Positions 1-64,000 of a DNA stretch of 64,000 nt are shown one piece after another. A model generated the notes under the pieces. That model ran no database searches. It was not told the origin of the DNA and saw nothing but the letters and a program-made list of their open reading frames with translations. Both the position numbers and the translations under genes were made by a program. Every line of letters begins with the position of its first letter. Positions within the stretch are counted from its first letter, which is position 1. Source of the DNA: a virus. Taxonomy: Duplodnaviria > Caudoviricetes. The stretch is from positions 371,219 through 435,218 of the IMG/VR virus record IMGVR_UViG_3300037313_001869; one strand, written 5' to 3'.

Positions 1-371
1 GCCGTCGCCTTCGCCGCCTTGACCAGGAACTCCTTGTCGAAGCTGTCGATCTTCGACAGGTTGCTCTTGTACTTCTTGACGAACTCGACGATCGCCCGGA
101 GCTTCAGCTCCGACGCCTTCGGGGCGCTGATCTTCAGCTCGTCGTATTCTTCCTTCGCCTCACGCATGTCGGCGATCTCCTGGTCCTTCAGGATCTCGTC
201 GATCTGGTCGCCGCGGTAGTCTTCCGACGAACCCTCCCCCTTCTTCAGGCAGTAGGCCATGGCCGCGAAGCGGGCCGGGTCGGCCCAGTGGACCTCCTGA
301 AAGACCGTCTTGATGTCGGTGATGTGCGCCCGGCGAAGGACGCGATGGGTGAGCGGGTCGAGACGCTTCAT
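1..371 (-). CDS. hypothetical protein (partial, runs off window) with DPLxxRV leader
   Basis: ATG at 371 overlaps the TGA of 368..1552; reads MKRLDPLTHRVLRRAHITDIKTVF..., open to the window edge. Confidence 0.7.
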   Translation of the reverse strand, partial: MKRLDPLTHRVLRRAHITDIKTVFQEVHWADPARFAAMAYCLKKGEGSSEDYRGDQIDEILKDQEIADMREAKEEYDELKISAPKASELKLRAIVEFVKKYKSNLSKIDSFDKEFLVKAAKAT

Positions 372-1552
372 CGGGAGACCTCGATCAGAAGAAGATCCGA
401 GAGGGGCCGGGCGAGCAGGTTGGACGCCTCGGCCGAAGAGACGCGCGAGAGGAGCTTCGCGTAGCGGCTCGCCAGGTACTTGCCGTCGGCTCGGTAGATC
501 GCCTGGAACTCTTCCTTGTCCTCGTAGTATTCGAGCGCCTGGGTGAGGGCCAGGATGCACTCGGTCGGCTCGTGGGTGAGCGAGAAGACCAGGTCGCCGA
601 GCGCGAGGGCTTGCGAGTGGGCCTTCATCCGGGAGAGGTTCAGCACCGTGCCGTCGTCGACCACCTTGGTCGTACGGTTGAGCATCTGGACGAAGCGCTT
701 CTCCTCGCACGTCGCCGGGTCGAGCTGCCACTGCCGCCCGTTGACCCGGACGTGGATGTCGTAGCTCTCGTACTTCGCGTTCGGGCTCCGGTCCGGACCC
801 CGGCGAAGCTCGTTCAGCTTTTGCCGAAGCTCGTTCTCCTCGAAGACGATTTCGACGATCGGGGCCCGATCGACCTTCTTCTTGGTCGCCCCCATCCCGA
901 GCGTCTCCAGGGTCGTCTTCATCGGCGCCCCGCCCCGCTGCCTCGCCGCCCTCTTGTACGTCTGTTCGGTCAGCTTGCCGCCCGGCCAGACGTTCCAGTT
1001 CCGGACCGGGCTCGCAAACCAGCGGTCCCCGAGCTTGCTGAGGGCCTTGCTGATCTCCTTGCCCACGTCGCCCTTGACCGGCGGAAGGACGAGCGCCTCG
1101 ACCTCCCACCAGTATTGGGGCTGGCCCGTCGGCGAGTGCTGGATGCCCGCGACCACGACCTTGCCGCCCTTCACCCCCACGAAGGCCAGGCACGAGTAGA
1201 CCTTGCCGCCTCCGTTGCTCCCGCCCCACATCTTCCAGTCCACCCCGGAGGCGATGCCCGCTTTCGACAGCTCCCCGTCGAGCGTTGCTTCCTCCGCCCC
1301 CTCGGGCGGCTTCGGCTCGTCGTCGTCGAGGTCGAGCGGCTCGTCGAACACGTCCCGCTCTTCTTCCGCGACCCGAAGGAGCAGATCCTTCGCCGCGTGC
1401 CCGACAGGGCCGAGACCCCGGGATGCCTCCCAGGCGCGAGCAATCGACGCCGCCGTACGGGTCTCGCTCTGGGGCAGGCCAAGAACTAGGGCCGCTTGCT
1501 CGGGCGTGAGAGACGCTCGCTTGACCCAGTAGCTCGCTTCGATTTTGCGCAT
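368..1552 (-). CDS. hypothetical protein, possible degenerate J-domain-like N-terminus
   Basis: 394 aa ORF; AALVLGL...IARAW...AKDLL pattern without HPD. Confidence 0.7.
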   Translation of the reverse strand: MRKIEASYWVKRASLTPEQAALVLGLPQSETRTAASIARAWEASRGLGPVGHAAKDLLLRVAEEERDVFDEPLDLDDDEPKPPEGAEEATLDGELSKAGIASGVDWKMWGGSNGGGKVYSCLAFVGVKGGKVVVAGIQHSPTGQPQYWWEVEALVLPPVKGDVGKEISKALSKLGDRWFASPVRNWNVWPGGKLTEQTYKRAARQRGGAPMKTTLETLGMGATKKKVDRAPIVEIVFEENELRQKLNELRRGPDRSPNAKYESYDIHVRVNGRQWQLDPATCEEKRFVQMLNRTTKVVDDGTVLNLSRMKAHSQALALGDLVFSLTHEPTECILALTQALEYYEDKEEFQAIYRADGKYLASRYAKLLSRVSSAEASNLLARPLSDLLLIEVSR

Positions 1553-1641
1553 CGCAAGACGAGCTTCCTCACAAGAGGCTTATTCTTGCGATGGCCATGG
1601 ACCCAAAAAAATTTGGGAATGGACGCGACGTTTTCCCCGGA

Positions 1642-1986
1642 TCAGTGGATCGTGCGCGGCAGCTCGTCCCTCAGATCGAGCGCCCGGGCGTCCTCGATCA
1701 TGAGCCCGATCAGATCGGGGCTCTCGACCGTGGGATCGGCGGGTACCGCCCTCGCCGCCACGATCCTCTCGCCGAGCCCGATCCCCCGGGCCAGGGCCGG
1801 CAGCTTCGAGACGGGCAGAGGCCGCCGGCTCACGTAGGGCCGGGTCTGATCTTCGGCCACGCAAAGGCACGCCCAGACCAGGCCCTCGACCGGCGTGGGC
1901 GTCACCGTCAGAAACCCAAACTCCCCACGGCTCCCGCGCAGAGCGAAGAGCCACCTCGTGGTCGTGCTGAACGTCGGCAGGTTCAT
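1642..1986 (-). CDS. hypothetical protein
   Basis: 114 aa ORF; TACACCG motif at 1996-2002 upstream. Confidence 0.6.
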   Translation of the reverse strand: MNLPTFSTTTRWLFALRGSRGEFGFLTVTPTPVEGLVWACLCVAEDQTRPYVSRRPLPVSKLPALARGIGLGERIVAARAVPADPTVESPDLIGLMIEDARALDLRDELPRTIH

Positions 1987-2029
1987 GTCAAAGAGTACAC
2001 CGGTGATCTTCGGTGTAGAGAACCGGGCG

Positions 2030-2539
2030 ATGCACCCCTCCGAGCGCCTCGTGGCCTTTCTCTATGACCTCATGCGGGACAACCTCCCGGTCGGCACCGT
2101 CGAGCAGCTCGTGCGGAACAACGAGCCCATCGGGCTCGGCGAGATGGTCACCTACTCGAACAAGTACCTCGCGACCTACGCCCGGGAGCTGGCCATCCGG
2201 CTCACCTCGGTCATCGTCCAGACTCCGCACGAAGAAGCCGCGACCCTGCCCATCACCCGCATCCTCTACGGCCTCGCCTCCCACCGGCTCGTCCCCTTGC
2301 AAAATCTTGGGCCCATCGTCGATCAGGTCGTCAAATGCCCCAAGACCCCGACGAGCATTGGAGGGGTCCGGGTCCCGGCCCCTTCGCCCGCGGCCCGGCT
2401 TCTCTGCGTCCTCGCCGCCAACAACATTCCCTTCGACAAACTCCCGCCCGGCACCTCGATCGCCGACCCGCCCGATCTCGACGTGGGGCTCTGGCAAGGC
2501 TGCCGCGTCTGGGCGAGACGCATCGTAGAGGAGACCTGA
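2030..2539 (+). CDS. hypothetical protein
   Basis: ATG preceded by CGGTGTA motif. Confidence 0.65.
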   Translation: MHPSERLVAFLYDLMRDNLPVGTVEQLVRNNEPIGLGEMVTYSNKYLATYARELAIRLTSVIVQTPHEEAATLPITRILYGLASHRLVPLQNLGPIVDQVVKCPKTPTSIGGVRVPAPSPAARLLCVLAANNIPFDKLPPGTSIADPPDLDVGLWQGCRVWARRIVEET

Positions 2540-2541
2540 CC

Positions 2542-2994
2542 ATGAAAGTCCTGGAAAAAGGCACCCCCACCGCTCCCACCTGGACCGCCGAGGTCCTCTG
2601 CACCGGCGTCGGTACCGGAGGGGGCGGCTGCGGCGCCAAGCTCCTCATCGAGAAGGACGACGTGGTGGCCGTCCCCCACCCCGACGGCCACGCCGCCCAG
2701 ATGTTCGCCTTCTGCTGCCCCGAGTGCGGCGTCGAGACGGGCATCGCTTCGGTACCCAGCTTCGTCCGGAGCCAAGCCCGGGTGATGCCCGCCCAGGCCC
2801 CGGTCGACTCCGGCGAAACGGCCCGGCTCATCGCCCGGATGACCGAGGCCCGCATCGCCGTCGAGGCGATCCGCCCCCCTTCGCACCGGGGCTCTTGCCC
2901 CATCGAAGACGACACCTCGTACGCCCCGTGCAACTGCGGCGCAAGCGACGTAGAGCGGGCGATCGAAAAAGCCAAAACCCTCCTGAGGGTCTGA
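2542..2994 (+). CDS. Zn-ribbon protein
   Basis: CTGxGxGGGGC...CPECG; paralog of 3653..3940. Confidence 0.75.
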   Translation: MKVLEKGTPTAPTWTAEVLCTGVGTGGGGCGAKLLIEKDDVVAVPHPDGHAAQMFAFCCPECGVETGIASVPSFVRSQARVMPAQAPVDSGETARLIARMTEARIAVEAIRPPSHRGSCPIEDDTSYAPCNCGASDVERAIEKAKTLLRV

Positions 2995-2998
2995 CCCC

Positions 2999-3406
2999 AT
3001 GCCCAAAACCCGGTTCGATCACATCTGCGGGGACGACGCCCCACCCCCCGTAGAAAAGGGCGTCTACAACACGGCCCCCGTCTGGCCCAAGGAAGACCGG
3101 TACGCCGCTCTGACCCGGATTCGCGAGGCCCGCCTGGCCCAGTGCCGGAAGAGGGGCTGCGTGGGCTGCCCTACGTGCCGGGCTATCGAGCGCGTCTTCG
3201 AGGCCGACCGGCAAGACGAGAGAAAGAAGGCCCGCGAGGCCGAAGACCAGGCGTGCATGGAAGAGCTACGGATTCTCTTCCAGGACCGGTGGCCCGACCC
3301 CATCGAGCTGATGGCGCAGGTTCTCGCCTTCATGAAAGACGCCCGTGTGGCCGGAGTCAACTTGCCCAATCTGATCCGGCAGTTGAAAGCTACCAAAGGG
3401 GTGTAA
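2999..3406 (+). CDS. hypothetical protein with Cys cluster
   Basis: CRKRGCVGCPTC; N-terminal TRFDHI. Confidence 0.65.
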   Translation: MPKTRFDHICGDDAPPPVEKGVYNTAPVWPKEDRYAALTRIREARLAQCRKRGCVGCPTCRAIERVFEADRQDERKKAREAEDQACMEELRILFQDRWPDPIELMAQVLAFMKDARVAGVNLPNLIRQLKATKGV

Positions 3407-3416
3407 GGGCCAGGAC

Positions 3417-3656
3417 ATGAAAGCCAAGGTCGTCGAGTTCAACGTCATGCCCTTCGATCCCTACGAGCTGTGCGGGCTGCCCCCAGGGATCTCTCACATC
3501 CTCCTTCGCTTCTACGCCGACCCGGAGGCTACAGCCAGGATCGTGCGCTTCTTCAAGGAGAACGGCTTCATCATGGACGCCGACGCCTCCCCTCCCCCTG
3601 GACCCGACCCTATCCTCACCGAGGGTGTCCCTGCCCTCCCGGAGAAAACGCCATGA
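3417..3656 (+). CDS. hypothetical protein
   Basis: GGTGTA upstream; overlaps next gene. Confidence 0.6.
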   Translation: MKAKVVEFNVMPFDPYELCGLPPGISHILLRFYADPEATARIVRFFKENGFIMDADASPPPGPDPILTEGVPALPEKTP

Positions 3657-3940
3657 GAGTCCTGAAGAAAGGCACCGGCCAGCGTGGCTGGAGCGTCGAG
3701 GCCGAATGCACCGGAGCCAACAACGGCGGCGGCGGGTGCAGCGCGAAGCTCCTCGTCGAGCAAGACGACCTCTACAAGACCTACTCCTCCGACCGCCCCG
3801 GCTACCAGATGCACATCACCTTCCGCTGTCCCGAGTGCGGCGTCGAGACGGACGTGCCCGACAACAAAGTCCCGGGCCACGTCGTCTCGAAGCTCGTCGA
3901 CAAGAAGGACAGGCACCCTACCGACCGGGACCCGCTCTGA
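3653..3940 (+). CDS. Zn-ribbon protein
   Basis: MRVLKKGT..CTGANNGGGGC..FRCPECGVET. Confidence 0.75.
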   Translation: MRVLKKGTGQRGWSVEAECTGANNGGGGCSAKLLVEQDDLYKTYSSDRPGYQMHITFRCPECGVETDVPDNKVPGHVVSKLVDKKDRHPTDRDPL

Positions 3941-4446
3941 TGAGCGACGCCATTCTTGCCCAGGCTCGTATCTCGTTCCGGAGTCTTGGCGTCCGCGACG
4001 CGAACCTTCGGATTGAACCTTCCATCGAGGAGCGGACCGCCCGCGGACCCGACGAGGGCCCGTTCGCTTCGCTCCTCGAAGCCACCGTTCCCTCAGGACG
4101 GACCTACCACCTGGTGAGGGGCGACGAAGACCTCGTCGTGGGCTACCTCGCGATCCGTAACGGCAGGGTGGTCGAGTGCGGCATTTCGTGGATCGCCACC
4201 GACATGGCCCTGGGCCTTTCGGTTCTTCTTCCCGCCCCCATGGCCACGGTCCGGATCATTGATGCCCCGTGGTTTCACCTCCGGGCCCTTTGGGTCACCG
4301 ACCCCTCGGGTCTCGAACGCTGCTGGGTCGGAACGCCCCCCTTCCCCTGGGACGGACCGAAGGGGGAGCAAACCCCGGAGACTGTCTGCCACGCCCTCGC
4401 GAACAGGACCCCGGAAGGAGGCATGGTCACGGTCTTTCTCGACTGA
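3940..4446 (+). CDS. hypothetical protein
   Basis: TGATG coupling at 3938-3942. Confidence 0.6.
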   Translation: MSDAILAQARISFRSLGVRDANLRIEPSIEERTARGPDEGPFASLLEATVPSGRTYHLVRGDEDLVVGYLAIRNGRVVECGISWIATDMALGLSVLLPAPMATVRIIDAPWFHLRALWVTDPSGLERCWVGTPPFPWDGPKGEQTPETVCHALANRTPEGGMVTVFLD

Positions 4447-4449
4447 GCC

Positions 4450-4740
4450 TCAGGTGACGAACGCGCCCCAGCCGGCGAGGTTGACCGCGAGCACGGCCGT
4501 TTTGTGGGGAACGGCCAAGAGCGTGCGCAGCAAGTCATCGGTCGGCTGGCCCGGCTGCATCGGTAGATCGAGCCTCCGACCCGCCACCCGGACGATCCCC
4601 CCCTCGTCCCAGTAGGCCGCGAGGCCGGAGAGATCGTAGCTCTCCGTCGAGCACGCGCAGTCCGTCTGCACGTCGAGGTGGAAGGCTTTCAGCAAATCCT
4701 TGCTCACGCCAGAGAGCCGGAAGACGGGGTCGTCAGCCAC
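4450..4740 (-). CDS. hypothetical protein
   Basis: 96 aa ORF in minus-strand run. Confidence 0.55.
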   Translation of the reverse strand: MADDPVFRLSGVSKDLLKAFHLDVQTDCACSTESYDLSGLAAYWDEGGIVRVAGRRLDLPMQPGQPTDDLLRTLLAVPHKTAVLAVNLAGWGAFVT

Positions 4741-5218
4741 GCTTCTCTGCCTTCGCCCTGCGCCTCGCCATGTACCCGGGCTTGTAGTCGGGCAGCCGAA
4801 CCACCGGACCCTCCGAGAACGAGGCGTACCAGAAGATCCCGTTGTGGCCCGGGTCCTCGTCCTGGTTGTGGCACCGGAGCGTCAGCACTTGGCTCATCGG
4901 ACGCTTGTAGTGGATCTCGTCGCGGACCGAGACCACGACGTACTTCCACATCCCCTCGGTCCCTCGTCGCGGCGTCGCAAGATCGGGCGCATGGTCGATG
5001 ATGTAGAGCCGGTGCCCGAGCGGCCTCTTGAACGACGGCTGCTTCTTGCCCTCTCGCTTCCGGGTGAACGAGTAGCCGTAGCCCGCGTAGATCCCGGGGG
5101 TGCAATACTTCGGCCGAAGGTCGTCCTCTCGTTCGATCCCCTCCTCGATCAGCACGGCCAGGGTCGTGCGGTAGCGGGAAGGGTCGATCTCAGGTTTGCC
5201 CGTCAGGTCGATCAGCAT
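4733..5218 (-). CDS. hypothetical protein
   Basis: 161 aa ORF; GGTGTA and GAAGGGG upstream. Confidence 0.65.
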   Translation of the reverse strand: MLIDLTGKPEIDPSRYRTTLAVLIEEGIEREDDLRPKYCTPGIYAGYGYSFTRKREGKKQPSFKRPLGHRLYIIDHAPDLATPRRGTEGMWKYVVVSVRDEIHYKRPMSQVLTLRCHNQDEDPGHNGIFWYASFSEGPVVRLPDYKPGYMARRRAKAEKRG

Positions 5219-5225
5219 CCCTTCC

Positions 5226-5420
5226 CTACACCAGCCACGACTCGAACGGGAGAAGCTCGTAGCCCACCGGCACGAGCTTCTTTACCCCGCCCTGCCCCCA
5301 GACCCAGGCGTGGGTCCCCAGCGCTACCCAGGCGTCCGCTTCTTCGAGGCTCGTCGCCGAACCAAGGCTGAGATTCGGCAAGACCACGCCGACAACCTCC
5401 GTCACGCTCCAGCCCCTCAC
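5226..5420 (-). CDS. hypothetical protein
   Basis: GTGA overlap with upstream gene. Confidence 0.45.
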   Translation of the reverse strand: MRGWSVTEVVGVVLPNLSLGSATSLEEADAWVALGTHAWVWGQGGVKKLVPVGYELLPFESWLV

Positions 5421-5878
5421 CCGATCTTGTCCCATCGCGTGCTCCTCTTCTCTTCTTCCTCGAACTTCGCGTACGCCAGGCGGGCACGGTAGAGCGACTC
5501 CCGCGCCTCTTCCTCGTCGTGGTGGCACTCGGTCTCGCCGAACCTCCCGTCGGTGACGAGCCACACGTCGTCCTCGACCCTTCTCATCCTCGGCCCAAGC
5601 TCCAGGTCGGGCTCCGTCCTCATGTGCCAGTCCACCCCCACCTTCACGAGCCCCCGGTCATGCAAGGTCAGCGCTGCCGACGAGACCTCCCCCCGAGAGC
5701 CCTCGTAGGGGTACTCGTTCGGCATCAGCCCCTCCTCGCCTCGTTCGTGAACCGCGAGCAGAAGCCGGACTTCAAGATCGGTGAGCGGGCGCAGGGCCAT
5801 GGCCCGGGTACCTACACCGGGCTTGGCGGTGAGCCAGTAGTTGGGCGTCGGGACGACACGCAGGTCACGGGGGCTCAT
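5417..5878 (-). CDS. hypothetical protein, tail variant TRWDKIG
   Basis: 153 aa ORF, ATGA overlap. Confidence 0.6.
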   Translation of the reverse strand: MSPRDLRVVPTPNYWLTAKPGVGTRAMALRPLTDLEVRLLLAVHERGEEGLMPNEYPYEGSRGEVSSAALTLHDRGLVKVGVDWHMRTEPDLELGPRMRRVEDDVWLVTDGRFGETECHHDEEEARESLYRARLAYAKFEEEEKRSTRWDKIG

Positions 5879-6105
5879 GGTTTGACCCCGACCTCTGCCA
5901 AGGCCCGAAGGGCCCGGGCGTCCTCTTCCCTCCGGATGAGGTCCATCAGGAGCTTCGGCCTCGGGTCGAGGCCAAGCGCCCGATCCAGAAACCGATCCTT
6001 CCAGGCGAACCGGACGTAGGGCGTAGGACCCGGGAGACTCTCGACCTGAAGCTCTCCGGCCAGGATGGCGATAACCCGCGCGTCTTCGTAGTCAGCGATC
6101 GTCAT
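5875..6105 (-). CDS. hypothetical protein
   Basis: 76 aa, ATGA overlaps on both sides. Confidence 0.6.
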   Translation of the reverse strand: MTIADYEDARVIAILAGELQVESLPGPTPYVRFAWKDRFLDRALGLDPRPKLLMDLIRREEDARALRALAEVGVKP

Positions 6106-6398
6106 GGGGTTGCTCCGCAGTCAGGACAAACCGAACGAGGCGTCGGCCGGACCCAGTCGCAGATCGGGCACGCCCTCGCGTCCATGTACCGGTCGGCGCA
6201 GCCGTGGCACTGCCTCAGCCCCCGGCCCCGATCCCCAGGGACGCCGCACGACCCGCCGAGGAGCCTCCCCCCGCACACGTCACACCGACTCCCGCGGTAG
6301 GCCCGGTACCGAGCCCGCGACCACGCCGCAGCCCACCGGAGCAAGGCCCCTACCACGACCCCGAGCCCGAACACGGCAAGGGCTGCGGGGCTGGTCAC
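6102..6398 (-). CDS. membrane-anchored Zn-finger protein
   Basis: N-terminal hydrophobic helix plus four CxxC; GTGA overlap. Confidence 0.6.
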   Translation of the reverse strand: MTSPAALAVFGLGVVVGALLRWAAAWSRARYRAYRGSRCDVCGGRLLGGSCGVPGDRGRGLRQCHGCADRYMDARACPICDWVRPTPRSVCPDCGATP

Positions 6399-6775
6399 GG
6401 CTTCTTCTTCCGGTCTTCGAGCCGCTCGGGCACAGCCCTCTTGAACATCGCCGAAGCCCGCGCCTGCGTCATGCCCGGGACCCGCTTGACCATCTGGCCC
6501 ACGAAGTAGTCCTTGGCCCGGTGGTAGAGCACGACCCGGTTCACGACCGCCTCGACCCGCGTGAGCCCCACCCTCGTGCAAGGCTCACACGACAGCTCCC
6601 ACGGCTGCGGGTGCTGCCGATAGTCCTCGCAATAGAGGGCCCGAGAACGGCCGCAGCTCTGGCATTTACCCCTGGCCTTCCAGACCTTGAAGTGGAGGTC
6701 GCCGACGCTCTGGTGGATCGTGAACGTCTCGGGCTCTTGCGGCAGGGCCGGTGTTTTCTTGGGCTTCGGGGGCAT
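6395..6775 (-). CDS. Zn-finger hypothetical protein
   Basis: CQSC..CEPC; GGTGTA upstream. Confidence 0.65.
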   Translation of the reverse strand: MPPKPKKTPALPQEPETFTIHQSVGDLHFKVWKARGKCQSCGRSRALYCEDYRQHPQPWELSCEPCTRVGLTRVEAVVNRVVLYHRAKDYFVGQMVKRVPGMTQARASAMFKRAVPERLEDRKKKP

Positions 6776-7317
6776 GGGACCTATTTACACCCGTGGACCG
6801 AAAAAATGGCCGGGGGAAAATTTTGGAGCCGGGCTCCTAGTCCCGATCGGTCTCGACTTCGGCGCGGACCTCGGCCTTCGCCCCCGTTCGCTCCGCTTGC
6901 GTCTCGATCTGCTTTCGCTTCGACCACGCCCGCTTCTGGTTCCGGGACCCGAGCACCGTGTCCTTCCAGAACTTGCAGCGCTGTCCGTACCGGCTCTTGT
7001 TCGACCTGCTCATGATTTACCGCCTTTCCCCAGAAAAAGAACCGGGGGACTTTTTAGGAGGCCCGGGCCTCCGAGGGGCCTTTTCGGTTTTACCTGAAAA
7101 ATGCGGCCGGGCCAGTTTTTCCATGGGAGATACCGGGTTTTGCCCGGTCACGATCCATTTCCGCTCGCCTACTGAATACGCCCATTTACGCTACCCGTGC
7201 AAAACGAAAACGATAATGAAGCGGTTTTTCGTTGCACTTCCGGAGGGTCTACCCAGTGACCCCCGGAGATACGTTTCAGTCTTACGAGCGGGTTCGATGG
7301 GCACTACCCTCCCGTCC

Positions 7318-7503
7318 ATGCAAGAAAAAAGCGATGCGATCGAGAGACCGAACCGCAAGATGCGCCGGGCCGTGGCGAAGACCTACCGATCGAACCCAGG
7401 GGCCGAGGTGGTAGGTCTTGAGCTACCGCGCGAGGACATGACCCGCGACACGAAGAGGCGCGAGGGAGGGAAGACGGGCCGGTTCTTCCCCTCGGGCACG
7501 TAA
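7318..7503 (+). CDS. small basic protein
   Basis: MQEKSDAIERPNRKMRRAVAK; ends TAA at 7501-7503. Confidence 0.5.
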   Translation: MQEKSDAIERPNRKMRRAVAKTYRSNPGAEVVGLELPREDMTRDTKRREGGKTGRFFPSGT

Positions 7504-7779
7504 GTCAACGAAGAAATCGCGAAGGGCCTTCTTGGCCTCTGCGAGGGTGGAGAAGCTCTTCTCGTCGAGGGCGTCTGCCCCCGGGCGGGAGAAGGCCCGG
7601 CCCACGAGGGCCACCTTGTAGCCGGTGACCTCGACCCTCTGCTGTCGGGTCGAGCCCACGTAGGAGACGGAGACCTCCCGCTCGATGTAGCCCACGAGGG
7701 CCTCGCCGTGGTGGACGAGGGCCGAGGGGTTGTTGCCGGGGGTGACCTTGCCGAGCTTGCCGAAGGAGAGGAGGGACAT
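7501..7779 (-). CDS. hypothetical protein (proposed end at in-frame TTA)
   Basis: MSLLSFGK...RDFFVD then TTA, the reverse complement of the convergent gene's TAA; GGAAAA-N16-CGTCT upstream. Confidence 0.65.
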
Positions 7780-7851
7780 GGGGGAGAGACGAGCGGGAGG
7801 GGGGCTTTTTTCCAAAAAAGCCTTCCCCAGGGGGGTGTACTGGAGGGGGCG

Positions 7852-8526
7852 ATGCGAAACGCTCTTCCCGTCAAGCCGGCGGAGTGGCCCGAGCGGGCCT
7901 ACAAGCTGGCGTACGTGAGCCCGTCCTGGGGCCCGGAGGGGTCTAGCCGAGACCTCTCGGACCTGATGAAGCTTCCGGTGCCGAGCCTGCTCCTGCCGCC
8001 CGCGGTGGTGCTTCTCTGGGTACCTGGGGGCAAGCTGGAGGAGGGGCTGGATCTGCTCTGGGGGTGGAAGCTCCATTACCGGGGGGTCGCGTTCGTCTGG
8101 GTGAAGACCGACAGCAAGGGGGTACCTCTCGGGGCGCACGGGCCGAGGCCGACGGTCTCTTCGAGGGGGTCAACCGAGCTTGTGCTGGCGGCCGAGACGG
8201 GGCCGGAATACGTGCTCGCGGGATCGACCGAGAAGAGGGGCCGGCCCTTGCCCATCGTGGACGAGACCGTGGGCCAGGTGGTGATGGCCCCTGTAGGTCC
8301 TCGGCCCCCGGAGGTGCGAGCGAGGATCGAGCGCATGTACGGCTCGGCCGTCTCTCGGGTCGAGCTGTTTGCGCCGGGCGAGGTACCGGGGTGGGACGTA
8401 TGGGCCCCCGGGGCCGCGGTGGTGGTCTCGGCTCCTTCTCGGGAGGGGGCGGAAGAGAAGCCTGCCCCCCAGGGCGGGACCGAGAAAGAGGGCTTCGAGC
8501 TGGCGATGGGCCTCGACGATGAGTGA
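7852..8526 (+). CDS. MT-A70-family methyltransferase-like protein, catalytic motif degenerate
   Basis: LLWV, WG..Y...FVWVKT, TELVL, RIERMY..RVELFA..GWDVW; DPPW position reads SPSW. Confidence 0.75.
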   Translation: MRNALPVKPAEWPERAYKLAYVSPSWGPEGSSRDLSDLMKLPVPSLLLPPAVVLLWVPGGKLEEGLDLLWGWKLHYRGVAFVWVKTDSKGVPLGAHGPRPTVSSRGSTELVLAAETGPEYVLAGSTEKRGRPLPIVDETVGQVVMAPVGPRPPEVRARIERMYGSAVSRVELFAPGEVPGWDVWAPGAAVVVSAPSREGAEEKPAPQGGTEKEGFELAMGLDDE

Positions 8527-8848
8527 AGAGACCCCGAAGCCCCCGATGCGAAAGGGCGACCGCTACCGGGTGCGGGCTCCGTACGGGGGCTGGGCCGAGG
8601 GCCAGGTGATGATCGTCTCGGAGGCCCGGGCGTGGGGCGGCTGGCTCGGGGGCTTCCGGGTGCAGCTCATGGGGCAGGAGCAGCGAGGGGACCTCTTCTT
8701 CGAGATCAGCGTCACCTTGAAGACGACCGAGGCCGTGGCGGCGTGGCAGGAGAAATGGGAGCTACTGCCCCGGGCCAAGCGAAAGAGCCCTTCCCACCGG
8801 GCCTACGGGCGAAGGGTCAAGAGCCGCTTCGAGAGGGTGCTCGGGTGA
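8519..8848 (+). CDS. RFxR-tail protein (SH3-like start)
   Basis: ends KSRFERVLG. Confidence 0.65.
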   Translation: MSEETPKPPMRKGDRYRVRAPYGGWAEGQVMIVSEARAWGGWLGGFRVQLMGQEQRGDLFFEISVTLKTTEAVAAWQEKWELLPRAKRKSPSHRAYGRRVKSRFERVLG

Positions 8849-9096
8849 GACTGCCCAGGATGGGCGCTTGCTTTCAGCTCGTCCGGCCCTTCGGGGGCTG
8901 GACGGTGGGCGAGAGGGTCGAGGTCGGCGCCATCAACGACGGCTACGTCTGGCTCTGGACCTACCCCGAGGTTCTCAACCCCTACGGCCACCGGGACTGG
9001 ACCGCCTGCGTGCCCCTGAAGGGGTGGCTGAAATGGGTGAAGCCCTGGAGAGAGGTCCCCCTGCCCACCCGGTACGAGCGGGTGCTCAGCGGGTGA
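8845..9096 (+). CDS. RFxR-tail protein
   Basis: ends PTRYERVLSG; PFGGW segment shared with previous gene (PYGGW). Confidence 0.65.
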   Translation: MRLPRMGACFQLVRPFGGWTVGERVEVGAINDGYVWLWTYPEVLNPYGHRDWTACVPLKGWLKWVKPWREVPLPTRYERVLSG

Positions 9097-9274
9097 GGTC
9101 GGCCAGGCGCTCGCGGGCGTAGGCCGTGGCCTCCTCCAGGGTAGCCCAGGGCGGCGGCTCCTCCTCGCCCGCGAGCAGCCGGTCGAGGGTCTCTTGCCAG
9201 TCGAGCCGGATCTCCTCGTCCGAGGGGCAGTCGCAGGCGAGGGCGTTGCAGTTGGGGGCGTGGGAGGTCTTCAT
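9086..9274 (-). CDS. hypothetical protein
   Basis: 62 aa ORF. Confidence 0.55.
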   Translation of the reverse strand: MKTSHAPNCNALACDCPSDEEIRLDWQETLDRLLAGEEEPPPWATLEEATAYARERLADLTR

Positions 9275-9283
9275 GGCTAGGGC

Positions 9284-9730
9284 CTAGACGACCGGGCGCT
9301 TCGGCTTTTTCCACACCTTGGGCTGCGCCGCGTACCAGGCCCGGGCCTGGTCGAGCAGCTCGTCGGTGATGACCCGGGTGTCGTAGATGCTCCGAAGCTC
9401 CCGGGCCGTCTCGAAGGTCATCACCTGGTCGGCCCCGTCTCCGAGCTTGAACGTCTCGCCCCCGAGGTCGCAGAGCAGGTCGTCGTTGTCGTCCTGGTAG
9501 AAGCGCGGGCCGACGAGCCTCGCCTCGAAGACCTCGCTTGCGGGCTCGCCGAAGGCCGTGTAGCCCGAGCGCTCCAGGCGGACCCCGAGAAGGACCGCCT
9601 CCCTCGGGGTGAGCCGGTCGATGCGGGCCAGGAGCGCCTCCAGCACCTTGTGGTTGCCCTTGCGCCAGGCCCGCTCCCATTCGGCCCCGATGGCGCTCAC
9701 CAGGTCCTCGACCTTCTCTTCGGGGCTCAC
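9284..9730 (-). CDS. hypothetical protein
   Basis: shares L(T/D)PREA motif with 9727..10014. Confidence 0.65.
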   Translation of the reverse strand: MSPEEKVEDLVSAIGAEWERAWRKGNHKVLEALLARIDRLTPREAVLLGVRLERSGYTAFGEPASEVFEARLVGPRFYQDDNDDLLCDLGGETFKLGDGADQVMTFETARELRSIYDTRVITDELLDQARAWYAAQPKVWKKPKRPVV

Positions 9731-10014
9731 GGGCTATCCTCGCCTTCCCGCCCCGCCATCATCTTCGCCCGAAGGTCGGCCGTCACGGGCTCGAAGATGC
9801 GGGCCCGGAGCGCCTGAAGGGCCTCGGGCTTGGCCAGGTGCGACGCCTCCCCCAGGGCGAGGCCGAGGGCGAGGGCCTCGCGGGGGTCCAGCTTGCCGAG
9901 GTCCTCGACGAGGGCGTCCATGCCCTCCTGGTAGTCCGTCTCGTAGGCGTGGTCCCACGAGCGGACGAGGGCGGCGGCCCACTCGCGGGGGGCCTCTTGG
10001 GTCTTCTTGGGCAT
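9727..10014 (-). CDS. hypothetical protein
   Basis: GGAGAG RBS; GTGA overlap. Confidence 0.65.
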   Translation of the reverse strand: MPKKTQEAPREWAAALVRSWDHAYETDYQEGMDALVEDLGKLDPREALALGLALGEASHLAKPEALQALRARIFEPVTADLRAKMMAGREGEDSP

Positions 10015-10047
10015 GGTTGGCTCTCCTTGGGGTTGGGGGTGGGAAGC

Positions 10048-10284
10048 TCAGCGGGCGGGCTGGACGAGCTGGAACTTGGCCTCGTCGAGCCTGCCGCCCT
10101 CCTGACGGATGCCCACCCAGCCGTCGTGGGTCATGTACTCGGCCACGCCCGCGAAGGCGGCCTCGACCCCGTCGGGCCGGTACTCGACCCGCTGGCCGAG
10201 GGGGAAGAGCACCGAGCCGCGCGAGGTCTTGCACGAGGTCAGGTTGTGCTGCGAGGCGATGGGCTTGGGGTAGGTCTTTTCCAT
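10048..10284 (-). CDS. hypothetical protein
   Basis: GTCAAC-N16-CGTCT plus GGAG RBS upstream. Confidence 0.6.
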   Translation of the reverse strand: MEKTYPKPIASQHNLTSCKTSRGSVLFPLGQRVEYRPDGVEAAFAGVAEYMTHDGWVGIRQEGGRLDEAKFQLVQPAR

Positions 10285-10326
10285 GGTGTCTCCGAGACGG
10301 GGCGAGAGGGCGAACGTTGACAAGGC

Positions 10327-10581
10327 TCAGCTACGAAGGGCCCGGTCCCACACGTCCAGCTCCTCGATGAGCACGCGCGTGGCTTCCTCGGCCGTGGGCC
10401 CCTCGCTGTGGATCGCGTGGGGCTTCTTCCGACGGGAGTTCTTCAGGGTGACCGAGACGGTCATGGACACACCGAGCCGGCTGATGCACACCATGGGGTC
10501 GCCCGCTTGGGCGAGGCCCTCATGGGCCGAGAGGGCGGCTTCGAGCTTCTTGACGTAGGGGAGGATGTCTTCGGGGCGCAT
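10327..10581 (-). CDS. hypothetical protein
   Basis: GGAAAA-N16-CGTCC upstream. Confidence 0.65.
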   Translation of the reverse strand: MRPEDILPYVKKLEAALSAHEGLAQAGDPMVCISRLGVSMTVSVTLKNSRRKKPHAIHSEGPTAEEATRVLIEELDVWDRALRS

Positions 10582-10669
10582 GGTGTTCTCTAGGACGCTC
10601 GGGGGCCCGGGCTTTTTCCGAAAGAAAGGGGCCCGCTCGCCCTGCACGAGCGAGGGGCCCCGGGGGCTC

Positions 10670-11305
10670 TCAGGCCGCCTTTTTGGCGCGGCTCTTCTTG
10701 GGGGCCGGGGGCACCGGAACGTGGTTCTTGGCCCCGAGGTTGCGGCTCCGGTCCTGGTAGAGCGCCGTGTCGTGGCGCTTGACCTCGAACTCGTTGCCCA
10801 CGAGGGCGCCGAGCTGACGGGCCGAGAGGGGCAGCTCGTAGCGGCCCTCGACCAGGCTCGCGAAGAACTGCGTGTAGAGGCTCTTGCGGAACTCGCTCCG
10901 GAAGGTCTTGGTGCGGAGCAGGTCCGCGAGGCCCATCTTCTGCCCCGTGGGCAGCTTCAGGAAGACCCGCTGGACCTTCTCCGGCCAGGTCGGGCAGACC
11001 CCGCAGCCCCACACCCACTTCCAGGCGACGCGGTTCGCCACCCACTCTTCCACGCTAAGCCAGTGGGGGAGCACCACCTCGTTCACCTCGTAGACGTGCC
11101 CCTTGGTGAGCATGTCGTTGTCCCACGACACGCAGTAGTTCTCGACCTCCTGGAGGAGCGCCTCGTCCTCGCCCTCGACGAAGAGGCGGACGGGGTCGGG
11201 CGCGGTGGTGATGTTCTCGCCGTTGCGACGGAAGAGCACCTTGTGGGTGACGAGGACGGTGAGCGAGGCGTTGAGGGCGGCGGCGAGGAAGGAGAGGTTG
11301 CTCAT
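10670..11305 (-). CDS. hypothetical protein
   Basis: 211 aa; GGAAAA-N16-CGTCT plus GGGAG RBS. Confidence 0.75.
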   Translation of the reverse strand: MSNLSFLAAALNASLTVLVTHKVLFRRNGENITTAPDPVRLFVEGEDEALLQEVENYCVSWDNDMLTKGHVYEVNEVVLPHWLSVEEWVANRVAWKWVWGCGVCPTWPEKVQRVFLKLPTGQKMGLADLLRTKTFRSEFRKSLYTQFFASLVEGRYELPLSARQLGALVGNEFEVKRHDTALYQDRSRNLGAKNHVPVPPAPKKSRAKKAA

Positions 11306-11351
11306 GGTGCTCCCGAGACGGCTGGGGCCCGACCCTTTTTCCGAAAAAGAA

Positions 11352-11648
11352 CTAGGCGACCCGCCTGACCTCGACCCCCGCCACGATCCGGCGCTCGCCC
11401 ACCAGCACGAGACCTGCGACCGCAAGGCTCCTCTCCTCGGCCCCGAGACCGATGGAGTCGAACAGGTCGGAGAGGAGCAGGGTCACCCCTCCGACTGAGA
11501 CGGTGACCAGCCGGGCCCAGACCCGTTCGAGCGCCCTCACCTCCTCGTCGGGGTAGGGCGGCCCGGGCAAGAGCCGGTTCCGGGCCTGGCTGATGGAGTT
11601 CGTGAGGGCCCAGAGAAGGGCCCGCCTCTCGACGGGGTCAATGTCCAT
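11352..11648 (-). CDS. hypothetical protein
   Basis: 98 aa ORF. Confidence 0.45.
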   Translation of the reverse strand: MDIDPVERRALLWALTNSISQARNRLLPGPPYPDEEVRALERVWARLVTVSVGGVTLLLSDLFDSIGLGAEERSLAVAGLVLVGERRIVAGVEVRRVA

Positions 11649-12081
11649 CAGCGCACTCCCTAAAAGCGTTGTAGTTCATCTCGGCCTCCATGGCCTCGAC
11701 ACGGTAGGCCCGTGCCTGCTCGTGAAGGTGTACCCCAGTGGGCCCCTCCAAAGCCTCGGCCTTCTGCGTTCGGTCCAGGTAGACCATGTACGAGCACAGC
11801 TCGGGCCCAAGGTGGAACCACTCCCCTCGGTGCCGGTGAGCCTCGAAGCGCTCGTGAAGCTTGCGCTCCTCTCGCTTACCCCCGGGCACGACCAGCATCA
11901 GGTGCAGGGGGAAGGGGTTGCCGATGGCCAGGCTCGCGAGACGCTGCGAGACCACGGCGGCGAACCCGATCTTGACGTAGGGCCCGCAGACCACCCAGTA
12001 GACCCCGGCCTGCGAGCCCGGTACCAGGGGCTTCAGTTGCTCCGCGTACCCGAGGGCCCGCAGCGTTTCGAGTCCGTCCAT
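11638..12081 (-). CDS. T5orf172/MUG113 (GIY-YIG-like) domain protein
   Basis: VY...YVKIGF..RLASL..GNP..EERKLHERF..R.RGEWF. Confidence 0.8.
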   Translation of the reverse strand: MDGLETLRALGYAEQLKPLVPGSQAGVYWVVCGPYVKIGFAAVVSQRLASLAIGNPFPLHLMLVVPGGKREERKLHERFEAHRHRGEWFHLGPELCSYMVYLDRTQKAEALEGPTGVHLHEQARAYRVEAMEAEMNYNAFRECADGH

Positions 12082-12086
12082 GGCCC

Positions 12087-12407
12087 CTACCGTACCCGCC
12101 TGACCTCGACATGGCCCGGGCCGAGGAAGCACACCCGGTGGATGGGGAGGGTGAGCAGCTCGACCACGTCCGACTCGCTGAGGTCGGGGTTCGCCTCGAA
12201 GACGCTGGCCAGGGTACAGGGCTCGCCCCCGTCGACCCTGACGAGGTAGAGCTGAGCCAGGACCCTCCGGAGGGCTTCGCGCCGAGCCACGGCCCTCTTG
12301 CCCCCGTTGGGCCGGCGCACGGCCTCGTCCGCCCAGTCGAGGGCGTCCGCTACCGCATCCCGCAAAGCCACCTCTTGCTCTTCTGTGAGCGTCAGCCTCA
12401 GCTCCAT
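12087..12407 (-). CDS. hypothetical protein
   Basis: TGATG coupling at 12407. Confidence 0.6.
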   Translation of the reverse strand: MELRLTLTEEQEVALRDAVADALDWADEAVRRPNGGKRAVARREALRRVLAQLYLVRVDGGEPCTLASVFEANPDLSESDVVELLTLPIHRVCFLGPGHVEVRRVR

Positions 12408-12703
12408 CAGCCAAGCCCTCCCTTGCACGTCACCAGCGACGGCCCGCACCTCAGCCCGTCCCGGTGCAGCTCGTCGAGCCCCCCGGGCATGTGCCCCGCG
12501 ACCAGCTTCCCGTAGATCCCGTGGTCCCGCCCGATGGCCTCCCCGTCCCGGGGTAGGAAGTAGGCCCGGAGACCGAGGGCCCGCATTGCCCCAGCAAAGC
12601 CCTCGGCGGACTCCTCGTCGCCGAAGGTCATCTGAGCCACCGAAGGCCCGTGGAACAGACCCGACCTCCCCGGCTCGTAGCAGATCATCACATGCACCAT
12701 CAC
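12407..12703 (-). CDS. hypothetical protein
   Basis: GTGA overlap; AGGAAGG RBS. Confidence 0.55.
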   Translation of the reverse strand: MMVHVMICYEPGRSGLFHGPSVAQMTFGDEESAEGFAGAMRALGLRAYFLPRDGEAIGRDHGIYGKLVAGHMPGGLDELHRDGLRCGPSLVTCKGGLG

Positions 12704-13011
12704 CCTTCCTCCTCTCCGCATGAGCAGCAGCCCTGGCACTCGCCGCACCCGTCACACGAGGGCGGTACCTCCCCGCAGTTGGGGCACATACCCCTCTCCC
12801 CCTCGGGGCTGACCGCAGCGAGCTTCTCCCCGAGGTCCACGAGCTTGCGGTAGACCCCGACGTAGAACGCCTTCTCGTCCTCGCTGCCGGCCGCCTCCCG
12901 GCCCTTGCGGGTGAACTGCATCGAACGGCCCACCCCCGCCTGGAGGAGCTTCAGCTCTTCCTCGGTCACCCGGAGGGTCAGGAGCTTCGGTGTCTGTTTG
13001 CTTGTGGCCAT
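12700..13011 (-). CDS. hypothetical protein with Cys-rich C-terminus
   Basis: GGAAAA-N16-CGTCTAG upstream. Confidence 0.65.
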   Translation of the reverse strand: MATSKQTPKLLTLRVTEEELKLLQAGVGRSMQFTRKGREAAGSEDEKAFYVGVYRKLVDLGEKLAAVSPEGERGMCPNCGEVPPSCDGCGECQGCCSCGEEEG

Positions 13012-13057
13012 GGATGTCCTAGACGAGCGAACGGCCCGTCTTTTTCCTGAGAAACCC

Positions 13058-13396
13058 CTACACCACCTTGACGTGGGCGAACTCTTTCTCGATGGCCTCG
13101 GCCCCCGTGACCAGCTCGCCCAAGAGCCCGTGAAGCAGCTTCATCGTACCCGGGCCCGTGGTCATCCCCACCGTGTAGATGACCGCCCGCACCCTCCGGG
13201 CCAGCACCGAGACCTCGACGTGCATCCGGTAGCCCCACGCCCGGACCTCCAGCCCCGCCACCCCGCACCGGCCGTACGCCTCGTAAGCCCCCTCTCCCTG
13301 CTTCACCACCGAGAGAGCCCGGCCCATCCGGTCGAGGCTCTCGGCCGCCCGCATCACCACCCGCGCGTCCCCATGTACGATCTCTTCCAAGGTCAC
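13058..13396 (-). CDS. hypothetical protein
   Basis: GGAAAA-N16-CGTCTAG and GGAGG RBS. Confidence 0.65.
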   Translation of the reverse strand: MTLEEIVHGDARVVMRAAESLDRMGRALSVVKQGEGAYEAYGRCGVAGLEVRAWGYRMHVEVSVLARRVRAVIYTVGMTTGPGTMKLLHGLLGELVTGAEAIEKEFAHVKVV

Positions 13397-13712
13397 ACCT
13401 CCAGGGGGCTAGACGATCGGGGGCTCAGGCTTTTTCCAAGAAAGAAGAGCCCCGGGCGGGCCCGACCTCACCTTTCCAGCCACATCAAAAAGAAAGGGCC
13501 CGCCCGGGGCTCTTCTCCCCCGCTCTTTGGCACGCCAACAGCGCCACGAGAACGGCCCGTCCTGGCCGTTTCCCCGAAAATACGATCCCGGTCTCGTCCC
13601 GAGGTTCGACGCCTTGGAAGAGATCCTGGCGGGACCATTTCTGCCCGCGAGGCGCCTCGGAGAACCGCGCAACCGCGTTTGGTTTCCGACCCCCTGGCCC
13701 GAGCCTGCCCCC

Positions 13713-13918
13713 ACCAGGGCCCCTGCGGGGCTGGGGGTCTGGGCCTGCTAGGGCTCCCTCTCCCCGGACAGACCAGGGCCCCTTCGGGGCAGGGTAGGTC
13801 GGTGACCTTGGGGGCAGAGCAAGCCCCCACCAGGGCCCCCTTCGGGGGCGAGGGGTAAGGGCCGGCTGGGGCTCCTTCCCTGGACGGACCAGGGCCCCCT
13901 GCGGGGGCCGGGTAGGTC
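13713..13918. repeat. four degenerate ~58-nt hairpin repeats in a non-coding region
   Basis: ACCAGGGCCCC(C)TNCGGGG(G)C at 13713, 13772, 13829 and 13888. Confidence 0.75.
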
Positions 13919-13942
13919 GATGGTCTCTAGGGGGCTCGGTGC

Positions 13943-14149
13943 TCAGGGGCCCCTTCGTTTGGTCCCTACCCACCGTTCTCTCAGAGAGCGTGAGAGGGTG
14001 ACGATCAGGGCGTAGGGGAGCACGGCGAACTGGACGGGGGCGAGGGCGATGTTCTCGAAGGGAACGGGGTGCCCGGGGCGCTTGACGAGGAGGTAGGCGA
14101 CCGACCACGAGACGGGGCACCAGAGGGCGACGAGGAGGAGAAGGGTCAT
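13943..14149 (-). CDS. small membrane protein
   Basis: two hydrophobic segments. Confidence 0.5.
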   Translation of the reverse strand: MTLLLLVALWCPVSWSVAYLLVKRPGHPVPFENIALAPVQFAVLPYALIVTLSRSLRERWVGTKRRGP

Positions 14150-14194
14150 ACCCCTAGTAGGCGTGGAGGGGGTCAGGTGGCCGGTCTTTCCCTC

Positions 14195-14422
14195 TCACCT
14201 CCCCTTCTTGGGTCTCCTATCCCTGAGGTAGGCGAGGGCTCGTGCGTTCTCACCGTCGAGCGTGGCGTGGACGGACGACTCCCCTGTGCCGTAGTCGAGG
14301 GTGTTGATGTCGCTTCTCGAAGCCAGGGCGAGCAGGAGCGAGAGCCACGCCTTGGTTCTGGGGTTGGTCTCCTCTTCGATGGCCTTTTCGAGGTCGTCCT
14401 TACGGGGCAGGTTCTCGTTCAT
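14195..14422 (-). CDS. hypothetical protein
   Basis: CGGTGTA upstream on minus strand (14436-14442). Confidence 0.55.
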   Translation of the reverse strand: MNENLPRKDDLEKAIEEETNPRTKAWLSLLLALASRSDINTLDYGTGESSVHATLDGENARALAYLRDRRPKKGR

Positions 14423-14444
14423 GGTGTAGGTGGGCTACACCGGG

Positions 14445-14858
14445 ATGTGGATCATCATCAAGGCCGAGAGGGTAGGGGAGTCGAACGACTGCGTGGACCG
14501 GGTCTCGGTGGAGTCTGGGGGCCTTGGGCTCTGGCTTGTGCCTGTTGGGGCCCGTTACCGGGTGGGGCGGGCCCCGACGCTCCGTCCGTTTCGGGAGCTT
14601 GACCCTGTGAAGGGGGCTTTGGAGCTTGGGCTCTTGGCTGGTGAGTGGCGGCTTCACTACCAGGTGCAGCGGGAGGGTCGTTACCAGGAGGGTCCGGCCA
14701 TCCACATTGTGGGGGAGGTCATCGAGGGCCGGTCTCTTCTCCGGGTGTCTGGGGCCCACACGGGCTTTTCGGTGGACTTCGAGATGGGGGGCCCGCTGCC
14801 GGTGCTTGGGGAAGCTCGTTCGGGAGTCTCGCGTTACGAAAGGGAGGGCCTTCTCTGA
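14445..14858 (+). CDS. RFxR-tail family protein
   Basis: ends SRYEREGLL. Confidence 0.75.
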   Translation: MWIIIKAERVGESNDCVDRVSVESGGLGLWLVPVGARYRVGRAPTLRPFRELDPVKGALELGLLAGEWRLHYQVQREGRYQEGPAIHIVGEVIEGRSLLRVSGAHTGFSVDFEMGGPLPVLGEARSGVSRYEREGLL

Positions 14859-15244
14859 TGCTCATCCGGGTGGTGGGGCGCGAGAGCATCGAGGTGGACC
14901 TTTCGGGGGAGTCTGGGAGGGTGGTGGTGGGGTGCGACCAGGGCTACCAGGTGACGCGGTACGGGGACCGTGTGCAGTGGGGGTCGATTCACGGGGAAGA
15001 GGTCCGCTACGTCCTTTGGGGGCACGGGGCGGGGGCTGTGTACGTCTACGAGCTGACGGGGAAGGTGGGCTGGGGGGTCCCGTGGCTTCGTATCGAGGGC
15101 GGGTGGGAGCGGTCGACGGGTCAGTACCTCGTGGTCGTGGGGCCTCGGGAAGGGGCGCCGCTGCTTCTCCGGCCTGTTTTGGCGCCTATTCGGGGCGGGG
15201 GAGTGGTGGGGGCGCCGCGGTACGAGAGGGATGACGTTCTATGA
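14858..15244 (+). CDS. RFxR-tail family protein
   Basis: TGATG start; ends PRYERDDVL. Confidence 0.75.
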   Translation: MLIRVVGRESIEVDLSGESGRVVVGCDQGYQVTRYGDRVQWGSIHGEEVRYVLWGHGAGAVYVYELTGKVGWGVPWLRIEGGWERSTGQYLVVVGPREGAPLLLRPVLAPIRGGGVVGAPRYERDDVL

Positions 15245-15642
15245 GGGTCGAGCTTCGGGCGGGTAACGGTCTCTACGGGCTCTGGACGGACCCTGACTTG
15301 GAAGGGGAGCGTTTGGCCCTCTGGGTGCCGGTGGGGCACACGCTGGTCTCGGGCGATGGGGCTGTGCTACCGCCCTCGGGGCACAGGGAGGGGATGCTAC
15401 GGCACTGGCTCTTCCTCTCCGCTTCGGAGGGGCTGAGGCGCTACCAGATTCGGATCGGGGGCGGGGTGGGCCACCCGGTGGTGAGCGACCTTACGCTCTT
15501 TCTCGAAGAGGGCAGGGCGGTCTTGCGGGTCGAGGGTCTCGGGGGCCGGCTCCCTGTGATGGTCTACCTTCGGGAGGTACCTACGGAAGGGGGTAGGGAG
15601 GTGATGGGCCCGGCCCGGTTCGAGAGGGACGAGGTTTTGTGA
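15241..15642 (+). CDS. RFxR-tail family protein
   Basis: ends ARFERDEVL. Confidence 0.75.
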   Translation: MRVELRAGNGLYGLWTDPDLEGERLALWVPVGHTLVSGDGAVLPPSGHREGMLRHWLFLSASEGLRRYQIRIGGGVGHPVVSDLTLFLEEGRAVLRVEGLGGRLPVMVYLREVPTEGGREVMGPARFERDEVL

Positions 15643-16034
15643 TGCGGGTGACCTTGGCCGGGAAGGACAGGCAGGTACTCGTGGACGAGGGGTTGTACCC
15701 TCACTCGTTCGTGGTCGACGATCCGGTGGGCTACCTCGTCTATCGGGAGGGGGCGGGGCCGCCGCCGGTTCCCTCCTATGCCGGGGAGACCCGGAGCTAC
15801 CTCCTTCTCCCGTTCGGGGCTGGCGACCCTTTCGTTTACAAGTTCGAGGTGGCTCCGGGGGTGGCGCTGGCCTTCCTCGACAGGGTCCGTTTCACAGGGG
15901 GGTGGGAAGCTGGGGGCTACATCGTGACGATGAAGGCCCAGGTCGGCCCCTCGTGGCGGTTCCGTTTTGCGTCGGCGCCCCGGCCGATCGCGCGTGTGGC
16001 CGTGGGTCGCTTCGAGAGGGACGAGGTGGTGTAG
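15642..16034 (+). CDS. RFxR-tail family protein
   Basis: ends GRFERDEVV. Confidence 0.75.
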   Translation: MRVTLAGKDRQVLVDEGLYPHSFVVDDPVGYLVYREGAGPPPVPSYAGETRSYLLLPFGAGDPFVYKFEVAPGVALAFLDRVRFTGGWEAGGYIVTMKAQVGPSWRFRFASAPRPIARVAVGRFERDEVV

Positions 16035-16042
16035 AGGACAGG

Positions 16043-16447
16043 GTGCGGATCTCGCTCATCCCGTTCGGCTCGCGGTTCCGGGTGACGTTTCGCCCGTGGA
16101 TCGCGGGAGGGGACGTACTCTTTCGCCTGCCTTCGCACCTGGAGCTTCGGCTCATGGGTTCCCTGGTCTTGGACGAGGTCTCTTCGGGGTCGGGCTTCAG
16201 CGTCTACCGGATCTCCCGGGAAGAGCTGGCGAAGGACCACGTCTACGTGGTGAACGAGCCCTACGTGGCGGGGGATCTCCCGGTCGTCGTGGGGAAGCTC
16301 CAGGGGACGTGGCACCCTGATGGCCTTTGGGTCTTGCACCTTGCGGCGGGCGAGGTCGATATCCAGTGGCACGTCCCGTCCGAGGAATGGACGTGGGAAG
16401 AACGGGGGCCGGCGGCGCCGCGGTTCGATCGTGAGGGCCCGCTGTGA
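16043..16447 (+). CDS. RFxR-tail family protein
   Basis: GTG start VRISL; ends PRFDREGPL. Confidence 0.75.
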   Translation: MRISLIPFGSRFRVTFRPWIAGGDVLFRLPSHLELRLMGSLVLDEVSSGSGFSVYRISREELAKDHVYVVNEPYVAGDLPVVVGKLQGTWHPDGLWVLHLAAGEVDIQWHVPSEEWTWEERGPAAPRFDREGPL

Positions 16448-16878
16448 GGCTTGTCGTGATGCCCGATCTCGGCCGTCCTTGTCCGGGGCAAGAGGTCGAG
16501 GTCATCCAGCAGCCGTGGGCGCACCCGGGCGAGGTCGTCCTCTCGGTGCCTGGGGCCTACGGCCTTTGGTGGACCGACGGGAGGGAGCGGACGGTCTATT
16601 CGCCCTTCGAGGTGTACGGCTCGCACCAATCGTTCTGTCTCTCCCGCTCTGCGATCGTTCGGGGCGAGTCCTACGTGCTCTACTACAAGGCCGGGGACCT
16701 GCTCTTCGGGAACATTCACGGGATGGAGAAGCTGAGCGTCCCTGGCACGGCGCTCTTTCTCAAGATGGAGCACTCCCCCGTGCTTCAGCGGTTCGACATC
16801 CCTTCCGGGCAGTGGACCTTGGAGCCTGGGGGGCGGCCGTCGGAGCTGACGAGGTTCGATCGCGACGAAGTGGTGTAG
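16444..16878 (+). CDS. RFxR-tail family protein
   Basis: ends TRFDRDEVV. Confidence 0.75.
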   Translation: MRLVVMPDLGRPCPGQEVEVIQQPWAHPGEVVLSVPGAYGLWWTDGRERTVYSPFEVYGSHQSFCLSRSAIVRGESYVLYYKAGDLLFGNIHGMEKLSVPGTALFLKMEHSPVLQRFDIPSGQWTLEPGGRPSELTRFDRDEVV

Positions 16879-16886
16879 GGGGCGGG

Positions 16887-17315
16887 GTGCGGATCTCGCT
16901 CTTCCCCTTGGGCACGCCTGGGGACTACTATCGGTTTCGGGTGGCCACCTGCCCCTGGTCGAACCGCGGGTCACTGGTGCTCTGCGTCCCTCGGCCGTTC
17001 CGGCTCTTTCTGGTCGACGATCGGGCGGGGACCGAGAGCGAAGAGACCTACAAGGTCGACGACGGCTACCGCGCGTACCCTCTCTCCCGGCTCGCTTTTC
17101 AGTCGGGGGGCACATACGAGGTCCGGATGGGGGAGAGGGGTCCGACTGCCTTGGTCGCGACGCTTCGTGGCCGGCACCAGCGGACCGAGGGCCTTTGGCT
17201 CTTGCATGTGAGGGGGACGGGGCTCGATGCTCGCTGGCAGATGCCCGACGACGAGTGGACGACCGGGCCTTCGGACGAATCCTTGGCACGCTTCGACCGT
17301 GAGGAGCCCCTGTGA
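16887..17315 (+). CDS. RFxR-tail family protein
   Basis: VRISL start, paralog of 16043; ends ARFDREEPL. Confidence 0.75.
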   Translation: MRISLFPLGTPGDYYRFRVATCPWSNRGSLVLCVPRPFRLFLVDDRAGTESEETYKVDDGYRAYPLSRLAFQSGGTYEVRMGERGPTALVATLRGRHQRTEGLWLLHVRGTGLDARWQMPDDEWTTGPSDESLARFDREEPL

Positions 17316-17692
17316 TCATCGAGGTGACCACAGGCTCTCTCCTTCACGTCCGGCCCGACGTGGTCCCCGGGCGCCTGATCTTCTACTTTCCGAGGGGGGA
17401 GCGGGTCTTCAACCTGGCGAATCAGGGCGAGGTCCTCCCCGTGGCGGGCCTCCGGGACCTCGTGGGCGAGCGCGGCTACGTGCTCGGGGTGGGGGACGAC
17501 ACGGCCCAGATGCTCAACTTCGTCGCTCGCGGGGCCTGGGGCGACACGGTGATCCGGGGCTGGACCGCCTCAGGGGGCTTCGTCGTTTCGGTCGTGACCC
17601 CCGAGCGTTTCTCGACCACCGTGCTTTTGAGCTGGGTACCTCGCCTCTCGGTCATGGGCCAGGACCGTTTCGGCCGGGACGAGGTGGTGTAG
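17312..17692 (+). CDS. RFxR-tail family protein
   Basis: ends DRFGRDEVV. Confidence 0.75.
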   Translation: MIIEVTTGSLLHVRPDVVPGRLIFYFPRGERVFNLANQGEVLPVAGLRDLVGERGYVLGVGDDTAQMLNFVARGAWGDTVIRGWTASGGFVVSVVTPERFSTTVLLSWVPRLSVMGQDRFGRDEVV

Positions 17693-17695
17693 ACC

Positions 17696-18094
17696 ATGCG
17701 CGTGGTCATCGAAACCGACAACGATCGCTGCGTGGTGGTCCACTCGTACGAGGGCCTCGATTCAGGGTCTCTCTCGGTGGTCATCCCCTCGCAGCAGGCG
17801 CTTCTCATCATGCGGGAGCCGGTCTGGCGTGCGGTCGGGCCCTCGTGGGAAGAGGGCAAGGTCGAGGGCTACTGGCTCTCTCTGCCCGAGGGGGTCGACG
17901 AGGCCCGCTACCAGGTCGAGGGCGGTCCGATGCTCCTTGGGCTCGTGCTTCGGAGGCTCCTGCTCTCGGGGGAGGGAGAGCTTCGGATCAACGGGCCTCG
18001 CATCGCCTGGGCCCTGCGCCTTCCTTCGGTACCCATCGGGCCGGGGGAGGTCTTGCCGCTGCGTCCGAGGTTCGACCGGGAAGAGGTGATCTAG
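17696..18094 (+). CDS. RFxR-tail family protein
   Basis: ends PRFDREEVI. Confidence 0.75.
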   Translation: MRVVIETDNDRCVVVHSYEGLDSGSLSVVIPSQQALLIMREPVWRAVGPSWEEGKVEGYWLSLPEGVDEARYQVEGGPMLLGLVLRRLLLSGEGELRINGPRIAWALRLPSVPIGPGEVLPLRPRFDREEVI

Positions 18095-18465
18095 TGCGGG
18101 TCGTGATGTTTCGGGCCATCCGGACCATGCCGTGGCTTGACGAGGAAGCGCTCTCGCTGGTGATCCCGTTTGCGAGCGATCTTCGCCTCGAACAGGGGAC
18201 CTTGATCGACCCGGCGGCCATGGAGAGCGGAATCAAAAAGTTCTGGCTCTACTTCCCCCCGGGCGCAGAAGTTGTGGAATACAAGGTGGTCAACTTGGCT
18301 TCGCGTGTCGTCCGGATTCTCCTCTACCGGGAGGGGGCCTTCAGTGTCGTTCGGATCAGCGAGTCGGAGCATCAGGTGCCGACGGAGCTAATCTTGCCAT
18401 TCGTCCCTTCCGCGCCCGGGGTGATGCGGGGCCCCGCTCGTTTCGACCGGGAAGAGGTGATCTGA
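18094..18465 (+). CDS. RFxR-tail family protein
   Basis: TAGTG coupling; ends ARFDREEVI. Confidence 0.75.
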   Translation: MRVVMFRAIRTMPWLDEEALSLVIPFASDLRLEQGTLIDPAAMESGIKKFWLYFPPGAEVVEYKVVNLASRVVRILLYREGAFSVVRISESEHQVPTELILPFVPSAPGVMRGPARFDREEVI

Positions 18466-18872
18466 TGCACATTGGACTTTTGACCAACAAGGACGAGACG
18501 ACCCGCGTGCTCGTGGGCGAGGCGCATCCGGGGATGGTCATCCTGAGCCTCGTGGCGCGCTACGGGCTCTTTCGGGGGAGCGACACGGTCCCTATGCCCC
18601 TCTACCGGAAGGACGGCATGTTCCATCGCTACCGGCTCGGGCTTCGGCCGGGCGAAACGGACTGCGTGTATCGGGCACACTGGCTCGGCACTCCCTCAGC
18701 CCGCCCCCAAGTCCAGGTGAAGCTTCGCGAGAGGCTCCCTGAGTACGGAGGCATCCCGATCCTCTGTACCCAGATCGAGGACGGGCCGATCTGGGAGCTG
18801 GAGCTGTCGTTTCGGCCGACCGAGACAGACGACTTTCCGTGCCTCCGTTTCGAGAGGGGCGAGGTCATCTGA
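18465..18872 (+). CDS. RFxR-tail family protein
   Basis: ends LRFERGEVI. Confidence 0.75.
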   Translation: MHIGLLTNKDETTRVLVGEAHPGMVILSLVARYGLFRGSDTVPMPLYRKDGMFHRYRLGLRPGETDCVYRAHWLGTPSARPQVQVKLRERLPEYGGIPILCTQIEDGPIWELELSFRPTETDDFPCLRFERGEVI

Positions 18873-19261
18873 TGCTCGTGAGACTCTATACCTCCTACGG
18901 CTGCCCGCGGTTCTTCGAGGGCATCTACCCCCGGCGCTTCGTGGTCGAGACGACCGACCCTTACGAGGTGAGGCGGGACGGGGCGGAGCTGACGCCGTCG
19001 TTCGTGGACCGGGGGGTACGGATCTTCGCGCTCGCGGCCGAGGGGTCGAGCGCGGCAACGTACGACTTCGAGCTTCGGGGCAACAGCGGGCCGATGGGGG
19101 GCCTTCGGGTCCGGGTGATGCCCGCGAGGGGCGGGGTGGGCTACGAGGTCTCTCTGAACTTTCGGGGAGGCCCTACGATGGCCTTCTGGACGGCGGACCA
19201 GCCTATGCCGTGGGCTGGGAACGAGGCCGTGCCTCGGTATGATAGGGGCGAGGTCATCTGA
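18872..19261 (+). CDS. RFxR-tail family protein
   Basis: ends PRYDRGEVI. Confidence 0.75.
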   Translation: MLVRLYTSYGCPRFFEGIYPRRFVVETTDPYEVRRDGAELTPSFVDRGVRIFALAAEGSSAATYDFELRGNSGPMGGLRVRVMPARGGVGYEVSLNFRGGPTMAFWTADQPMPWAGNEAVPRYDRGEVI

Positions 19262-19677
19262 TGCGCCTTCGCATCGACCCCCCTGGCGTGCTTGGAGGCG
19301 AGACGGGCCGGCTCATGGTCGACCTTGCCCTTTGCCCGGGCGAGGTCGTCCTCTACGCCTACCCCACCTACAAGGTCTACCGGGTCTATCGGTTCGTGAA
19401 AGACGAGGTCTTCGCCCCGGGGCCCAAATACGGCCTCCACTGCACCTACTGGCTCGGGTCGGACCCTGCCAAGGAAGACCGAGAGGTGGCCTACGAGGCG
19501 AGGCACCCGTCGGGCCTTCCGTTTCACTTCGCGATCGTACGGGGCGAGGGAGCCGTGAGGGTCCAGGTCTCGGCCAAGGGTCTGCCCTACGTGCTTGACG
19601 CCTCCCTCGACTTCTGGCCGAGGGGGAGCACGGGCGAGGGCGGGCCGCCCCGGTTCGATCGGGACGAGGTCCTATGA
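19261..19677 (+). CDS. RFxR-tail family protein
   Basis: ends PRFDRDEVL. Confidence 0.75.
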   Translation: MRLRIDPPGVLGGETGRLMVDLALCPGEVVLYAYPTYKVYRVYRFVKDEVFAPGPKYGLHCTYWLGSDPAKEDREVAYEARHPSGLPFHFAIVRGEGAVRVQVSAKGLPYVLDASLDFWPRGSTGEGGPPRFDRDEVL

Positions 19678-20084
19678 GGGTGCGCCTCTACAGTGGGGTC
19701 TTTGGCTGGACGGTCGAGATCAACCCTTGGTCGGACGAGGGCCGGCTCGTGCTCACGATGCCCGAGCGGTTTCGGCTGGTGAGGTATGGCCACGACGACA
19801 TCAAGGTGCCCGTGGCCCCGCTCCCAGGGGACGTGGACGCGGTCGGGCACAGCCACTTCGAGCTAGGGGCGAACGAGGGGGAAGAGGGCTTTCGCTACGA
19901 GGCCCAGGACGCAGGGGTCACGGCCGTGTTTCTCCTCTTCAAGGATTTCGGCGTCCTCGGCTCCCGCTATCTCTTCCGGGGCCGGGTCGAGGGGGGCGGG
20001 TTTCTTTGTGACACGGTCCTCCCCTGCCCGCCGAGGCTCGGGGGAGAGGGTGCGCCTCGGTTCGAGCGTCCCGAGGTGCTTTAG
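19674..20084 (+). CDS. RFxR-tail family protein
   Basis: ends PRFERPEVL. Confidence 0.75.
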   Translation: MRVRLYSGVFGWTVEINPWSDEGRLVLTMPERFRLVRYGHDDIKVPVAPLPGDVDAVGHSHFELGANEGEEGFRYEAQDAGVTAVFLLFKDFGVLGSRYLFRGRVEGGGFLCDTVLPCPPRLGGEGAPRFERPEVL

Positions 20085-20698
20085 ACGACTGCGACGCTGA
20101 CCATGGTGGCGTCGGGGTTCGCTCGGCTTCGCTGGGCGACGACCTTGGCTTTGACGGGGCCGAGGTCGTTGCGGACGACCTGCACGATGGCGTCGCGGTC
20201 TGCCCAGGGGCCGGCCTCGAAGGTGATGGTGAGGAGGTTCTTGCCCACCTTCAGATCGTCCGGCCCTACCTTGTAGCCCGCTTTGGCGAGGGCCCCCAGG
20301 AGCTTCTTGCCCAGGTCCTCTAGCCCCTCGGTCTGCTCGACGAAGTAGTGCATGGCCGCCCCGATGGCCATCTCGATGTCCGACATCAGCTCGACGCCCT
20401 TCTGATCCGTCATGGTCCGCTTGATGCCGGAGACCTCCTGGGCGAGGTCCGAGAGCAGGTCCTTTTCGGCGGTCCAGGGAGAAGAGGAAGCGCGGCGATC
20501 GTAATGGTAGGGGGCCATCGTGGTACGGTGGCCAAAAGTGGATTCGGGCTTCTGCTGGTGGGCGAGGACAGCTCGCACGTATTCTTGGGCAAAGATTTCT
20601 CGGTTCTCGGGGGTCGAGGCCGCCCGCATGAGAATCTCGAACTTCTCCTCCAAGGTGAACTCACGACCGGGCGAGGGTTTGTCTTGGTCTTCGCTCAT
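20081..20698 (-). CDS. hypothetical protein (possible second start near 20518, MAPYHYDRRA)
   Basis: open frame with typical codon bias in the C-terminal part. Confidence 0.6.
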   Translation of the reverse strand: MSEDQDKPSPGREFTLEEKFEILMRAASTPENREIFAQEYVRAVLAHQQKPESTFGHRTTMAPYHYDRRASSSPWTAEKDLLSDLAQEVSGIKRTMTDQKGVELMSDIEMAIGAAMHYFVEQTEGLEDLGKKLLGALAKAGYKVGPDDLKVGKNLLTITFEAGPWADRDAIVQVVRNDLGPVKAKVVAQRSRANPDATMVSVAVV

Positions 20699-20729
20699 GG
20701 GCCGAAAACATAACATCGGTGAGGCGTAC

Positions 20730-20936
20730 ATGGCTGCAAAAAGGCGTTCGGAGGTGCCCTTGGACGTGACCGGTCGTGTGCTTCGGATCGGGGACCGGGT
20801 CGAGTCGACGCCGGGGCTCTCTTCCGAGAGGGAGACGGGTGAGGTCGTGGGCGTGAAGGACACGCGGGTCGAGGTCCGCTACGACTCGACGGGCGTGATC
20901 TGGCGTTCGTCGGGGAAGCTCTGGCGGGCGGTGTAG
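20730..20936 (+). CDS. small SH3/KOW-like protein
   Basis: DVTGRVLRIGDRV..GEVVGV..VEVRYD. Confidence 0.6.
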   Translation: MAAKRRSEVPLDVTGRVLRIGDRVESTPGLSSERETGEVVGVKDTRVEVRYDSTGVIWRSSGKLWRAV

Positions 20937-20951
20937 GGGACGGCAGATCCC

Positions 20952-21347
20952 ATGCTCATCGACGTTGTCACTCCGCAGCGGTTCTGGATCTACGCAAACC
21001 GTTTCACGACCACGCTCGTCTTCACCGTGCCCGACGGGGGGAGGGTGACTCACGGGCAGCCCTTCACGGTCCCAGGCGAGGTGGGTCCTTCGTTCGAGGT
21101 CGCGCGCTCCTCGCTCCCGTCCGGAGCGGGGCACCGGATCGCTGTTTCTTGGTCGGCTCGTGGCAAGAGAGAGCGGCTCGCGTTCCGGCTCGTCGTGGCG
21201 GGCGAGGAAACCTGGCTCGACTTGCCCAACAGCGGGGGCGTCCTCTGGGTCCCTGGCTACGGCCGGATTCGCCGTATGAAGCAGGTGGAGCGGTACCAGC
21301 CTACGCCTCCGCCGCCTCCTCGGTTCGATCGGGGCGAGGTGCTCTGA
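20952..21347 (+). CDS. RFxR-tail family protein
   Basis: ends PRFDRGEVL; CGGTGTA upstream. Confidence 0.75.
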   Translation: MLIDVVTPQRFWIYANRFTTTLVFTVPDGGRVTHGQPFTVPGEVGPSFEVARSSLPSGAGHRIAVSWSARGKRERLAFRLVVAGEETWLDLPNSGGVLWVPGYGRIRRMKQVERYQPTPPPPPRFDRGEVL

Positions 21348-21754
21348 TGCGGATCAACCTGAACCCTTCCGAGGGGAAAGAGCCTGTGGTGCGGCCGTGG
21401 GAAGACCTGGGGAAGCTCGTCGTGACAACGGAGGCGCCGGCCGTCATGCAGCCCGTGGACATTCGGCTAAACCCCCTCGTGGGCCAGCCGTATAGCGGGT
21501 GGTTGATCTTTGAGATTCCCCGGCCCGAAAACGGGGTCTTTGGCTACTACATCCTGCCGGCCGAGGACAAGCCCTACCTCTACGCCATCCAAGCGCTGAT
21601 TCGCCAAGCCTTCGATGGTTTTGCGGAGTGGAACTTGCATATCGTCTCCTCGTCGGGGCCGTCCGTGCGGGTGCTCTTGCCCGACCGGGAGTGGCGCAGG
21701 CCCCTGCCTTCCGATGGGCGCCCGGCCCGTTTCGAGAGGTCCGATGTATTGTAA
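21347..21754 (+). CDS. RFxR-tail family protein
   Basis: ends ARFERSDVL. Confidence 0.75.
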   Translation: MRINLNPSEGKEPVVRPWEDLGKLVVTTEAPAVMQPVDIRLNPLVGQPYSGWLIFEIPRPENGVFGYYILPAEDKPYLYAIQALIRQAFDGFAEWNLHIVSSSGPSVRVLLPDREWRRPLPSDGRPARFERSDVL

Positions 21755-21778
21755 ACCTCTTGTCACTGGCGGGTGGGT

Positions 21779-23248
21779 ATGCCCCGCCTCTCGCCGCTCG
21801 CTTACAAGGTTGCCGCTGCCTACCGCCTGATCCGGGCGATGGACGAGAGCTTGTGGGACGGGGCCGTGGCGGCTCTGCAAGACTTCCAGGTCGAGGCCGA
21901 GAAGCTCCGCGACTTCGACATCACGACGCAGGAGGGCATGGAGACCTTGCGGCAAGCTCGGTTCTCGAACAAGAGCGTCAACAAGCTCGTCGGGGGTCTC
22001 GGCAAAGATCAGGGCTTCGTCGAATGGATGAAGGTGGCCCTGCCGAACCACAAGGACTGGGAACGCTCGCTCTACGGTTACATGCGAGCGGTGGCCGAGG
22101 GGGCGAACAAGCTCTTCGAGGCGGAGGGCCTGGGGGACCGGTCGACCGTTCTCCGGCCGCTCGAAACCTACGAGAAGGTCGTCTCCGATCTGGTCTCGAA
22201 GGTCGCCCCGGCCCGCCTCACCTACGACGGCTTCGCGGTCGATAACCCCGACCGTCTGCTCGAACCCACGGTCCGGGCCTTGCTCGGGGGCGTGGACTAC
22301 GTCCTTGCCCTCTTCAAGAAGCGTGGCCTCGAAGAGATGCTCCGCGACGGCCTTCGCGGGGGCATCGGGCTCTACGGCCGTCCTCCGGAGGGCAGTGACG
22401 CTGCCGGGCACTACTTCTCGACCAAGGGTCGTATCCAGCTCTACGCCGTCCACATGATCGGCGCCTCGGGCGGCAAGCTGATGCAGGACTGGATCGCCGA
22501 GGTCTTCCTCCATGAGTTCGGCCACCACGTTCACCTGTCCGTCATGCCCAAGGACGCCATGGAAGCGTGGAACGGGACGTGGGACGAGGTGAAGAGCGAG
22601 AAGAAGAAGCTCGAAGAGACCTTGCAGAGCATCACGGGGCCCGAGCGCATGAGGTACTGGAACCTCCTCGAAGCCGCGGGCTACCAGCCGAACAAGGCTG
22701 CGGCGAAGATGAAGCCGATCGACAAGCTGAAATTCGGCGTCTGGCTCCGCAACCCTCGCATCAACGGGCCCCTCATTACCCCGGCACAGTTCCGGCTCTC
22801 GAAGGAGGGGCAGGAATACTTCTCGTTCTTCCTCGACCCGGAGAAGTACCTTCGCGAGGAGCGCTTCACCACCAAGGAGCAGGACGGCGAAAAGGCGTAT
22901 GAGGACCTCTTCAACCGGGTTCAGCGCCAGCGCTACAGCCGGCTCGGGCTCCTCGACGCGGGCAACGACCCACTCCCGATCGCCATGGCCGAGGAGCTGA
23001 TGAAGGCGGACCCTTCGCTTCAGAAGGCCGTGGATGCCGCCCTCGACAAGCTCCAGCCCGTAACCGAGTACGCGAAGACCAACGAAAAAGAGGACTTCGC
23101 CGAGGCATTCGTGGCGTTCGTGGCCGCGCCGGAGAAGCTCACGCCTTCGGCGAAGTTCCGGATGCAGCGGGCCCTCTCGCTCGCCGGTCTTTACGGCAAA
23201 TCCCTGGGCCGCGTCTCTTCCAAAAAGCCCGACATCGATCCTGCGTGA
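21779..23248 (+). CDS. zincin-like metallopeptidase domain protein with SPLxxKVA leader
   Basis: FLHEFGHHVH (HExxH) and distal TEYAKTNEKEDFAEAF. Confidence 0.8.
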   Translation: MPRLSPLAYKVAAAYRLIRAMDESLWDGAVAALQDFQVEAEKLRDFDITTQEGMETLRQARFSNKSVNKLVGGLGKDQGFVEWMKVALPNHKDWERSLYGYMRAVAEGANKLFEAEGLGDRSTVLRPLETYEKVVSDLVSKVAPARLTYDGFAVDNPDRLLEPTVRALLGGVDYVLALFKKRGLEEMLRDGLRGGIGLYGRPPEGSDAAGHYFSTKGRIQLYAVHMIGASGGKLMQDWIAEVFLHEFGHHVHLSVMPKDAMEAWNGTWDEVKSEKKKLEETLQSITGPERMRYWNLLEAAGYQPNKAAAKMKPIDKLKFGVWLRNPRINGPLITPAQFRLSKEGQEYFSFFLDPEKYLREERFTTKEQDGEKAYEDLFNRVQRQRYSRLGLLDAGNDPLPIAMAEELMKADPSLQKAVDAALDKLQPVTEYAKTNEKEDFAEAFVAFVAAPEKLTPSAKFRMQRALSLAGLYGKSLGRVSSKKPDIDPA

Positions 23249-23301
23249 CCTTCGCCCGGTGTAAAACCGGGCATGAGCGCGATCTCCCGGGCGGCTGAGC
23301 C

Positions 23302-23724
23302 ATGCGGGTGACGGTCCTTCCGTCCCGTCCCGGCCTCCAAACCAAGGTCTCATCGGTCCGGGTCGACCCGACCCTCGACAGGGGTTTGGTCCTGGTCGCT
23401 CCCGAGAGCTACCGGCTGATCGCCGCTCGCTCGTCGGTGGATAGCCACCTCGCCGTGCCTTTCCGCACTGTCAACGCCCTCTCCTACTACGAGCTGGGCT
23501 ACGATGAGGGGGCCGACCGGGCCACCTACAGCCTCTATCACCACGAGACGGTCACGACCCAGACGCGGCTTTCCATCGTGGGCGTGGCCGGCGACAGCGA
23601 GTGGTCACTCTTGATCGAGCCCCCCGAGGCCGCGATCGTGGTGGCTGTGCTGGGTACCGACAAGCCGAAGCTCGGGAGGGTGCGGCTCGAAGCCTCTCGG
23701 TTCGATCGGGAAGGGGTGCTCTGA
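23302..23724 (+). CDS. RFxR-tail family protein
   Basis: ends SRFDREGVL. Confidence 0.75.
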   Translation: MRVTVLPSRPGLQTKVSSVRVDPTLDRGLVLVAPESYRLIAARSSVDSHLAVPFRTVNALSYYELGYDEGADRATYSLYHHETVTTQTRLSIVGVAGDSEWSLLIEPPEAAIVVAVLGTDKPKLGRVRLEASRFDREGVL

Positions 23725-24116
23725 TGCTCATCGACTTTCGGAACCTCGCCACCCCTCGGATCGAGCAGCCCTGGCAGGGCCGGGTCTTGCTTCAGGGGGA
23801 GGAAGGGTGCCAGGGCCTCGTGGTCATGCCTACGACGCTCAACCTCGGCGGGGGCGTCTTCGAGATCGTGCCCCCTGAGCCCAACGAGGGCCTGGCAGAG
23901 ATGCAGTGGGACTACACGTTCCGGCCCACGGCGCAGGCCGCGCCCACGATCCTCATCTCGCTATTTGCCTGGCAGAGGTTCCGCTTCTGTACTCGCTGGG
24001 TCTGGGAAATCCGCTGGGAGATGAACCAGCAGCTCTCGAAAAACTGGTACTATCGCGGGCGCCTGAACGGCCTCACCACACAGCCCTCGCGCTACCTCCG
24101 GGACGAGGTGCTCTAA
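23724..24116 (+). CDS. RFxR-tail family protein
   Basis: ends SRYLRDEVL. Confidence 0.75.
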   Translation: MLIDFRNLATPRIEQPWQGRVLLQGEEGCQGLVVMPTTLNLGGGVFEIVPPEPNEGLAEMQWDYTFRPTAQAAPTILISLFAWQRFRFCTRWVWEIRWEMNQQLSKNWYYRGRLNGLTTQPSRYLRDEVL

Positions 24117-24466
24117 TGCTCCTCGACTTCACCTGCGACCGTCCGAGGCCGCACCCCGATAAGTGCCTGGGCCGGCTCATTCTCCGGTGCGAGGAGGGGG
24201 CCGAGGGCCTTCATTCGGGGGGCATCAATCTGGGCCGTGGGCTCTTCGAGATCCCTTGCCCCGAGTTTGACAAGGGCAAGGGCCGTGGGTCCTGGACCTA
24301 CCGCCTGAAGGCGAAGATCGGCCCGGGCGGGCACCATTTCGTTTCGCTCGTGTGGCATGGGACCTTCTGGCGCGTGTCGTTCACGGCCCAGCACGGGGGC
24401 AGCTCCTACCCCCTTATCAACTTCCACCCGATGCCTTCGCGGTTCGAGAGGGAGGAGATCCTGTGA
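24116..24466 (+). CDS. RFxR-tail family protein
   Basis: TAATG coupling; ends SRFEREEIL. Confidence 0.75.
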   Translation: MLLDFTCDRPRPHPDKCLGRLILRCEEGAEGLHSGGINLGRGLFEIPCPEFDKGKGRGSWTYRLKAKIGPGGHHFVSLVWHGTFWRVSFTAQHGGSSYPLINFHPMPSRFEREEIL

Positions 24467-24912
24467 GGATCGTGATCGACCCAGCCATGATCGTGAAAAA
24501 CCAGTTCGGGCGGGACGAGCACCGGATCGAGCTTCTCGAAGAAGACCTCGGGCAGGTAGCGCTTTACGTTCCTCCGGTCTTCGAGCTTCAGCGGGGAGGG
24601 CTCCCGGTACCCAGCGTCGAGGCCGGGTCGTGGCGTCGCTACGAGCTTGGGGTCTATACGGACGAGGCCCGGGCCACCTACCACCTACGGGGGCCGACCA
24701 TGGGTCCCAGACAGCTCGCTTGGGTTCGGATCAATCTCTTTCGCGAGTCCTACCCGGACGCCCAGGGCGTCGAGGTCCAAGGGCTCGTGGGGACGCTACA
24801 CACGGCCGGCGGGGTTGTGCGGGTCTTCGTGGCCAAGCCGGTCTCGCCCCCGTCGTGGCATCCACGGGCACCCTCGGCAGCGACCCGCTTCGAGAGAGAC
24901 GGGGTGCTCTGA
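24463..24912 (+). CDS. RFxR-tail family protein
   Basis: ends TRFERDGVL. Confidence 0.75.
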   Translation: MRIVIDPAMIVKNQFGRDEHRIELLEEDLGQVALYVPPVFELQRGGLPVPSVEAGSWRRYELGVYTDEARATYHLRGPTMGPRQLAWVRINLFRESYPDAQGVEVQGLVGTLHTAGGVVRVFVAKPVSPPSWHPRAPSAATRFERDGVL

Positions 24913-25298
24913 TGCTCGTCTATGTTGGCCCGAGCCACTCGCAGCCCACGGTCACCTTCGAGACGTTCGCCTACCCGAACGAGCTGGTCTTCGAGCTGGA
25001 CGATCACCTCCGGCTCTTCCCCGAGCAAGGTGACCGGCTGGAGAGGTCGGTCGATGGCCATACCCCATGGCGAATCAAGCTCCCGAAAGGATGCGACGAG
25101 GGCTACAACCTCGACCTTCAGACAGCGCCCAAGGGGCAGAAGACCCACCTCGAAATTCGTTTGCGAAAGCAGGATGGCGTGGGGACCTGGCGCGTCACGG
25201 TCGTCTACGGCGTCATGTTCACGTCCCTCCTTTTTCTCTGGCACCCGACGAAGGAGGCCCCACCGCCTCTCCGCTTCGAGCGGGAAGGGGTCCTCTGA
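24912..25298 (+). CDS. RFxR-tail family protein
   Basis: ends LRFEREGVL. Confidence 0.75.
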   Translation: MLVYVGPSHSQPTVTFETFAYPNELVFELDDHLRLFPEQGDRLERSVDGHTPWRIKLPKGCDEGYNLDLQTAPKGQKTHLEIRLRKQDGVGTWRVTVVYGVMFTSLLFLWHPTKEAPPPLRFEREGVL

Positions 25299-25762
25299 TG
25301 CTCGTCATCTTGACCCGGCTCATCGCCGACTATGCCGAGGGTCCCTTGCCCCTTCAGGGTCCGCCCTACATCGATTTGCGTGCCTGCCCGGGAAGGGTCC
25401 GGATCGCAGTGCCGTGCGTGCATCTGGTCACGATCGACCGGCAGAGCCGGTACGGTACCCGGACGCTCAACATCCCCGAAAACGAGGGCATCTACCAGCT
25501 CTACTCGGTCGGCTACCGGCCGGGCGAAGAGGGCCAAGAGGTGGTCCACCGCGCGTGGGCGAGGGAGAGTGGCAAGGTGCTGGAAGCGTGGGTGACGCTC
25601 GACAAGGAAGCCCGGCCCGATCCCGCTCAGGTCGTCACGGTGCGGCACGGGTTTCCTGCGAAGGTCATCGCTCGTGTGTTCCTCGGCGAGGACTACGACC
25701 TCGACTACCAGGAAGAGATCCCGCGGGAGGGCGAGAGCCCCTCTCGCTTCGCGAGGCTCTGA
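25298..25762 (+). CDS. RFxR-tail family protein
   Basis: ends SRFARL. Confidence 0.7.
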   Translation: MLVILTRLIADYAEGPLPLQGPPYIDLRACPGRVRIAVPCVHLVTIDRQSRYGTRTLNIPENEGIYQLYSVGYRPGEEGQEVVHRAWARESGKVLEAWVTLDKEARPDPAQVVTVRHGFPAKVIARVFLGEDYDLDYQEEIPREGESPSRFARL

Positions 25763-26181
25763 TGCTGGTCGAGGTCAGCGTTCGGCATCGGATCGACCCG
25801 GGCCTGCACCCGGGCGAGATCCGGCTTCGTGTGAGACCCAGCTACACGGTGAACGGGCCCGAAGGCCGGCTCGCGTCCGTTCACAGGGTCCCGAACGATG
25901 GGATGCGATTCGGCTTCGCGGACTACCTGCTCGCTCCGCCTCGGCCCGGACTTGACGTGGCCGAGTATCACATCTGCGGGCCCGAAGGCGGGTGGCCTAT
26001 CTCGCACGTACAGCTCTTCTGGGAGACGAGCGAAGGCAAGGTCATCTGGTGGGTGAAGTCTGACGGCCTTTCGGTCCGAGCCTACGACTTTCAGCCCGGC
26101 ATGACCATCGAGGGCGGGAGCCTGGTCTCTCCCGAGACGCCCGACCGTTTCTCTCGCGTGGGGGATAAAGACCCGTTCTGA
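25762..26181 (+). CDS. RFxR-tail family protein
   Basis: ends DRFSRVGDKDPF. Confidence 0.7.
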   Translation: MLVEVSVRHRIDPGLHPGEIRLRVRPSYTVNGPEGRLASVHRVPNDGMRFGFADYLLAPPRPGLDVAEYHICGPEGGWPISHVQLFWETSEGKVIWWVKSDGLSVRAYDFQPGMTIEGGSLVSPETPDRFSRVGDKDPF

Positions 26182-26213
26182 GTCTCGCCTCCCCGGTGTA
26201 AGGGACGCCCACA

Positions 26214-27365
26214 ATGGCGAGAACACCTTGGTGGCAGGCGCGGACGTACCCCTCGTTCGGCGATCACTTTTCTTTCACCGTCAACTGGTATCGCACGGTG
26301 GCCGTCCAGGCGGCCTTCGAGGGCGGCCCCCCGTGTCTCCTCGGTCGTCGCAACGGCGTGCTCACCAAGGGCCATGACGAGGCCGTCAAGGAGCTGGTCG
26401 AGGCGCTCGGGGTTCGGGTCGTGCTCGACGATCGCGACGAGCTGGGCCGGGGGACGATCGGCCTCGGCTCCCATGACATGCAGGTCGTCTTGACCCTCTG
26501 GGGCTCGCCGTCGAACATGACCGGGGACCTTCAGTTCACCTGCGTGAGCCCGGAGCTGCTCTCGAAGGCCCGCGACCTCTCGAAGCACCTGCTCCGGCCC
26601 CCGTCGAAGGAGGGAGGTCCGGTCTTCGCTCTCACGAAGAACGGCGACGACTACGACACGACGCGCATCGGTACAGCCGGTTCGCCCCTGGAGCGCGGAA
26701 ACTACGGCGCCAAGGTCCTCGAAGACTACGACCACCTGGTCAAGGACCTCGGGGCGAAGACGCCCTGCGGCCGGCTCGTCATCTTCTCGGGCGAGCCTGG
26801 CACGGGCAAGACCTTCCTGGTCCGCTCGCTCCTCTTGAACGTGAAGGACGCCACCTTCCTGCTCGTGCCCCCGCACCTGATGGCGAACCTCGGCGACCCC
26901 GAGCTGATCTCGGTCCTTGCCGGGGCCCGCGAGGGGAAGGGTCCGCTGGTCATCCTGGCCGAGGACGCCGACGACTGCCTCGTTCCGCGCGAGGACGGGG
27001 ACCACGTCGACCTCGAAAACATCCAGGCCGTCCTGAACCTCGGCGACGGCATCCTCGGCAGCGTGCTCGACGTGCGCGTGGTCATCACGACCAACGCCCC
27101 GCGCATGAAGATGGACCGGGCGGCCATCCGGCCCGGCCGTCTCTGCAAGCACCTGCACGTCGATGCGCTGAGCCCCAAGGAGGCCGAAGCGGTTCTCGAC
27201 CGGCTTCTCGTGACCCGTGAGCCGAGCATGGTCCCGGTCTTCTCCGACGCGACCCCGCTCGCGCAGGTCTACGCCAAGGCGCGGCAGATGGGGTGGGTAC
27301 CGCCCGAGCCCCCGTCCGACGACGCAGAGGAAGAGGTTGACAGCGACGACTCCTACCCGGGCTGA
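26214..27365 (+). CDS. AAA-family ATPase
   Basis: Walker A GEPGTGKT, Walker B VILAEDAD, sensor TTN, second region of homology AAIRPGRL. Confidence 0.9.
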   Translation: MARTPWWQARTYPSFGDHFSFTVNWYRTVAVQAAFEGGPPCLLGRRNGVLTKGHDEAVKELVEALGVRVVLDDRDELGRGTIGLGSHDMQVVLTLWGSPSNMTGDLQFTCVSPELLSKARDLSKHLLRPPSKEGGPVFALTKNGDDYDTTRIGTAGSPLERGNYGAKVLEDYDHLVKDLGAKTPCGRLVIFSGEPGTGKTFLVRSLLLNVKDATFLLVPPHLMANLGDPELISVLAGAREGKGPLVILAEDADDCLVPREDGDHVDLENIQAVLNLGDGILGSVLDVRVVITTNAPRMKMDRAAIRPGRLCKHLHVDALSPKEAEAVLDRLLVTREPSMVPVFSDATPLAQVYAKARQMGWVPPEPPSDDAEEEVDSDDSYPG

Positions 27366-27446
27366 CCCTCTCTCTGAAGCCCCGTGAGCCCCGGTCTCTT
27401 TTGCAGAAAAGAGACCGGGGCTTTTTCGTTTGGTGTAGGAAAAACC

Positions 27447-27722
27447 ATGGCCAACCCGCCACCTCCGGTCGTCCCGCTCACCGAAGAAGAGTTCCAGGCG
27501 CGGCTCGTGAAGTACCGGCCCGACCCGCCTGCCAAGCCCATGACAGATGAGGAGATCCAGCGCGGGATTCTCTATGCTGCGATCATGGCCCTCAACATCC
27601 GGTCGGCCGAGAAGCTCGACATGATCCAGGAGATTGCGATCCTTCGGGGCTGCGTGGCTCAGCTCTGGCACGCGATCGAGGACATGCACGAGGGCCGGGT
27701 TCCCGGTTCGGGAAGGCGGTAG
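27447..27722 (+). CDS. hypothetical protein
   Basis: GGTGTA-AGGA upstream of ATG. Confidence 0.6.
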   Translation: MANPPPPVVPLTEEEFQARLVKYRPDPPAKPMTDEEIQRGILYAAIMALNIRSAEKLDMIQEIAILRGCVAQLWHAIEDMHEGRVPGSGRR

Positions 27723-27727
27723 GCCCC

Positions 27728-28135
27728 GTGTTCCTGCTCTACATGCACGGCCACCTCGGGATGAACCTCCGGTCGATGGCGGGGGTGTTTGCGGTCGTCC
27801 TCCCGCAGGGCGAGGTGACCGTGGAGGGCCCCAACCTCACCTTCTTGCCCGAGCCGCTTCGTCCTTCGGGGTTCGACGATCAAGAGTTCTACGAGATCGG
27901 CGAGCCGAGCGAAGAAGAGCGGAAGCGCGGCCGGGTCTATTACCGGATCTCGGGCGAAGGGCAACCGACCGTCGAGTTCGAGCTGGTCTACAACCTCTCG
28001 GCTTGGTTTCTCGCCATGGGCCCTGATGCGGCCCAGATCCGCGTGGCGTTCGATGCCCGGGCCGATGCCGGCTGGGGCGTTCCTCGGGACCCGAGCGGCG
28101 TGCCGCCTCGGTTTGATCGGGAGTCGCCCCTGTGA
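27728..28135 (+). CDS. RFxR-tail family protein
   Basis: ends PRFDRESPL. Confidence 0.75.
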   Translation: MFLLYMHGHLGMNLRSMAGVFAVVLPQGEVTVEGPNLTFLPEPLRPSGFDDQEFYEIGEPSEEERKRGRVYYRISGEGQPTVEFELVYNLSAWFLAMGPDAAQIRVAFDARADAGWGVPRDPSGVPPRFDRESPL

Positions 28136-28509
28136 TCCTCTCCTACCGCCACGAGTACCCGTGCCTTGCGACCCACCTAGCGAAGGGCCGGTTTCTCGTC
28201 GAACTCATCCCTGGTGGCAAGGTCACAGGCCCGGCTGTGCGCAAGCTCCCTGACCGCGACGGCCCGGTGTTCTACCATGTCTCCAAGCCCCCGGGCGCCG
28301 AGCCCTTGGCCGAGTACGAGGCGAGCTGGCCTCACATTCGGGGGCGCAGGAAGGTCAAATTTGAGGTTTGCCGGGCGGCGATCGTGTGGGTCGTCACGTT
28401 CCGTTTCAAGGGTGAGCCCATCGAGATCCTGATCCACGAAAACGAGCTTGGCTGGGGGCCTCGTGATCCCCAAGGGCCCGAACGCTTCGAGCGAGAAGAG
28501 GTGCTTTGA
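28132..28509 (+). CDS. RFxR-tail family protein
   Basis: ends ERFEREEVL. Confidence 0.75.
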   Translation: MILSYRHEYPCLATHLAKGRFLVELIPGGKVTGPAVRKLPDRDGPVFYHVSKPPGAEPLAEYEASWPHIRGRRKVKFEVCRAAIVWVVTFRFKGEPIEILIHENELGWGPRDPQGPERFEREEVL

Positions 28510-28943
28510 TGCGCGTCTATATGGTGGCCAACGCCCTGAGGCAGGGCTTCGATGTTTCGGTCGACCTCGACCCTTCGCGCGACCCGCAGCAGTTCCGGGT
28601 CGAGCTAGCCAGGGATCTTTTTCTCCGGGGCCAGGACTTCGCCGAGCCTGTGTCCGGCGCCGACAACAACGGCCAGCTCTGGCGCCTCGCCTACCCCTCC
28701 GGAGGCTTCTCCGAGTTCGAGGTCTTGCATCGGGACCTCGACGATCGCGCGGCACGGGTTGCTGTGCTCTCTTTCAGCCATGGCAACGAGAGCGACATGT
28801 GGTCGGTCCGCGTCACGGCCAACTCGTGTAACATCTCGGTACCCTTCAAGTGGACGCCGATCGGCGTGGTTCGCCCCTGGCAACCGAAGGGCCCACCCAC
28901 CCTCGACCCTCCGGCCCGCTTCGACCGCGGAGAGGTGCTCTGA
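28509..28943 (+). CDS. RFxR-tail family protein
   Basis: ends ARFDRGEVL. Confidence 0.75.
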   Translation: MRVYMVANALRQGFDVSVDLDPSRDPQQFRVELARDLFLRGQDFAEPVSGADNNGQLWRLAYPSGGFSEFEVLHRDLDDRAARVAVLSFSHGNESDMWSVRVTANSCNISVPFKWTPIGVVRPWQPKGPPTLDPPARFDRGEVL

Positions 28944-29329
28944 TGCTGGTCTCGGCGCAGGGGCCGCTCGTGGACCCCACGGTCTACCCCGGGCGGCTCG
29001 TTCTTGTTCTCCACCAGGGCCATCAGCTTTTCTATCCTAACGGAGAGCCCCACCCGATCTGGATCAGGAACGAGAACTACTACTGCATCGTACCGCCGTC
29101 GCTCGCTCCTTCCGTCGACATGGAGTGGCGCTACCCGGTGAAGTGGAAGAAGCGCAACGGCCATGCCGAGGCGAACCATTTCAAGCTCACCTACGAGGGC
29201 TCGTCCCGCTGGGTGGTCTGGTCTCCCTGGGGTGGTGTTCGGGCCGTGATCCCGGGCTACGGCAGCGAGATCGACAATCACAAAGAAGGGCCCCCGGCTC
29301 CGCGCTTCGAGAGGGACGACGTTCTCTAG
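28943..29329 (+). CDS. RFxR-tail family protein
   Basis: ends PRFERDDVL. Confidence 0.75.
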   Translation: MLVSAQGPLVDPTVYPGRLVLVLHQGHQLFYPNGEPHPIWIRNENYYCIVPPSLAPSVDMEWRYPVKWKKRNGHAEANHFKLTYEGSSRWVVWSPWGGVRAVIPGYGSEIDNHKEGPPAPRFERDDVL

Positions 29330-29357
29330 GATTTTTCCGGTGTCTTGAGGGGGCGCC

Positions 29358-29759
29358 ATGCTCATCGACCTGACCCGCACCCCGCCTCAGATCCAGGCCA
29401 ACGAGTTCCCGGAGGAGCTTGTGTTCGACCTGGACGGGGGCGATGGACAGTACGGCGTGATCCAGCGGCCTAATGGCGAGCGCTTGCCCGTCGAGTACCT
29501 TGGCGGTCCCGAGCGGGTGAGCCGCATTCCGCTTCTTCTCCCGGGCGTGGTCACCGGCCTTTACACGTTCTATTTCGGCGACAAGGCGTTCCGTAGCTTC
29601 ACCCTCTCGTGTCCTTGGGGCGAGCCGACTTTCCTGCTCTGGTCCCTTCGTATCGAGGGCTTCGTCAACCTGTCATTCGAGACCAAAAGGGTTCGGCCTG
29701 CCCCGCTCCCACCCCCTCCGGGGACGCCCCCACGCTTCGAGAGAAACGAGGTGCTCTGA
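29358..29759 (+). CDS. RFxR-tail family protein
   Basis: ends PRFERNEVL. Confidence 0.75.
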   Translation: MLIDLTRTPPQIQANEFPEELVFDLDGGDGQYGVIQRPNGERLPVEYLGGPERVSRIPLLLPGVVTGLYTFYFGDKAFRSFTLSCPWGEPTFLLWSLRIEGFVNLSFETKRVRPAPLPPPPGTPPRFERNEVL

Positions 29760-30175
29760 TGGTTGTCCTCGTTGACCTTGGGGTCGTTACGCTTGAGCCC
29801 GGACTCCAACCCCGGGAGCTAGTCCTCGCGTACTCTGACGTGTCCCGTGGCCGGATTGTGTCTGACCGCGGGCCCGCCTTCGACGAGAGCCACCCGGGGC
29901 ACATGCGCCATGCGGCCCATACGTGGTTCGCTATTCCCCTCGCGGAAGCGACCGTGCCTGGGGCGAGGTACGTGATCGAGGTGCAGGGCTTCTCGCAGGT
30001 GTCGGTATGGGTCACGTCGAGTGACCTCGGGCCTTCACGGTACGCCGTCGAGGTTCTCCGGGGCGGCTATCGCACCCGGTGCATCCTTCCGCCGCTCCCG
30101 GCTGCCGTACCAGGGGCGCAGCCGTTCACGCCCCCTGCCGTGCTGCCCCGGTTCGAGAGAGACGAGGTTCTCTGA
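29759..30175 (+). CDS. RFxR-tail family protein
   Basis: ends PRFERDEVL. Confidence 0.75.
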   Translation: MVVLVDLGVVTLEPGLQPRELVLAYSDVSRGRIVSDRGPAFDESHPGHMRHAAHTWFAIPLAEATVPGARYVIEVQGFSQVSVWVTSSDLGPSRYAVEVLRGGYRTRCILPPLPAAVPGAQPFTPPAVLPRFERDEVL

Positions 30176-30633
30176 TGATGATCATGGTCTACGTTGATGA
30201 CGTGCCGCATCTTCGGATGGACGACTATCCGGGCGAGCTTCGCATCTGGACGCAGGATGGGTGGTACGTCTACGACGAGCTTGACCGGGTTCTGCCCTTC
30301 GAGGAAGAAGAGGACGACGAAGACGAGGGCGTCGCCTACGGCTTCATCATTCGCCGGCAACGGGCCACCCCCAACGAGCACATGTTCCAGTTCTACGTAC
30401 GCGAGCAGTCGAGGGAGCGCACACCCCTTGCCCTGTCGAAGTACACGATCCAAGTCTCGCCCGATGACGAAGACGAGACCCTTGCCCACATCCGGGTTCT
30501 CGGGAGCGATGGAAACAGCGTCTTCGGTTTCTGGGTCACCGACTGGGTCGAGACCCCGAGGCTGGGGGTCTCTCAGCCCGAACCGAGCGAGCCCACGGGC
30601 CCGCCCCGCTTTGATCGCGAGGAGATCCTCTGA
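30175..30633 (+). CDS. RFxR-tail family protein
   Basis: ends PRFDREEIL; close paralog of next gene. Confidence 0.8.
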   Translation: MMIMVYVDDVPHLRMDDYPGELRIWTQDGWYVYDELDRVLPFEEEEDDEDEGVAYGFIIRRQRATPNEHMFQFYVREQSRERTPLALSKYTIQVSPDDEDETLAHIRVLGSDGNSVFGFWVTDWVETPRLGVSQPEPSEPTGPPRFDREEIL

Positions 30634-30636
30634 GCC

Positions 30637-31095
30637 ATGCTGGTATCCCTAGTGCCGCACCCGGCCCCCCACCTTCACCCGGACGAGTACCCGGGGGAGC
30701 TGCGTATCCTGGTCCCAGAGGGCTGGAACATCTACGACGAGTTCGATCGGGAGGTGGCCTCCGAGAGGAGCGCTTCCGCCCACACGTTCGTCATTCCCCG
30801 GGCGGAAAGCGTCCACGACGATCCATTCATCTACTACCTGCGCCAGAAACCCCGGTGGCAGATCCCTCTGGATGTATCGAGGCTGGCCTTCTACGTCACC
30901 CCCGACGACCATGACGCCATGCTCGCCTACGTGCGCGTCGTGAACAGCAAGTCCGAGGTTCTCTGTGGTTTCTGGGTCACCGACTGGGGTGCCCAAACGC
31001 ACCCGAGCGAGGTGCCCCCGGCCTTTCAGGGGCCCGAATCGAAGCTTGCCGAACCCACGGGGCTTTACCGCTTCGATCGTGGGGAGGTCCTCTGA
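30637..31095 (+). CDS. RFxR-tail family protein
   Basis: ends YRFDRGEVL; shares YPGELRI, YDE, GFWVTDW with previous gene. Confidence 0.8.
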   Translation: MLVSLVPHPAPHLHPDEYPGELRILVPEGWNIYDEFDREVASERSASAHTFVIPRAESVHDDPFIYYLRQKPRWQIPLDVSRLAFYVTPDDHDAMLAYVRVVNSKSEVLCGFWVTDWGAQTHPSEVPPAFQGPESKLAEPTGLYRFDRGEVL

Positions 31096-31096
31096 C

Positions 31097-31714
31097 ATGC
31101 TCGTCGACTTCGCCGCAGAACCCCTGCTCATCCCCGACCCCTACCCCCGGGTCGTGGCCTTGCGTCTCTACGGGAGCGATGCCACGGCCCGCATGTTCGA
31201 TGAGCGCGAACCGCTCGACGACATCACCATGGAGGGCGACGACAGCACCCTCTTTTTCATCGACGCCAGCGACCTCCGCGGGGGCGGCCCGTGGTTCTTC
31301 GAGGTCATGACCCAGCGGGCGAACCACCGCTACAGCCGCTTCGTCGTCGAGCTACACCTTCACAGCTACGATCGCGAGGGCATCGAGCCCGACATACATC
31401 GGCTCGTGATCCGCCAGGGCAAGGCGAGTTTCTCGACCCTCCTCTACGACTTCGGAGCCGAGGGCGACGAGGTACCGGTGGCGGCTGACGTGGGGGATAG
31501 CCAAGGAGAAGACGAGGCCATGGCGGTGCTGTTCCCCCCGGAGCCGCCTCCCGAGCCGTTGCAGGCGACCATCCAACGGTCTCTCCCGGCCCGTTTCTAT
31601 CCGCGCACAGTCCTGAGCGAAGTCCCCGACGACGCCGAGGTTATCGAGGAATGGGAGCCCGGGTTCGCCCCGAAGCGTAAGCGGACACGATTCGACCGCG
31701 AAGGGCCGCTCTTA
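31097..31714 (+). CDS. RFxR-tail family protein (proposed end at in-frame TTA)
   Basis: TRFDREGPL immediately followed by TTA (31712-31714); the standard code would extend it about 1.25 kb antisense to the next gene. Confidence 0.75.
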
Positions 31715-32836
31715 CTCGTCCCAGGTCATGAGAACCGGGTCGCCCTCTTTCGGCAGGGGGCGCTTCTTCCACTTCGCGATCATGCCTTTGGCTCGGGTGA
31801 TGTCGTGCTCGATATCCTTGATGTTCGAGCGCAGATCCTCGATCACCCGGTCCCGGATGCGGTCCCACGACGGGTGGGTGTTCTCGATGATCTTGTCCTT
31901 CAGGTACAAGCTCGTTTGCGCGCCGGAGGCGAGGTTGTTCGCCTGGTCGTCGAGCTGCTTGATCCGGGGTTCGAGGTGCTCTTCGATGAGGGCCTTCGTG
32001 CCCTCCGGCGACAGCTCGAAGGGCTCGTGCCCCACGCCGAAGCAGCGGCCTTGGACCGGGCCGCTCCAGCGCTTCCGGGTGAAGCCGTGCAGGACCATGC
32101 TGTAGCTGTCCTCGTCACCCTTCAGCTTGATGTTCCTGAAACAGGCCGGGCAGGTCCCGGTGTTGTCTCGGGTCCGAGGTCCGGCCTGAACGGGGGCTTC
32201 GGTTCCGAGCGCCTTGTTCACCTGCGCCACGAAGCTCGTGTCCTTCTTCAGCCACGCCGCCGCGTAGAGGATCGGAAGCTTCGCAAGGGGCTCCAGCTCG
32301 CCGTAGCCTCCATCGACCTTGCTCTGCCCCCGGCCGTCGGGGAGCACCTCGAAGGTCTTGCCCTCGGGGGAGGTGATGCGCCAACCCTCGGCGCCGATCT
32401 GCGAGTAGTAGCGGAAGAGGTAGACCTTCTTGCCGCCTCGGTCGAGGATATCGATGTCGGTGAGGCCCGTGACGTACCTCTCGCCCAGCTTCGGGTGCAT
32501 GGGCAGAGACGAGACCTCGTCCCGGGTCTGGATTTCGTGCCTTTGCTGGACGAACCTCAGGTTGTCGTCGGCCACGATGGCCTCGTTCCCTTCGTAGAAG
32601 AGAGGCACGAGGCCGACGAACTTTTCGAGCCGGAAGCCCCCACCGATGCGCTCGAAGACCTGCGGAAGGTTTCCCCAGGTGAGCCCGCCCATCGAGCCCT
32701 TGCGGAGCTTTGCGAGCAGGTCGTTCATCTTCTCGGGCGTGAGCGCCTTGGCCGCCGCAGCGAGACGGAGGGCCATGGCCTCGTCTTGGTGACGGACAAG
32801 GGCGAGGTGGGCTACGCGGCGAGCAAGATCGTCCAT
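31712..32836 (-). CDS. hypothetical protein with MDDLARRVA leader and C-terminal CxxC..H..C motif
   Basis: 374 aa; GTCPAC..LHG..RCFG. Confidence 0.8.
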   Translation of the reverse strand: MDDLARRVAHLALVRHQDEAMALRLAAAAKALTPEKMNDLLAKLRKGSMGGLTWGNLPQVFERIGGGFRLEKFVGLVPLFYEGNEAIVADDNLRFVQQRHEIQTRDEVSSLPMHPKLGERYVTGLTDIDILDRGGKKVYLFRYYSQIGAEGWRITSPEGKTFEVLPDGRGQSKVDGGYGELEPLAKLPILYAAAWLKKDTSFVAQVNKALGTEAPVQAGPRTRDNTGTCPACFRNIKLKGDEDSYSMVLHGFTRKRWSGPVQGRCFGVGHEPFELSPEGTKALIEEHLEPRIKQLDDQANNLASGAQTSLYLKDKIIENTHPSWDRIRDRVIEDLRSNIKDIEHDITRAKGMIAKWKKRPLPKEGDPVLMTWDE

Positions 32837-32970
32837 GGGCTACCCCGAGAACGATCAACAGAGGATTTTCGATCGGACAAAAGAGGAAAGCCCCCGCCCG
32901 GCTCATCGGCCGATCCGGAGGCTTTCCCGAAACTACACCCCCGAGACGGGTCCCGGGCGTGACGGGCATT

Positions 32971-33159
32971 CTAGCCCGGCGGGTAGCAGATGCCCATGAT
33001 CTTGTCGCGTAGGGCCTTGATCTGCTTGCGGGTCTTCTCGCGCGTCTCTTCGGGCGAGGTGACCACCGTGTGCGTGAGCGGCACCCCGCGCAGGATGTCG
33101 TCGTATTCGGCGAGCAGGGTGTCGATCTCGCTCAGCTCGTCCCTTGTGAACTCGGGCAT
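32971..33159 (-). CDS. hypothetical protein
   Basis: TGATG coupling. Confidence 0.6.
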   Translation of the reverse strand: MPEFTRDELSEIDTLLAEYDDILRGVPLTHTVVTSPEETREKTRKQIKALRDKIMGICYPPG

Positions 33160-33386
33160 CAGGTCCCCCGTGGCGGGTAGGTCCAGACCTCGCGCACCGT
33201 GAAGGCCACGTCGCCCATCACGTCGAGCCGCTTCTCGTCGAGGTATCGCTCGGCCTCCTCGCGCGTGTCCTTGGTGTCGATGACGCGCTCGGGCGTGTTC
33301 CTTCCCGCCAGGCTGACGATCTGGTAGCGCCTGACGAGCGAGCCCTTCTTGGGCTCTGGTTTGGTTGCTGCTGCGGTCTTGGCCAT
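33159..33386 (-). CDS. hypothetical protein
   Basis: 75 aa ORF. Confidence 0.6.
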   Translation of the reverse strand: MAKTAAATKPEPKKGSLVRRYQIVSLAGRNTPERVIDTKDTREEAERYLDEKRLDVMGDVAFTVREVWTYPPRGT

Positions 33387-33391
33387 GGGGG

Positions 33392-33643
33392 CTAGCCCTC
33401 CTTCTTCATGAGGTCGGCCAGGTTCTTGCGGCTGCCGTAGAGGTAGCCGAAGAGCCCCTGCTTCGCCTGGCTCCGGTGGAGGCCCGAGACCTCCTCGTAA
33501 GGGACCTCGGTGACGCGGGCTGCGATGGCCCGGTAGATGTCGCCCTTGCCGTTCTTCGCAGCCTCGGCGATCGTCTCTTGGATCACGGCGTCGGGCAGGC
33601 TCATCACCAGACCGGTGATATCGGGCGGGAGTCCTTCTTTCAT
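33392..33643 (-). CDS. mini-protein resembling family-A DNA polymerase fingers (motif B)
   Basis: DIYRAIAA..VPYEEVS..RSQAKQGLFGYLYG matches the R...K...FG..YG O-helix motif. Confidence 0.7.
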   Translation of the reverse strand: MKEGLPPDITGLVMSLPDAVIQETIAEAAKNGKGDIYRAIAARVTEVPYEEVSGLHRSQAKQGLFGYLYGSRKNLADLMKKEG

Positions 33644-33963
33644 GGGGCCTCTGCTTTCTTGATCGCCTCTTCGACGAGGCGCTTGTAGGTGCCGGAGGTG
33701 AGCAGCTCGTGAGGTGCCGACCCTTCCCCGCCGAAGTCGTCGCGGGCGTAGGGCATGGCAGCGGTCTCCAGGGCCTCGGGGCGGACCTGAACGACGAGCA
33801 CGACGTAGCCCTCGCCGTCGCCCGTCATGGCCGAGTCGGACGCTTCTCCGTCCGAGATCGCCCGGTCGATGGCGCCCCGCAGGGAGAGGAGGGCCTCTTT
33901 CGAGCCCACGATGAACACGTCGTCGTGGGGGTGTTCTTGCCCGTAAACGTGAAGGTTGCTCAT
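33640..33963 (-). CDS. hypothetical protein
   Basis: ATGA overlaps on both sides. Confidence 0.65.
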   Translation of the reverse strand: MSNLHVYGQEHPHDDVFIVGSKEALLSLRGAIDRAISDGEASDSAMTGDGEGYVVLVVQVRPEALETAAMPYARDDFGGEGSAPHELLTSGTYKRLVEEAIKKAEAP

Positions 33964-34277
33964 GGGGCCTCTGGGGGTGCGGGGCGCACGAGAATGTAGG
34001 CGTGCCCCGTGGTCTCGTAGACGATGTTCTGGACAGGTAGGAGCCGGGTCGCGAGGGCCCGTTCGGTGGCGAAGTGCAGGTCTTCGAGCGTCGCCGGCCC
34101 CATGCCGAACCGGTGGAAGTACACGTTCAGGCGCCACGGCTTGGGGTCGTAGTAGGCGAATGGTACGAAGATCGTCGCCTGCCCGCCGTCCCGGAAGAGG
34201 ACGTAGTCGGTGCCCCCGATGACCTTCCGGGGCTCGATCTTCAGGCCGTGGGTGTAGACCGTGGGGACGAGGAGCAT
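33960..34277 (-). CDS. hypothetical protein
   Basis: 105 aa, TGATG start. Confidence 0.6.
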   Translation of the reverse strand: MLLVPTVYTHGLKIEPRKVIGGTDYVLFRDGGQATIFVPFAYYDPKPWRLNVYFHRFGMGPATLEDLHFATERALATRLLPVQNIVYETTGHAYILVRPAPPEAP

Positions 34278-34495
34278 CAGATAGATACCTGTCTCTCGGG
34301 CTCAACCGCCACGACGCCTGCGATGGCCCGGAGCGTGTCGAGCTTGTCCTCGTCGAACTCGCCGGTAACCATCTCGATGTCGGCGAGGTCTTTCGGGTTC
34401 CCGAGACCCGCGGCGCAGAGTGCCTCGTAGGCCGCTTTGCGCTCCTCGAAGGACAGGTCGTCTGAAAGGCTGATGATCACTCCGACTTGGGCCAT
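34277..34495 (-). CDS. small ferredoxin-like/inhibitor-I9-like protein
   Basis: MAQVGVIISL..VTGEF..LRAIAGVVAVEPE. Confidence 0.6.
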   Translation of the reverse strand: MAQVGVIISLSDDLSFEERKAAYEALCAAGLGNPKDLADIEMVTGEFDEDKLDTLRAIAGVVAVEPERQVSI

Positions 34496-34497
34496 GG

Positions 34498-35076
34498 TCA
34501 GTTCCAGAAGGGCTTGTTGTGGGCGGGCTTCTCCTCGGGGGTGACCCCGTGCCCGTCCTGGTTGATGACGATCGCGAGGCGTGTGGTCGTGTTCACCGTC
34601 ACCCAGCGCGGGTTCTTCTCGCCCGTCGGGTCGGCCCCCACGTAGGCGAGAATCTTCTCGGGCTCGTTCAACCACCAGTCGGTTGGCTTGTCGCCCACGC
34701 TCGCCTCCGACTCGGCCGCCCGGCGCTGCATCGCCTCGATGATCTTCTCGGGATGCGCGGTGGGCTCGCCCATCCCGGTCTCGGGCTGGTTGTAGAGCGA
34801 CTGGAAGACCGGTAGGGCGTTCGCTGGGAAGACGAAGCCCACGTCCTTCTTCTCGCACGACGCGCTCACGAAGAAGTGCCCGTCGGCTGTCTTGATGACG
34901 TGGGGCCGGGTCCAGAGCACCAGCCGGCCGTGCTTGTCGTGGGTCGCCGCACGCATCAGGGCGATCACCGTTTCGAGCGGCACCCCGAAGGGTAGAGGGC
35001 CCTCGGCGCGGTAGAGGGTGCAGAGCAGGAGCTTGTGAGGCGGGCGGAACAGGCTTGGGGTCGGCATGGTCTCCAT
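34498..35076 (-). CDS. hypothetical protein
   Basis: 192 aa; GGTGTA upstream. Confidence 0.65.
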   Translation of the reverse strand: METMPTPSLFRPPHKLLLCTLYRAEGPLPFGVPLETVIALMRAATHDKHGRLVLWTRPHVIKTADGHFFVSASCEKKDVGFVFPANALPVFQSLYNQPETGMGEPTAHPEKIIEAMQRRAAESEASVGDKPTDWWLNEPEKILAYVGADPTGEKNPRWVTVNTTTRLAIVINQDGHGVTPEEKPAHNKPFWN

Positions 35077-35123
35077 CTACACCCGCAGCTCTGTGCCGCC
35101 CAGGAAAAATGCTGGGTATCCGG

Positions 35124-35372
35124 TAAGCCCGTCTCCGGCGTTGAGAGGAGGAAGGCATGGCCGAGGCACTGCGGCTGGTGCTTGGGGCTCCACCAGGTGG
35201 GCTGCTCTGAGAACGACTCGCCCGTGTGGCCATTATCGTAGGTGAGGCGGAAGGCGTAGCCCTTCTCGATCGTCACATTGGTTGTGGTCCGGCCCGAATA
35301 GGGCAGCGTGACGAACACGGGGGTTTCGGGGTCGAGCTTCTGAAGCTCGGCGATCAGCTCGCGGACATTCAC
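35124..35372 (-). CDS. hypothetical phage protein (proposed end at in-frame TTA)
   Basis: MNVRELIAELQKLDPETPV start; TTA at 35124-35126 lies before the next gene's promoter. Confidence 0.65.
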
Positions 35373-35929
35373 GGGGTACCTTCCTTGCCGAGGCGCGCGA
35401 CGTAGGCTGCGATGTCCTGGTCTTCGGAGAACACGATCTTGCCCTGCCGGACCTTCCCCATGTCCGCGACGAGCGCGGCGGTGACCTCGGGGGTCATGGT
35501 CCCGGCGTGCTCGGCCAGGTACCGCCTCGCGTTACGGACGAAGGCCAGGCTCTCGGGCGTCGGGTTCACCTCCCAGGTCGACCCAGGAGGGGGCGGGGGC
35601 TTCGGCTCTTCTTCCTTGGGCTCGCCGTAGGTCACGTACATGACGCCGTGGCCGTTGCCCCCAGAGAAGAACGCCTTCGCGACCTTCTGGCCCGTGATAC
35701 GTTCGATGACGCGGGCCATCTGCTCGTCGGGCTTGGGCTTGTCGTAGTAGTGCCAGATAAAGGCCGCGAAGCACTCGGGGGCCGGGTCGCCTTTCACGCA
35801 GCCCAGGACCACGCTGATCCCGTTCGGGACCTCGATGTTGAACTCCAACTGCTCGGGCTTGTCCTTGGGCGTCCAGGCGTGGACCTTGATCTCGGTCCCG
35901 TCCTCGTAGCGGGTCGTTTCGGTGAGCAT
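35369..35929 (-). CDS. hypothetical protein
   Basis: 186 aa ORF. Confidence 0.7.
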   Translation of the reverse strand: MLTETTRYEDGTEIKVHAWTPKDKPEQLEFNIEVPNGISVVLGCVKGDPAPECFAAFIWHYYDKPKPDEQMARVIERITGQKVAKAFFSGGNGHGVMYVTYGEPKEEEPKPPPPPGSTWEVNPTPESLAFVRNARRYLAEHAGTMTPEVTAALVADMGKVRQGKIVFSEDQDIAAYVARLGKEGTP

Positions 35930-35932
35930 GGT

Positions 35933-36205
35933 TCAGAGCCCCAGCTCGGTCCGTCGGGCCTCGTAGCCCTGGCGGATCTGGTTCATCAGGAGGTTCAGGC
36001 GCGGGCCGATCTGGCTCCGCGACGCGGCCGACTCTCCCCTCATGCGCCGGGTCGCCTTGTCGAGGACCCCGTCCTTGCCCAAGAGCGAGGCTCGGGCCGT
36101 GTTCAGCTCTGCTTCGGTCTGAGCTGCCCCGAAGGTCGGGCCGATCAGGGCCTCGATGCGGTCGATCTCTTCGCTCAGCGTATTCGATTCGGTGGGCATC
36201 TTCAT
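35933..36205 (-). CDS. stand-alone PheRS alpha N-terminal coiled-coil-like protein
   Basis: ELNTARASLLGKDGVL..MRGESAASRSQIGPRLN resembles the Phe_tRNA-synt_N LGKKG..R...G..LN pattern. Confidence 0.65.
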   Translation of the reverse strand: MKMPTESNTLSEEIDRIEALIGPTFGAAQTEAELNTARASLLGKDGVLDKATRRMRGESAASRSQIGPRLNLLMNQIRQGYEARRTELGL

Positions 36206-36393
36206 TCCTCTTCTTTCTCGACGATGATGATCACGCGGAAGCGCCCCCCGCCACCCATCCCGGGCTTGCAGGGGACTTGCAGCTTGACGTACGCCTCGCC
36301 CACGGTCCCTTGGCCCTCGTAGACCGGGTCGTCGTAGTAGTAGCCGTCGTCCCGGAAGGACAGATCGAGCTTGCCGGTGAACGTGTGGCCCAT
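36202..36393 (-). CDS. hypothetical protein
   Basis: 63 aa, coupled on both sides. Confidence 0.55.
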   Translation of the reverse strand: MGHTFTGKLDLSFRDDGYYYDDPVYEGQGTVGEAYVKLQVPCKPGMGGGGRFRVIIIVEKEEE

Positions 36394-36977
36394 CAGAGCT
36401 TCCCTCGGTAGCGCACGATCGTGCGGTAGTCGGCTGCGTCGAAGAACTCCAAGCGGGCGCCGATGGGGCCAACGAAGGCCAGATCGTCCCAGTCCACGCC
36501 CACCTCGTCGGGGCGGAAGGTGGGGGCGGCGATCGTGACGTTGACCCGCTTGACGAGGTCGCCTGCGTAGATCGAAAAGCCCTCGGCCATGGCCTGCTTT
36601 TCGGAAAACCAGCCGAAGAGGGGCGCGTCGTCGGGGTTCGCCGCGAAGCGGGCCACGGTGGCGTTGACGAAGCGCCCGATCGTCTCGTTGTAGCCCTCGG
36701 CGAACCGGGTCTCTATGGTCCCCACCCGATGCGCCACGATCTCGCTCTTGCGGTCCATCGAAATGGCGTGACGCGAGCGCTTGACGACCCGGAAGTTGCC
36801 GTTGACGACGTAGTCTCCTGTGACGAGCAGGTAGCCCCCGCGGCCGTCAAGCGAAGCGTAGACCTCGCAGACCTCCGGTTGGCCCGAGATGGCCAGCACC
36901 GAGGTCTCGGGTTCTTCCCCGCCCTCCATGCGCGAGACCAGCTCGGCCCACGCTCCCGTTTTCTTCGGCTCACTCAC
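36393..36977 (-). CDS. hypothetical protein
   Basis: 194 aa ORF. Confidence 0.65.
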   Translation of the reverse strand: MSEPKKTGAWAELVSRMEGGEEPETSVLAISGQPEVCEVYASLDGRGGYLLVTGDYVVNGNFRVVKRSRHAISMDRKSEIVAHRVGTIETRFAEGYNETIGRFVNATVARFAANPDDAPLFGWFSEKQAMAEGFSIYAGDLVKRVNVTIAAPTFRPDEVGVDWDDLAFVGPIGARLEFFDAADYRTIVRYRGKL

Positions 36978-37001
36978 GGCTTCTTCTCGCTTCCTGGTCG
37001 T

Positions 37002-37262
37002 TCACGGGAGCAGATGCCGATGGCGCTCGGCAGGGGTTTCGCTGGGCAAGGCCGGTTTGGGGTCGTGCGAGCACAGGAGGAACACAATCACCCCAAACCA
37101 GAGCCCGAGCAGAGCGAGGCAAACGCGGACGGCGTACCGATCCGACTCTGCTTGCTTAGCCCGGATCTTGGCTTGTCTCTCAGGCGAAAGGGACCGAAAC
37201 CAGGCCCGGTACTTCCGGTCTTCTTCGTCGCTCTCGCGACTCCGCCTCGACCACCCGACCAT
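37002..37262 (-). CDS. small membrane protein
   Basis: single hydrophobic helix. Confidence 0.5.
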   Translation of the reverse strand: MVGWSRRSRESDEEDRKYRAWFRSLSPERQAKIRAKQAESDRYAVRVCLALLGLWFGVIVFLLCSHDPKPALPSETPAERHRHLLP

Positions 37263-37600
37263 CAGAACCTCGCCTTCTCGACAAGCTGCCGGCCCAGCTC
37301 CTCGCGAGCGGCCCGGACGTAGCCATCGATCATGAGCGACAGCATGTAGTCCGAGAAGGGGACGTGGCTACGCTCCCAGCAGAGGTGCTGGACCATGGAA
37401 GCCGGTCCGAGCGTGGTACGCAGCGTCACCTGAGGTTGGCCCCAGAACGAAGACGGCCCAGGGTCGCCCCGCCGGACGAGCTGGCACTCGAAGACCTCGA
37501 CCCGGATAGACGGGTTGAGCCTTCGAGGCAGCTCGACCTTCAGGGCCTCGATGAAAGCGGGGATAGTGACGGCGCGGGCGAAGCTTTCGAGGGGGCTCAT
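37262..37600 (-). CDS. hypothetical protein
   Basis: CGGTGTC variant upstream. Confidence 0.6.
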   Translation of the reverse strand: MSPLESFARAVTIPAFIEALKVELPRRLNPSIRVEVFECQLVRRGDPGPSSFWGQPQVTLRTTLGPASMVQHLCWERSHVPFSDYMLSLMIDGYVRAAREELGRQLVEKARF

Positions 37601-37618
37601 ACCCCTTGAGACACCGGC

Positions 37619-38263
37619 TCAGGGCTTCTTGGTGAAGAGCACCTGAACGCGCACGTCGAGCATGGCCTTGCCCGGCTCGGCCGCCGAGCCCCGGGGCTTC
37701 GCGCCGTCGGTGAACGAGAGGCTCTTGCCCCGCGGCTGCTCGTCCTCGATGCTCCAGGACGAGACCTGGTAGGCGGCCGGGTCGAGGCTGAGCGCCTTGC
37801 ACTGGGCCTCGAACTTCGCCCGGGCCTTCTTCACGCCGTCGGCGAAGGCCGCGTTGGCGAACTCCGAAGCGTCGTCGACATGGAAGACGGGCGTGTCGGC
37901 CACGACTCCGGCGAGGCTCGTGAGCTGGTCGTGGACCGAGAGCGCCTCGATCACGTTCCTGCCCGCGAAGCTCGCCGTGAACGTCGCCCGGTAGCCCGAG
38001 GCCACCCTTCCGCCGCTGTTCGTGTGCGTGTACTCGGGCTCGACGGACTTGGTCGTCGTCACCCGGTCGGCTTCGAGCCCGGCCGTCTCGGCGTTGGCCT
38101 GGATGATCTTGAAGACGATCCCGATGAGGGGGTCGATCTTGTTCTTGGCCTCGGGGCCCGTGCTCGCCACCTCCGAGACCGTGACCTTGAAGGTCGCCTT
38201 GGTGAAGCGGCTCTCGGCCGAGCCCTTGGCGTTGACGCTGATTTGGTTGGGGGTCGTATACAT
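37619..38263 (-). CDS. SIMPL (DUF541) domain protein
   Basis: ISVNAKGSAE..ATFKVTV..GYRAT..ARAK..PGKAMLDVRVQVLF. Confidence 0.8.
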   Translation of the reverse strand: MYTTPNQISVNAKGSAESRFTKATFKVTVSEVASTGPEAKNKIDPLIGIVFKIIQANAETAGLEADRVTTTKSVEPEYTHTNSGGRVASGYRATFTASFAGRNVIEALSVHDQLTSLAGVVADTPVFHVDDASEFANAAFADGVKKARAKFEAQCKALSLDPAAYQVSSWSIEDEQPRGKSLSFTDGAKPRGSAAEPGKAMLDVRVQVLFTKKP

Positions 38264-38284
38264 GCCCAGCTCTTACACCGGGCG

Positions 38285-38563
38285 CTAGCTCGATTTCTTC
38301 TGCCGATCGCGCATCGCCCGGAGATCGGCGTAGAGGCTCCGGAAGCGGACCTGGTCGAAGGTCTCCTGGCCGTCGAGGCTCCCGAGGATGCGGCCCATCG
38401 TCTCGATCAGGTGATCGGCGATGTCCCCCGGGACCGGGTCGCCCTTCAGGTATTGCTCAGCAGGGCGGTAGGTCGACTGGGCCAGCTTGTCGCGCCCCTC
38501 GGGGTAGCTGAGGTAGTGGACGATCAGGTCTTCTTTCTGCTTGGGGGAAAGGGCGACTTGCAT
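38285..38563 (-). CDS. hypothetical protein
   Basis: KEDLIVHYLSYPEGRDKLAQS. Confidence 0.65.
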   Translation of the reverse strand: MQVALSPKQKEDLIVHYLSYPEGRDKLAQSTYRPAEQYLKGDPVPGDIADHLIETMGRILGSLDGQETFDQVRFRSLYADLRAMRDRQKKSS

Positions 38564-38748
38564 GGGGGCTCCGGATCAGGGTTTGCTGGCTTCTTCCTGA
38601 CGATAGCGAAGCATCTGCCGCACAAGCCCTCGTGTCCGGCGAGGAAGCTGGTTTCCGGGTAGAGCTGGTCGCAGCCCCAGCACGAGTAGAAGTCTGGGGG
38701 CGGCGCGTCCTCTGGGGGCTCGGGGCTTCGCTTCTGCTTGATGCTCAT
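38524..38748 (-). CDS. small Zn-finger protein
   Basis: CWGC..CGRC. Confidence 0.55.
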   Translation of the reverse strand: MSIKQKRSPEPPEDAPPPDFYSCWGCDQLYPETSFLAGHEGLCGRCFAIVRKKPANPDPEPPCKSPFPPSRKKT

Positions 38749-38753
38749 GTCCG

Positions 38754-39134
38754 TTACTGCGCCGAGGCAGCGGGCTTCGCCAGGTACCGTCCATCCTGGC
38801 AGGCCGCAAGGTCGATGCCGATCGACTTGGCCGCTCCCTCGTAATCGCCGTGCATCACCTGGACGCGGTTGTAGTGCCCCGAGATATGCACGAGGTGGCC
38901 GTGGGGCCCCTTCCAGTAGATCCCGTCGGACCCGGGCTCGTTGGTCACGCTCGTCTCCCGCAGACGCCAGCAGTTCATCGGCTGTCCGTCGTTCCGGTAC
39001 TGAACGATGATCCAGTCGGCGCCGTAGCTCTCGGCGTTGCAGCTCGCGCACTCCCTTTCCATCCCAGCACAGCCGACGAGCAGGGCGGCCGACAGGACGT
39101 AGTGAAGGGCGGTCTTCCAGGCAGGGGTTTTCAT
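38754..39134 (-). CDS. putative lipoprotein
   Basis: signal peptide with lipobox LVGC; GGTGTA upstream. Confidence 0.7.
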   Translation of the reverse strand: MKTPAWKTALHYVLSAALLVGCAGMERECASCNAESYGADWIIVQYRNDGQPMNCWRLRETSVTNEPGSDGIYWKGPHGHLVHISGHYNRVQVMHGDYEGAAKSIGIDLAACQDGRYLAKPAASAQ

Positions 39135-39239
39135 GCCCCCTGGTACACCGAAAGCTCGGTAAATCCATGCCTGGGTGTTTTCCCACCCATCTTTATTTTC
39201 GTAACTTTTCCCTCTATCCTATTTATGACTCCCTAGAGT

Positions 39240-39755
39240 GTGCCCTCGTACCTCCGGAGCCAGAGGTTGTACCAATTTCTGCGTAAAGCAGACGTGGTGC
39301 GCGACCTCGATCGGTTGCTCCGGGCGATCGAGGACGAGCTGGACTGGCTCTCCCTTTCACAAGGTTCGGGGGGCGGAGGCGGATCGGGCGGGGTAGAGCC
39401 TGGGCCGGCGGGCCTGTACGCCTGCGATCCTTCGGTTTTCGACACCGCTCTTGTCGTGGTTGATGCCGCCGATCATGTGATGCTCACCGACGGCCTGCTC
39501 CCGGCGCGAGGCTTCGTCACGTCCAAGCCCACGCCCACGACAGCCATCGTGCAATACGGCGGAGAGGTGGACGGCTTCTCGGACCTCGTCCCAGGGGCCA
39601 CGTACTACATGAGCCCTACGCCCGGGCACATCAGCTCCGAACCGCCCTCTCTGCCCGGCAATCTGGTGCAGAGGATCGGCTTCGCGAAGAACACAACGAC
39701 CATCGTGATTCGCATGGACGGGGACGCAATTTTGCTGTCCGAGTTACCCACTTAG
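39240..39755 (+). CDS. virion structural-like protein (decoration/cement-like); in-frame TTA three codons before TAG
   Basis: GFV..PTPTTAIVQYGGEV..LVPGATYYMS..PG...VQRIGFAKNTTTI. Confidence 0.7.
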   Translation: MPSYLRSQRLYQFLRKADVVRDLDRLLRAIEDELDWLSLSQGSGGGGGSGGVEPGPAGLYACDPSVFDTALVVVDAADHVMLTDGLLPARGFVTSKPTPTTAIVQYGGEVDGFSDLVPGATYYMSPTPGHISSEPPSLPGNLVQRIGFAKNTTTIVIRMDGDAILLSELPT

Positions 39756-39779
39756 CCCTCGAAAACCCAGGAGATTCGC

Positions 39780-40949
39780 ATGGCCGACTACAAAGCGCTT
39801 ACCCTACAGTCCGGATCGATCAAGCAGCTCATCAACACCGATCGGCTGATCGTCGGCGCGGGCATCATCTCAGCGGCCGGCGCGTTGGTCCTCGCGGCAG
39901 CGGGTACCGACGTTCAGGTTCAGGCGAACAAGAACCTCTCGGCCGCTGCCGGTTCGGGCGCGATCGACTTCTCCTCGGCCACGGGTCTTTTCAAGACCTC
40001 GACCGGCGCGGTCACGATCGGCCCTGGTACCGTCACGGTCTCGGGCACGACGACGTTCTCGGCGTCCGGCACGGCCCTCACGGTCACCAACAACACCCTG
40101 CTCTCGGGCACGACCACCACGACGGGGCTCCTGACCTCGAACGGCGGCCACACCATCTCTGGTGCCCTCACGCAGACGACGGGCGCTGTCTCCCTCACCG
40201 GCAACGCAGCGTCGAGCTTCACGACCAGCTCGGGGGCCCTCACCCTCACCTCGGCGGTCGCGGCCACCTGGTCGACGACCGCCGGTGCCCTGACCCTCAA
40301 CGGTACAGGTGGCCTCAGCCTTCAGGGTGGCGGGGTCACGGCCCTGGCCGTCAACAACGCGGGCACGGCCATCACGGTCCAGGGTGGGGCCACCCTCGGG
40401 ACGACCGGCACGGGCAACATCAACCTGCCGAACAACGGGAGTGCCCGGTTCCAGATCGAAGGCGCGAGCGTCTCGTCCAACGTCACCGCAGCGAACCTCG
40501 GCACGCTGACGGCGGGCTCGTCGAGCATCGCCGATAGCCTCCACACCCACGCCGGCATCCCGGTCCTGACCGGTCTGACGACCACGGGCCTCGGCGACGG
40601 GGATTTTGCCTACATCTCGGCGAACAACACCGTCTCGAAGACCGATGCGACAGCGCTCGCCTCTTCCTACGTCATCGGCGCCAACACCGGCACCTCCGGC
40701 GCGATCGTCACGGGTGGGCTCATCTCGAACGCGAAGTTCACGACCGCGGGCGGCTCTCCCTCGGCCGGCAGCCCGGTCTACCTCGCTCTCAGCACCGACG
40801 ACACGAGCACGGGCTCGGGCAAGCTGACCGCCACGGTCCCCTCGACGGGTATCGTCGTCGAGGTCGGTATCTGCATCGACAACTCCAACTACGCCGCCTC
40901 GAAGACGGCCAAGGTCCTCCTCCAGCCCAAGATGGCCATCACCCTCTGA
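39780..40949 (+). CDS. T/G/S/A-rich fibre-like virion protein
   Basis: 389 aa with beta-rich T..GALTL repeats; C-terminal domain similar to preceding gene; AGGAG RBS. Confidence 0.8.
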   Translation: MADYKALTLQSGSIKQLINTDRLIVGAGIISAAGALVLAAAGTDVQVQANKNLSAAAGSGAIDFSSATGLFKTSTGAVTIGPGTVTVSGTTTFSASGTALTVTNNTLLSGTTTTTGLLTSNGGHTISGALTQTTGAVSLTGNAASSFTTSSGALTLTSAVAATWSTTAGALTLNGTGGLSLQGGGVTALAVNNAGTAITVQGGATLGTTGTGNINLPNNGSARFQIEGASVSSNVTAANLGTLTAGSSSIADSLHTHAGIPVLTGLTTTGLGDGDFAYISANNTVSKTDATALASSYVIGANTGTSGAIVTGGLISNAKFTTAGGSPSAGSPVYLALSTDDTSTGSGKLTATVPSTGIVVEVGICIDNSNYAASKTAKVLLQPKMAITL

Positions 40950-40967
40950 TCCGATCCGGAGCCCACC

Positions 40968-41264
40968 ATGAAGAAGAAATCGAACAAGAGCCCGAAGTCG
41001 TCCGCCCCCGAGACCCGCAAGGTATCGCCCGAGGACGAGCGACAGCTTCGAGCCCTGGAGCACGAGGTGACGCAAGCCAAGATTCAGCTTGCAGACCTCG
41101 TGCTCCAGCAGCGAGCCGCCGAGCACGCCGTGGCGCTCTCCATCGAGCGCTACAAGGACAAGGTCTTCGCCATTGCCCGGTCGCAGGGGATCGACCCGGA
41201 CGACGCCTCAAAGGCCCGGTGGGACTTCAACGCCGACACCATGCTGTTCGTTCGCACGTCGTGA
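40968..41264 (+). CDS. coiled-coil protein (possible fibre chaperone)
   Basis: heptad-rich 98 aa; GGAG RBS. Confidence 0.7.
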   Translation: MKKKSNKSPKSSAPETRKVSPEDERQLRALEHEVTQAKIQLADLVLQQRAAEHAVALSIERYKDKVFAIARSQGIDPDDASKARWDFNADTMLFVRTS

Positions 41265-41268
41265 CGCC

Positions 41269-41787
41269 ATGGCCCAGGTACGCCTTCTCAAGTTTTCACA
41301 GTCCCCTGCTTCCCCGCAGCGGCATGTCGAGTCGACCGATTCGGTCCGTATCGCGTCCTTGGGCCTGGGGGTCAACGCCCCGAGTACCATCGGGCTCATC
41401 GCGTTTACGGACGCAACCCCGACCGCAGCCGGCCAGCTCGGCATGGACACAACAACCGGAAGACCCCGCTGCTACATCAGCGGGGCCTCTCGGTCCCTCG
41501 CCTACCAAGGCGAGAGCAACATTGACCTCTTCCTCTCGTCGGACCCCACGACGCCCGGGCACGCCTACGCCCAGGTTGTCACCTCGGGCAAGGTCACCCG
41601 GGAGACGTGGACGGCGACCTCGGGTGGGGCGCTCATCAAGAGCGTCGACTACACCTACACTAGCAACAAAGTACAGACGATCGTGACCAAGGTGTTCGCT
41701 TCGGACGGCACGACCATCACGGGCCAGACGACCATCACCTACTCCTACGGAGCGACCGTCTCCTACACGCTCGTGAGGGACGTTTTA
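41269..41787 (+). CDS. virion-like protein (proposed end at in-frame TTA)
   Basis: ...SYTLVRDV then TTA overlapping the next ATG (TTATG). Confidence 0.7.
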
Positions 41788-42740
41788 TGCCGGGCTCCAT
41801 CGCGCTTTCTTCCTTCCCCATCACCCGCGATCCCAACGCGCAGGCGATCCACGCGAACTCCACGGTCACGGCGTCGGGCTCTTCGATCGTCACCGGCTAC
41901 GGCTCTTCCGAGGTCACCCTGTTCGTCAACGTCAAGGCCGCGCCTACGGGCACGACCCCGACGCTCACGTACACGCTTCAGGAGGTCGACCCAGGGGATA
42001 CGACGACCGTGATCGGTACCACCGTGTCGAGCACGACGATCTCGGCCTTGGGCATCCAGAAAGTCACGCTGCCCTGTCTCTTTGGCGGGGCCATCAAGGT
42101 CTCCTGGACCGTCACCGGCACGACCCCGAGTTTCACGCAGGTTTACGCCACCCTCATCAACAAGTCTGGCACGATCAAGATCACCGACGCGGCAGGCACG
42201 GCGTTCGGCACGAGCACCAACCCCATCCAGGTCTCGGAGTTCGAGAAGGCCACCTACAGCGCCAGCATCCTGGCGCTCGCCCCGGCCACGACCCCGACGG
42301 ATGTTTTCACAATCACGGGGTCGGCCTCGAAGGTCCTGCGTGTCACCTACCTGGAAGTCTTCGGCATCCAGACGACCGCGGGACATCCTGTCATCCAGCT
42401 CGTCAAGCGCAGCACGGCCAACACGGGCGGCACGTCCGCCGCCGTTACGGCCGTGCCCTATGACTCCTCCGATGCAGCGGCGACGGGAACCGTGCTCTCG
42501 TACACGGCCAACCCCACCGCCCTTGGAACATCGGTGGGTGTCGTTCGTGCTGGCCGCATTTTCGTCCCCACCTCCGCAACCGCTTCTGATCAGCACGGCG
42601 TTCGGTGGGACTTTGGTACAAGGGACAACGGAAAAGCTGTTGTTCTCCGAGGCACTACGCAGGTCCTCGCGGTCAACCTCAACTCTGTGACCCTGACGGG
42701 TGGGTCGCTGTCCATCAACGTCGAATGGACGGAAGAGTGA
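41787..42740 (+). CDS. T-rich virion structural-like protein
   Basis: 317 aa, beta-rich, ends INVEWTEE. Confidence 0.8.
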   Translation: MPGSIALSSFPITRDPNAQAIHANSTVTASGSSIVTGYGSSEVTLFVNVKAAPTGTTPTLTYTLQEVDPGDTTTVIGTTVSSTTISALGIQKVTLPCLFGGAIKVSWTVTGTTPSFTQVYATLINKSGTIKITDAAGTAFGTSTNPIQVSEFEKATYSASILALAPATTPTDVFTITGSASKVLRVTYLEVFGIQTTAGHPVIQLVKRSTANTGGTSAAVTAVPYDSSDAAATGTVLSYTANPTALGTSVGVVRAGRIFVPTSATASDQHGVRWDFGTRDNGKAVVLRGTTQVLAVNLNSVTLTGGSLSINVEWTEE

Positions 42741-42742
42741 GC

Positions 42743-42973
42743 TTACTTCCCCTTCGCCGAACGCCAGACGATCTCGCCCTTCGGGCCTTCGCACGCCGCG
42801 AGCTTGCCTTGGCACCAGAGGGGCTCTTGTCCCCCGCACGCCTCCTGGCACCTCGTCAGCGTGTCGTTCGCGATCCAGAGAGCAGTGCCCCCGATGGTCA
42901 GGATGACCAGGATGCCGACCGGTACCATCCAGAAGCTCCCAGACGAATAACCCCGCGTCATGGCACATTCCAT
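42743..42973 (-). CDS. small membrane protein
   Basis: hydrophobic helix plus Cys-rich tail. Confidence 0.5.
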   Translation of the reverse strand: MECAMTRGYSSGSFWMVPVGILVILTIGGTALWIANDTLTRCQEACGGQEPLWCQGKLAACEGPKGEIVWRSAKGK

Positions 42974-42976
42974 CCG

Positions 42977-43342
42977 TCAACGATCTTCTCTGAAGTCGTA
43001 CATATGGTCGAAATCTGGGTCCCATGGATCGGCGAAATACTCGGGAAATATAGCCCGACCACATGGCTCGCAGTAGTCGGCATCACCAGAAGGCCCCCCA
43101 CATTCTTCGCAGGTTTGTTCTTCTGGCTCAGGCCGATCTTTAGGTTTGGCGGGTTGTCCGTTGGGGCCGAGGATGATGAGACCCTCTTTGCTGGCAACCT
43201 GCTTGAAGCCGAACATGCTTTTCAGCACGCGCTCGACCTCTGCCCTGGGCTTCTTCAGCTCGGACGCGACCTTGTCGATCAGTCCGTTCCGGCGAAGGGG
43301 CTTTTCTGAGACCACTTTGAGGATGTAGGCGCCTATTTTCAT
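42977..43342 (-). CDS. hypothetical Zn-finger protein
   Basis: CEEC..CEPC; GAGGGAG RBS. Confidence 0.6.
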   Translation of the reverse strand: MKIGAYILKVVSEKPLRRNGLIDKVASELKKPRAEVERVLKSMFGFKQVASKEGLIILGPNGQPAKPKDRPEPEEQTCEECGGPSGDADYCEPCGRAIFPEYFADPWDPDFDHMYDFREDR

Positions 43343-43349
43343 CTCTCCC

Positions 43350-43760
43350 TCACACCGAGCTATGGCGGCCCGAGCATACATCAGACGGCTCGTTAGCCAG
43401 CTCTTCGAGGATGGCCCTCTGCTCTTCGATGACCCGGGCTGCCTCGTTGATCTTTTGGAGGGCGGCTTCTGCCTGGGCCTCCCGATCAGGGATCAGTTCC
43501 CAGTCGTTGTCGTGCCAGTGGTCCCCTCGCCACTGAAACCAGAGGTTCTGGCACCCAAGGGCCTTGCCATGGCAGTCGAGGATGGTGAGCCCGATGAGCT
43601 GGTCGTCGATGTCGTTGACCCGGGCCGCGGTCGGAACGCCGCTCTTGAAGAAGCTGAGGTCGAGGCCGGGTCTCGGCCGGAGCAGGGCGCCTCTTCGGGC
43701 CCACCGGGGGAGGGCGGGGGTGTGGTCAGTTGACGGGGTGGGCTTGGGCCTTGGCGTCAT
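43350..43760 (-). CDS. hypothetical protein
   Basis: 136 aa ORF. Confidence 0.6.
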   Translation of the reverse strand: MTPRPKPTPSTDHTPALPRWARRGALLRPRPGLDLSFFKSGVPTAARVNDIDDQLIGLTILDCHGKALGCQNLWFQWRGDHWHDNDWELIPDREAQAEAALQKINEAARVIEEQRAILEELANEPSDVCSGRHSSV

Positions 43761-43768
43761 AGTCGTTC

Positions 43769-44077
43769 TCAGCCTCCCGTCGGGGTCTTGTCATCGAAGC
43801 CTACGATGTACTGGGCCGAGATGACGTTCGCGTTGCCCGGGTAGACCGGCGTAGCCTCGATGAGGTGGCCACAGTGAACGCGCACCATCTTGCCAGCCTC
43901 GCGCGGGTGCCCCTCGGGAAGGTCCATGTTCGGGTCGGTGAGCTTCAGCTCGACCGCCGACATGGTGGTATTGAGGACCCTGTAGAGGTTACCATCAACA
44001 TGTTCGGCCCAGGCGACTTCCGACCCATGGTCGAGGTGGAGGCGCACTAGGCGGCGTGGCGTTTTGGTTTCGATCAT
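43769..44077 (-). CDS. hypothetical protein
   Basis: CGGTGTA upstream. Confidence 0.65.
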   Translation of the reverse strand: MIETKTPRRLVRLHLDHGSEVAWAEHVDGNLYRVLNTTMSAVELKLTDPNMDLPEGHPREAGKMVRVHCGHLIEATPVYPGNANVISAQYIVGFDDKTPTGG

Positions 44078-44095
44078 ACCTGGCTTTACACCGTG

Positions 44096-44302
44096 CTAAA
44101 GCCAGGGGTGGCGGTAGCCTTCGGGGAAATGCTGGCTATGGCCGCAGTGCCGGCAGATGAGAAAGACCCTGAGGTAGGGTGTCAAGCCGGGCCTTTCGGG
44201 GTCCTTCAAGGTCTGCCGCTCGTACTCGTGTTTGCACGGCGGGAACGGGTCCGGGTAGACGCCGTCGTCGTCTGGGGCCGGCAGGCGGTAGGTCATGCTC
44301 AC
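44096..44302 (-). CDS. small Zn-binding protein
   Basis: CKH..CRHCGH. Confidence 0.55.
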   Translation of the reverse strand: MSMTYRLPAPDDDGVYPDPFPPCKHEYERQTLKDPERPGLTPYLRVFLICRHCGHSQHFPEGYRHPWL

Positions 44303-44739
44303 TCCCGGACGAGACGCCGGGCCCGCCTCTCTTCGGCGTAGCCCTGGTCCATGGCCTCTCGCTGCTCTCTCGCCTGCTCTGCCTCGTGGGCCTCGGCGGC
44401 TCGGATGGCCTTGGATGCGGGCTCGTACTCGTTCGGGTCGAGAGCGTCGATCTCGGCCGCTTCTTCGGGCGTCAGCTCCCGGCAGTGGCCCACGTTCACG
44501 CCCTGCTCACGAAGCATGATGCGCTCGGCCGTGTACCGGTCGAAGCCACGTTCCATGAGCATCTCGACGGAAGGGGGCGGGGCCTCGACCACGATGCAGC
44601 CGTCGATCTCCCCCAGCTCTCGCGCGTAGACCTCTTCGGCCTTCTGCCGGTCGTAACCGAAGTTCTTCATCAGCGACTCGACGCTGAGAGGCACCGTCTT
44701 CGGCTTGCGACGCTTCTTTCGACGGGGGAGAGCGCTCAT
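44299..44739 (-). CDS. hypothetical protein with internal repeat
   Basis: SVESLMKNFGYDRQKAE / SVEMLMERGFDRYTAE. Confidence 0.65.
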   Translation of the reverse strand: MSALPRRKKRRKPKTVPLSVESLMKNFGYDRQKAEEVYARELGEIDGCIVVEAPPPSVEMLMERGFDRYTAERIMLREQGVNVGHCRELTPEEAAEIDALDPNEYEPASKAIRAAEAHEAEQAREQREAMDQGYAEERRARRLVRE

Positions 44740-46367
44740 GGCATCTCGATGGGATGGGTGTAGGGTGGGGGCTCTTTTTTGGGGCGTTCCTCGGCTATTT
44801 TGGGCAGCGCTTGCATCAAGTAGCAGCTTTTTGCCGGCACCCCTGATGCTCTCAAGATCCTTCGGTTCTCTCGCACCACCATGGGGTAGACAGGGTCTTG
44901 GGAAGGGTCCGTCATCAACTTGACCCACCTAGGCCCCTTCTCAAGAAAAATCGCCTTTTTGTAGGAGTACCTGTGGCGTTTAAGCCAAGGGCGGAGGTAT
45001 CCGAGCGCTTGTCCGTTCTCCGAGACCACGAGCTTATGCCCGTCGAAACTTGCCCTAATGAGCTTTCCCTGTACTCGGTCCCGGTGCTCTCTCAGTCGTT
45101 GTTGAAGGTAACTGAAATCGGACTCGGAGAGCCCGAGGGCCGCCTCTCGAAACTCCTTTTCTTTCTGCTCCAAGTACAGAGGCCCCTCAGCTAGAATGAA
45201 CTCGACCAAAGCCGGGTCTGGCAGTTTTCGGCACGGCAACTCCCGTGAGGGGGAAAACGTGCCACTTGGGGCGGGAGCCAGCTCTGCACCTTCTGCTTGC
45301 AAAAGAAGGTCGTAGACCTCTTCGTAGGAGGCTTGTCCGGTGGTGATTTCCTGCCGCAGTCTCTCGTAGAGCTGTTGGTACCGCTTGGCTTTTGCGGCCT
45401 CTCTGGCAAGGTTTGCGTTATCTTGGCGTTGCTTGGCCTCTCTTTCGGCTCTTTTTTTGCTGTAGGCCCAGTCGCTATTTGCCTTCCAAATAGCCTTGAA
45501 TGTGCGGACCCTGTTCAAGGTTTTTGCATGATCTGACTCGATTTGCTGCCGCAGATCATTGTCGTGCAGCACGTCCAGGAGGTGCCGGCGAATGAACTCG
45601 CCCTTCGAGATCAGGTGTCCAACGAGGCGATGGTCTTCCATCCTGGACACTTTGAGGATTGACCCGCGCACCCCTTGTGCCTCATCGAAACAGAACTCTG
45701 AGCCAAGATCCAGGTAAAGAGGGGCCCGGACTTGTAGGACAGACTTTCTCGGCCTGGTCCAATAAATACCAATCCTGGGCGGTCGCAGTTGAAGGTTGCC
45801 TTTGGGGCCCATGGGGTATGCACCTCGAAGGCGACGAGGCAAGCTCAACATGAGGCCCTCATGGTAGCCTCGGTAAAGCCCCTCTTGCTCCCCCTCCCTA
45901 GCGATTCGGATGGTTGGAGCATCGCGCCGAACGCAGATGGGGTCAGGATGCTCTTCGGAGAGGTTTAGGTTGTGGAGAAAAGGTGTGGCATCGAACAGCC
46001 AGACCATCTTCCCGTAGAACGCTTCTCTTGCACGCACATCTTCGTTGGAGATCAAGGAGTGTTGAAGCTCGACGACTACCCCGCGGTTGCCAACGATGTC
46101 GGCTCGGTGGTGGTAGGTCTTCCCGTCGCGTTCTTCACGCATGGTCCGTTCGAGGTGGTCAGGCCGAACAAGGGATTGCCACCCGAGGTGCCATGGCCCA
46201 ACAGGCTCACTCCAAGAGTCGCACTCGCGAACCGAGAGATGGGCCCAGTGGTGAGCGACATGCACCCCACAATGGGCCACTACGGCGCTGTCGCAGGAGG
46301 GGCAGCGTCCCCTTTCGGCACTCCTCTCGGGAAGCCTTCGGCCTGTATCGGTGTTGGCAAATCTCAT
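44736..46367 (-). CDS. CoiA-like nuclease domain protein
   Basis: CPSC..HWAH..WH..W..RADIV..VVELQHS..RE.FY..MVWLFD. Confidence 0.8.
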   Translation of the reverse strand: MRFANTDTGRRLPERSAERGRCPSCDSAVVAHCGVHVAHHWAHLSVRECDSWSEPVGPWHLGWQSLVRPDHLERTMREERDGKTYHHRADIVGNRGVVVELQHSLISNEDVRAREAFYGKMVWLFDATPFLHNLNLSEEHPDPICVRRDAPTIRIAREGEQEGLYRGYHEGLMLSLPRRLRGAYPMGPKGNLQLRPPRIGIYWTRPRKSVLQVRAPLYLDLGSEFCFDEAQGVRGSILKVSRMEDHRLVGHLISKGEFIRRHLLDVLHDNDLRQQIESDHAKTLNRVRTFKAIWKANSDWAYSKKRAEREAKQRQDNANLAREAAKAKRYQQLYERLRQEITTGQASYEEVYDLLLQAEGAELAPAPSGTFSPSRELPCRKLPDPALVEFILAEGPLYLEQKEKEFREAALGLSESDFSYLQQRLREHRDRVQGKLIRASFDGHKLVVSENGQALGYLRPWLKRHRYSYKKAIFLEKGPRWVKLMTDPSQDPVYPMVVRENRRILRASGVPAKSCYLMQALPKIAEERPKKEPPPYTHPIEMP

Positions 46368-46371
46368 GGGG

Positions 46372-46542
46372 TCACCGGCTCGCCGCAGGGTGGGGCGGGG
46401 GGTTGCCACAGAAGCACTGGTTCGTGTTGCTGTTCGAGTAGAGCATCACCTGGCCCGAGGCGTGGCACGCCTTCGAGCACTCATCGGGCGTGGGTCCGCA
46501 GCTCACGAGAACCAGGGTCAGGAACAAGAGGGCGGCTTTCAT
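46372..46542 (-). CDS. small Cys-rich lipoprotein (56 aa, below ORF-track cutoff)
   Basis: MKAALLFLTLVLVSCGPTPDECSKAC...; TGATG coupling. Confidence 0.6.
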   Translation of the reverse strand: MKAALLFLTLVLVSCGPTPDECSKACHASGQVMLYSNSNTNQCFCGNPPPHPAASR

Positions 46543-46865
46543 CAGGCGTCTCCTTCGGGCAGGGCCTCGATCTCTTCGAGGTCATCAGGGTCGACGCCGA
46601 ACACGATGCGGTTCTCGGTCACCCTCCCGCGGTTGGCTTCGACAGGGATCGAGACCTGGACGGTGATCTTGCCCATGCTTGGAGAGATGTCGTTCGGGCC
46701 GTTGATCATGTGGAAGGCCACGTAGTGCCCCGTGGACTTGAGACGGTAGAGCGTCCAAGGGTGGAACCGCTCGGCCACCTTCCGCAGGTCCTCGGGCAGC
46801 GCGGCCCGCCACTCCTCGAATGACGCGCGATGGCGCTCTTCAGGCTCGTACCACTTTGTTCGCAT
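46542..46865 (-). CDS. hypothetical protein
   Basis: CGGTGTA upstream. Confidence 0.65.
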   Translation of the reverse strand: MRTKWYEPEERHRASFEEWRAALPEDLRKVAERFHPWTLYRLKSTGHYVAFHMINGPNDISPSMGKITVQVSIPVEANRGRVTENRIVFGVDPDDLEEIEALPEGDA

Positions 46866-46906
46866 GAGGGTACCTTACACCGACCTCTAACGGTTGTCCT
46901 TGGGGC

Positions 46907-47029
46907 TCATGAAGCTGACCTACACCGGCAACCCGTACAGACACCGACGACCAGCCCGTGCCGGTACCTCAGGGTCACGAACATCCGGCGGCAGGCCGTG
47001 CAGAAGAAGTCGACGGGCAGCCCGTTCAT
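46907..47029 (-). CDS. tiny Zn-finger protein
   Basis: CTAC..CTGC; ATGA overlap. Confidence 0.4.
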   Translation of the reverse strand: MNGLPVDFFCTACRRMFVTLRYRHGLVVGVCTGCRCRSAS

Positions 47030-47772
47030 GGCTTCGCCAGCTCGTACCACCGGGCCGAGAGCATCCGGGCGTAGCTCACCGGCGGCAGGCCGTAGTGCCC
47101 GAAGCTGAAGGCGTGGTTGAACTCGACCAGCACCGTCCTTCCATCGGCGAGCACGGCGAAGTCGAGCAGATACGCCTTCGGGGCCTTCTTGCCCATGGCC
47201 GCGACGGCCGCCTCGACCGTCTCCCGGTTCGGCGCCTTCGACCAGTCGCCCTTGTAGAGCCGGCAGCCGATGATCTGACGGTAAAGCACCATGCAACGGT
47301 ACTCAGCCACCATCTCGACCGGCTCCGACAGCCACACGGGCGTGTCATCGTCGTGGGTCACGATCCGGCGCCGGGACGCCGCGTCGGCTTGCCCACCCCA
47401 GCAGAAACCTGTAAACGCCTTGTGTTCCAGCGGTTTTACGAAGATCGGGTCGATGCTCGCCCGTACGTCGCTCAGCGTCCCCCGCCAGACCCGGCGGCCG
47501 AGGAACGGTTGGAGCGGCGAAGGGTAGTCGTCCGGGTCGGGGATGGGGCGCCCGAGCTTCAGGAGCCCGGCGTGAACGTCTCCCAGGTACCCGACGATAC
47601 CGACCTCGGGGCCGAGGTCTTCGAGCCTCAGAAGATCGTCAACCCAGTAGAAGGGCGCGACCTCGATCCCGAGGGTCGTGAAGCCCACGAGGGCCTGCGC
47701 CATCATCTCGGTCTCGGGGTAGTTCTCCCGGTGCCGGATGTAGACCTTCCGAAGCTCAACGTCGCTTGCCAT
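47026..47772 (-). CDS. ATP-grasp domain protein (DUF4343-like)
   Basis: IFVKP..KAFTG, EYRC, LDFAV..GRTVLVEFN..SFGHYG. Confidence 0.8.
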   Translation of the reverse strand: MASDVELRKVYIRHRENYPETEMMAQALVGFTTLGIEVAPFYWVDDLLRLEDLGPEVGIVGYLGDVHAGLLKLGRPIPDPDDYPSPLQPFLGRRVWRGTLSDVRASIDPIFVKPLEHKAFTGFCWGGQADAASRRRIVTHDDDTPVWLSEPVEMVAEYRCMVLYRQIIGCRLYKGDWSKAPNRETVEAAVAAMGKKAPKAYLLDFAVLADGRTVLVEFNHAFSFGHYGLPPVSYARMLSARWYELAKP

Positions 47773-47789
47773 GGTTCGAGTTACACCGC

Positions 47790-48248
47790 TCAGGGGCGGC
47801 TGGGCCTGAGGGCCTCGGGGAGCTGACCCCAAGCATCAGCTTCAACACGCACGACTAGATAGGACGCCCCTCTCAGGGTGGTCTTCTCGCGAGACACGGC
47901 CCAGGACGAGCCCAGGATAGTGACGGTCCGGCGGTCTTCTTCAGGCGCAAGAAAAAGGAAGTGGGTGCCTCCCCTCCGAGCGGCAGCCTCGGCGGCCTCA
48001 GCATGGGCCTCTTCGAGCCTTGTGCTGCTCCAGTGGCTTGATGCCGTGATCGTCAGCGTGCCGATGGGCCTGGCATTTGCCCCATCGAGGGCAGCCACAT
48101 CACCTTCGTAAAAGCGAACGGCCTTCGGGGTTGAAACGGTTTTCGGTTGGGTAGCCGTCTTGGGCTGATAGCGGATTGTCCAGTAGTCTGTGCAACCAAC
48201 CGAGACGAGAGCCAAGGCCAGGACGGCGATGCGGTAGAAGCCAGGCAT
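47790..48248 (-). CDS. putative lipoprotein
   Basis: MPGFYRIAVLALALVSVGC signal and lipobox; EAAARRGGTH. Confidence 0.7.
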   Translation of the reverse strand: MPGFYRIAVLALALVSVGCTDYWTIRYQPKTATQPKTVSTPKAVRFYEGDVAALDGANARPIGTLTITASSHWSSTRLEEAHAEAAEAAARRGGTHFLFLAPEEDRRTVTILGSSWAVSREKTTLRGASYLVVRVEADAWGQLPEALRPSRP

Positions 48249-48278
48249 GGGTGGTTCTTTCCGAAAGAAAACCCCAGT

Positions 48279-48539
48279 TAAGGGCTCGGTCGGCATTTCT
48301 ACATCAAAGGGCTGGCACGTCTCGACCCGGCTGACCCCGCGGACCTTGGAAAGGGCCTTGACCTGCTCCTCGGCGACGTACCCGTAGATGCGAAGGTCCC
48401 CCCGGAACTTCCCTCCGGTATAGACCCACCAGCGGGAGGTATCGCGAAGCCCGGCCGCTTGAAGAACGGGCTCCAGGGCCCGCCTCGCTTCGGTATCAAG
48501 CGTCTTCTTGGGGTACACGCAGACGTACACGTCAGCCAT
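48279..48539 (-). CDS. small ferredoxin-like protein (proposed end at in-frame TTA)
   Basis: MADVYVCVYP..LSKVRGVSRVE..MPTEP then TTA, followed by a hairpin and the lipoprotein start. Confidence 0.65.
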
Positions 48540-48590
48540 TGGCTCTCTCAAGCGCCCCAAAAGGGGAGCTACTCACGACGATCTTTCCGC

Positions 48591-48619
48591 TCAAGCATCC
48601 CCGTGCGTAGGGGAGAGCC
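48591..48619 (-). CRISPR. single repeat (array A remnant)
   Basis: TCAAGCATCCCCGTGCGTAGGGGAGAGCC; eroded copy near 48548. Confidence 0.6.
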
Positions 48620-48805
48620 GCACGCCCCCCTACGGGGGCCTTCGCTTCTACCCAAACACTCCCGTGCTTGCGGGCTGTGCCCGCATCGATATTCCAAGCA
48701 CCCACGGGGTGCCGACCCTCGCGAGTCGGCCTTCCTCGTTCATCGGACCCTCTTACAGACGGGTAACCTCCCGAGGCTGCAAAACCGGAGCTTTTCCGGC
48801 CGAAG
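48620..48805 (-). ncRNA. omegaRNA/tracr-like scaffold copy A
   Basis: core TTCCTCGTTCATCGGACCC..GGTAACCTCCCGAGGCTG shared with copies B and C. Confidence 0.65.
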
Positions 48806-48846
48806 CTGTAAAATCCAACTGTAATCGTTCCCGAGGTACCACTCAG

Positions 48847-48997
48847 CCAAGCACCCCTGGGCGTAGGGGAGAGCCCCTCGGTCTCGACTTGCTGCACGAG
48901 CCAGGTTCCAAGCATCCCCGCGCGTAGGGGAGAACCGGGACGTTGAACGAGCCCCAGAGACACGTCTTCCAAGCATCCCCGCGCGTAGGGGAGAACC
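48847..48997 (-). CRISPR. mini CRISPR array B (3 x 29-nt repeats, 2 x 32-nt spacers)
   Basis: CCAAGCATCCCCGCGCGTAGGGGAGAACC at 48908 and 48969, variant at 48847; 61-nt period. Confidence 0.9.
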
Positions 48998-49165
48998 CCT
49001 TGCTTTCTTCGATGTTTTTGGTGTTGAACGTCTCCGAAAACCGTCGGTAACTCCCCTAGCCACACAGGGTATGAGCCCTCGCGAACCCACGTTCCTCGTT
49101 CATCGGACCCCTTTACGAGCAGGTAACCTCCCGAGGCTGCTTCACCGGGGCTTTCCCGGCTGACA
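48998..49165 (-). ncRNA. omegaRNA/tracr-like scaffold copy B
   Basis: directly downstream of tnpB; hairpins; anti-repeat at 49046-49059; CGGTGTA just upstream. Confidence 0.75.
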
Positions 49166-49173
49166 GTTCTCTC

Positions 49174-50433
49174 TTACACCGAGGGAATTTGCGTCTCCTC
49201 GACCACGGCCACTTTTTTCTTCTTGCCCTTCAGCTTGACGCTGACCCTCTTTTTGATCGGAGCAGGCTCGACAGCGGCGGCAAGGGCCCGGGCCTCGATG
49301 TTCCTGGCCGCGTTCAGGTCGGCATTCTCGGCGTGCCCGCACTTCTGGCAGGCGAAGACGGCCTGCGAGGGCCGGTTCTTTTCGTCGATGTGGCCGCACT
49401 TCGAGCACATCTGAGACGTATACGCGGCCGGCACCTCGATTACCTTCGCGCCCGTCTCGATGGCCTTGTACTTGAGCATATCGCCGAACATGCCCCAGCC
49501 GGCGTCGAGGATCGAACGGTTTAGGCCGCTCTTCTGTCGGACCTTTTTACCGGGTTTTTTCTTGGTACCGGAGGCGCTCTTCGACATGTTCTTGATGGCC
49601 AGCTTCTCGATGCCGATCGTGCCGAACGTGTCGACGTAGTGGCGGCTCTGCTCGTGGAGAAGGTGCTTGCGCTGGCGCGCGATCTTCTGCTGGATCTTCG
49701 CGACCTTCATGAGCGCCTTGTGCCGGTTGTTCGAGCCCTTCTTCTTGTGGTCGGCCTCGCGCTGGGCCCGGGCGAGCTTCTCACGCATCCGGTCGTAGAA
49801 GTGAGGGTTCTCGACCATACCCCCGGCCGAGTCGACCATGAGCTTCGCGACGCCCCGATCGATACCGACCGACGGACGAGGCTCCGGTTTGGGGTCAGGT
49901 ACCTCGATCTCAGCGGGAAAAACCGCGTACCACTCATCGACCTCACGCACGATCGAACACGACGAGAGCTTGCCCTGCATAGGCCGGTCGAGGCGGATCT
50001 CGATGAGCCCGAGGTCATCTCCCTTGCGGGCCTTCGTGACCCGGAGCTGGGCTTTACGGCCCTCTCCGGTCACCTTCCAATGTGCGGTCGTAGAGAAATA
50101 GAACTTGATGCTATTCGTCCGCTTCTTGAAGCGCGGCCTCTTGGCCAGCTTCTTGAAGAAGCGCTCCCACGCTGTGTCCAGTATCCGCGGAACTTCCTGC
50201 CGGACGCAGCATGGGATACGGGCAAGCCACGGATCGTCAGGCAGCAGCAAGGTCACTTCCTTGTTCTGCGACATGTGTGACGGATAGACCGGGTCCGTCC
50301 TCCATATACCCATGAGCCGCTGCTCATGGGCAAGATTCCAGAGACGCCGTAGCGTCCTGTCCCAACCGTAGAGCATCTTCTCCTGGGCGGGCGTCGGATA
50401 GATGCGGTACTTGAAGGTCTTTTTTACGATCAT
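49174..50433 (-). CDS. tnpB: TnpB/Cas12f-like RNA-guided endonuclease
   Basis: N-terminal KYRIYPT, RuvC-I GIDRG, RuvC-II IEKL, Zn finger CSKC/CQKC, RuvC-III NADLNAARNI. Confidence 0.95.
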   Translation of the reverse strand: MIVKKTFKYRIYPTPAQEKMLYGWDRTLRRLWNLAHEQRLMGIWRTDPVYPSHMSQNKEVTLLLPDDPWLARIPCCVRQEVPRILDTAWERFFKKLAKRPRFKKRTNSIKFYFSTTAHWKVTGEGRKAQLRVTKARKGDDLGLIEIRLDRPMQGKLSSCSIVREVDEWYAVFPAEIEVPDPKPEPRPSVGIDRGVAKLMVDSAGGMVENPHFYDRMREKLARAQREADHKKKGSNNRHKALMKVAKIQQKIARQRKHLLHEQSRHYVDTFGTIGIEKLAIKNMSKSASGTKKKPGKKVRQKSGLNRSILDAGWGMFGDMLKYKAIETGAKVIEVPAAYTSQMCSKCGHIDEKNRPSQAVFACQKCGHAENADLNAARNIEARALAAAVEPAPIKKRVSVKLKGKKKKVAVVEETQIPSV

Positions 50434-50499
50434 ATGGGTTCTCGAATCGAACAGCCCCCCTCAAAAGAGCCGCTGTTTCCCTTGCTCATGATGACCTTC

Positions 50500-50708
50500 C
50501 CAAGCATCCCCGTACCCGTGAGGGATTCCGAGCAAGTGGTGGAGACGACTGAAGCAGCCAAGCACCCCCGCACCTGTGGAAGACCCGGCTGCGGATCTGG
50601 TCAGGTCAGGGACCTCGTCCAAGCATCCCCGCACCCATGGGAGATCCTTCCGCGTCTCGATGAGGCGCTACTCGGACGACCAAGCACCCCCGCGCTCGTG
50701 GGAGATCC
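50500..50708 (-). CRISPR. mini CRISPR array C (4 degenerate repeats, 3 spacers)
   Basis: CCAAGCA(T/C)CCCCG-type repeats at 50500, 50558, 50619 and 50680 (periods 58, 61, 61). Confidence 0.85.
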
Positions 50709-50890
50709 TCTTGTTTTCTTCGGTGTTTTTGGTATCAAACGCTTCCGAAAACCGTTGGTAGCTCCCGCGAGCAGGCGTCTTTTGGGTATGGGGTGTGAGC
50801 CCTCACGAGCCCACGCTTCCTCGTTCATCGGACCCCTTTACAAGCGGGTAGCCTCCCGAGGCTGTACCGCCGAGGCTTTCTCGGCTACGC
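50709..50890 (-). ncRNA. omegaRNA/tracr-like scaffold copy C
   Basis: colinear with copy B; anti-repeat at 50757-50772; CGGTGTA at 50898-50904. Confidence 0.75.
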
Positions 50891-50912
50891 TTTTTTCTAC
50901 ACCGGTCGCGGG

Positions 50913-51830
50913 CTACGTCGAGACCGTCTCGTCTTTTTTCTCGATTTCAGATGCCCTAGCGAGCTTGACCGCCACCCGCCCTTGGTAGAGCTGCAAGGTC
51001 TCGCTCGTGCGGCTGTAGCCGACGAGGGGCTGGTTGTAGAGCGCGATGATGCGTTTTTCGTCCTCGGCGGTCATCGTGCAGGGTTCTTTGCCGTAGGAGG
51101 TCCGGATGCCCTTGACCGCGGACTCGCCGTCGATGATCCAGAGCGGATCGGAAGGGAAGGCGCGGGCGAGGATGCCGAGGCACGTATCGACCAGGCTCCC
51201 CGGGATCTTGAAGAGCCAGCGGTTGCCCTTCTTCTCGCGGAGCTGAACCTGGGTGAGGGCGATGCCCTCTTCCATAGCCGCAAAGCCACAGGTGAGAACG
51301 TGCTCGCCCTTGTAGTAGAAGAGCAGGGCGAAGGTCCCGTCGATGAACAGGTACCGCGAGCAATGATAGGCCCGGCCCACAGGGTTGAAGGCCGTGGAGT
51401 AGGTGAGCCGGATCTCGAACCCCTCCGGAGCCTGGAGAGCCCGTAGGCCGTCGAGGTGGCGGCAGAGCAGGTTGTAGTCCTTGCCCGCCCAGCCGTAGCG
51501 GTGGTGCGAGTTCGAGACCTTCCAGACGAGAAAATCGTTCTTCTCGATGTACTCGCCGGCCTTCGACATGATGAAGTCCGACATCCAGAGCTTGACGATC
51601 TCCTCTTCCGAGAAGACCCAGCGCAGGTGCTCGTAGTCGATGTTGCGCCAGTAGCGCCACTCGAAGTCTTCGGGGTCGTCGCTGATGTGGTCGACAACCC
51701 ACTTCCGGAGCCCGGTGCGAACGCGCCCGACCGGATCAGGCACCGTATCGCCGCTCTTCTCGGTCAGCTCGGGCGGGACGGGCTTGTAGTGGTAGCCGAT
51801 CTTCTGGGGGTCGATGCCTTCGAGAGTCAT
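50913..51830 (-). CDS. hypothetical protein
   Basis: 305 aa; GGAAAA-N16-CGTCTAG upstream. Confidence 0.75.
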   Translation of the reverse strand: MTLEGIDPQKIGYHYKPVPPELTEKSGDTVPDPVGRVRTGLRKWVVDHISDDPEDFEWRYWRNIDYEHLRWVFSEEEIVKLWMSDFIMSKAGEYIEKNDFLVWKVSNSHHRYGWAGKDYNLLCRHLDGLRALQAPEGFEIRLTYSTAFNPVGRAYHCSRYLFIDGTFALLFYYKGEHVLTCGFAAMEEGIALTQVQLREKKGNRWLFKIPGSLVDTCLGILARAFPSDPLWIIDGESAVKGIRTSYGKEPCTMTAEDEKRIIALYNQPLVGYSRTSETLQLYQGRVAVKLARASEIEKKDETVST

Positions 51831-51874
51831 GGTCCGCGCTAGACGATCAAAGGCCCAAGACTTTTCCGAGAAAA

Positions 51875-52234
51875 TCAGCTCGCCATGCTGGGCTGCGGGA
51901 GCCAAGCCCGGACCCACTCCCCGAAGCTCTGATCGGAGGACTTCTTCGCTACCGGCTCCCGGCCCTTCTTGCCGCCGCCCTTGTCGTCATCGTCGTCGTC
52001 CCCGGGCAGCTTCCCGCGGACTGCCGTGCTGGCGATGTTGTAGAGGCATAGGAAGGGTACCAGGGTCTTCCGCTCCTCGGGCAGCATCAGGTAGCAGGGG
52101 ATGCTGATCAGGATGGAGGCGAGCACGATCGACACGAGAGGGCGCTGGATCTTCTCGTTGATGGCCCGGGCCAGGGTCTCCAGCAACCAGAGTAGGGGCA
52201 TCATCGCTAGAGCCCAGAAGAGCAGGGAGATCAT
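51875..52234 (-). CDS. membrane protein
   Basis: three hydrophobic segments. Confidence 0.65.
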   Translation of the reverse strand: MISLLFWALAMMPLLWLLETLARAINEKIQRPLVSIVLASILISIPCYLMLPEERKTLVPFLCLYNIASTAVRGKLPGDDDDDDKGGGKKGREPVAKKSSDQSFGEWVRAWLPQPSMAS

Positions 52235-52274
52235 GAGGGGGCGTGCCTTTCGGTTGCCTGATTCTACACCGGGC

Positions 52275-52604
52275 CTAACGCACCACGGGCTCGTGGCCGA
52301 TGGTCTCGTCCGTGTACCGGAACCGCTGGCCGCAGAAGCAGCAGTTGTCTTGGGCCATCAGGTTGAAGGTCTCGGGGTTGCGCCGGACGAGCAGGACGCC
52401 CCGGACGCAAACCGGGCAGTCAACCTTGAAGTCGCTTTCGTCCGAGAGCTTCGTAAGGTCCGCGTGCCGGACCTCGATCACCGGGGCCCGGGCGTTCTCG
52501 CCCACGACGCACTCCCGCCGGGTATCGGCCGGCTTGGGCTTGCTGGGCACGGGGCGTGAGCTGTCGGGGGCGATGCGGTCGTAACGGGTGCGCTGGGTAG
52601 CCAT
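52275..52604 (-). CDS. Zn-ribbon protein with N-terminal TRYDRI
   Basis: CPVC..CCFC; GGGAG RBS. Confidence 0.65.
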   Translation of the reverse strand: MATQRTRYDRIAPDSSRPVPSKPKPADTRRECVVGENARAPVIEVRHADLTKLSDESDFKVDCPVCVRGVLLVRRNPETFNLMAQDNCCFCGQRFRYTDETIGHEPVVR

Positions 52605-52606
52605 GG

Positions 52607-53089
52607 TAACTCCCTAGACCGGCGGGGGTCGCGGAACTGACGGAAATCCTCGGGGCAATCGTCTTCCCGGAACGCGAAGAAGGCCATGCCTCCGAGGCTC
52701 GCGGCGTCGGCGAGGTAGGGGCCCGAGAGCGGGTGCCTTGCCAGGGCTTGCTCGTCCGGAGGGAGCCTCGAAAGGTCGGCGATCATGGTCTCGCCCGTGG
52801 GGGTGACGAAAATCACGTCCTGTCCTTCGGTCTGGACGCCGGGCAAGATGTGGCCGAACCGGTGGGCGTAGTCGACGAAGAGCCCGCCCGGGCCGAAGAG
52901 CTTTTCGTACTTCTGTCCCGGCCTCACTGTGTCCTCGACCCAGGCGCCGAGGTCGGTCGCGTGCAGGCGGAAGGTCGAGCCGTCAGAGCACTCGATCCGG
53001 CAGATGCACTCGTTGGCTTCGGCTCTCTCGACGGCGGTAACGGTCTTGCCCACAAGACGGGCGCGAATGGCTTCGAGGTCGACAGGCAT
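52607..53089 (-). CDS. hypothetical protein (proposed end at in-frame TTA)
   Basis: ..RDPRRSRE then TTA (52607-52609), 2 nt before the next ATG at 52604. Confidence 0.65.
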
Positions 53090-53097
53090 GGCAGTCC

Positions 53098-53304
53098 TCA
53101 GAGGTTGGCGAGCAGACGGAGGAGGAGGCTAAGCAGGCTGAAAACGACACCGACACCCGCGATGTAGACCCCGATCTGAGCCCGCCTCGCTGCCTCGTGG
53201 GCTTCGAGAATGTTGCGATCGATTGGGTCCATCGGGCGAGGCGGGGCCTTCGGGGCCTCTGGCAGAGGGTCAGGCGCCGGCCCCGGGACCCGGTAGGGGT
53301 TCAT
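53098..53304 (-). CDS. small membrane protein
   Basis: MNPYR start, C-terminal hydrophobic helix. Confidence 0.55.
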   Translation of the reverse strand: MNPYRVPGPAPDPLPEAPKAPPRPMDPIDRNILEAHEAARRAQIGVYIAGVGVVFSLLSLLLRLLANL

Positions 53305-53607
53305 GGATCGGCCCCAAGCTTCTTCAGAAGCGTCTCGATGAGCCCGTGCATCTTCGGCTTTCGCTCTTTCCGGTAGAAGGGCTGGCTGTGGTAGAGCAGC
53401 CCCCGGAGCAGGGCGGCTTCTTCGCCGGAGAGGTTCAAGATCACCCGAGTCTCGCGGTTTGCCCCCTTCGGGGGCCCGCAGGTCTTGATGGGCCGGTGGC
53501 TCTGGTAAGGCCGAGTCTGGTGCCCCCACTGGCCACAGCTCATGCACTGGAAGTACACGGTCACCGGCGTCGACACGTCCTCCCGCAGAAGCCAGTCGTG
53601 ATCCCAC

Positions 53608-53922
53608 TCACATGCTGTAGTCGGTGAGATCGCACTCTGCGTGGCAGTCGTTGCAGACGAGCTTGACGACCGTGCCGAGGCCCGTGGGCGTGAAGGAATA
53701 GGTGTACCTGCCACCGCTTGCCCCGTACGGGGCCCCGTGGAGCGCTTTGTGTTCTTGGCGGAAGGCATGGGCTTGCTCTTTCTGGGTGAGATCGATCCGG
53801 AAGGTGTCGGGGTCGTCGGCCACCTTCGCCGCTCGGGCCTCGATGGCCGCGAGGCGTGCTGCGTTCTCCCGGGCCCGGTCAGCGTGGTACTCGGCGAGCT
53901 TCTGCTTGGCGTTCTTGCTCAT
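53608..53922 (-). CDS. hypothetical phage protein
   Basis: GGRYTYSFTPTGLG..CNDC..DLTDY. Confidence 0.7.
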   Translation of the reverse strand: MSKNAKQKLAEYHADRARENAARLAAIEARAAKVADDPDTFRIDLTQKEQAHAFRQEHKALHGAPYGASGGRYTYSFTPTGLGTVVKLVCNDCHAECDLTDYSM

Positions 53923-54395
53923 GAGGGGGGCTCTTCGGGCAGGGTCTTCAGAAGAGCTTCGGCCTGTTCCCGAAGCGCGGGATGTTCAGCGAGGATGGGG
54001 GCGTACTTGAGGAGGCGCGCGAGCACGATCCGAGCTGCCGTATACTTCTCTTGGGGGATCAGCTCGTTCCGGACGCGGTTGATGTGCCTCTCGATGCTGC
54101 TGGCGGGGGATACCCGGAGAAGCTCCTGGACGATCTCCTCATTGGACCTAGGCCCCACGAGCTTTTTGCAAGCCTGGGCCTGGGTCTCCCGGAGGTAGGT
54201 CACAACGCTCTCCCAGGTGGGGAACTCGGTTTCAGGCCCCAGCTCGAACCCGTAGTCGAAGGACCTCGCGACCGTGCCTTCGGTCGCCGAGTCGGCCTTG
54301 TCTTCCTCGAAAGGAGGCCGAGTGTGCAAGTATCTGTCCCCGATTTGGAGGAACGCATACCCGTCTTCGGGGCTGTAGGTGGCGATCTTGATCAT
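53919..54395 (-). CDS. hypothetical protein
   Basis: 158 aa ORF. Confidence 0.7.
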   Translation of the reverse strand: MIKIATYSPEDGYAFLQIGDRYLHTRPPFEEDKADSATEGTVARSFDYGFELGPETEFPTWESVVTYLRETQAQACKKLVGPRSNEEIVQELLRVSPASSIERHINRVRNELIPQEKYTAARIVLARLLKYAPILAEHPALREQAEALLKTLPEEPPS

Positions 54396-54407
54396 GGGCG
54401 TCTTTTG

Positions 54408-54980
54408 TCAGTGGGTCGAGGGCCGGGGGACGCCGCCCCATTCGAGGACGAAACAGGAAGGGAAGCCTCCCCGGTGAGCGGCCACCACGGCCGCCCGGCC
54501 GCTGCCGTCCTCGTGCTCCAGGATAGCTCCCGTGTCGAACGGCTGCGGTAGGCCGATCACGATCCCTGTCCGGACGTGAGGCGAGGCATAGACCGAGAGG
54601 GCCCCGACGACCGAGGCGAGCTGCTCGGCCTGGCTCTCGTGGGTGAGCAGGCTCCAGAGGTTGCGGTCCCGGTTCATCTGACCGCGCAGGTGGTTGGCGA
54701 CTTGCCGGAGGGGCACGGCGATCCGGCGCTCGTCGTCGGGCTCTGCGGCGAAAGCCCCGACCGACAGGAGCGCGGCGAGCGCTTCGGGGCCCGGCGTCGG
54801 GAACTGAAACGGCGGGTAGACCAGCCGGCCGCGCGAGACCATCGTGGTCGCGTCCCCGTTCAGGTAGTGGGCGCTCGTGTCCCAGTCCTTCGGAAACGGC
54901 GTCGAGACGACCGCGAACCCGTCGTGGTTGCCGGCCCGCTTCTCGACCAGAAACAGCTCCCGCAGATCGGTGCGAACCAT
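54408..54980 (-). CDS. hypothetical protein, possible degenerate capsid-protein paralog
   Basis: RELFLVE..GRLVYPPF..YASPHVRTGIVI..P.PF.TG. Confidence 0.55.
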   Translation of the reverse strand: MVRTDLRELFLVEKRAGNHDGFAVVSTPFPKDWDTSAHYLNGDATTMVSRGRLVYPPFQFPTPGPEALAALLSVGAFAAEPDDERRIAVPLRQVANHLRGQMNRDRNLWSLLTHESQAEQLASVVGALSVYASPHVRTGIVIGLPQPFDTGAILEHEDGSGRAAVVAAHRGGFPSCFVLEWGGVPRPSTH

Positions 54981-54982
54981 GG

Positions 54983-55216
54983 CTACCACGCCCTCTCCCT
55001 GCGCCCGGTGACCACGTAGTCGCTTTCGACCGAGGGGAAGAACACCGACACCAGCTCGCCCGTCTCGTGGCTCCGAAGAGTCACCCAGCTCGTGTCGCGG
55101 GTCTCGATCAGGCACATCTGGGTGATCGTGAAGAGCTTTGACCGGTCCTTTTTCAGGGCAAGGATGGCGCCACGGTAGTAGGCGAGTGGGGGCAGGTAGA
55201 GGGTCACCTCGGGCAT
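54983..55216 (-). CDS. hypothetical protein
   Basis: CGGTGTA upstream. Confidence 0.55.
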   Translation of the reverse strand: MPEVTLYLPPLAYYRGAILALKKDRSKLFTITQMCLIETRDTSWVTLRSHETGELVSVFFPSVESDYVVTGRRERAW

Positions 55217-55245
55217 GGGCCCTCTTACACCGCCCGCTCGACCGT

Positions 55246-55530
55246 TCAGAGCGCCGACTTCGCGGGGTCGGCGAGGTAGGCCGCGACGGCCGCCTTGGCC
55301 TTGGCGAACGTCGAGACGCGGGCGATCTCGGTGTGGTTCTTGCCCTCGCTCGCCTTCTTGCGGTCCATGGCCACGTACTCGTAGTCGTAGAATCGGCTGC
55401 CCTTGTGGCCGAGGCGGGCTCGGAAGGCCATCACGAGAAACCGCTCGTCCGAGGTCATCCACATCGGCTCGCTCTTCGAGGCCGAGAGCTTGTTCCACTT
55501 GAGGGCAGCGGGCTTGGTCGAGGTGCTCAT
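55246..55530 (-). CDS. hypothetical protein
   Basis: GGAAAA-N16-CGTCTAG upstream. Confidence 0.7.
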   Translation of the reverse strand: MSTSTKPAALKWNKLSASKSEPMWMTSDERFLVMAFRARLGHKGSRFYDYEYVAMDRKKASEGKNHTEIARVSTFAKAKAAVAAYLADPAKSAL

Positions 55531-55537
55531 GGTCCCT

Positions 55538-55591
55538 AGACGACGAGAGGCCCTGCTCTTTTCCGGAAAAGACAGAGGGCCTCGATCGTCT
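55538..55591. promoter_or_regulatory. back-to-back GGAAAA-N16-CGTCT promoters sharing palindrome TTTTCCGGAAAA
   Basis: exact 16-nt spacing on both strands ahead of the starts at 55530 (-) and 55599 (+). Confidence 0.7.
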
Positions 55592-55598
55592 CGGAGCC

Positions 55599-55922
55599 AT
55601 GCTCGTCGACCTCTCTTCCAGTCGCCCCCGACTCTCCTCCGTTTTCCCTCGCACCCTCACCCTCAAGCTCTCTAGCGAGGGCGTGGGGGTGGGCGTCTTC
55701 CCCTACGGCAGCCAGACCTCGATCAAGCCGGTCGATGGCTGCTACGAAGTGCCCCTGCCCCTGGCGGGCGAGGCGTCGCACTATCGGGTCGTGGCCCGGG
55801 GGGAGATGCGAGGCGAAGCGGCGGCCATCGTGTGGGACCTCCTGGTCCGCGGCGAACGCACCTACGCCGAGGCCGCCTTCTTCACCTACGCCCCCACGGC
55901 CTCCTTCGAGGTCATCGTCTGA
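55599..55922 (+). CDS. array-family-like protein lacking the RFxR tail
   Basis: MLVDLS..FPRTLTL start. Confidence 0.65.
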   Translation: MLVDLSSSRPRLSSVFPRTLTLKLSSEGVGVGVFPYGSQTSIKPVDGCYEVPLPLAGEASHYRVVARGEMRGEAAAIVWDLLVRGERTYAEAAFFTYAPTASFEVIV

Positions 55923-55936
55923 AAGGACCTGCTGCC

Positions 55937-56257
55937 ATGCTCATCGACACCACCTCCGAATCGCGCCTCACCCTCCTCCCCCACCGCTACGCGGGTCAGC
56001 TCGTCGTCAGGACCCCGCAGGCCCCCGGCTTCGGCGTCTTCTGCGTGCCCGGCGAGGGCGAGGTCAAGAACATCGAGCACGGCATCTTCGTGGCGTCTCT
56101 GCCCAAGGAGGGCGAGCAGGTCTACACGATCCGCTTTCCCGGCGGGACCAATCTTGCGCGGATCATCGAGCTGATCGCCGTCCGCATGGGCCAGGGCTGG
56201 ATGGTCACCCTCACCACCCGGGACGCCGCGTTCGACGTGTACGTGGCCGAGGTGTGA
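55937..56257 (+). CDS. array-family-like protein lacking the RFxR tail
   Basis: MLIDTT..YAGQLVV start. Confidence 0.65.
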   Translation: MLIDTTSESRLTLLPHRYAGQLVVRTPQAPGFGVFCVPGEGEVKNIEHGIFVASLPKEGEQVYTIRFPGGTNLARIIELIAVRMGQGWMVTLTTRDAAFDVYVAEV

Positions 56258-56914
56258 TCAGTCGTCCTCGACCGGGACCGGGCCCTTGCCGAGGGTGATC
56301 GTCACCCCCTCGTCGAGGGCCTCTTTCACCTTCAGGTACAGCTTGTAGAGCTTCTTGCGCCTGGCGTAGGGAACGATCGTTCCCCGCGGCAGATGGGCGA
56401 GCCGGACGGCGCACTCGAAGACCGTCATCTTCTCGATATCGTACGCCGCGACCAGCTCCGCGGCTTTAGCCTCGTCGCTTCGGTAGGCGGCGATCTGCTC
56501 TTTGGCCCGGTTGCAGTCAACCGACACCTGAAGGGCCGGGCCAGCGAGGAACGGGGCCATGGTGGGCGGAGGCTCGTTGCCTATGACGGGCCCGCCTGAG
56601 GCTCCACAGCTCTGGCAGATGTAGAAGTCGTCCTTACCAACGGGCCCGCCGTCGACCTCTTCGGTCGTCCAAAGATGCCCCCGGGCCGGGGGCAGAAGAC
56701 CGAGGGCCCTCTCGATCTCTTCTTTGGCCCGGGCCCGGGAAGAGGCGTAGCGGTAGCCGTCACCCCCACGATCGACGTTCACCCGGTCCGGATCAGGGGC
56801 GAGCGTCCAACGCCACTCCGGGAAGCTCCTCTCGTAGACGAGTTCGAGGTTGGCGAGGACCCTGCCACTTGCGTTGAAAAGGGCGCTCTCTTCTTCCTTG
56901 TCGACCCAGGGCAT
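56258..56914 (-). CDS. hypothetical protein with CQSC motif
   Basis: MPWVDKEEE start with its own CGGTGTA. Confidence 0.7.
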   Translation of the reverse strand: MPWVDKEEESALFNASGRVLANLELVYERSFPEWRWTLAPDPDRVNVDRGGDGYRYASSRARAKEEIERALGLLPPARGHLWTTEEVDGGPVGKDDFYICQSCGASGGPVIGNEPPPTMAPFLAGPALQVSVDCNRAKEQIAAYRSDEAKAAELVAAYDIEKMTVFECAVRLAHLPRGTIVPYARRKKLYKLYLKVKEALDEGVTITLGKGPVPVEDD

Positions 56915-56922
56915 GATTCCCC

Positions 56923-56940
56923 TCGTACACCGGTGTACGA
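56923..56940. promoter_or_regulatory. 18-bp perfect palindrome carrying CGGTGTA on both strands
   Basis: TCGTACACCGGTGTACGA between divergent ATGs at 56914 and 56948. Confidence 0.7.
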
Positions 56941-56947
56941 TCTTCCC

Positions 56948-57169
56948 ATGAGCGAAACCATCGCAGGGAAGTACGTCGTTCGACTCTTCGACATGTTCGA
57001 CGGCTGGATCGACATCACCGGCCCCCTCTCGAAAGAAGAGGCGGACGCTGTCTGGCGCGAGAAGACCGGCAATGGCACGCACCACACCAGCTTCTCGGAC
57101 GGCGACTACTACGCCGTCTATTCCGCCGACACGAGGATGATCTTCACCCCCGAGTTTCTCGGCCGCTAA
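56948..57169 (+). CDS. hypothetical protein
   Basis: MSETIAGKYVVRLFDMFDGWID..; ends TAA at 57167-57169. Confidence 0.7.
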   Translation: MSETIAGKYVVRLFDMFDGWIDITGPLSKEEADAVWREKTGNGTHHTSFSDGDYYAVYSADTRMIFTPEFLGR

Positions 57170-58303
57170 GTGCGGGCGAGGGGTCTTGTACCAGTCTTGC
57201 TCGACCCGGGCGATGTCGGCCGCGAAGACGACCAGCTCGCTCTTCGGCGTCTGCCAGGGCATCGGGTCGTACCAGTTCTTCATGAGCTGGAGGAACTCGT
57301 TCTCGACCGCTTCGGCCCGGTCGATGGGACCGACGAACAGGGCACGGCCGTAGGCAAGCCACTCGCGAGCGAGGTCGTCGTCGCCCGCGTTCGAGGCGTC
57401 GTCGGCCTTCTCCTGCGAGAGCTTGTAGTCCTGCTTCATCTGGTACTGGATCTGCCGGAGTGTCTTCAGAAGCTCCGACTTTTCGAGGAACATCGCCTTG
57501 AACTTCTCGACGCCTTTCTTGTAGGCGTACCAGCCGGTCGAGGCTTCGTCGTAGGCTGACTCGACTGAGCAGACGAGCTTCCAGATTTCGATGCAGAAAG
57601 GCGCGACCTTGTTCTTGTAGACGGCCTTGAGGTCGTCGAGCGCTCGCTTGTACCCCTCGTTCGGGCTGTAGGTGTCGTAACGGAAGGCGTCGCCTCGGCC
57701 GTTCGCCACCTGGTAGAGCGCGTCGCAGACCTCCTCCCACTGCTTCTTGTGGTCGGGGCTCGTGTCGAGGAAGTCCGCGTAGTCCTTGCCGAGTTCGTAG
57801 TCCGGCTTCTTCTTCATGTGCTCGAAGCTGCCGGCCATGTTGTCGAGGAACGAGGCCGCGAGGCTCCGGACCGAAGGGGCAAACGAGTCCTTCTTCGGCT
57901 TGTTCCGGTTCTTGACCTCGGTGTCGAGCTTGCGACCGATCCTCGTCGCGTCTTCCATCCACGCCTCCCAGCGCTTTTGGAAGGGCGGGTAGTAGCACTT
58001 GGACGTGCTCGGGCCGGTGCCGTTCAGGGCATTCATGGCCTTCTCGAACGAGCCCGATCCCGGACGGAAGGCGTCCTCGATGGCCGCCCGCTGAGAATCT
58101 TCGAGCGCCGGGTGCCGCAGAAAAGGCCCGATCGTCTTCTGGTAGAAGCGTTTGTAGGCCCCGTCGAGGACATTCCACGCCTTCAGGTCGGCTGCCTTCG
58201 CCCGGTCGATCTGGCTCTCTCCCTCGACCGGCTCATCGTAGTCGAGGTGGTCGGCCCTCTTTTCGAGGTAGAGCTTTGCAACGCGCCGGGCGAGAGGGTC
58301 CAT
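57167..58303 (-). CDS. helical protein with MDPLARRVA leader (proposed end at in-frame TTA)
   Basis: 378 aa, then TTA complementary to the convergent gene's TAA. Confidence 0.75.
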
Positions 58304-58336
58304 ACCGGGGGCGGCAGGATAAATGAATCTTTGTGC

Positions 58337-59269
58337 TTACATCGGGGGCCCGCCCGTGGCCTTCCACAGTTCGTGGAGCTTGCCGGCGGCGAGGACCCGG
58401 TGGAGCCTCGGAGCCCGGAGAAGGGGCGTCTGGTGGCGCTCTTTGTCGCCCGGCTTGCCCGTCTCGATGAAGAGCGCTCCGTCCTGGTAGACGAAGTAGG
58501 TCGGGGGCTTGCGGTACGCCTCGTTCCCCTCGATGAGGACGACGCGCCCGGTACCTGCGCCGAGCCAGTTGGTCATGGCCTTTTCGGCCTCGTCGAGAGT
58601 CTCATTCAGGCTCTCGGTCGCCTCCCGCAGGGCCCGAGCCACCTCGTCGACCCTCTCACGCATCGGACCGCTCTTCAGGTCCTCGGTTGCCTTGTTGGCG
58701 GCCTTGACGGCTTCGAGGATGCGCTCGGCGAGGCCCTCATCTCCCTCGGGGCCGTAGCCGGCTTCGGCCGGGTAGCAGTAGCACGAGGAGAGACGCTCCT
58801 TGCAGGTGTCGCAGTAGTAGCCCCCGTCGACCACCCGGCAGAGGGGCGAAGGAGGGCTCTTGAGCGGCACCATCTTCGGCAGCTTCTTCCGGCAGTAGGG
58901 GCAGGCGATGGGCTCGGGGCGGTTGGCCCAGTAGTCGAGGCCCATCTGGAGGGCGACCCGCTCGCCAGGCCCCCGCTCGCCCGTGTGGGCGTACCAGCGG
59001 CCCCGCTGTTCCTCTGGGGGATCTTGGACGTTGACCGAGAACACGATCGCCGGGTAGAGAAAAGCGCTTTCGCAGCAGGTCGGCCGGGGGATCGCGTCCT
59101 CGATCTCGGCCCGCCGAAGGTCGTAGAGTTCCATCAGCCTGTCGTCGTCTGCCTCGGAGAGGTCCCGCCGCTTCCTCTTGCGCTGTAGCTCCTGGATCTG
59201 TTCGACCGTGGACTTCGGCTTCTCGTCGGCCGCGGGCTTCTTTTCGACCTTGGTTTTCTTCGTCGCCAT
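58337..59269 (-). CDS. Cys-rich hypothetical protein
   Basis: CC, CPYC, CDTC, CYC; GGTGTA upstream. Confidence 0.75.
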   Translation of the reverse strand: MATKKTKVEKKPAADEKPKSTVEQIQELQRKRKRRDLSEADDDRLMELYDLRRAEIEDAIPRPTCCESAFLYPAIVFSVNVQDPPEEQRGRWYAHTGERGPGERVALQMGLDYWANRPEPIACPYCRKKLPKMVPLKSPPSPLCRVVDGGYYCDTCKERLSSCYCYPAEAGYGPEGDEGLAERILEAVKAANKATEDLKSGPMRERVDEVARALREATESLNETLDEAEKAMTNWLGAGTGRVVLIEGNEAYRKPPTYFVYQDGALFIETGKPGDKERHQTPLLRAPRLHRVLAAGKLHELWKATGGPPM

Positions 59270-59327
59270 GCCCCTTCTACACCCCGGCCGTCAGAACCCC
59301 CGCCTTCTTATCGTCCGCTAAGGCACT

Positions 59328-60074
59328 ATGACGACTTTTTGCATCGGCGATGTCCACGGCTGCTCTTCGGAGCTAGCCGATCTTCTCGACAAGATCGCCC
59401 TCACTTCTTCCGACCGTGTCCTCTTCATCGGGGACCTCATCGACAAGGGCCCTGACCCGATCGGTACCGTGCGCCTCGCGCGCTCTGTCCCGAACTCCGC
59501 CCTCGTCCAGGGCAACCACGAGGAAAAGGCCCTGCGCTTCCGCAAGCACGAGGCCAAGGCCAAGGCGAACCCCAAGTACAAGAACCCCATGGAGCCGCCG
59601 AAGAGCAAGCGGTATGCCGAATGGATGGGCCTGTCGGATGAGGACCTGGCCTACCTGAGCGCCGCTCCGATCGTCCTGCGGCCCATCCCTGGTTGGATCG
59701 CTGTCCATGGCGGCGTGCTCCCCGGCGAGGTACCCGCCGAGAAGCAAAAGCCCGGCGAGGTCCTGCGCCTCCGGTGGGTTACCGCCGAGGGTAAGTACGT
59801 GGCGCTCAAGCCCGGTGAGACCACCCGGCCCGAGGGTGCCCTCGACTGGTCGGCGCAGTGGGACGGCCCCGATTCAATCGTCTACGGCCACGAGGTCCAC
59901 GACGAGGTCTCGCCCCGGGTCGACCGGAACGCCCGCGGAGCCGAGTGCTGGGGCATCGATACGGGTTGCGTCCACGGGGGAAGGCTGACTGCGCTCGCTC
60001 TCGAAACCCGCGAGATCGTCCAGGTCCAGGCCCGCCGGCAGTACACTCCCCGCGGCTTCGTCTCCGAGGACTGA
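59328..60074 (+). CDS. metallophosphoesterase (ApaH/PrpE/PPP-like)
   Basis: GDVHG, GDLIDKG, GNHE, HGG, YGH, IDTGC. Confidence 0.92.
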   Translation: MTTFCIGDVHGCSSELADLLDKIALTSSDRVLFIGDLIDKGPDPIGTVRLARSVPNSALVQGNHEEKALRFRKHEAKAKANPKYKNPMEPPKSKRYAEWMGLSDEDLAYLSAAPIVLRPIPGWIAVHGGVLPGEVPAEKQKPGEVLRLRWVTAEGKYVALKPGETTRPEGALDWSAQWDGPDSIVYGHEVHDEVSPRVDRNARGAECWGIDTGCVHGGRLTALALETREIVQVQARRQYTPRGFVSED

Positions 60075-60101
60075 GACCCCGCCCGGTGTAGGTGTTTCCC
60101 G

Positions 60102-60554
60102 ATGCGGATTCACCTGTACTGGGGGCTCATCCAGCCGGGCGAGTGGCTTGTCGACCCCATCGACCCGTACGATGGTTCAGACGGGCTCGTGCTCTCGATC
60201 CACCGCCACGAAGAGCCGGTGATCATCGCCGACCTCTACGGCGAGAACCAGAAGCTCGTCTCGCACGCGCGTAAGAGCACGAAGACGGGGCGCTTTTACA
60301 TCGCCAAGCTCGTCTACCCCCCGGTCGAGCGCGAAGAGCTGGAGTACCGGGTCTGCTACCAAGACCGGGTTAACGTCAACGTCCGGCTCACGAAAGCTCA
60401 CGTCCTCGGCCACTTGCGCTACTTCGTCGAGACGTGGATCGTGGGCAAGACCCTGCATTCAGCCGTCCCGCTGCCCCCGGCCTACGACCCTTACAAGGAT
60501 TTCGAGCTGCCCTCGGCCGCGCGCCGCCGGGTCTCTCGCTTCGCACGGGTGTAG
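60102..60554 (+). CDS. RFxR-tail family protein
   Basis: ends SRFARV. Confidence 0.7.
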   Translation: MRIHLYWGLIQPGEWLVDPIDPYDGSDGLVLSIHRHEEPVIIADLYGENQKLVSHARKSTKTGRFYIAKLVYPPVEREELEYRVCYQDRVNVNVRLTKAHVLGHLRYFVETWIVGKTLHSAVPLPPAYDPYKDFELPSAARRRVSRFARV

Positions 60555-60565
60555 GAGAGAGGGCC

Positions 60566-61042
60566 ATGCTCATCGTGCTCACGGGTGCATCGTCAGCTTT
60601 CTACACTACCGGAGGTGGGGAGGGTCTCACCTTGAAGGTACTTGGGTCCTGGAAAGAGACCCCTCCGTTTCGTTTGCATCTTCTTTGCAACGCCTCCCTG
60701 CCTCGGGGAATGCGCGAGAAGATCGCGAGCTATGACCCCTTGCCCTTGACGGTCGAGAAGCCGCCCGAGAAAGCTCTCGTCTCTTACGAGTTCCGGCCCA
60801 CCTTGCCGCCAGGCGGAAAATACATCCTGGCCGTCGAGAACGAGCAACCTACCGGGAAGTTTCAAGTCGCTTCGATTCGCATCGATGCTGTCAAAGACCA
60901 CCCTCCGCGCGGGCCGATCGTGGGGTGGTCGTTTTCCGTCGAGGTAGGTCAGAACCGGTCGATGCTCGTGGTACCTCACTTCGAGCTGAACCACCCGCAC
61001 GCGCCCGACGCCACCCGCTACGAGAGGCTTCTTTCGTGCTGA
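60566..61042 (+). CDS. RFxR-tail family protein
   Basis: ends TRYERLLSC. Confidence 0.7.
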   Translation: MLIVLTGASSAFYTTGGGEGLTLKVLGSWKETPPFRLHLLCNASLPRGMREKIASYDPLPLTVEKPPEKALVSYEFRPTLPPGGKYILAVENEQPTGKFQVASIRIDAVKDHPPRGPIVGWSFSVEVGQNRSMLVVPHFELNHPHAPDATRYERLLSC

Positions 61043-61497
61043 TCACGCTCTCTCATCTGCCGGCGGCGTGGATGCCCACGGTCAACCCCTACTTCGGCAC
61101 GGGGCTCTTGCTCGCGGCCGAGATTTCGACGCTCACCGAGAGAAGACCCCGGGTCAAGGTCAAGGGCACTTCCGACGCCCATACCTTCGATTTGCCTTGC
61201 GCAGGGGTCGAGCCAACCACGGTGGGCTTCGAGATCCACATCTACCAGCTCTGGTCGTCGCACATCGCCGAGGTCTTCGTTCGCTTCGATGTCCAGCTCG
61301 GGAAGCACCACAAGACCCAGCTCCGCCTCCAACGTGGCGAGGACAGTCCGCTCTGGCTGCTCCGGGTGAACGAGCTGACCGACATCGTGATGCCCGACGG
61401 CTACTCGCCCTTCGACAGCTCGGTCTTCGAGCTTCACAACGAGCCCGACCCTTCGGTACCCACGCGCTTTGACAGGCTCACCCGTCCTGCGGTGTAG
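61036..61497 (+). CDS. RFxR-tail family protein
   Basis: ends TRFDRLTRPAV. Confidence 0.7.
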   Translation: MLITLSHLPAAWMPTVNPYFGTGLLLAAEISTLTERRPRVKVKGTSDAHTFDLPCAGVEPTTVGFEIHIYQLWSSHIAEVFVRFDVQLGKHHKTQLRLQRGEDSPLWLLRVNELTDIVMPDGYSPFDSSVFELHNEPDPSVPTRFDRLTRPAV

Positions 61498-61509
61498 AGG
61501 CACTAGGCC

Positions 61510-61998
61510 ATGATGACCTTGGTGCTCGGCGGCCCCGGCGCGGGCAAGACGACCTATCTCCTCGACCTTTACCGGAGGGCGACGTTCGAGGCGCCAGTGC
61601 GGCTCTTTACCCAGGACGTGAACATCGATCAGGCCCTTCAGGGCTTCTACCCCCCGACAGGCAGTCACATACGGCGCTTTTCAGCGACGAATCCGCCCCC
61701 AATCATCTCCCAGGTAGTCCACGAAGTACGCGAATACGCTCGCGGCACCTGGGGCATCGAGGTATTCCCGGGGCTCTCTCTTGGCGCGCTCGGCGAGCTT
61801 CGGGCAGAAGCCTCGAAGAAAGGCTCGGACGTGTACTTCGTCTGGCAGACGAAGCGGGACTTTTCGGGCCGTTACGAGGACTTGCCCTCTAGCATCACGC
61901 CCTTCTTCGATCGCGCCTTGCTCTTGGAGAGGGGCCAGGACCGCGTCATCTTCGAGGTCTACAAGGGACCCCGGCTCACGCGCTTCGAGAGGATCTGA
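61510..61998 (+). CDS. P-loop (RecA-like remnant) protein with RFxR tail
   Basis: GGPGAGKT; ends TRFERI. Confidence 0.7.
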   Translation: MMTLVLGGPGAGKTTYLLDLYRRATFEAPVRLFTQDVNIDQALQGFYPPTGSHIRRFSATNPPPIISQVVHEVREYARGTWGIEVFPGLSLGALGELRAEASKKGSDVYFVWQTKRDFSGRYEDLPSSITPFFDRALLLERGQDRVIFEVYKGPRLTRFERI

Positions 61999-62004
61999 CC
62001 TGCC

Positions 62005-62421
62005 ATGCGTATCTCTTTTTGGGCTAACGAGCACGGCCGCCCCTTCGCTCGCCGTATGGTCGTCGACCAGTGTGACAAGCCCGAGCTTCTTGTTCGCGTC
62101 GAGGCGCAGCGGGTACCCACGGTCTATGGCCACGCCATGATCGACGGCGTCTGGTGCTCGCTCGGGCCGAAGGGGCCCGAGTCCTATAACCAGCACGTCT
62201 ACACCTACCGGCTCGAAGATACCTTGGTCAGCGATCGGTACAGCTACCTGGCCAAGGTGAACAGCGCCAAGGCGATGTTCTTTCTGAGCCGCTACAAGGG
62301 CGCCGGTCCCTGGCTCGTCGAGATCAAGGCGCCGCTCGGGCACATCCACGTCGAGCTTCCATCGGCCTTCGTCCCCTGGCGCGTGTCCGAAGAGACCGCG
62401 AGCCGCTACGAGAGGATGTGA
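62005..62421 (+). CDS. RFxR-tail family protein
   Basis: ends SRYERM. Confidence 0.7.
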   Translation: MRISFWANEHGRPFARRMVVDQCDKPELLVRVEAQRVPTVYGHAMIDGVWCSLGPKGPESYNQHVYTYRLEDTLVSDRYSYLAKVNSAKAMFFLSRYKGAGPWLVEIKAPLGHIHVELPSAFVPWRVSEETASRYERM

Positions 62422-62425
62422 GGCC

Positions 62426-62917
62426 GTGATCGTCGAGGTTCCTATCGGGTTCCATCGCCCTCCGGTAGCTACGATCGGAGGGCGGGGGTTCGTCCTCAAT
62501 CTGACCGTCCCGCGGGACACCCCGGTGCAGGTGATCCGTGTTCAGCAGGGGAGCCGCTACGAGCACGCTGCGTTTCACGTCTACGAAACCTGGGCGTTTC
62601 ACGCGGAGGTCTCCCCCGGCAGGCACGAGGACGTGCTCACCCGCGTTCATTCCTTCCGGCTGACCTTTCAGCCAGACGAGCCCTGCAACTACACGGTGTT
62701 TGACTTTCATGTGACCGCGGGGCCTCACCGGGGGCAGATTCGGCTCTACCGTAGCACTAGCCTTCCGGGATGGGCCTACCGCTTCCTCTTCCTGAAGTTC
62801 GACATGATCCTCGTGATGCCGGGGGACTTCTCCCCCTTTCTGACCGAAGAAAACGAGCCCGTGCCGGAAGAGCCAACAGGGACGAGTCGCTACGAAAGGT
62901 TGGGCCATGACGAGTAA
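62426..62917 (+). CDS. RFxR-tail family protein
   Basis: ends SRYERLGHDE. Confidence 0.7.
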   Translation: MIVEVPIGFHRPPVATIGGRGFVLNLTVPRDTPVQVIRVQQGSRYEHAAFHVYETWAFHAEVSPGRHEDVLTRVHSFRLTFQPDEPCNYTVFDFHVTAGPHRGQIRLYRSTSLPGWAYRFLFLKFDMILVMPGDFSPFLTEENEPVPEEPTGTSRYERLGHDE

Positions 62918-63308
62918 GGAAGAGTGGGCCGCGTTTCTTGGCGTCGTTTTCCGCACGGTCCAGCGGGCCGCGCCGTTCGTCCAGTGGCTCCGGTTCAACG
63001 AGGACGGGTTCTTCTTCTACAGGGACCGGGCCCTCGCCCGGGTCCCATTCCCGATTGGAGCTTCGCTCCATGCGATTGGAGAGGGCTCTGATGGTCGGGC
63101 GATCGTCATCGCGAGCTTCAACATCCCCGATGAGGGCTACCTCGGCTTGGCGGGGCTCGTCGCTGGCGTCGTGATCGAGCGGCTCTTCACGAAGGGCCAT
63201 ATGGATGTGATCCACGACAGCGCCATGTACTTCGTCAAGATCGCCAACGAAGAGGCCAAGAGCTTCTCCCGCAAGGGCTCGCGCTTCGATCGCGAAGAGC
63301 CGGTGTAA
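62907..63308 (+). CDS. RFxR-tail protein
   Basis: ends SRFDREEPV. Confidence 0.7.
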   Translation: MTSKEEWAAFLGVVFRTVQRAAPFVQWLRFNEDGFFFYRDRALARVPFPIGASLHAIGEGSDGRAIVIASFNIPDEGYLGLAGLVAGVVIERLFTKGHMDVIHDSAMYFVKIANEEAKSFSRKGSRFDREEPV

Positions 63309-63317
63309 AGGCAACCG

Positions 63318-63758
63318 ATGGCGAAGAAGAACGCGGGCTCGCACGTCACCGTCCCGATGCTCCTCGACATGTGCCGGGACATGCTGAACGAGGCACACCC
63401 CTACCTCGAAAAGGGCCGCGAGGTCCAGATCGTCAACGAGAGCACGCTCTGGTCCTACGGCCACCGCGAGGGCATCCGGATCATCGAGATCGACTCGACC
63501 ATCCGGGTCCAGGCCGTCCACGTCTACAACTACGACTCCCTCAAGGAGATCAAGGTTCAGGGCTCGCACAACCAAGGCTCGTGGCGCGACATCGAGCGGA
63601 GGGGCCGGACGCCCGAGCACCTGGAGTCGGACGTGCTCCGGGCTGTCTGGACGTTCACCGAGGAGCACATGACGCTTCGCTACGAGGCGTACTGCTGGCT
63701 TGGTAACCACCGTGAGAAGTGGAGCCGGCTCCGCTCTCGCTTCGAGAGGGTCGGATGA
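63318..63758 (+). CDS. RFxR-tail protein
   Basis: ends SRFERVG; CGGTGTA upstream. Confidence 0.7.
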   Translation: MAKKNAGSHVTVPMLLDMCRDMLNEAHPYLEKGREVQIVNESTLWSYGHREGIRIIEIDSTIRVQAVHVYNYDSLKEIKVQGSHNQGSWRDIERRGRTPEHLESDVLRAVWTFTEEHMTLRYEAYCWLGNHREKWSRLRSRFERVG

Positions 63759-64000
63759 GCCAGTTCGAGGAGCGCCCCCTCCCCGACTGGTGGGGCTCGT
63801 TCTTCTCGGACGTGCTCCGGGACATGAGGGCGGGCTTGCCGTGGTGCGATTTCGAGGCCCAGGGCGACCAGATCCTCTACCATGGACACGGGGCGAGGCT
63901 CCGTTGGGGCGTCTTCCGGGACATCGACGACGCAGGCGGAGAGACGATCACGGTCGTGTATATCGAGGCCGGCGGACTCGTCTTCGGCGGAAACTTCGAG
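63755..64000 (+). CDS. hypothetical protein (partial)
   Basis: ATGA overlap; open to the window end. Confidence 0.55.
   Translation, partial: MSQFEERPLPDWWGSFFSDVLRDMRAGLPWCDFEAQGDQILYHGHGARLRWGVFRDIDDAGGETITVVYIEAGGLVFGGNFE

What the first reader, a model, noticed from the sequence alone, without database searches (positions are those of the whole stretch)
49046..50772. Anti-repeat inside each scaffold co-varies with its own array's repeat
Seen (minus strand): scaffold B has TAGGGGAGTTACC, complementary to repeat B 5' end GGTTCTCCCCTA. At the same position scaffold C has GCTCGCGGGAGCTACC, complementary to its proximal repeat GGATCTCCCACGAGC. Copy A has CGTAGGGG (48627-48634) matching CCCCTACG in its repeat. 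Inference: compensatory change indicates a selected scaffold:repeat duplex, so the scaffold could act in cis on the first repeat or as a tracrRNA for downstream crRNAs, giving orthogonal guide sets for one nuclease.
Basis: partly seen in the sequence, partly recalled or inferred. Interest (0 to 1): 0.75.

Follow-up and report, generated by a model that had tools for sequence, protein, structure and literature searches.

The report
Phage TnpB guide scaffolds pairing with repeats
A 435-kb soil phage carries one small transposon-type DNA cutter (TnpB) with three copies of its guide-RNA scaffold, and two of those copies end in a stretch that pairs with the CRISPR-like repeats next to them; this is a real but already described step between transposon guides and CRISPR.

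Summary
On the minus strand, the tail of scaffold B (49046-49073) and of scaffold C (50757-50797) pairs with about 24 of the 29 nt of its first repeat, not only the 5' end. RNAduplex gives -33.8 and -31.6 kcal/mol, against -17.8 and -20.4 for shuffled tails.

B and C differ by five two-sided compensatory changes. Six related TnpB loci have the same scaffold, tail, linker and repeat layout. In 8 of 8 loci the cognate repeat is the best partner, and the cognate assignment beats all 40,320 permutations.

This duplex corresponds to the guide-proximal terminal stem of the TnpB omegaRNA. Scaffold A keeps it as a compact hairpin. In B and C it is lengthened, and its 3' strand plus guide is multiplied into 29-nt repeat / 32-nt spacer arrays.

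That is the published TranC / type V-U idea of an omegaRNA split into tracrRNA and crRNA. The scan has met the same kind in at least six other genomes, mostly phages.

"Orthogonal guide sets" is not supported. Tail C matches only its proximal repeat, and cross-pairs remain stable. The copy-A point is weak. No RNA data, targets or adaptation genes were found.

The parts
50897..50904 (-). CGGTGTAG motif just upstream of scaffold C; candidate phage promoter element
   Evidence: The motif occurs 18 times in the window against 2.0 expected. That it is a promoter is inference.
50787..50897 (-). Scaffold C core (omegaRNA-like, three hairpins)
   Evidence: Covariance model R1 scores 124 bits here. Stems show compensatory changes among A, B and C.
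50757..50797 (-).
   Evidence: RNAduplex with C_R1 gives -31.6; 4 of 1000 shuffles reach it.
50709..50756 (-). 48-nt A-rich linker C, the apical loop of the cis stem
   Evidence: About 82% identical to linker B (family D4). It is never used in the best duplex.
50500..50708 (-). Array C: four diverged 29-nt repeats (50680-50708, 50619-50647, 50558-50586, 50500-50528) with spacers of 32, 32 and 29 nt
49174..50433 (-). tnpB gene, 419 aa, with RuvC D192/E276/D372 and two CxxC pairs
   Evidence: Pfam gives OrfB_IS605, Cas12f1-like_TNB and HTH. These residues are invariant in the alignment. ISDra2 TnpB matches at E 2e-31. It is single copy in the genome.
49174..49181 (-). CGGTGTAA motif overlapping the tnpB stop codon, just upstream of scaffold B
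49063..49172 (-). Scaffold B core, in the native position downstream of tnpB
   Evidence: Model R1 scores 123 bits.
49046..49073 (-).
   Evidence: RNAduplex with B_R1 gives -33.8; 0 of 1000 shuffles reach it.
48998..49045 (-). 48-nt linker B
48847..48997 (-). Array B: three 29-nt repeats (48969-48997, 48908-48936, 48847-48875) with 32-nt spacers
   Evidence: All three pair with tail B at -30 to -34.
48694..48812 (-). Scaffold A: core plus a compact terminal hairpin (GCACCC-CGU-GGGUGC) and a UUGG tag that runs directly into a guide, as in a classical omegaRNA
   Evidence: Model R1 scores 128 bits. Sequence.
48548..48693 (-). Guide of A (48666-48693), then a 14-nt repeat fragment, a 32-nt segment (A_s2), the full repeat A_R3 (48591-48619), a 22-nt segment and a 21-nt hairpin repeat (48548-48568)
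   Evidence: A_R3 pairs with tail B at -31.9.

Best explanation
The locus is a domesticated, single-copy TnpB RNA-guided nuclease in a 435-kb phage, served by three guide-RNA modules derived from its omegaRNA.

This stem is the counterpart of stem 4 in ISDra2 omegaRNA and of repeat:anti-repeat duplex 2 in Cas12f.

Module A keeps this stem as a 6-bp hairpin followed directly by a guide. In modules B and C the stem has grown to about 23 bp with a 48-nt apical loop (the linker). Its 3' strand plus guide has been multiplied into a CRISPR-like array of 29-nt repeats and 32-nt spacers.

Shown here: the stem and its co-variation, the homology of the scaffold with omegaRNAs at the 3' end of related tnpB genes, an intact catalytic triad, and the absence of a TnpA transposase.

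Inferred: each scaffold-array unit is one transcript, possibly started at the CGGTGTAR motif. The tail pairs in cis with repeat 1 to give a natural single guide. Scaffold molecules pair in trans with later repeats as a tracrRNA would, after cleavage of the long duplex (for example by RNase III), so that one nuclease is loaded with up to about 11 guides against unknown targets, presumably competing mobile elements.
For: - TnpB identity and active-site residues.
- Scaffold copies: three, all at this locus.
- Scaffold structure: compensatory stems among A, B and C.
- Homology: the same scaffold is found at the 3' end of tnpB in dozens of relatives.
- Tail:repeat duplex: beyond shuffles.
- Same layout elsewhere: L005, L085, L168, L010, L245 and L248.
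- Co-variation across loci: the cognate repeat is best in 8 of 8 rows and the cognate assignment is the unique optimum of 40,320. The duplex always starts at repeat nt 1 and never uses the linker.
- Compensation: 21 of 29 repeat columns show two-sided changes. There are many G-U pairs, which would be A-C mismatches on the other strand, so the constraint is on the RNA of this strand.
- Compact counterparts of the same stem: scaffold A, the upstream scaffold in L005, and L086.
- Mobility: no Y1 transposase and a single tnpB copy in the genome.
- Literature: omegaRNA as a natural single guide whose stem 4 equals R:AR-2 (PMC10097598). TranC and V-U systems.
Against: - There is no RNA evidence, no target and no TAM.
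- The distal repeats of array C fit tail C no better than chance, so trans use of that array through a long duplex is doubtful.
- Each repeat can also fold into its own CCCC/GGGG hairpin (-7 to -11 kcal/mol), which competes with the duplex.
- The simple scans found no promoter or terminator on the minus strand.
- Base pairs were derived separately for each locus, which inflates pair counts. The permutation test does not have this bias.
Confidence: 0.72

Rival explanations
1. Cis only. Each scaffold plus its first repeat and first spacer is one long omegaRNA with an extended terminal stem-loop. The further repeats are inert tandem duplications that are decaying, and no tracrRNA-like action in trans occurs.
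For: L248 has the extended stem with a single repeat. Tail C is compensated only for C_R1, and C_R2 to C_R4 have diverged. No adaptation genes were found.
Against: Array B's repeats are identical or nearly so, and all fit tail B. L168 keeps nine repeats, eight of them identical and one with a single mismatch, with unique 32-nt spacers, and L005 keeps three identical repeats. That is hard to explain without use or recent ruler-based acquisition. Published TranC systems use array-derived crRNAs.
Confidence: 0.17
2. Each repeat works through its own internal hairpin (CCCC-loop-GGGG plus the GCUUGG tag), which mimics the compact terminal hairpin of scaffold A. On this reading the tail's complementarity is a relic of how the DNA was duplicated, for example a former transposon-end hairpin, and is not a selected RNA duplex.
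For: All repeats fold alone at -7 to -11 kcal/mol. A_R4 is a clean CCCC-UUUU-GGGG hairpin. In true IS605 relatives such as L246, which sits next to a Y1 transposase, the same region overlaps the transposon right end.
Against: Co-variation holds across eight loci whose sequences differ. G-U pairs are specific to this strand. The duplex is about 20 kcal/mol more stable than the hairpin. The phage has no TnpA.
Confidence: 0.07
3. The arrays are captured or mimicked type I-E-format CRISPR arrays that are used mainly with a host Cascade. TnpB's scaffold only borrows them.
For: The 29-nt repeat, 32-nt spacer and 61-nt period match the E. coli K-12 I-E array fetched here. Sequence likeness to that repeat is modest, z about 2 to 3.4.
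Against: The 3' tag of the repeats equals the lineage-specific 3' end of the omegaRNA: CUUGG here, AUUGG in L005 and L010, GCUGG in L168, L245 and L248, CUUACC in L085 and L086. This points to origin from the omegaRNA. No bacterial array with the same repeat core was found.
Confidence: 0.04

Closest known systems
TranC (transposon-CRISPR intermediate) systems, Jin et al., Cell 2025 (doi 10.1016/j.cell.2025.09.004). The paper is not held; it was read through PMC13565253, PMC13639567 and bioRxiv 10.64898/2026.03.27.714800.
   Same: A TnpB-sized nuclease next to a short CRISPR array without adaptation genes. The guide scaffold is derived from the omegaRNA/reRNA, with an anti-repeat between the gene and the array. 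Some members are phage-borne (CauTranC9).
   Different: Repeats here are 29 nt. The characterised clades 3, 9, 11 and 20 have 32-38 nt repeats. The protein is much closer to ISDra2 TnpB (E 2e-31, full length) than to LaTranC (E 1e-9, C-terminal part only). There are three scaffold copies around one gene, one of them still of the unsplit omegaRNA type. Scaffold and array are contiguous on one strand. Clade membership could not be tested.
ISDra2 TnpB with its omegaRNA (PDB 8H1J, 8EXA; PMC10097598)
   Same: Best solved relative. Same domain set and catalytic triad. The omegaRNA lies at or after the 3' end of the gene with the guide at its 3' end. A guide-proximal stem closed by a loop makes it a natural single guide.
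   Different: No TnpA, no transposon copies, a single locus in a phage. The terminal stem is lengthened to about 23 bp with a 48-nt loop, and its 3' strand is repeated as an array.
Type V-U* candidate subtypes and omegaRNA arrays, Altae-Tran et al., PNAS 2023 (PMC10691335)
   Same: Independent links between TnpB and a downstream CRISPR array, proposed to arise by serial duplication of omegaRNA segments. Arrays of whole omegaRNAs are also described.
   Different: That work is a census. The base-pair-level tail:repeat co-variation and the three-state locus are specific to this lineage.
Cas12f (type V-F) tracrRNA:crRNA
   Same: Dual-RNA logic in which two repeat:anti-repeat duplexes replace the pseudoknot and stem 4 of the omegaRNA.
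   Different: Cas12f proteins match only over the RuvC part (E 1e-18 or weaker). Dimerisation and REC expansions were not examined.

Membership tests
TnpB / OMEGA (IS200/IS605 accessory nuclease with omegaRNA) | RuvC-like fold with a D-E-D triad and a zinc-ribbon (TNB) domain | tested here: met
   Pfam gives OrfB_IS605 (2e-25) and Cas12f1-like_TNB (4e-24). D192, E276, D372 and four Cys are invariant in a 30-sequence alignment. The protein aligns to ISDra2 TnpB over residues 1-387.
TnpB / OMEGA (IS200/IS605 accessory nuclease with omegaRNA) | Structured omegaRNA at or after the 3' end of the gene, with the guide at its 3' end | tested here: met
   The covariance model built from scaffolds A, B and C finds the homologous scaffold at the 3' end of tnpB in relatives. 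Scaffold A runs directly into a guide. Expression was not tested.
TnpB / OMEGA (IS200/IS605 accessory nuclease with omegaRNA) | Part of a mobile element: TnpA nearby, or several copies in the genome | tested here: not met
   No Y1_Tnp match in the complete 435-kb genome. One tnpB copy. The relative L246 does sit next to a Y1 transposase.
TranC / type V-U CRISPR-associated TnpB | Effector adjacent to a CRISPR array of regular repeats and unique spacers | tested here: met
   Three plus four 29-nt repeats at a 61-nt period, with spacers of 32 nt (one of 29 nt). The arrays are very short and array C is degenerate.
TranC / type V-U CRISPR-associated TnpB | Scaffold RNA with an anti-repeat complementary to the repeat (split omegaRNA) | tested here: met
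   This is shown at the sequence level only.
TranC / type V-U CRISPR-associated TnpB | Array-derived crRNAs guide cleavage together with the tracrRNA | not testable with these tools
   No RNA run holds the locus. This needs expression and cleavage assays.
TranC / type V-U CRISPR-associated TnpB | Placement inside one of the published TranC clades or V-U branches | not testable with these tools
   The Cell paper is not held. LaTranC matches weakly, at E 1e-9.
Type I-E CRISPR array | 29-nt repeat and 32-nt spacer geometry with a repeat hairpin | tested here: met
   Geometry is identical to the E. coli K-12 array. Sequence likeness is only z 2 to 3.4.
Type I-E CRISPR array | Linked cas genes (cas1, cas2, Cascade) | tested here: not met
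   No Cas1 in the phage or in the records that hold L005, L010 and L085. The neighbouring ORFs have no cas domains.

The most novel reading that the evidence does not exclude
This TnpB lineage builds its arrays in the type I-E format (29-nt repeat, 32-nt spacer). The terminal omegaRNA hairpin would be recognised by a host type I-E Cas1-Cas2, so a phage-borne TnpB without adaptation genes could gain new guides by borrowing host adaptation. The three modules in one locus (unsplit, split with a homogeneous array, split with a decaying array) would then be successive stages of that process caught together.
Probability: 0.12. Interest if true: 0.7.

Novelty: new member of a known kind. Interest (0 to 1): 0.4.

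Why it matters
The locus and its relatives form a natural series. It runs from a compact omegaRNA hairpin, to a lengthened stem with one repeat (L248), to a mini-array (this phage, L005, L085, L010, L245), to a nine-repeat array (L168). This shows at base-pair resolution how a repeat:anti-repeat duplex can grow out of the terminal stem of a transposon guide RNA.

That supports the published split-omegaRNA origin of type V tracrRNA and crRNA with independent comparative data. It also offers a 419-aa nuclease with natural single-guide and dual-guide forms for testing. It does not open a new kind of system.

Tried and rejected
- **Rfam:** no family matched in the window at gathering thresholds.
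- **Promoters and terminators:** the simple scans found nothing on the minus strand between scaffold and array.
- **RNA evidence:** no RNA holder is listed. Two soil-metagenome DNA runs hold the locus. The second covers 48968-50785 without any difference, and its contigs break at the repeats, so nothing could be learned about array variation.
- **Spacer targets:** no second site in the phage genome apart from an 18-nt out-of-register match of A_s2. No hit in INPHARED phages. No exact 22-nt seed match for one spacer in IMG/VR or for two spacers in GTDB genomes.
- **Repeat core CCCCTACGCNCGGGGAT:** none in IMG/VR. In GTDB genomes there were 86 stretches, all with a single match apart from L256, which is the known L010 contig. 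Single hits are expected by chance by my estimate.
- **Cas1:** absent from the phage and from the three relatives' records that could be searched.
- **L123:** its array has an unrelated 36-nt repeat that follows a complete omegaRNA, so it was left out of the co-variation test.
- **Pseudoknot:** I looked by eye for a partner of the 3' tag (GCUUGG) in the 5' part of the scaffold. At most 3 bp could be proposed, so no claim is made.
- **RNAcofold of whole scaffolds with repeat-spacer units:** the results are noisy because spacers also pair. They were used only as a rough check.

Full report
**What is there**

All features lie on the minus strand. In order:
- scaffold C: core 50787-50897, tail 50757-50797
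- a 48-nt linker
- array C: four diverged 29-nt repeats, 50500-50708
- a 419-aa ORF, 50433-49174
- scaffold B: core 49063-49172, tail 49046-49073
- a 48-nt linker
- array B: three 29-nt repeats, 48847-48997
- scaffold A: 48694-48812
- a guide and degenerate repeats, down to 48548

The ORF is a TnpB. Pfam gives OrfB_IS605, Cas12f1-like_TNB and HTH. D192, E276, D372 and two CxxC pairs are invariant. The best solved relative is ISDra2 TnpB, matched over its full length at E 2e-31.

The window is the last 64 kb of a 435,218-bp virus record with direct terminal repeats. That genome has one tnpB, no Y1 transposase and no Cas1. Neighbouring ORFs carry no cas domains.

**The scaffold is an omegaRNA**

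The three cores are 63-100% identical. They share three hairpins, and 7 of 28 predicted pairs show two-sided changes. A covariance model built from them finds the same RNA at the 3' end of tnpB in dozens of relatives from genomes, viral contigs and metagenomes. The closest proteins are at most 50% identical. One relative, L246, sits beside a Y1 transposase, so the clade includes true IS605 elements.

**The observation**

The pairing is longer than reported. The whole tail after the last core hairpin pairs with repeat nt 1 to about 24.
- In B the helices are GGU:ACC, CUCCCCUA:UAGGGGAG, CGCGCGGGG:CCCUGUGUG and AUG:CAU.

| Pair | dG (kcal/mol) | Shuffle mean (sd) | Shuffles reaching it |
|---|---|---|---|
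| Tail B with B_R1 | -33.8 | -17.8 (3.7) | 0 of 1000 |
| Tail C with C_R1 | -31.6 | -20.4 (3.4) | 4 of 1000 |

B and C differ on both sides at five pairs, and three G-U pairs become G-C.

**Homologous loci**

Six relatives have the same order of core, tail, linker (9-42 nt, all but L248's ending in AAGG, CAGG or AAGA) and repeat:

| Locus | Source | Repeats |
|---|---|---|
| L005 | Gammaproteobacteria MAG | 5 |
| L085 | viral contig | 2 |
| L168 | metagenome contig | 9 |
| L010 | Woesearchaeota MAG, scaffold upstream of tnpB | 2 |
| L245 | closest protein, 50% identity | about 4, degenerate |
| L248 | phage-like context | 1 |

I used one uniform definition for the test. The tail was taken from 12 nt before the end of the model hit up to the repeat start, and the partner was the first repeat. 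Under this definition:
- RNAduplex ranks the cognate repeat first in 8 of 8 rows.
- The cognate assignment sums to -244.3, the single best of 40,320 permutations (mean -181.3).
- The duplex always begins at repeat nt 1.
- The linker is never used.

Twenty-one of 29 repeat columns show two-sided changes, and G-U pairs are frequent. G-U pairs would be mismatches on the other strand or in DNA, so the constraint acts on the RNA of this strand. The pair counts come from per-locus optimisation and lean towards pairing. The permutation test does not.

**What the duplex is**

Unsplit members of the clade end in a short hairpin followed by the same lineage-specific tag that ends the repeats:
- scaffold A: GCACCC-CGU-GGGUGC, then UUGG
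- L086: ACGCAC-GAAGA-GUGCGU, then AGAGCUUACC, against the repeats of its neighbour L085, which end in GGAGCUUACC
- the upstream scaffold of L005

So the repeat is the 3' strand of the omegaRNA's guide-proximal terminal stem plus its tag, and the tail is the 5' strand. In ISDra2 this stem (stem 4, closed by a UUUA loop) is the structural counterpart of Cas12f's repeat:anti-repeat duplex 2, which led its authors to call the omegaRNA a natural single guide and to propose a split origin of tracrRNA and crRNA (PMC10097598). The TranC work reports such split intermediates. Altae-Tran et al. proposed arrays arising by serial duplication of omegaRNA segments. This locus fits that picture.

**Cis or trans**

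Cis pairing with the first repeat is the better supported.
- L248 has the long stem with one repeat only.
- Tail C is matched only to C_R1. C_R2 to C_R4 give -23.8, -23.6 and -19.8, about the shuffle level, and fit tail B equally.

Trans pairing is plausible in two cases.
- Array B and A_R3 pair with tail B at -30 to -34.
- Relatives with homogeneous arrays such as L168 and L005 could also use it.

Non-cognate B/C duplexes remain at -24 to -26, so the two modules are not orthogonal.

Each scaffold-array unit is probably one transcript. No terminator-like site separates them. A motif, CGGTGTAR, lies immediately upstream of scaffolds B and C; it occurs 18 times in the window against 2 expected. 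Reading it as a promoter is inference.

**Copy A**

Its duplex with A_R3 (-30.9; 12 of 1000 shuffles reach it) is matched by a natural control, C_s2 with C_R3 at -29.3. I do not count it as an anti-repeat.

**Function and limits**

No RNA data are available. A second soil metagenome carries the identical locus. No spacer target was found in the phage itself, in INPHARED, or by exact seed search.

The 29-nt repeat and 32-nt spacer format equals that of type I-E arrays, and the repeats resemble the E. coli repeat only weakly, at z 2 to 3.4. This is a lead on how spacers might be acquired, not a finding.

**Comparison and novelty**

The system works like a TranC / type V-U system and like a TnpB omegaRNA with an enlarged terminal stem.
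- It meets the sequence-level criteria of TranC: an adjacent array and an anti-repeat derived from the omegaRNA.
- Its clade placement and crRNA use could not be tested.
- It fails the mobility criterion of a transposon TnpB.
- It differs from the characterised TranC clades in repeat length and in being far closer to ISDra2 TnpB than to LaTranC.

Earlier agents of this scan reported phage TnpB-CRISPR units of the same kind in at least six other genomes. I therefore class it as a new member of a known kind. Its value is comparative: three states in one locus, and base-pair-level co-variation across a clade.

Noticed in passing
window, 18 sites including 49174-49181, 50897-50904, 52264-52271 and 47781-47788: The motif CGGTGTAR occurs 18 times against 2.0 expected. 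It usually lies just upstream of genes and of scaffolds B and C. With the bases that follow, it resembles an extended -10 element (TGTAGAAT at 52264). It is a candidate phage promoter or start signal.
   Followed up: partly
window 48847-48997 and 50500-50708; L005 3776-4037; L168 4186-4721: The arrays of this TnpB clade use 29-nt repeats and mostly 32-nt spacers (61-nt period). This is the geometry of type I-E arrays such as the E. coli K-12 array (L336). Sequence likeness to the E. coli repeat is only modest. It hints at ruler-based acquisition by a borrowed Cas1-Cas2.
   Followed up: partly
L168 3897-4130: Upstream of the nine-repeat array lie three tandem half-scaffolds of about 60-100 nt. 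The first two end in GGCUGG directly before short variable segments (an omegaRNA array with long repeats). The third carries the anti-repeat.
   Followed up: partly
L123 3612-3990 (IMG/VR contig of 297 kb): A complete omegaRNA of the other 3'-domain type is followed by three copies of an unrelated 36-nt repeat with its own 3' hairpin. This may be a separately captured array.
   Followed up: no
L010 2215-2436 (Woesearchaeota MAG contig): A GC-rich scaffold and a two-repeat mini-array sit upstream of an AT-rich tnpB in AT-rich DNA. The repeat core (CCCCTACGCACGGGGAT) is identical to that of A_R3 in the phage, although the proteins are only 33% identical.
   Followed up: no
window 48620-48651 and genome 336611-336634: The spacer-like segment A_s2 shares 18 of 18 nt with a perfect terminator-like hairpin (CGAAGGCCCC-CGTA-GGGGCCTTCG) elsewhere in the same phage genome. 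The match is out of register for a guide.
   Followed up: partly
L177 1429-1650: An omegaRNA with a direct scaffold-guide junction is followed, after a 38-nt segment, by a second copy of its 3' hairpin and tag. This looks like the smallest possible array.
   Followed up: no
window 47026-47832 (minus): A 268-aa ORF with an R2K-clade ATP-grasp domain (PF18299, E 1e-39) lies about 0.7 kb beyond the end of module A.
   Followed up: no
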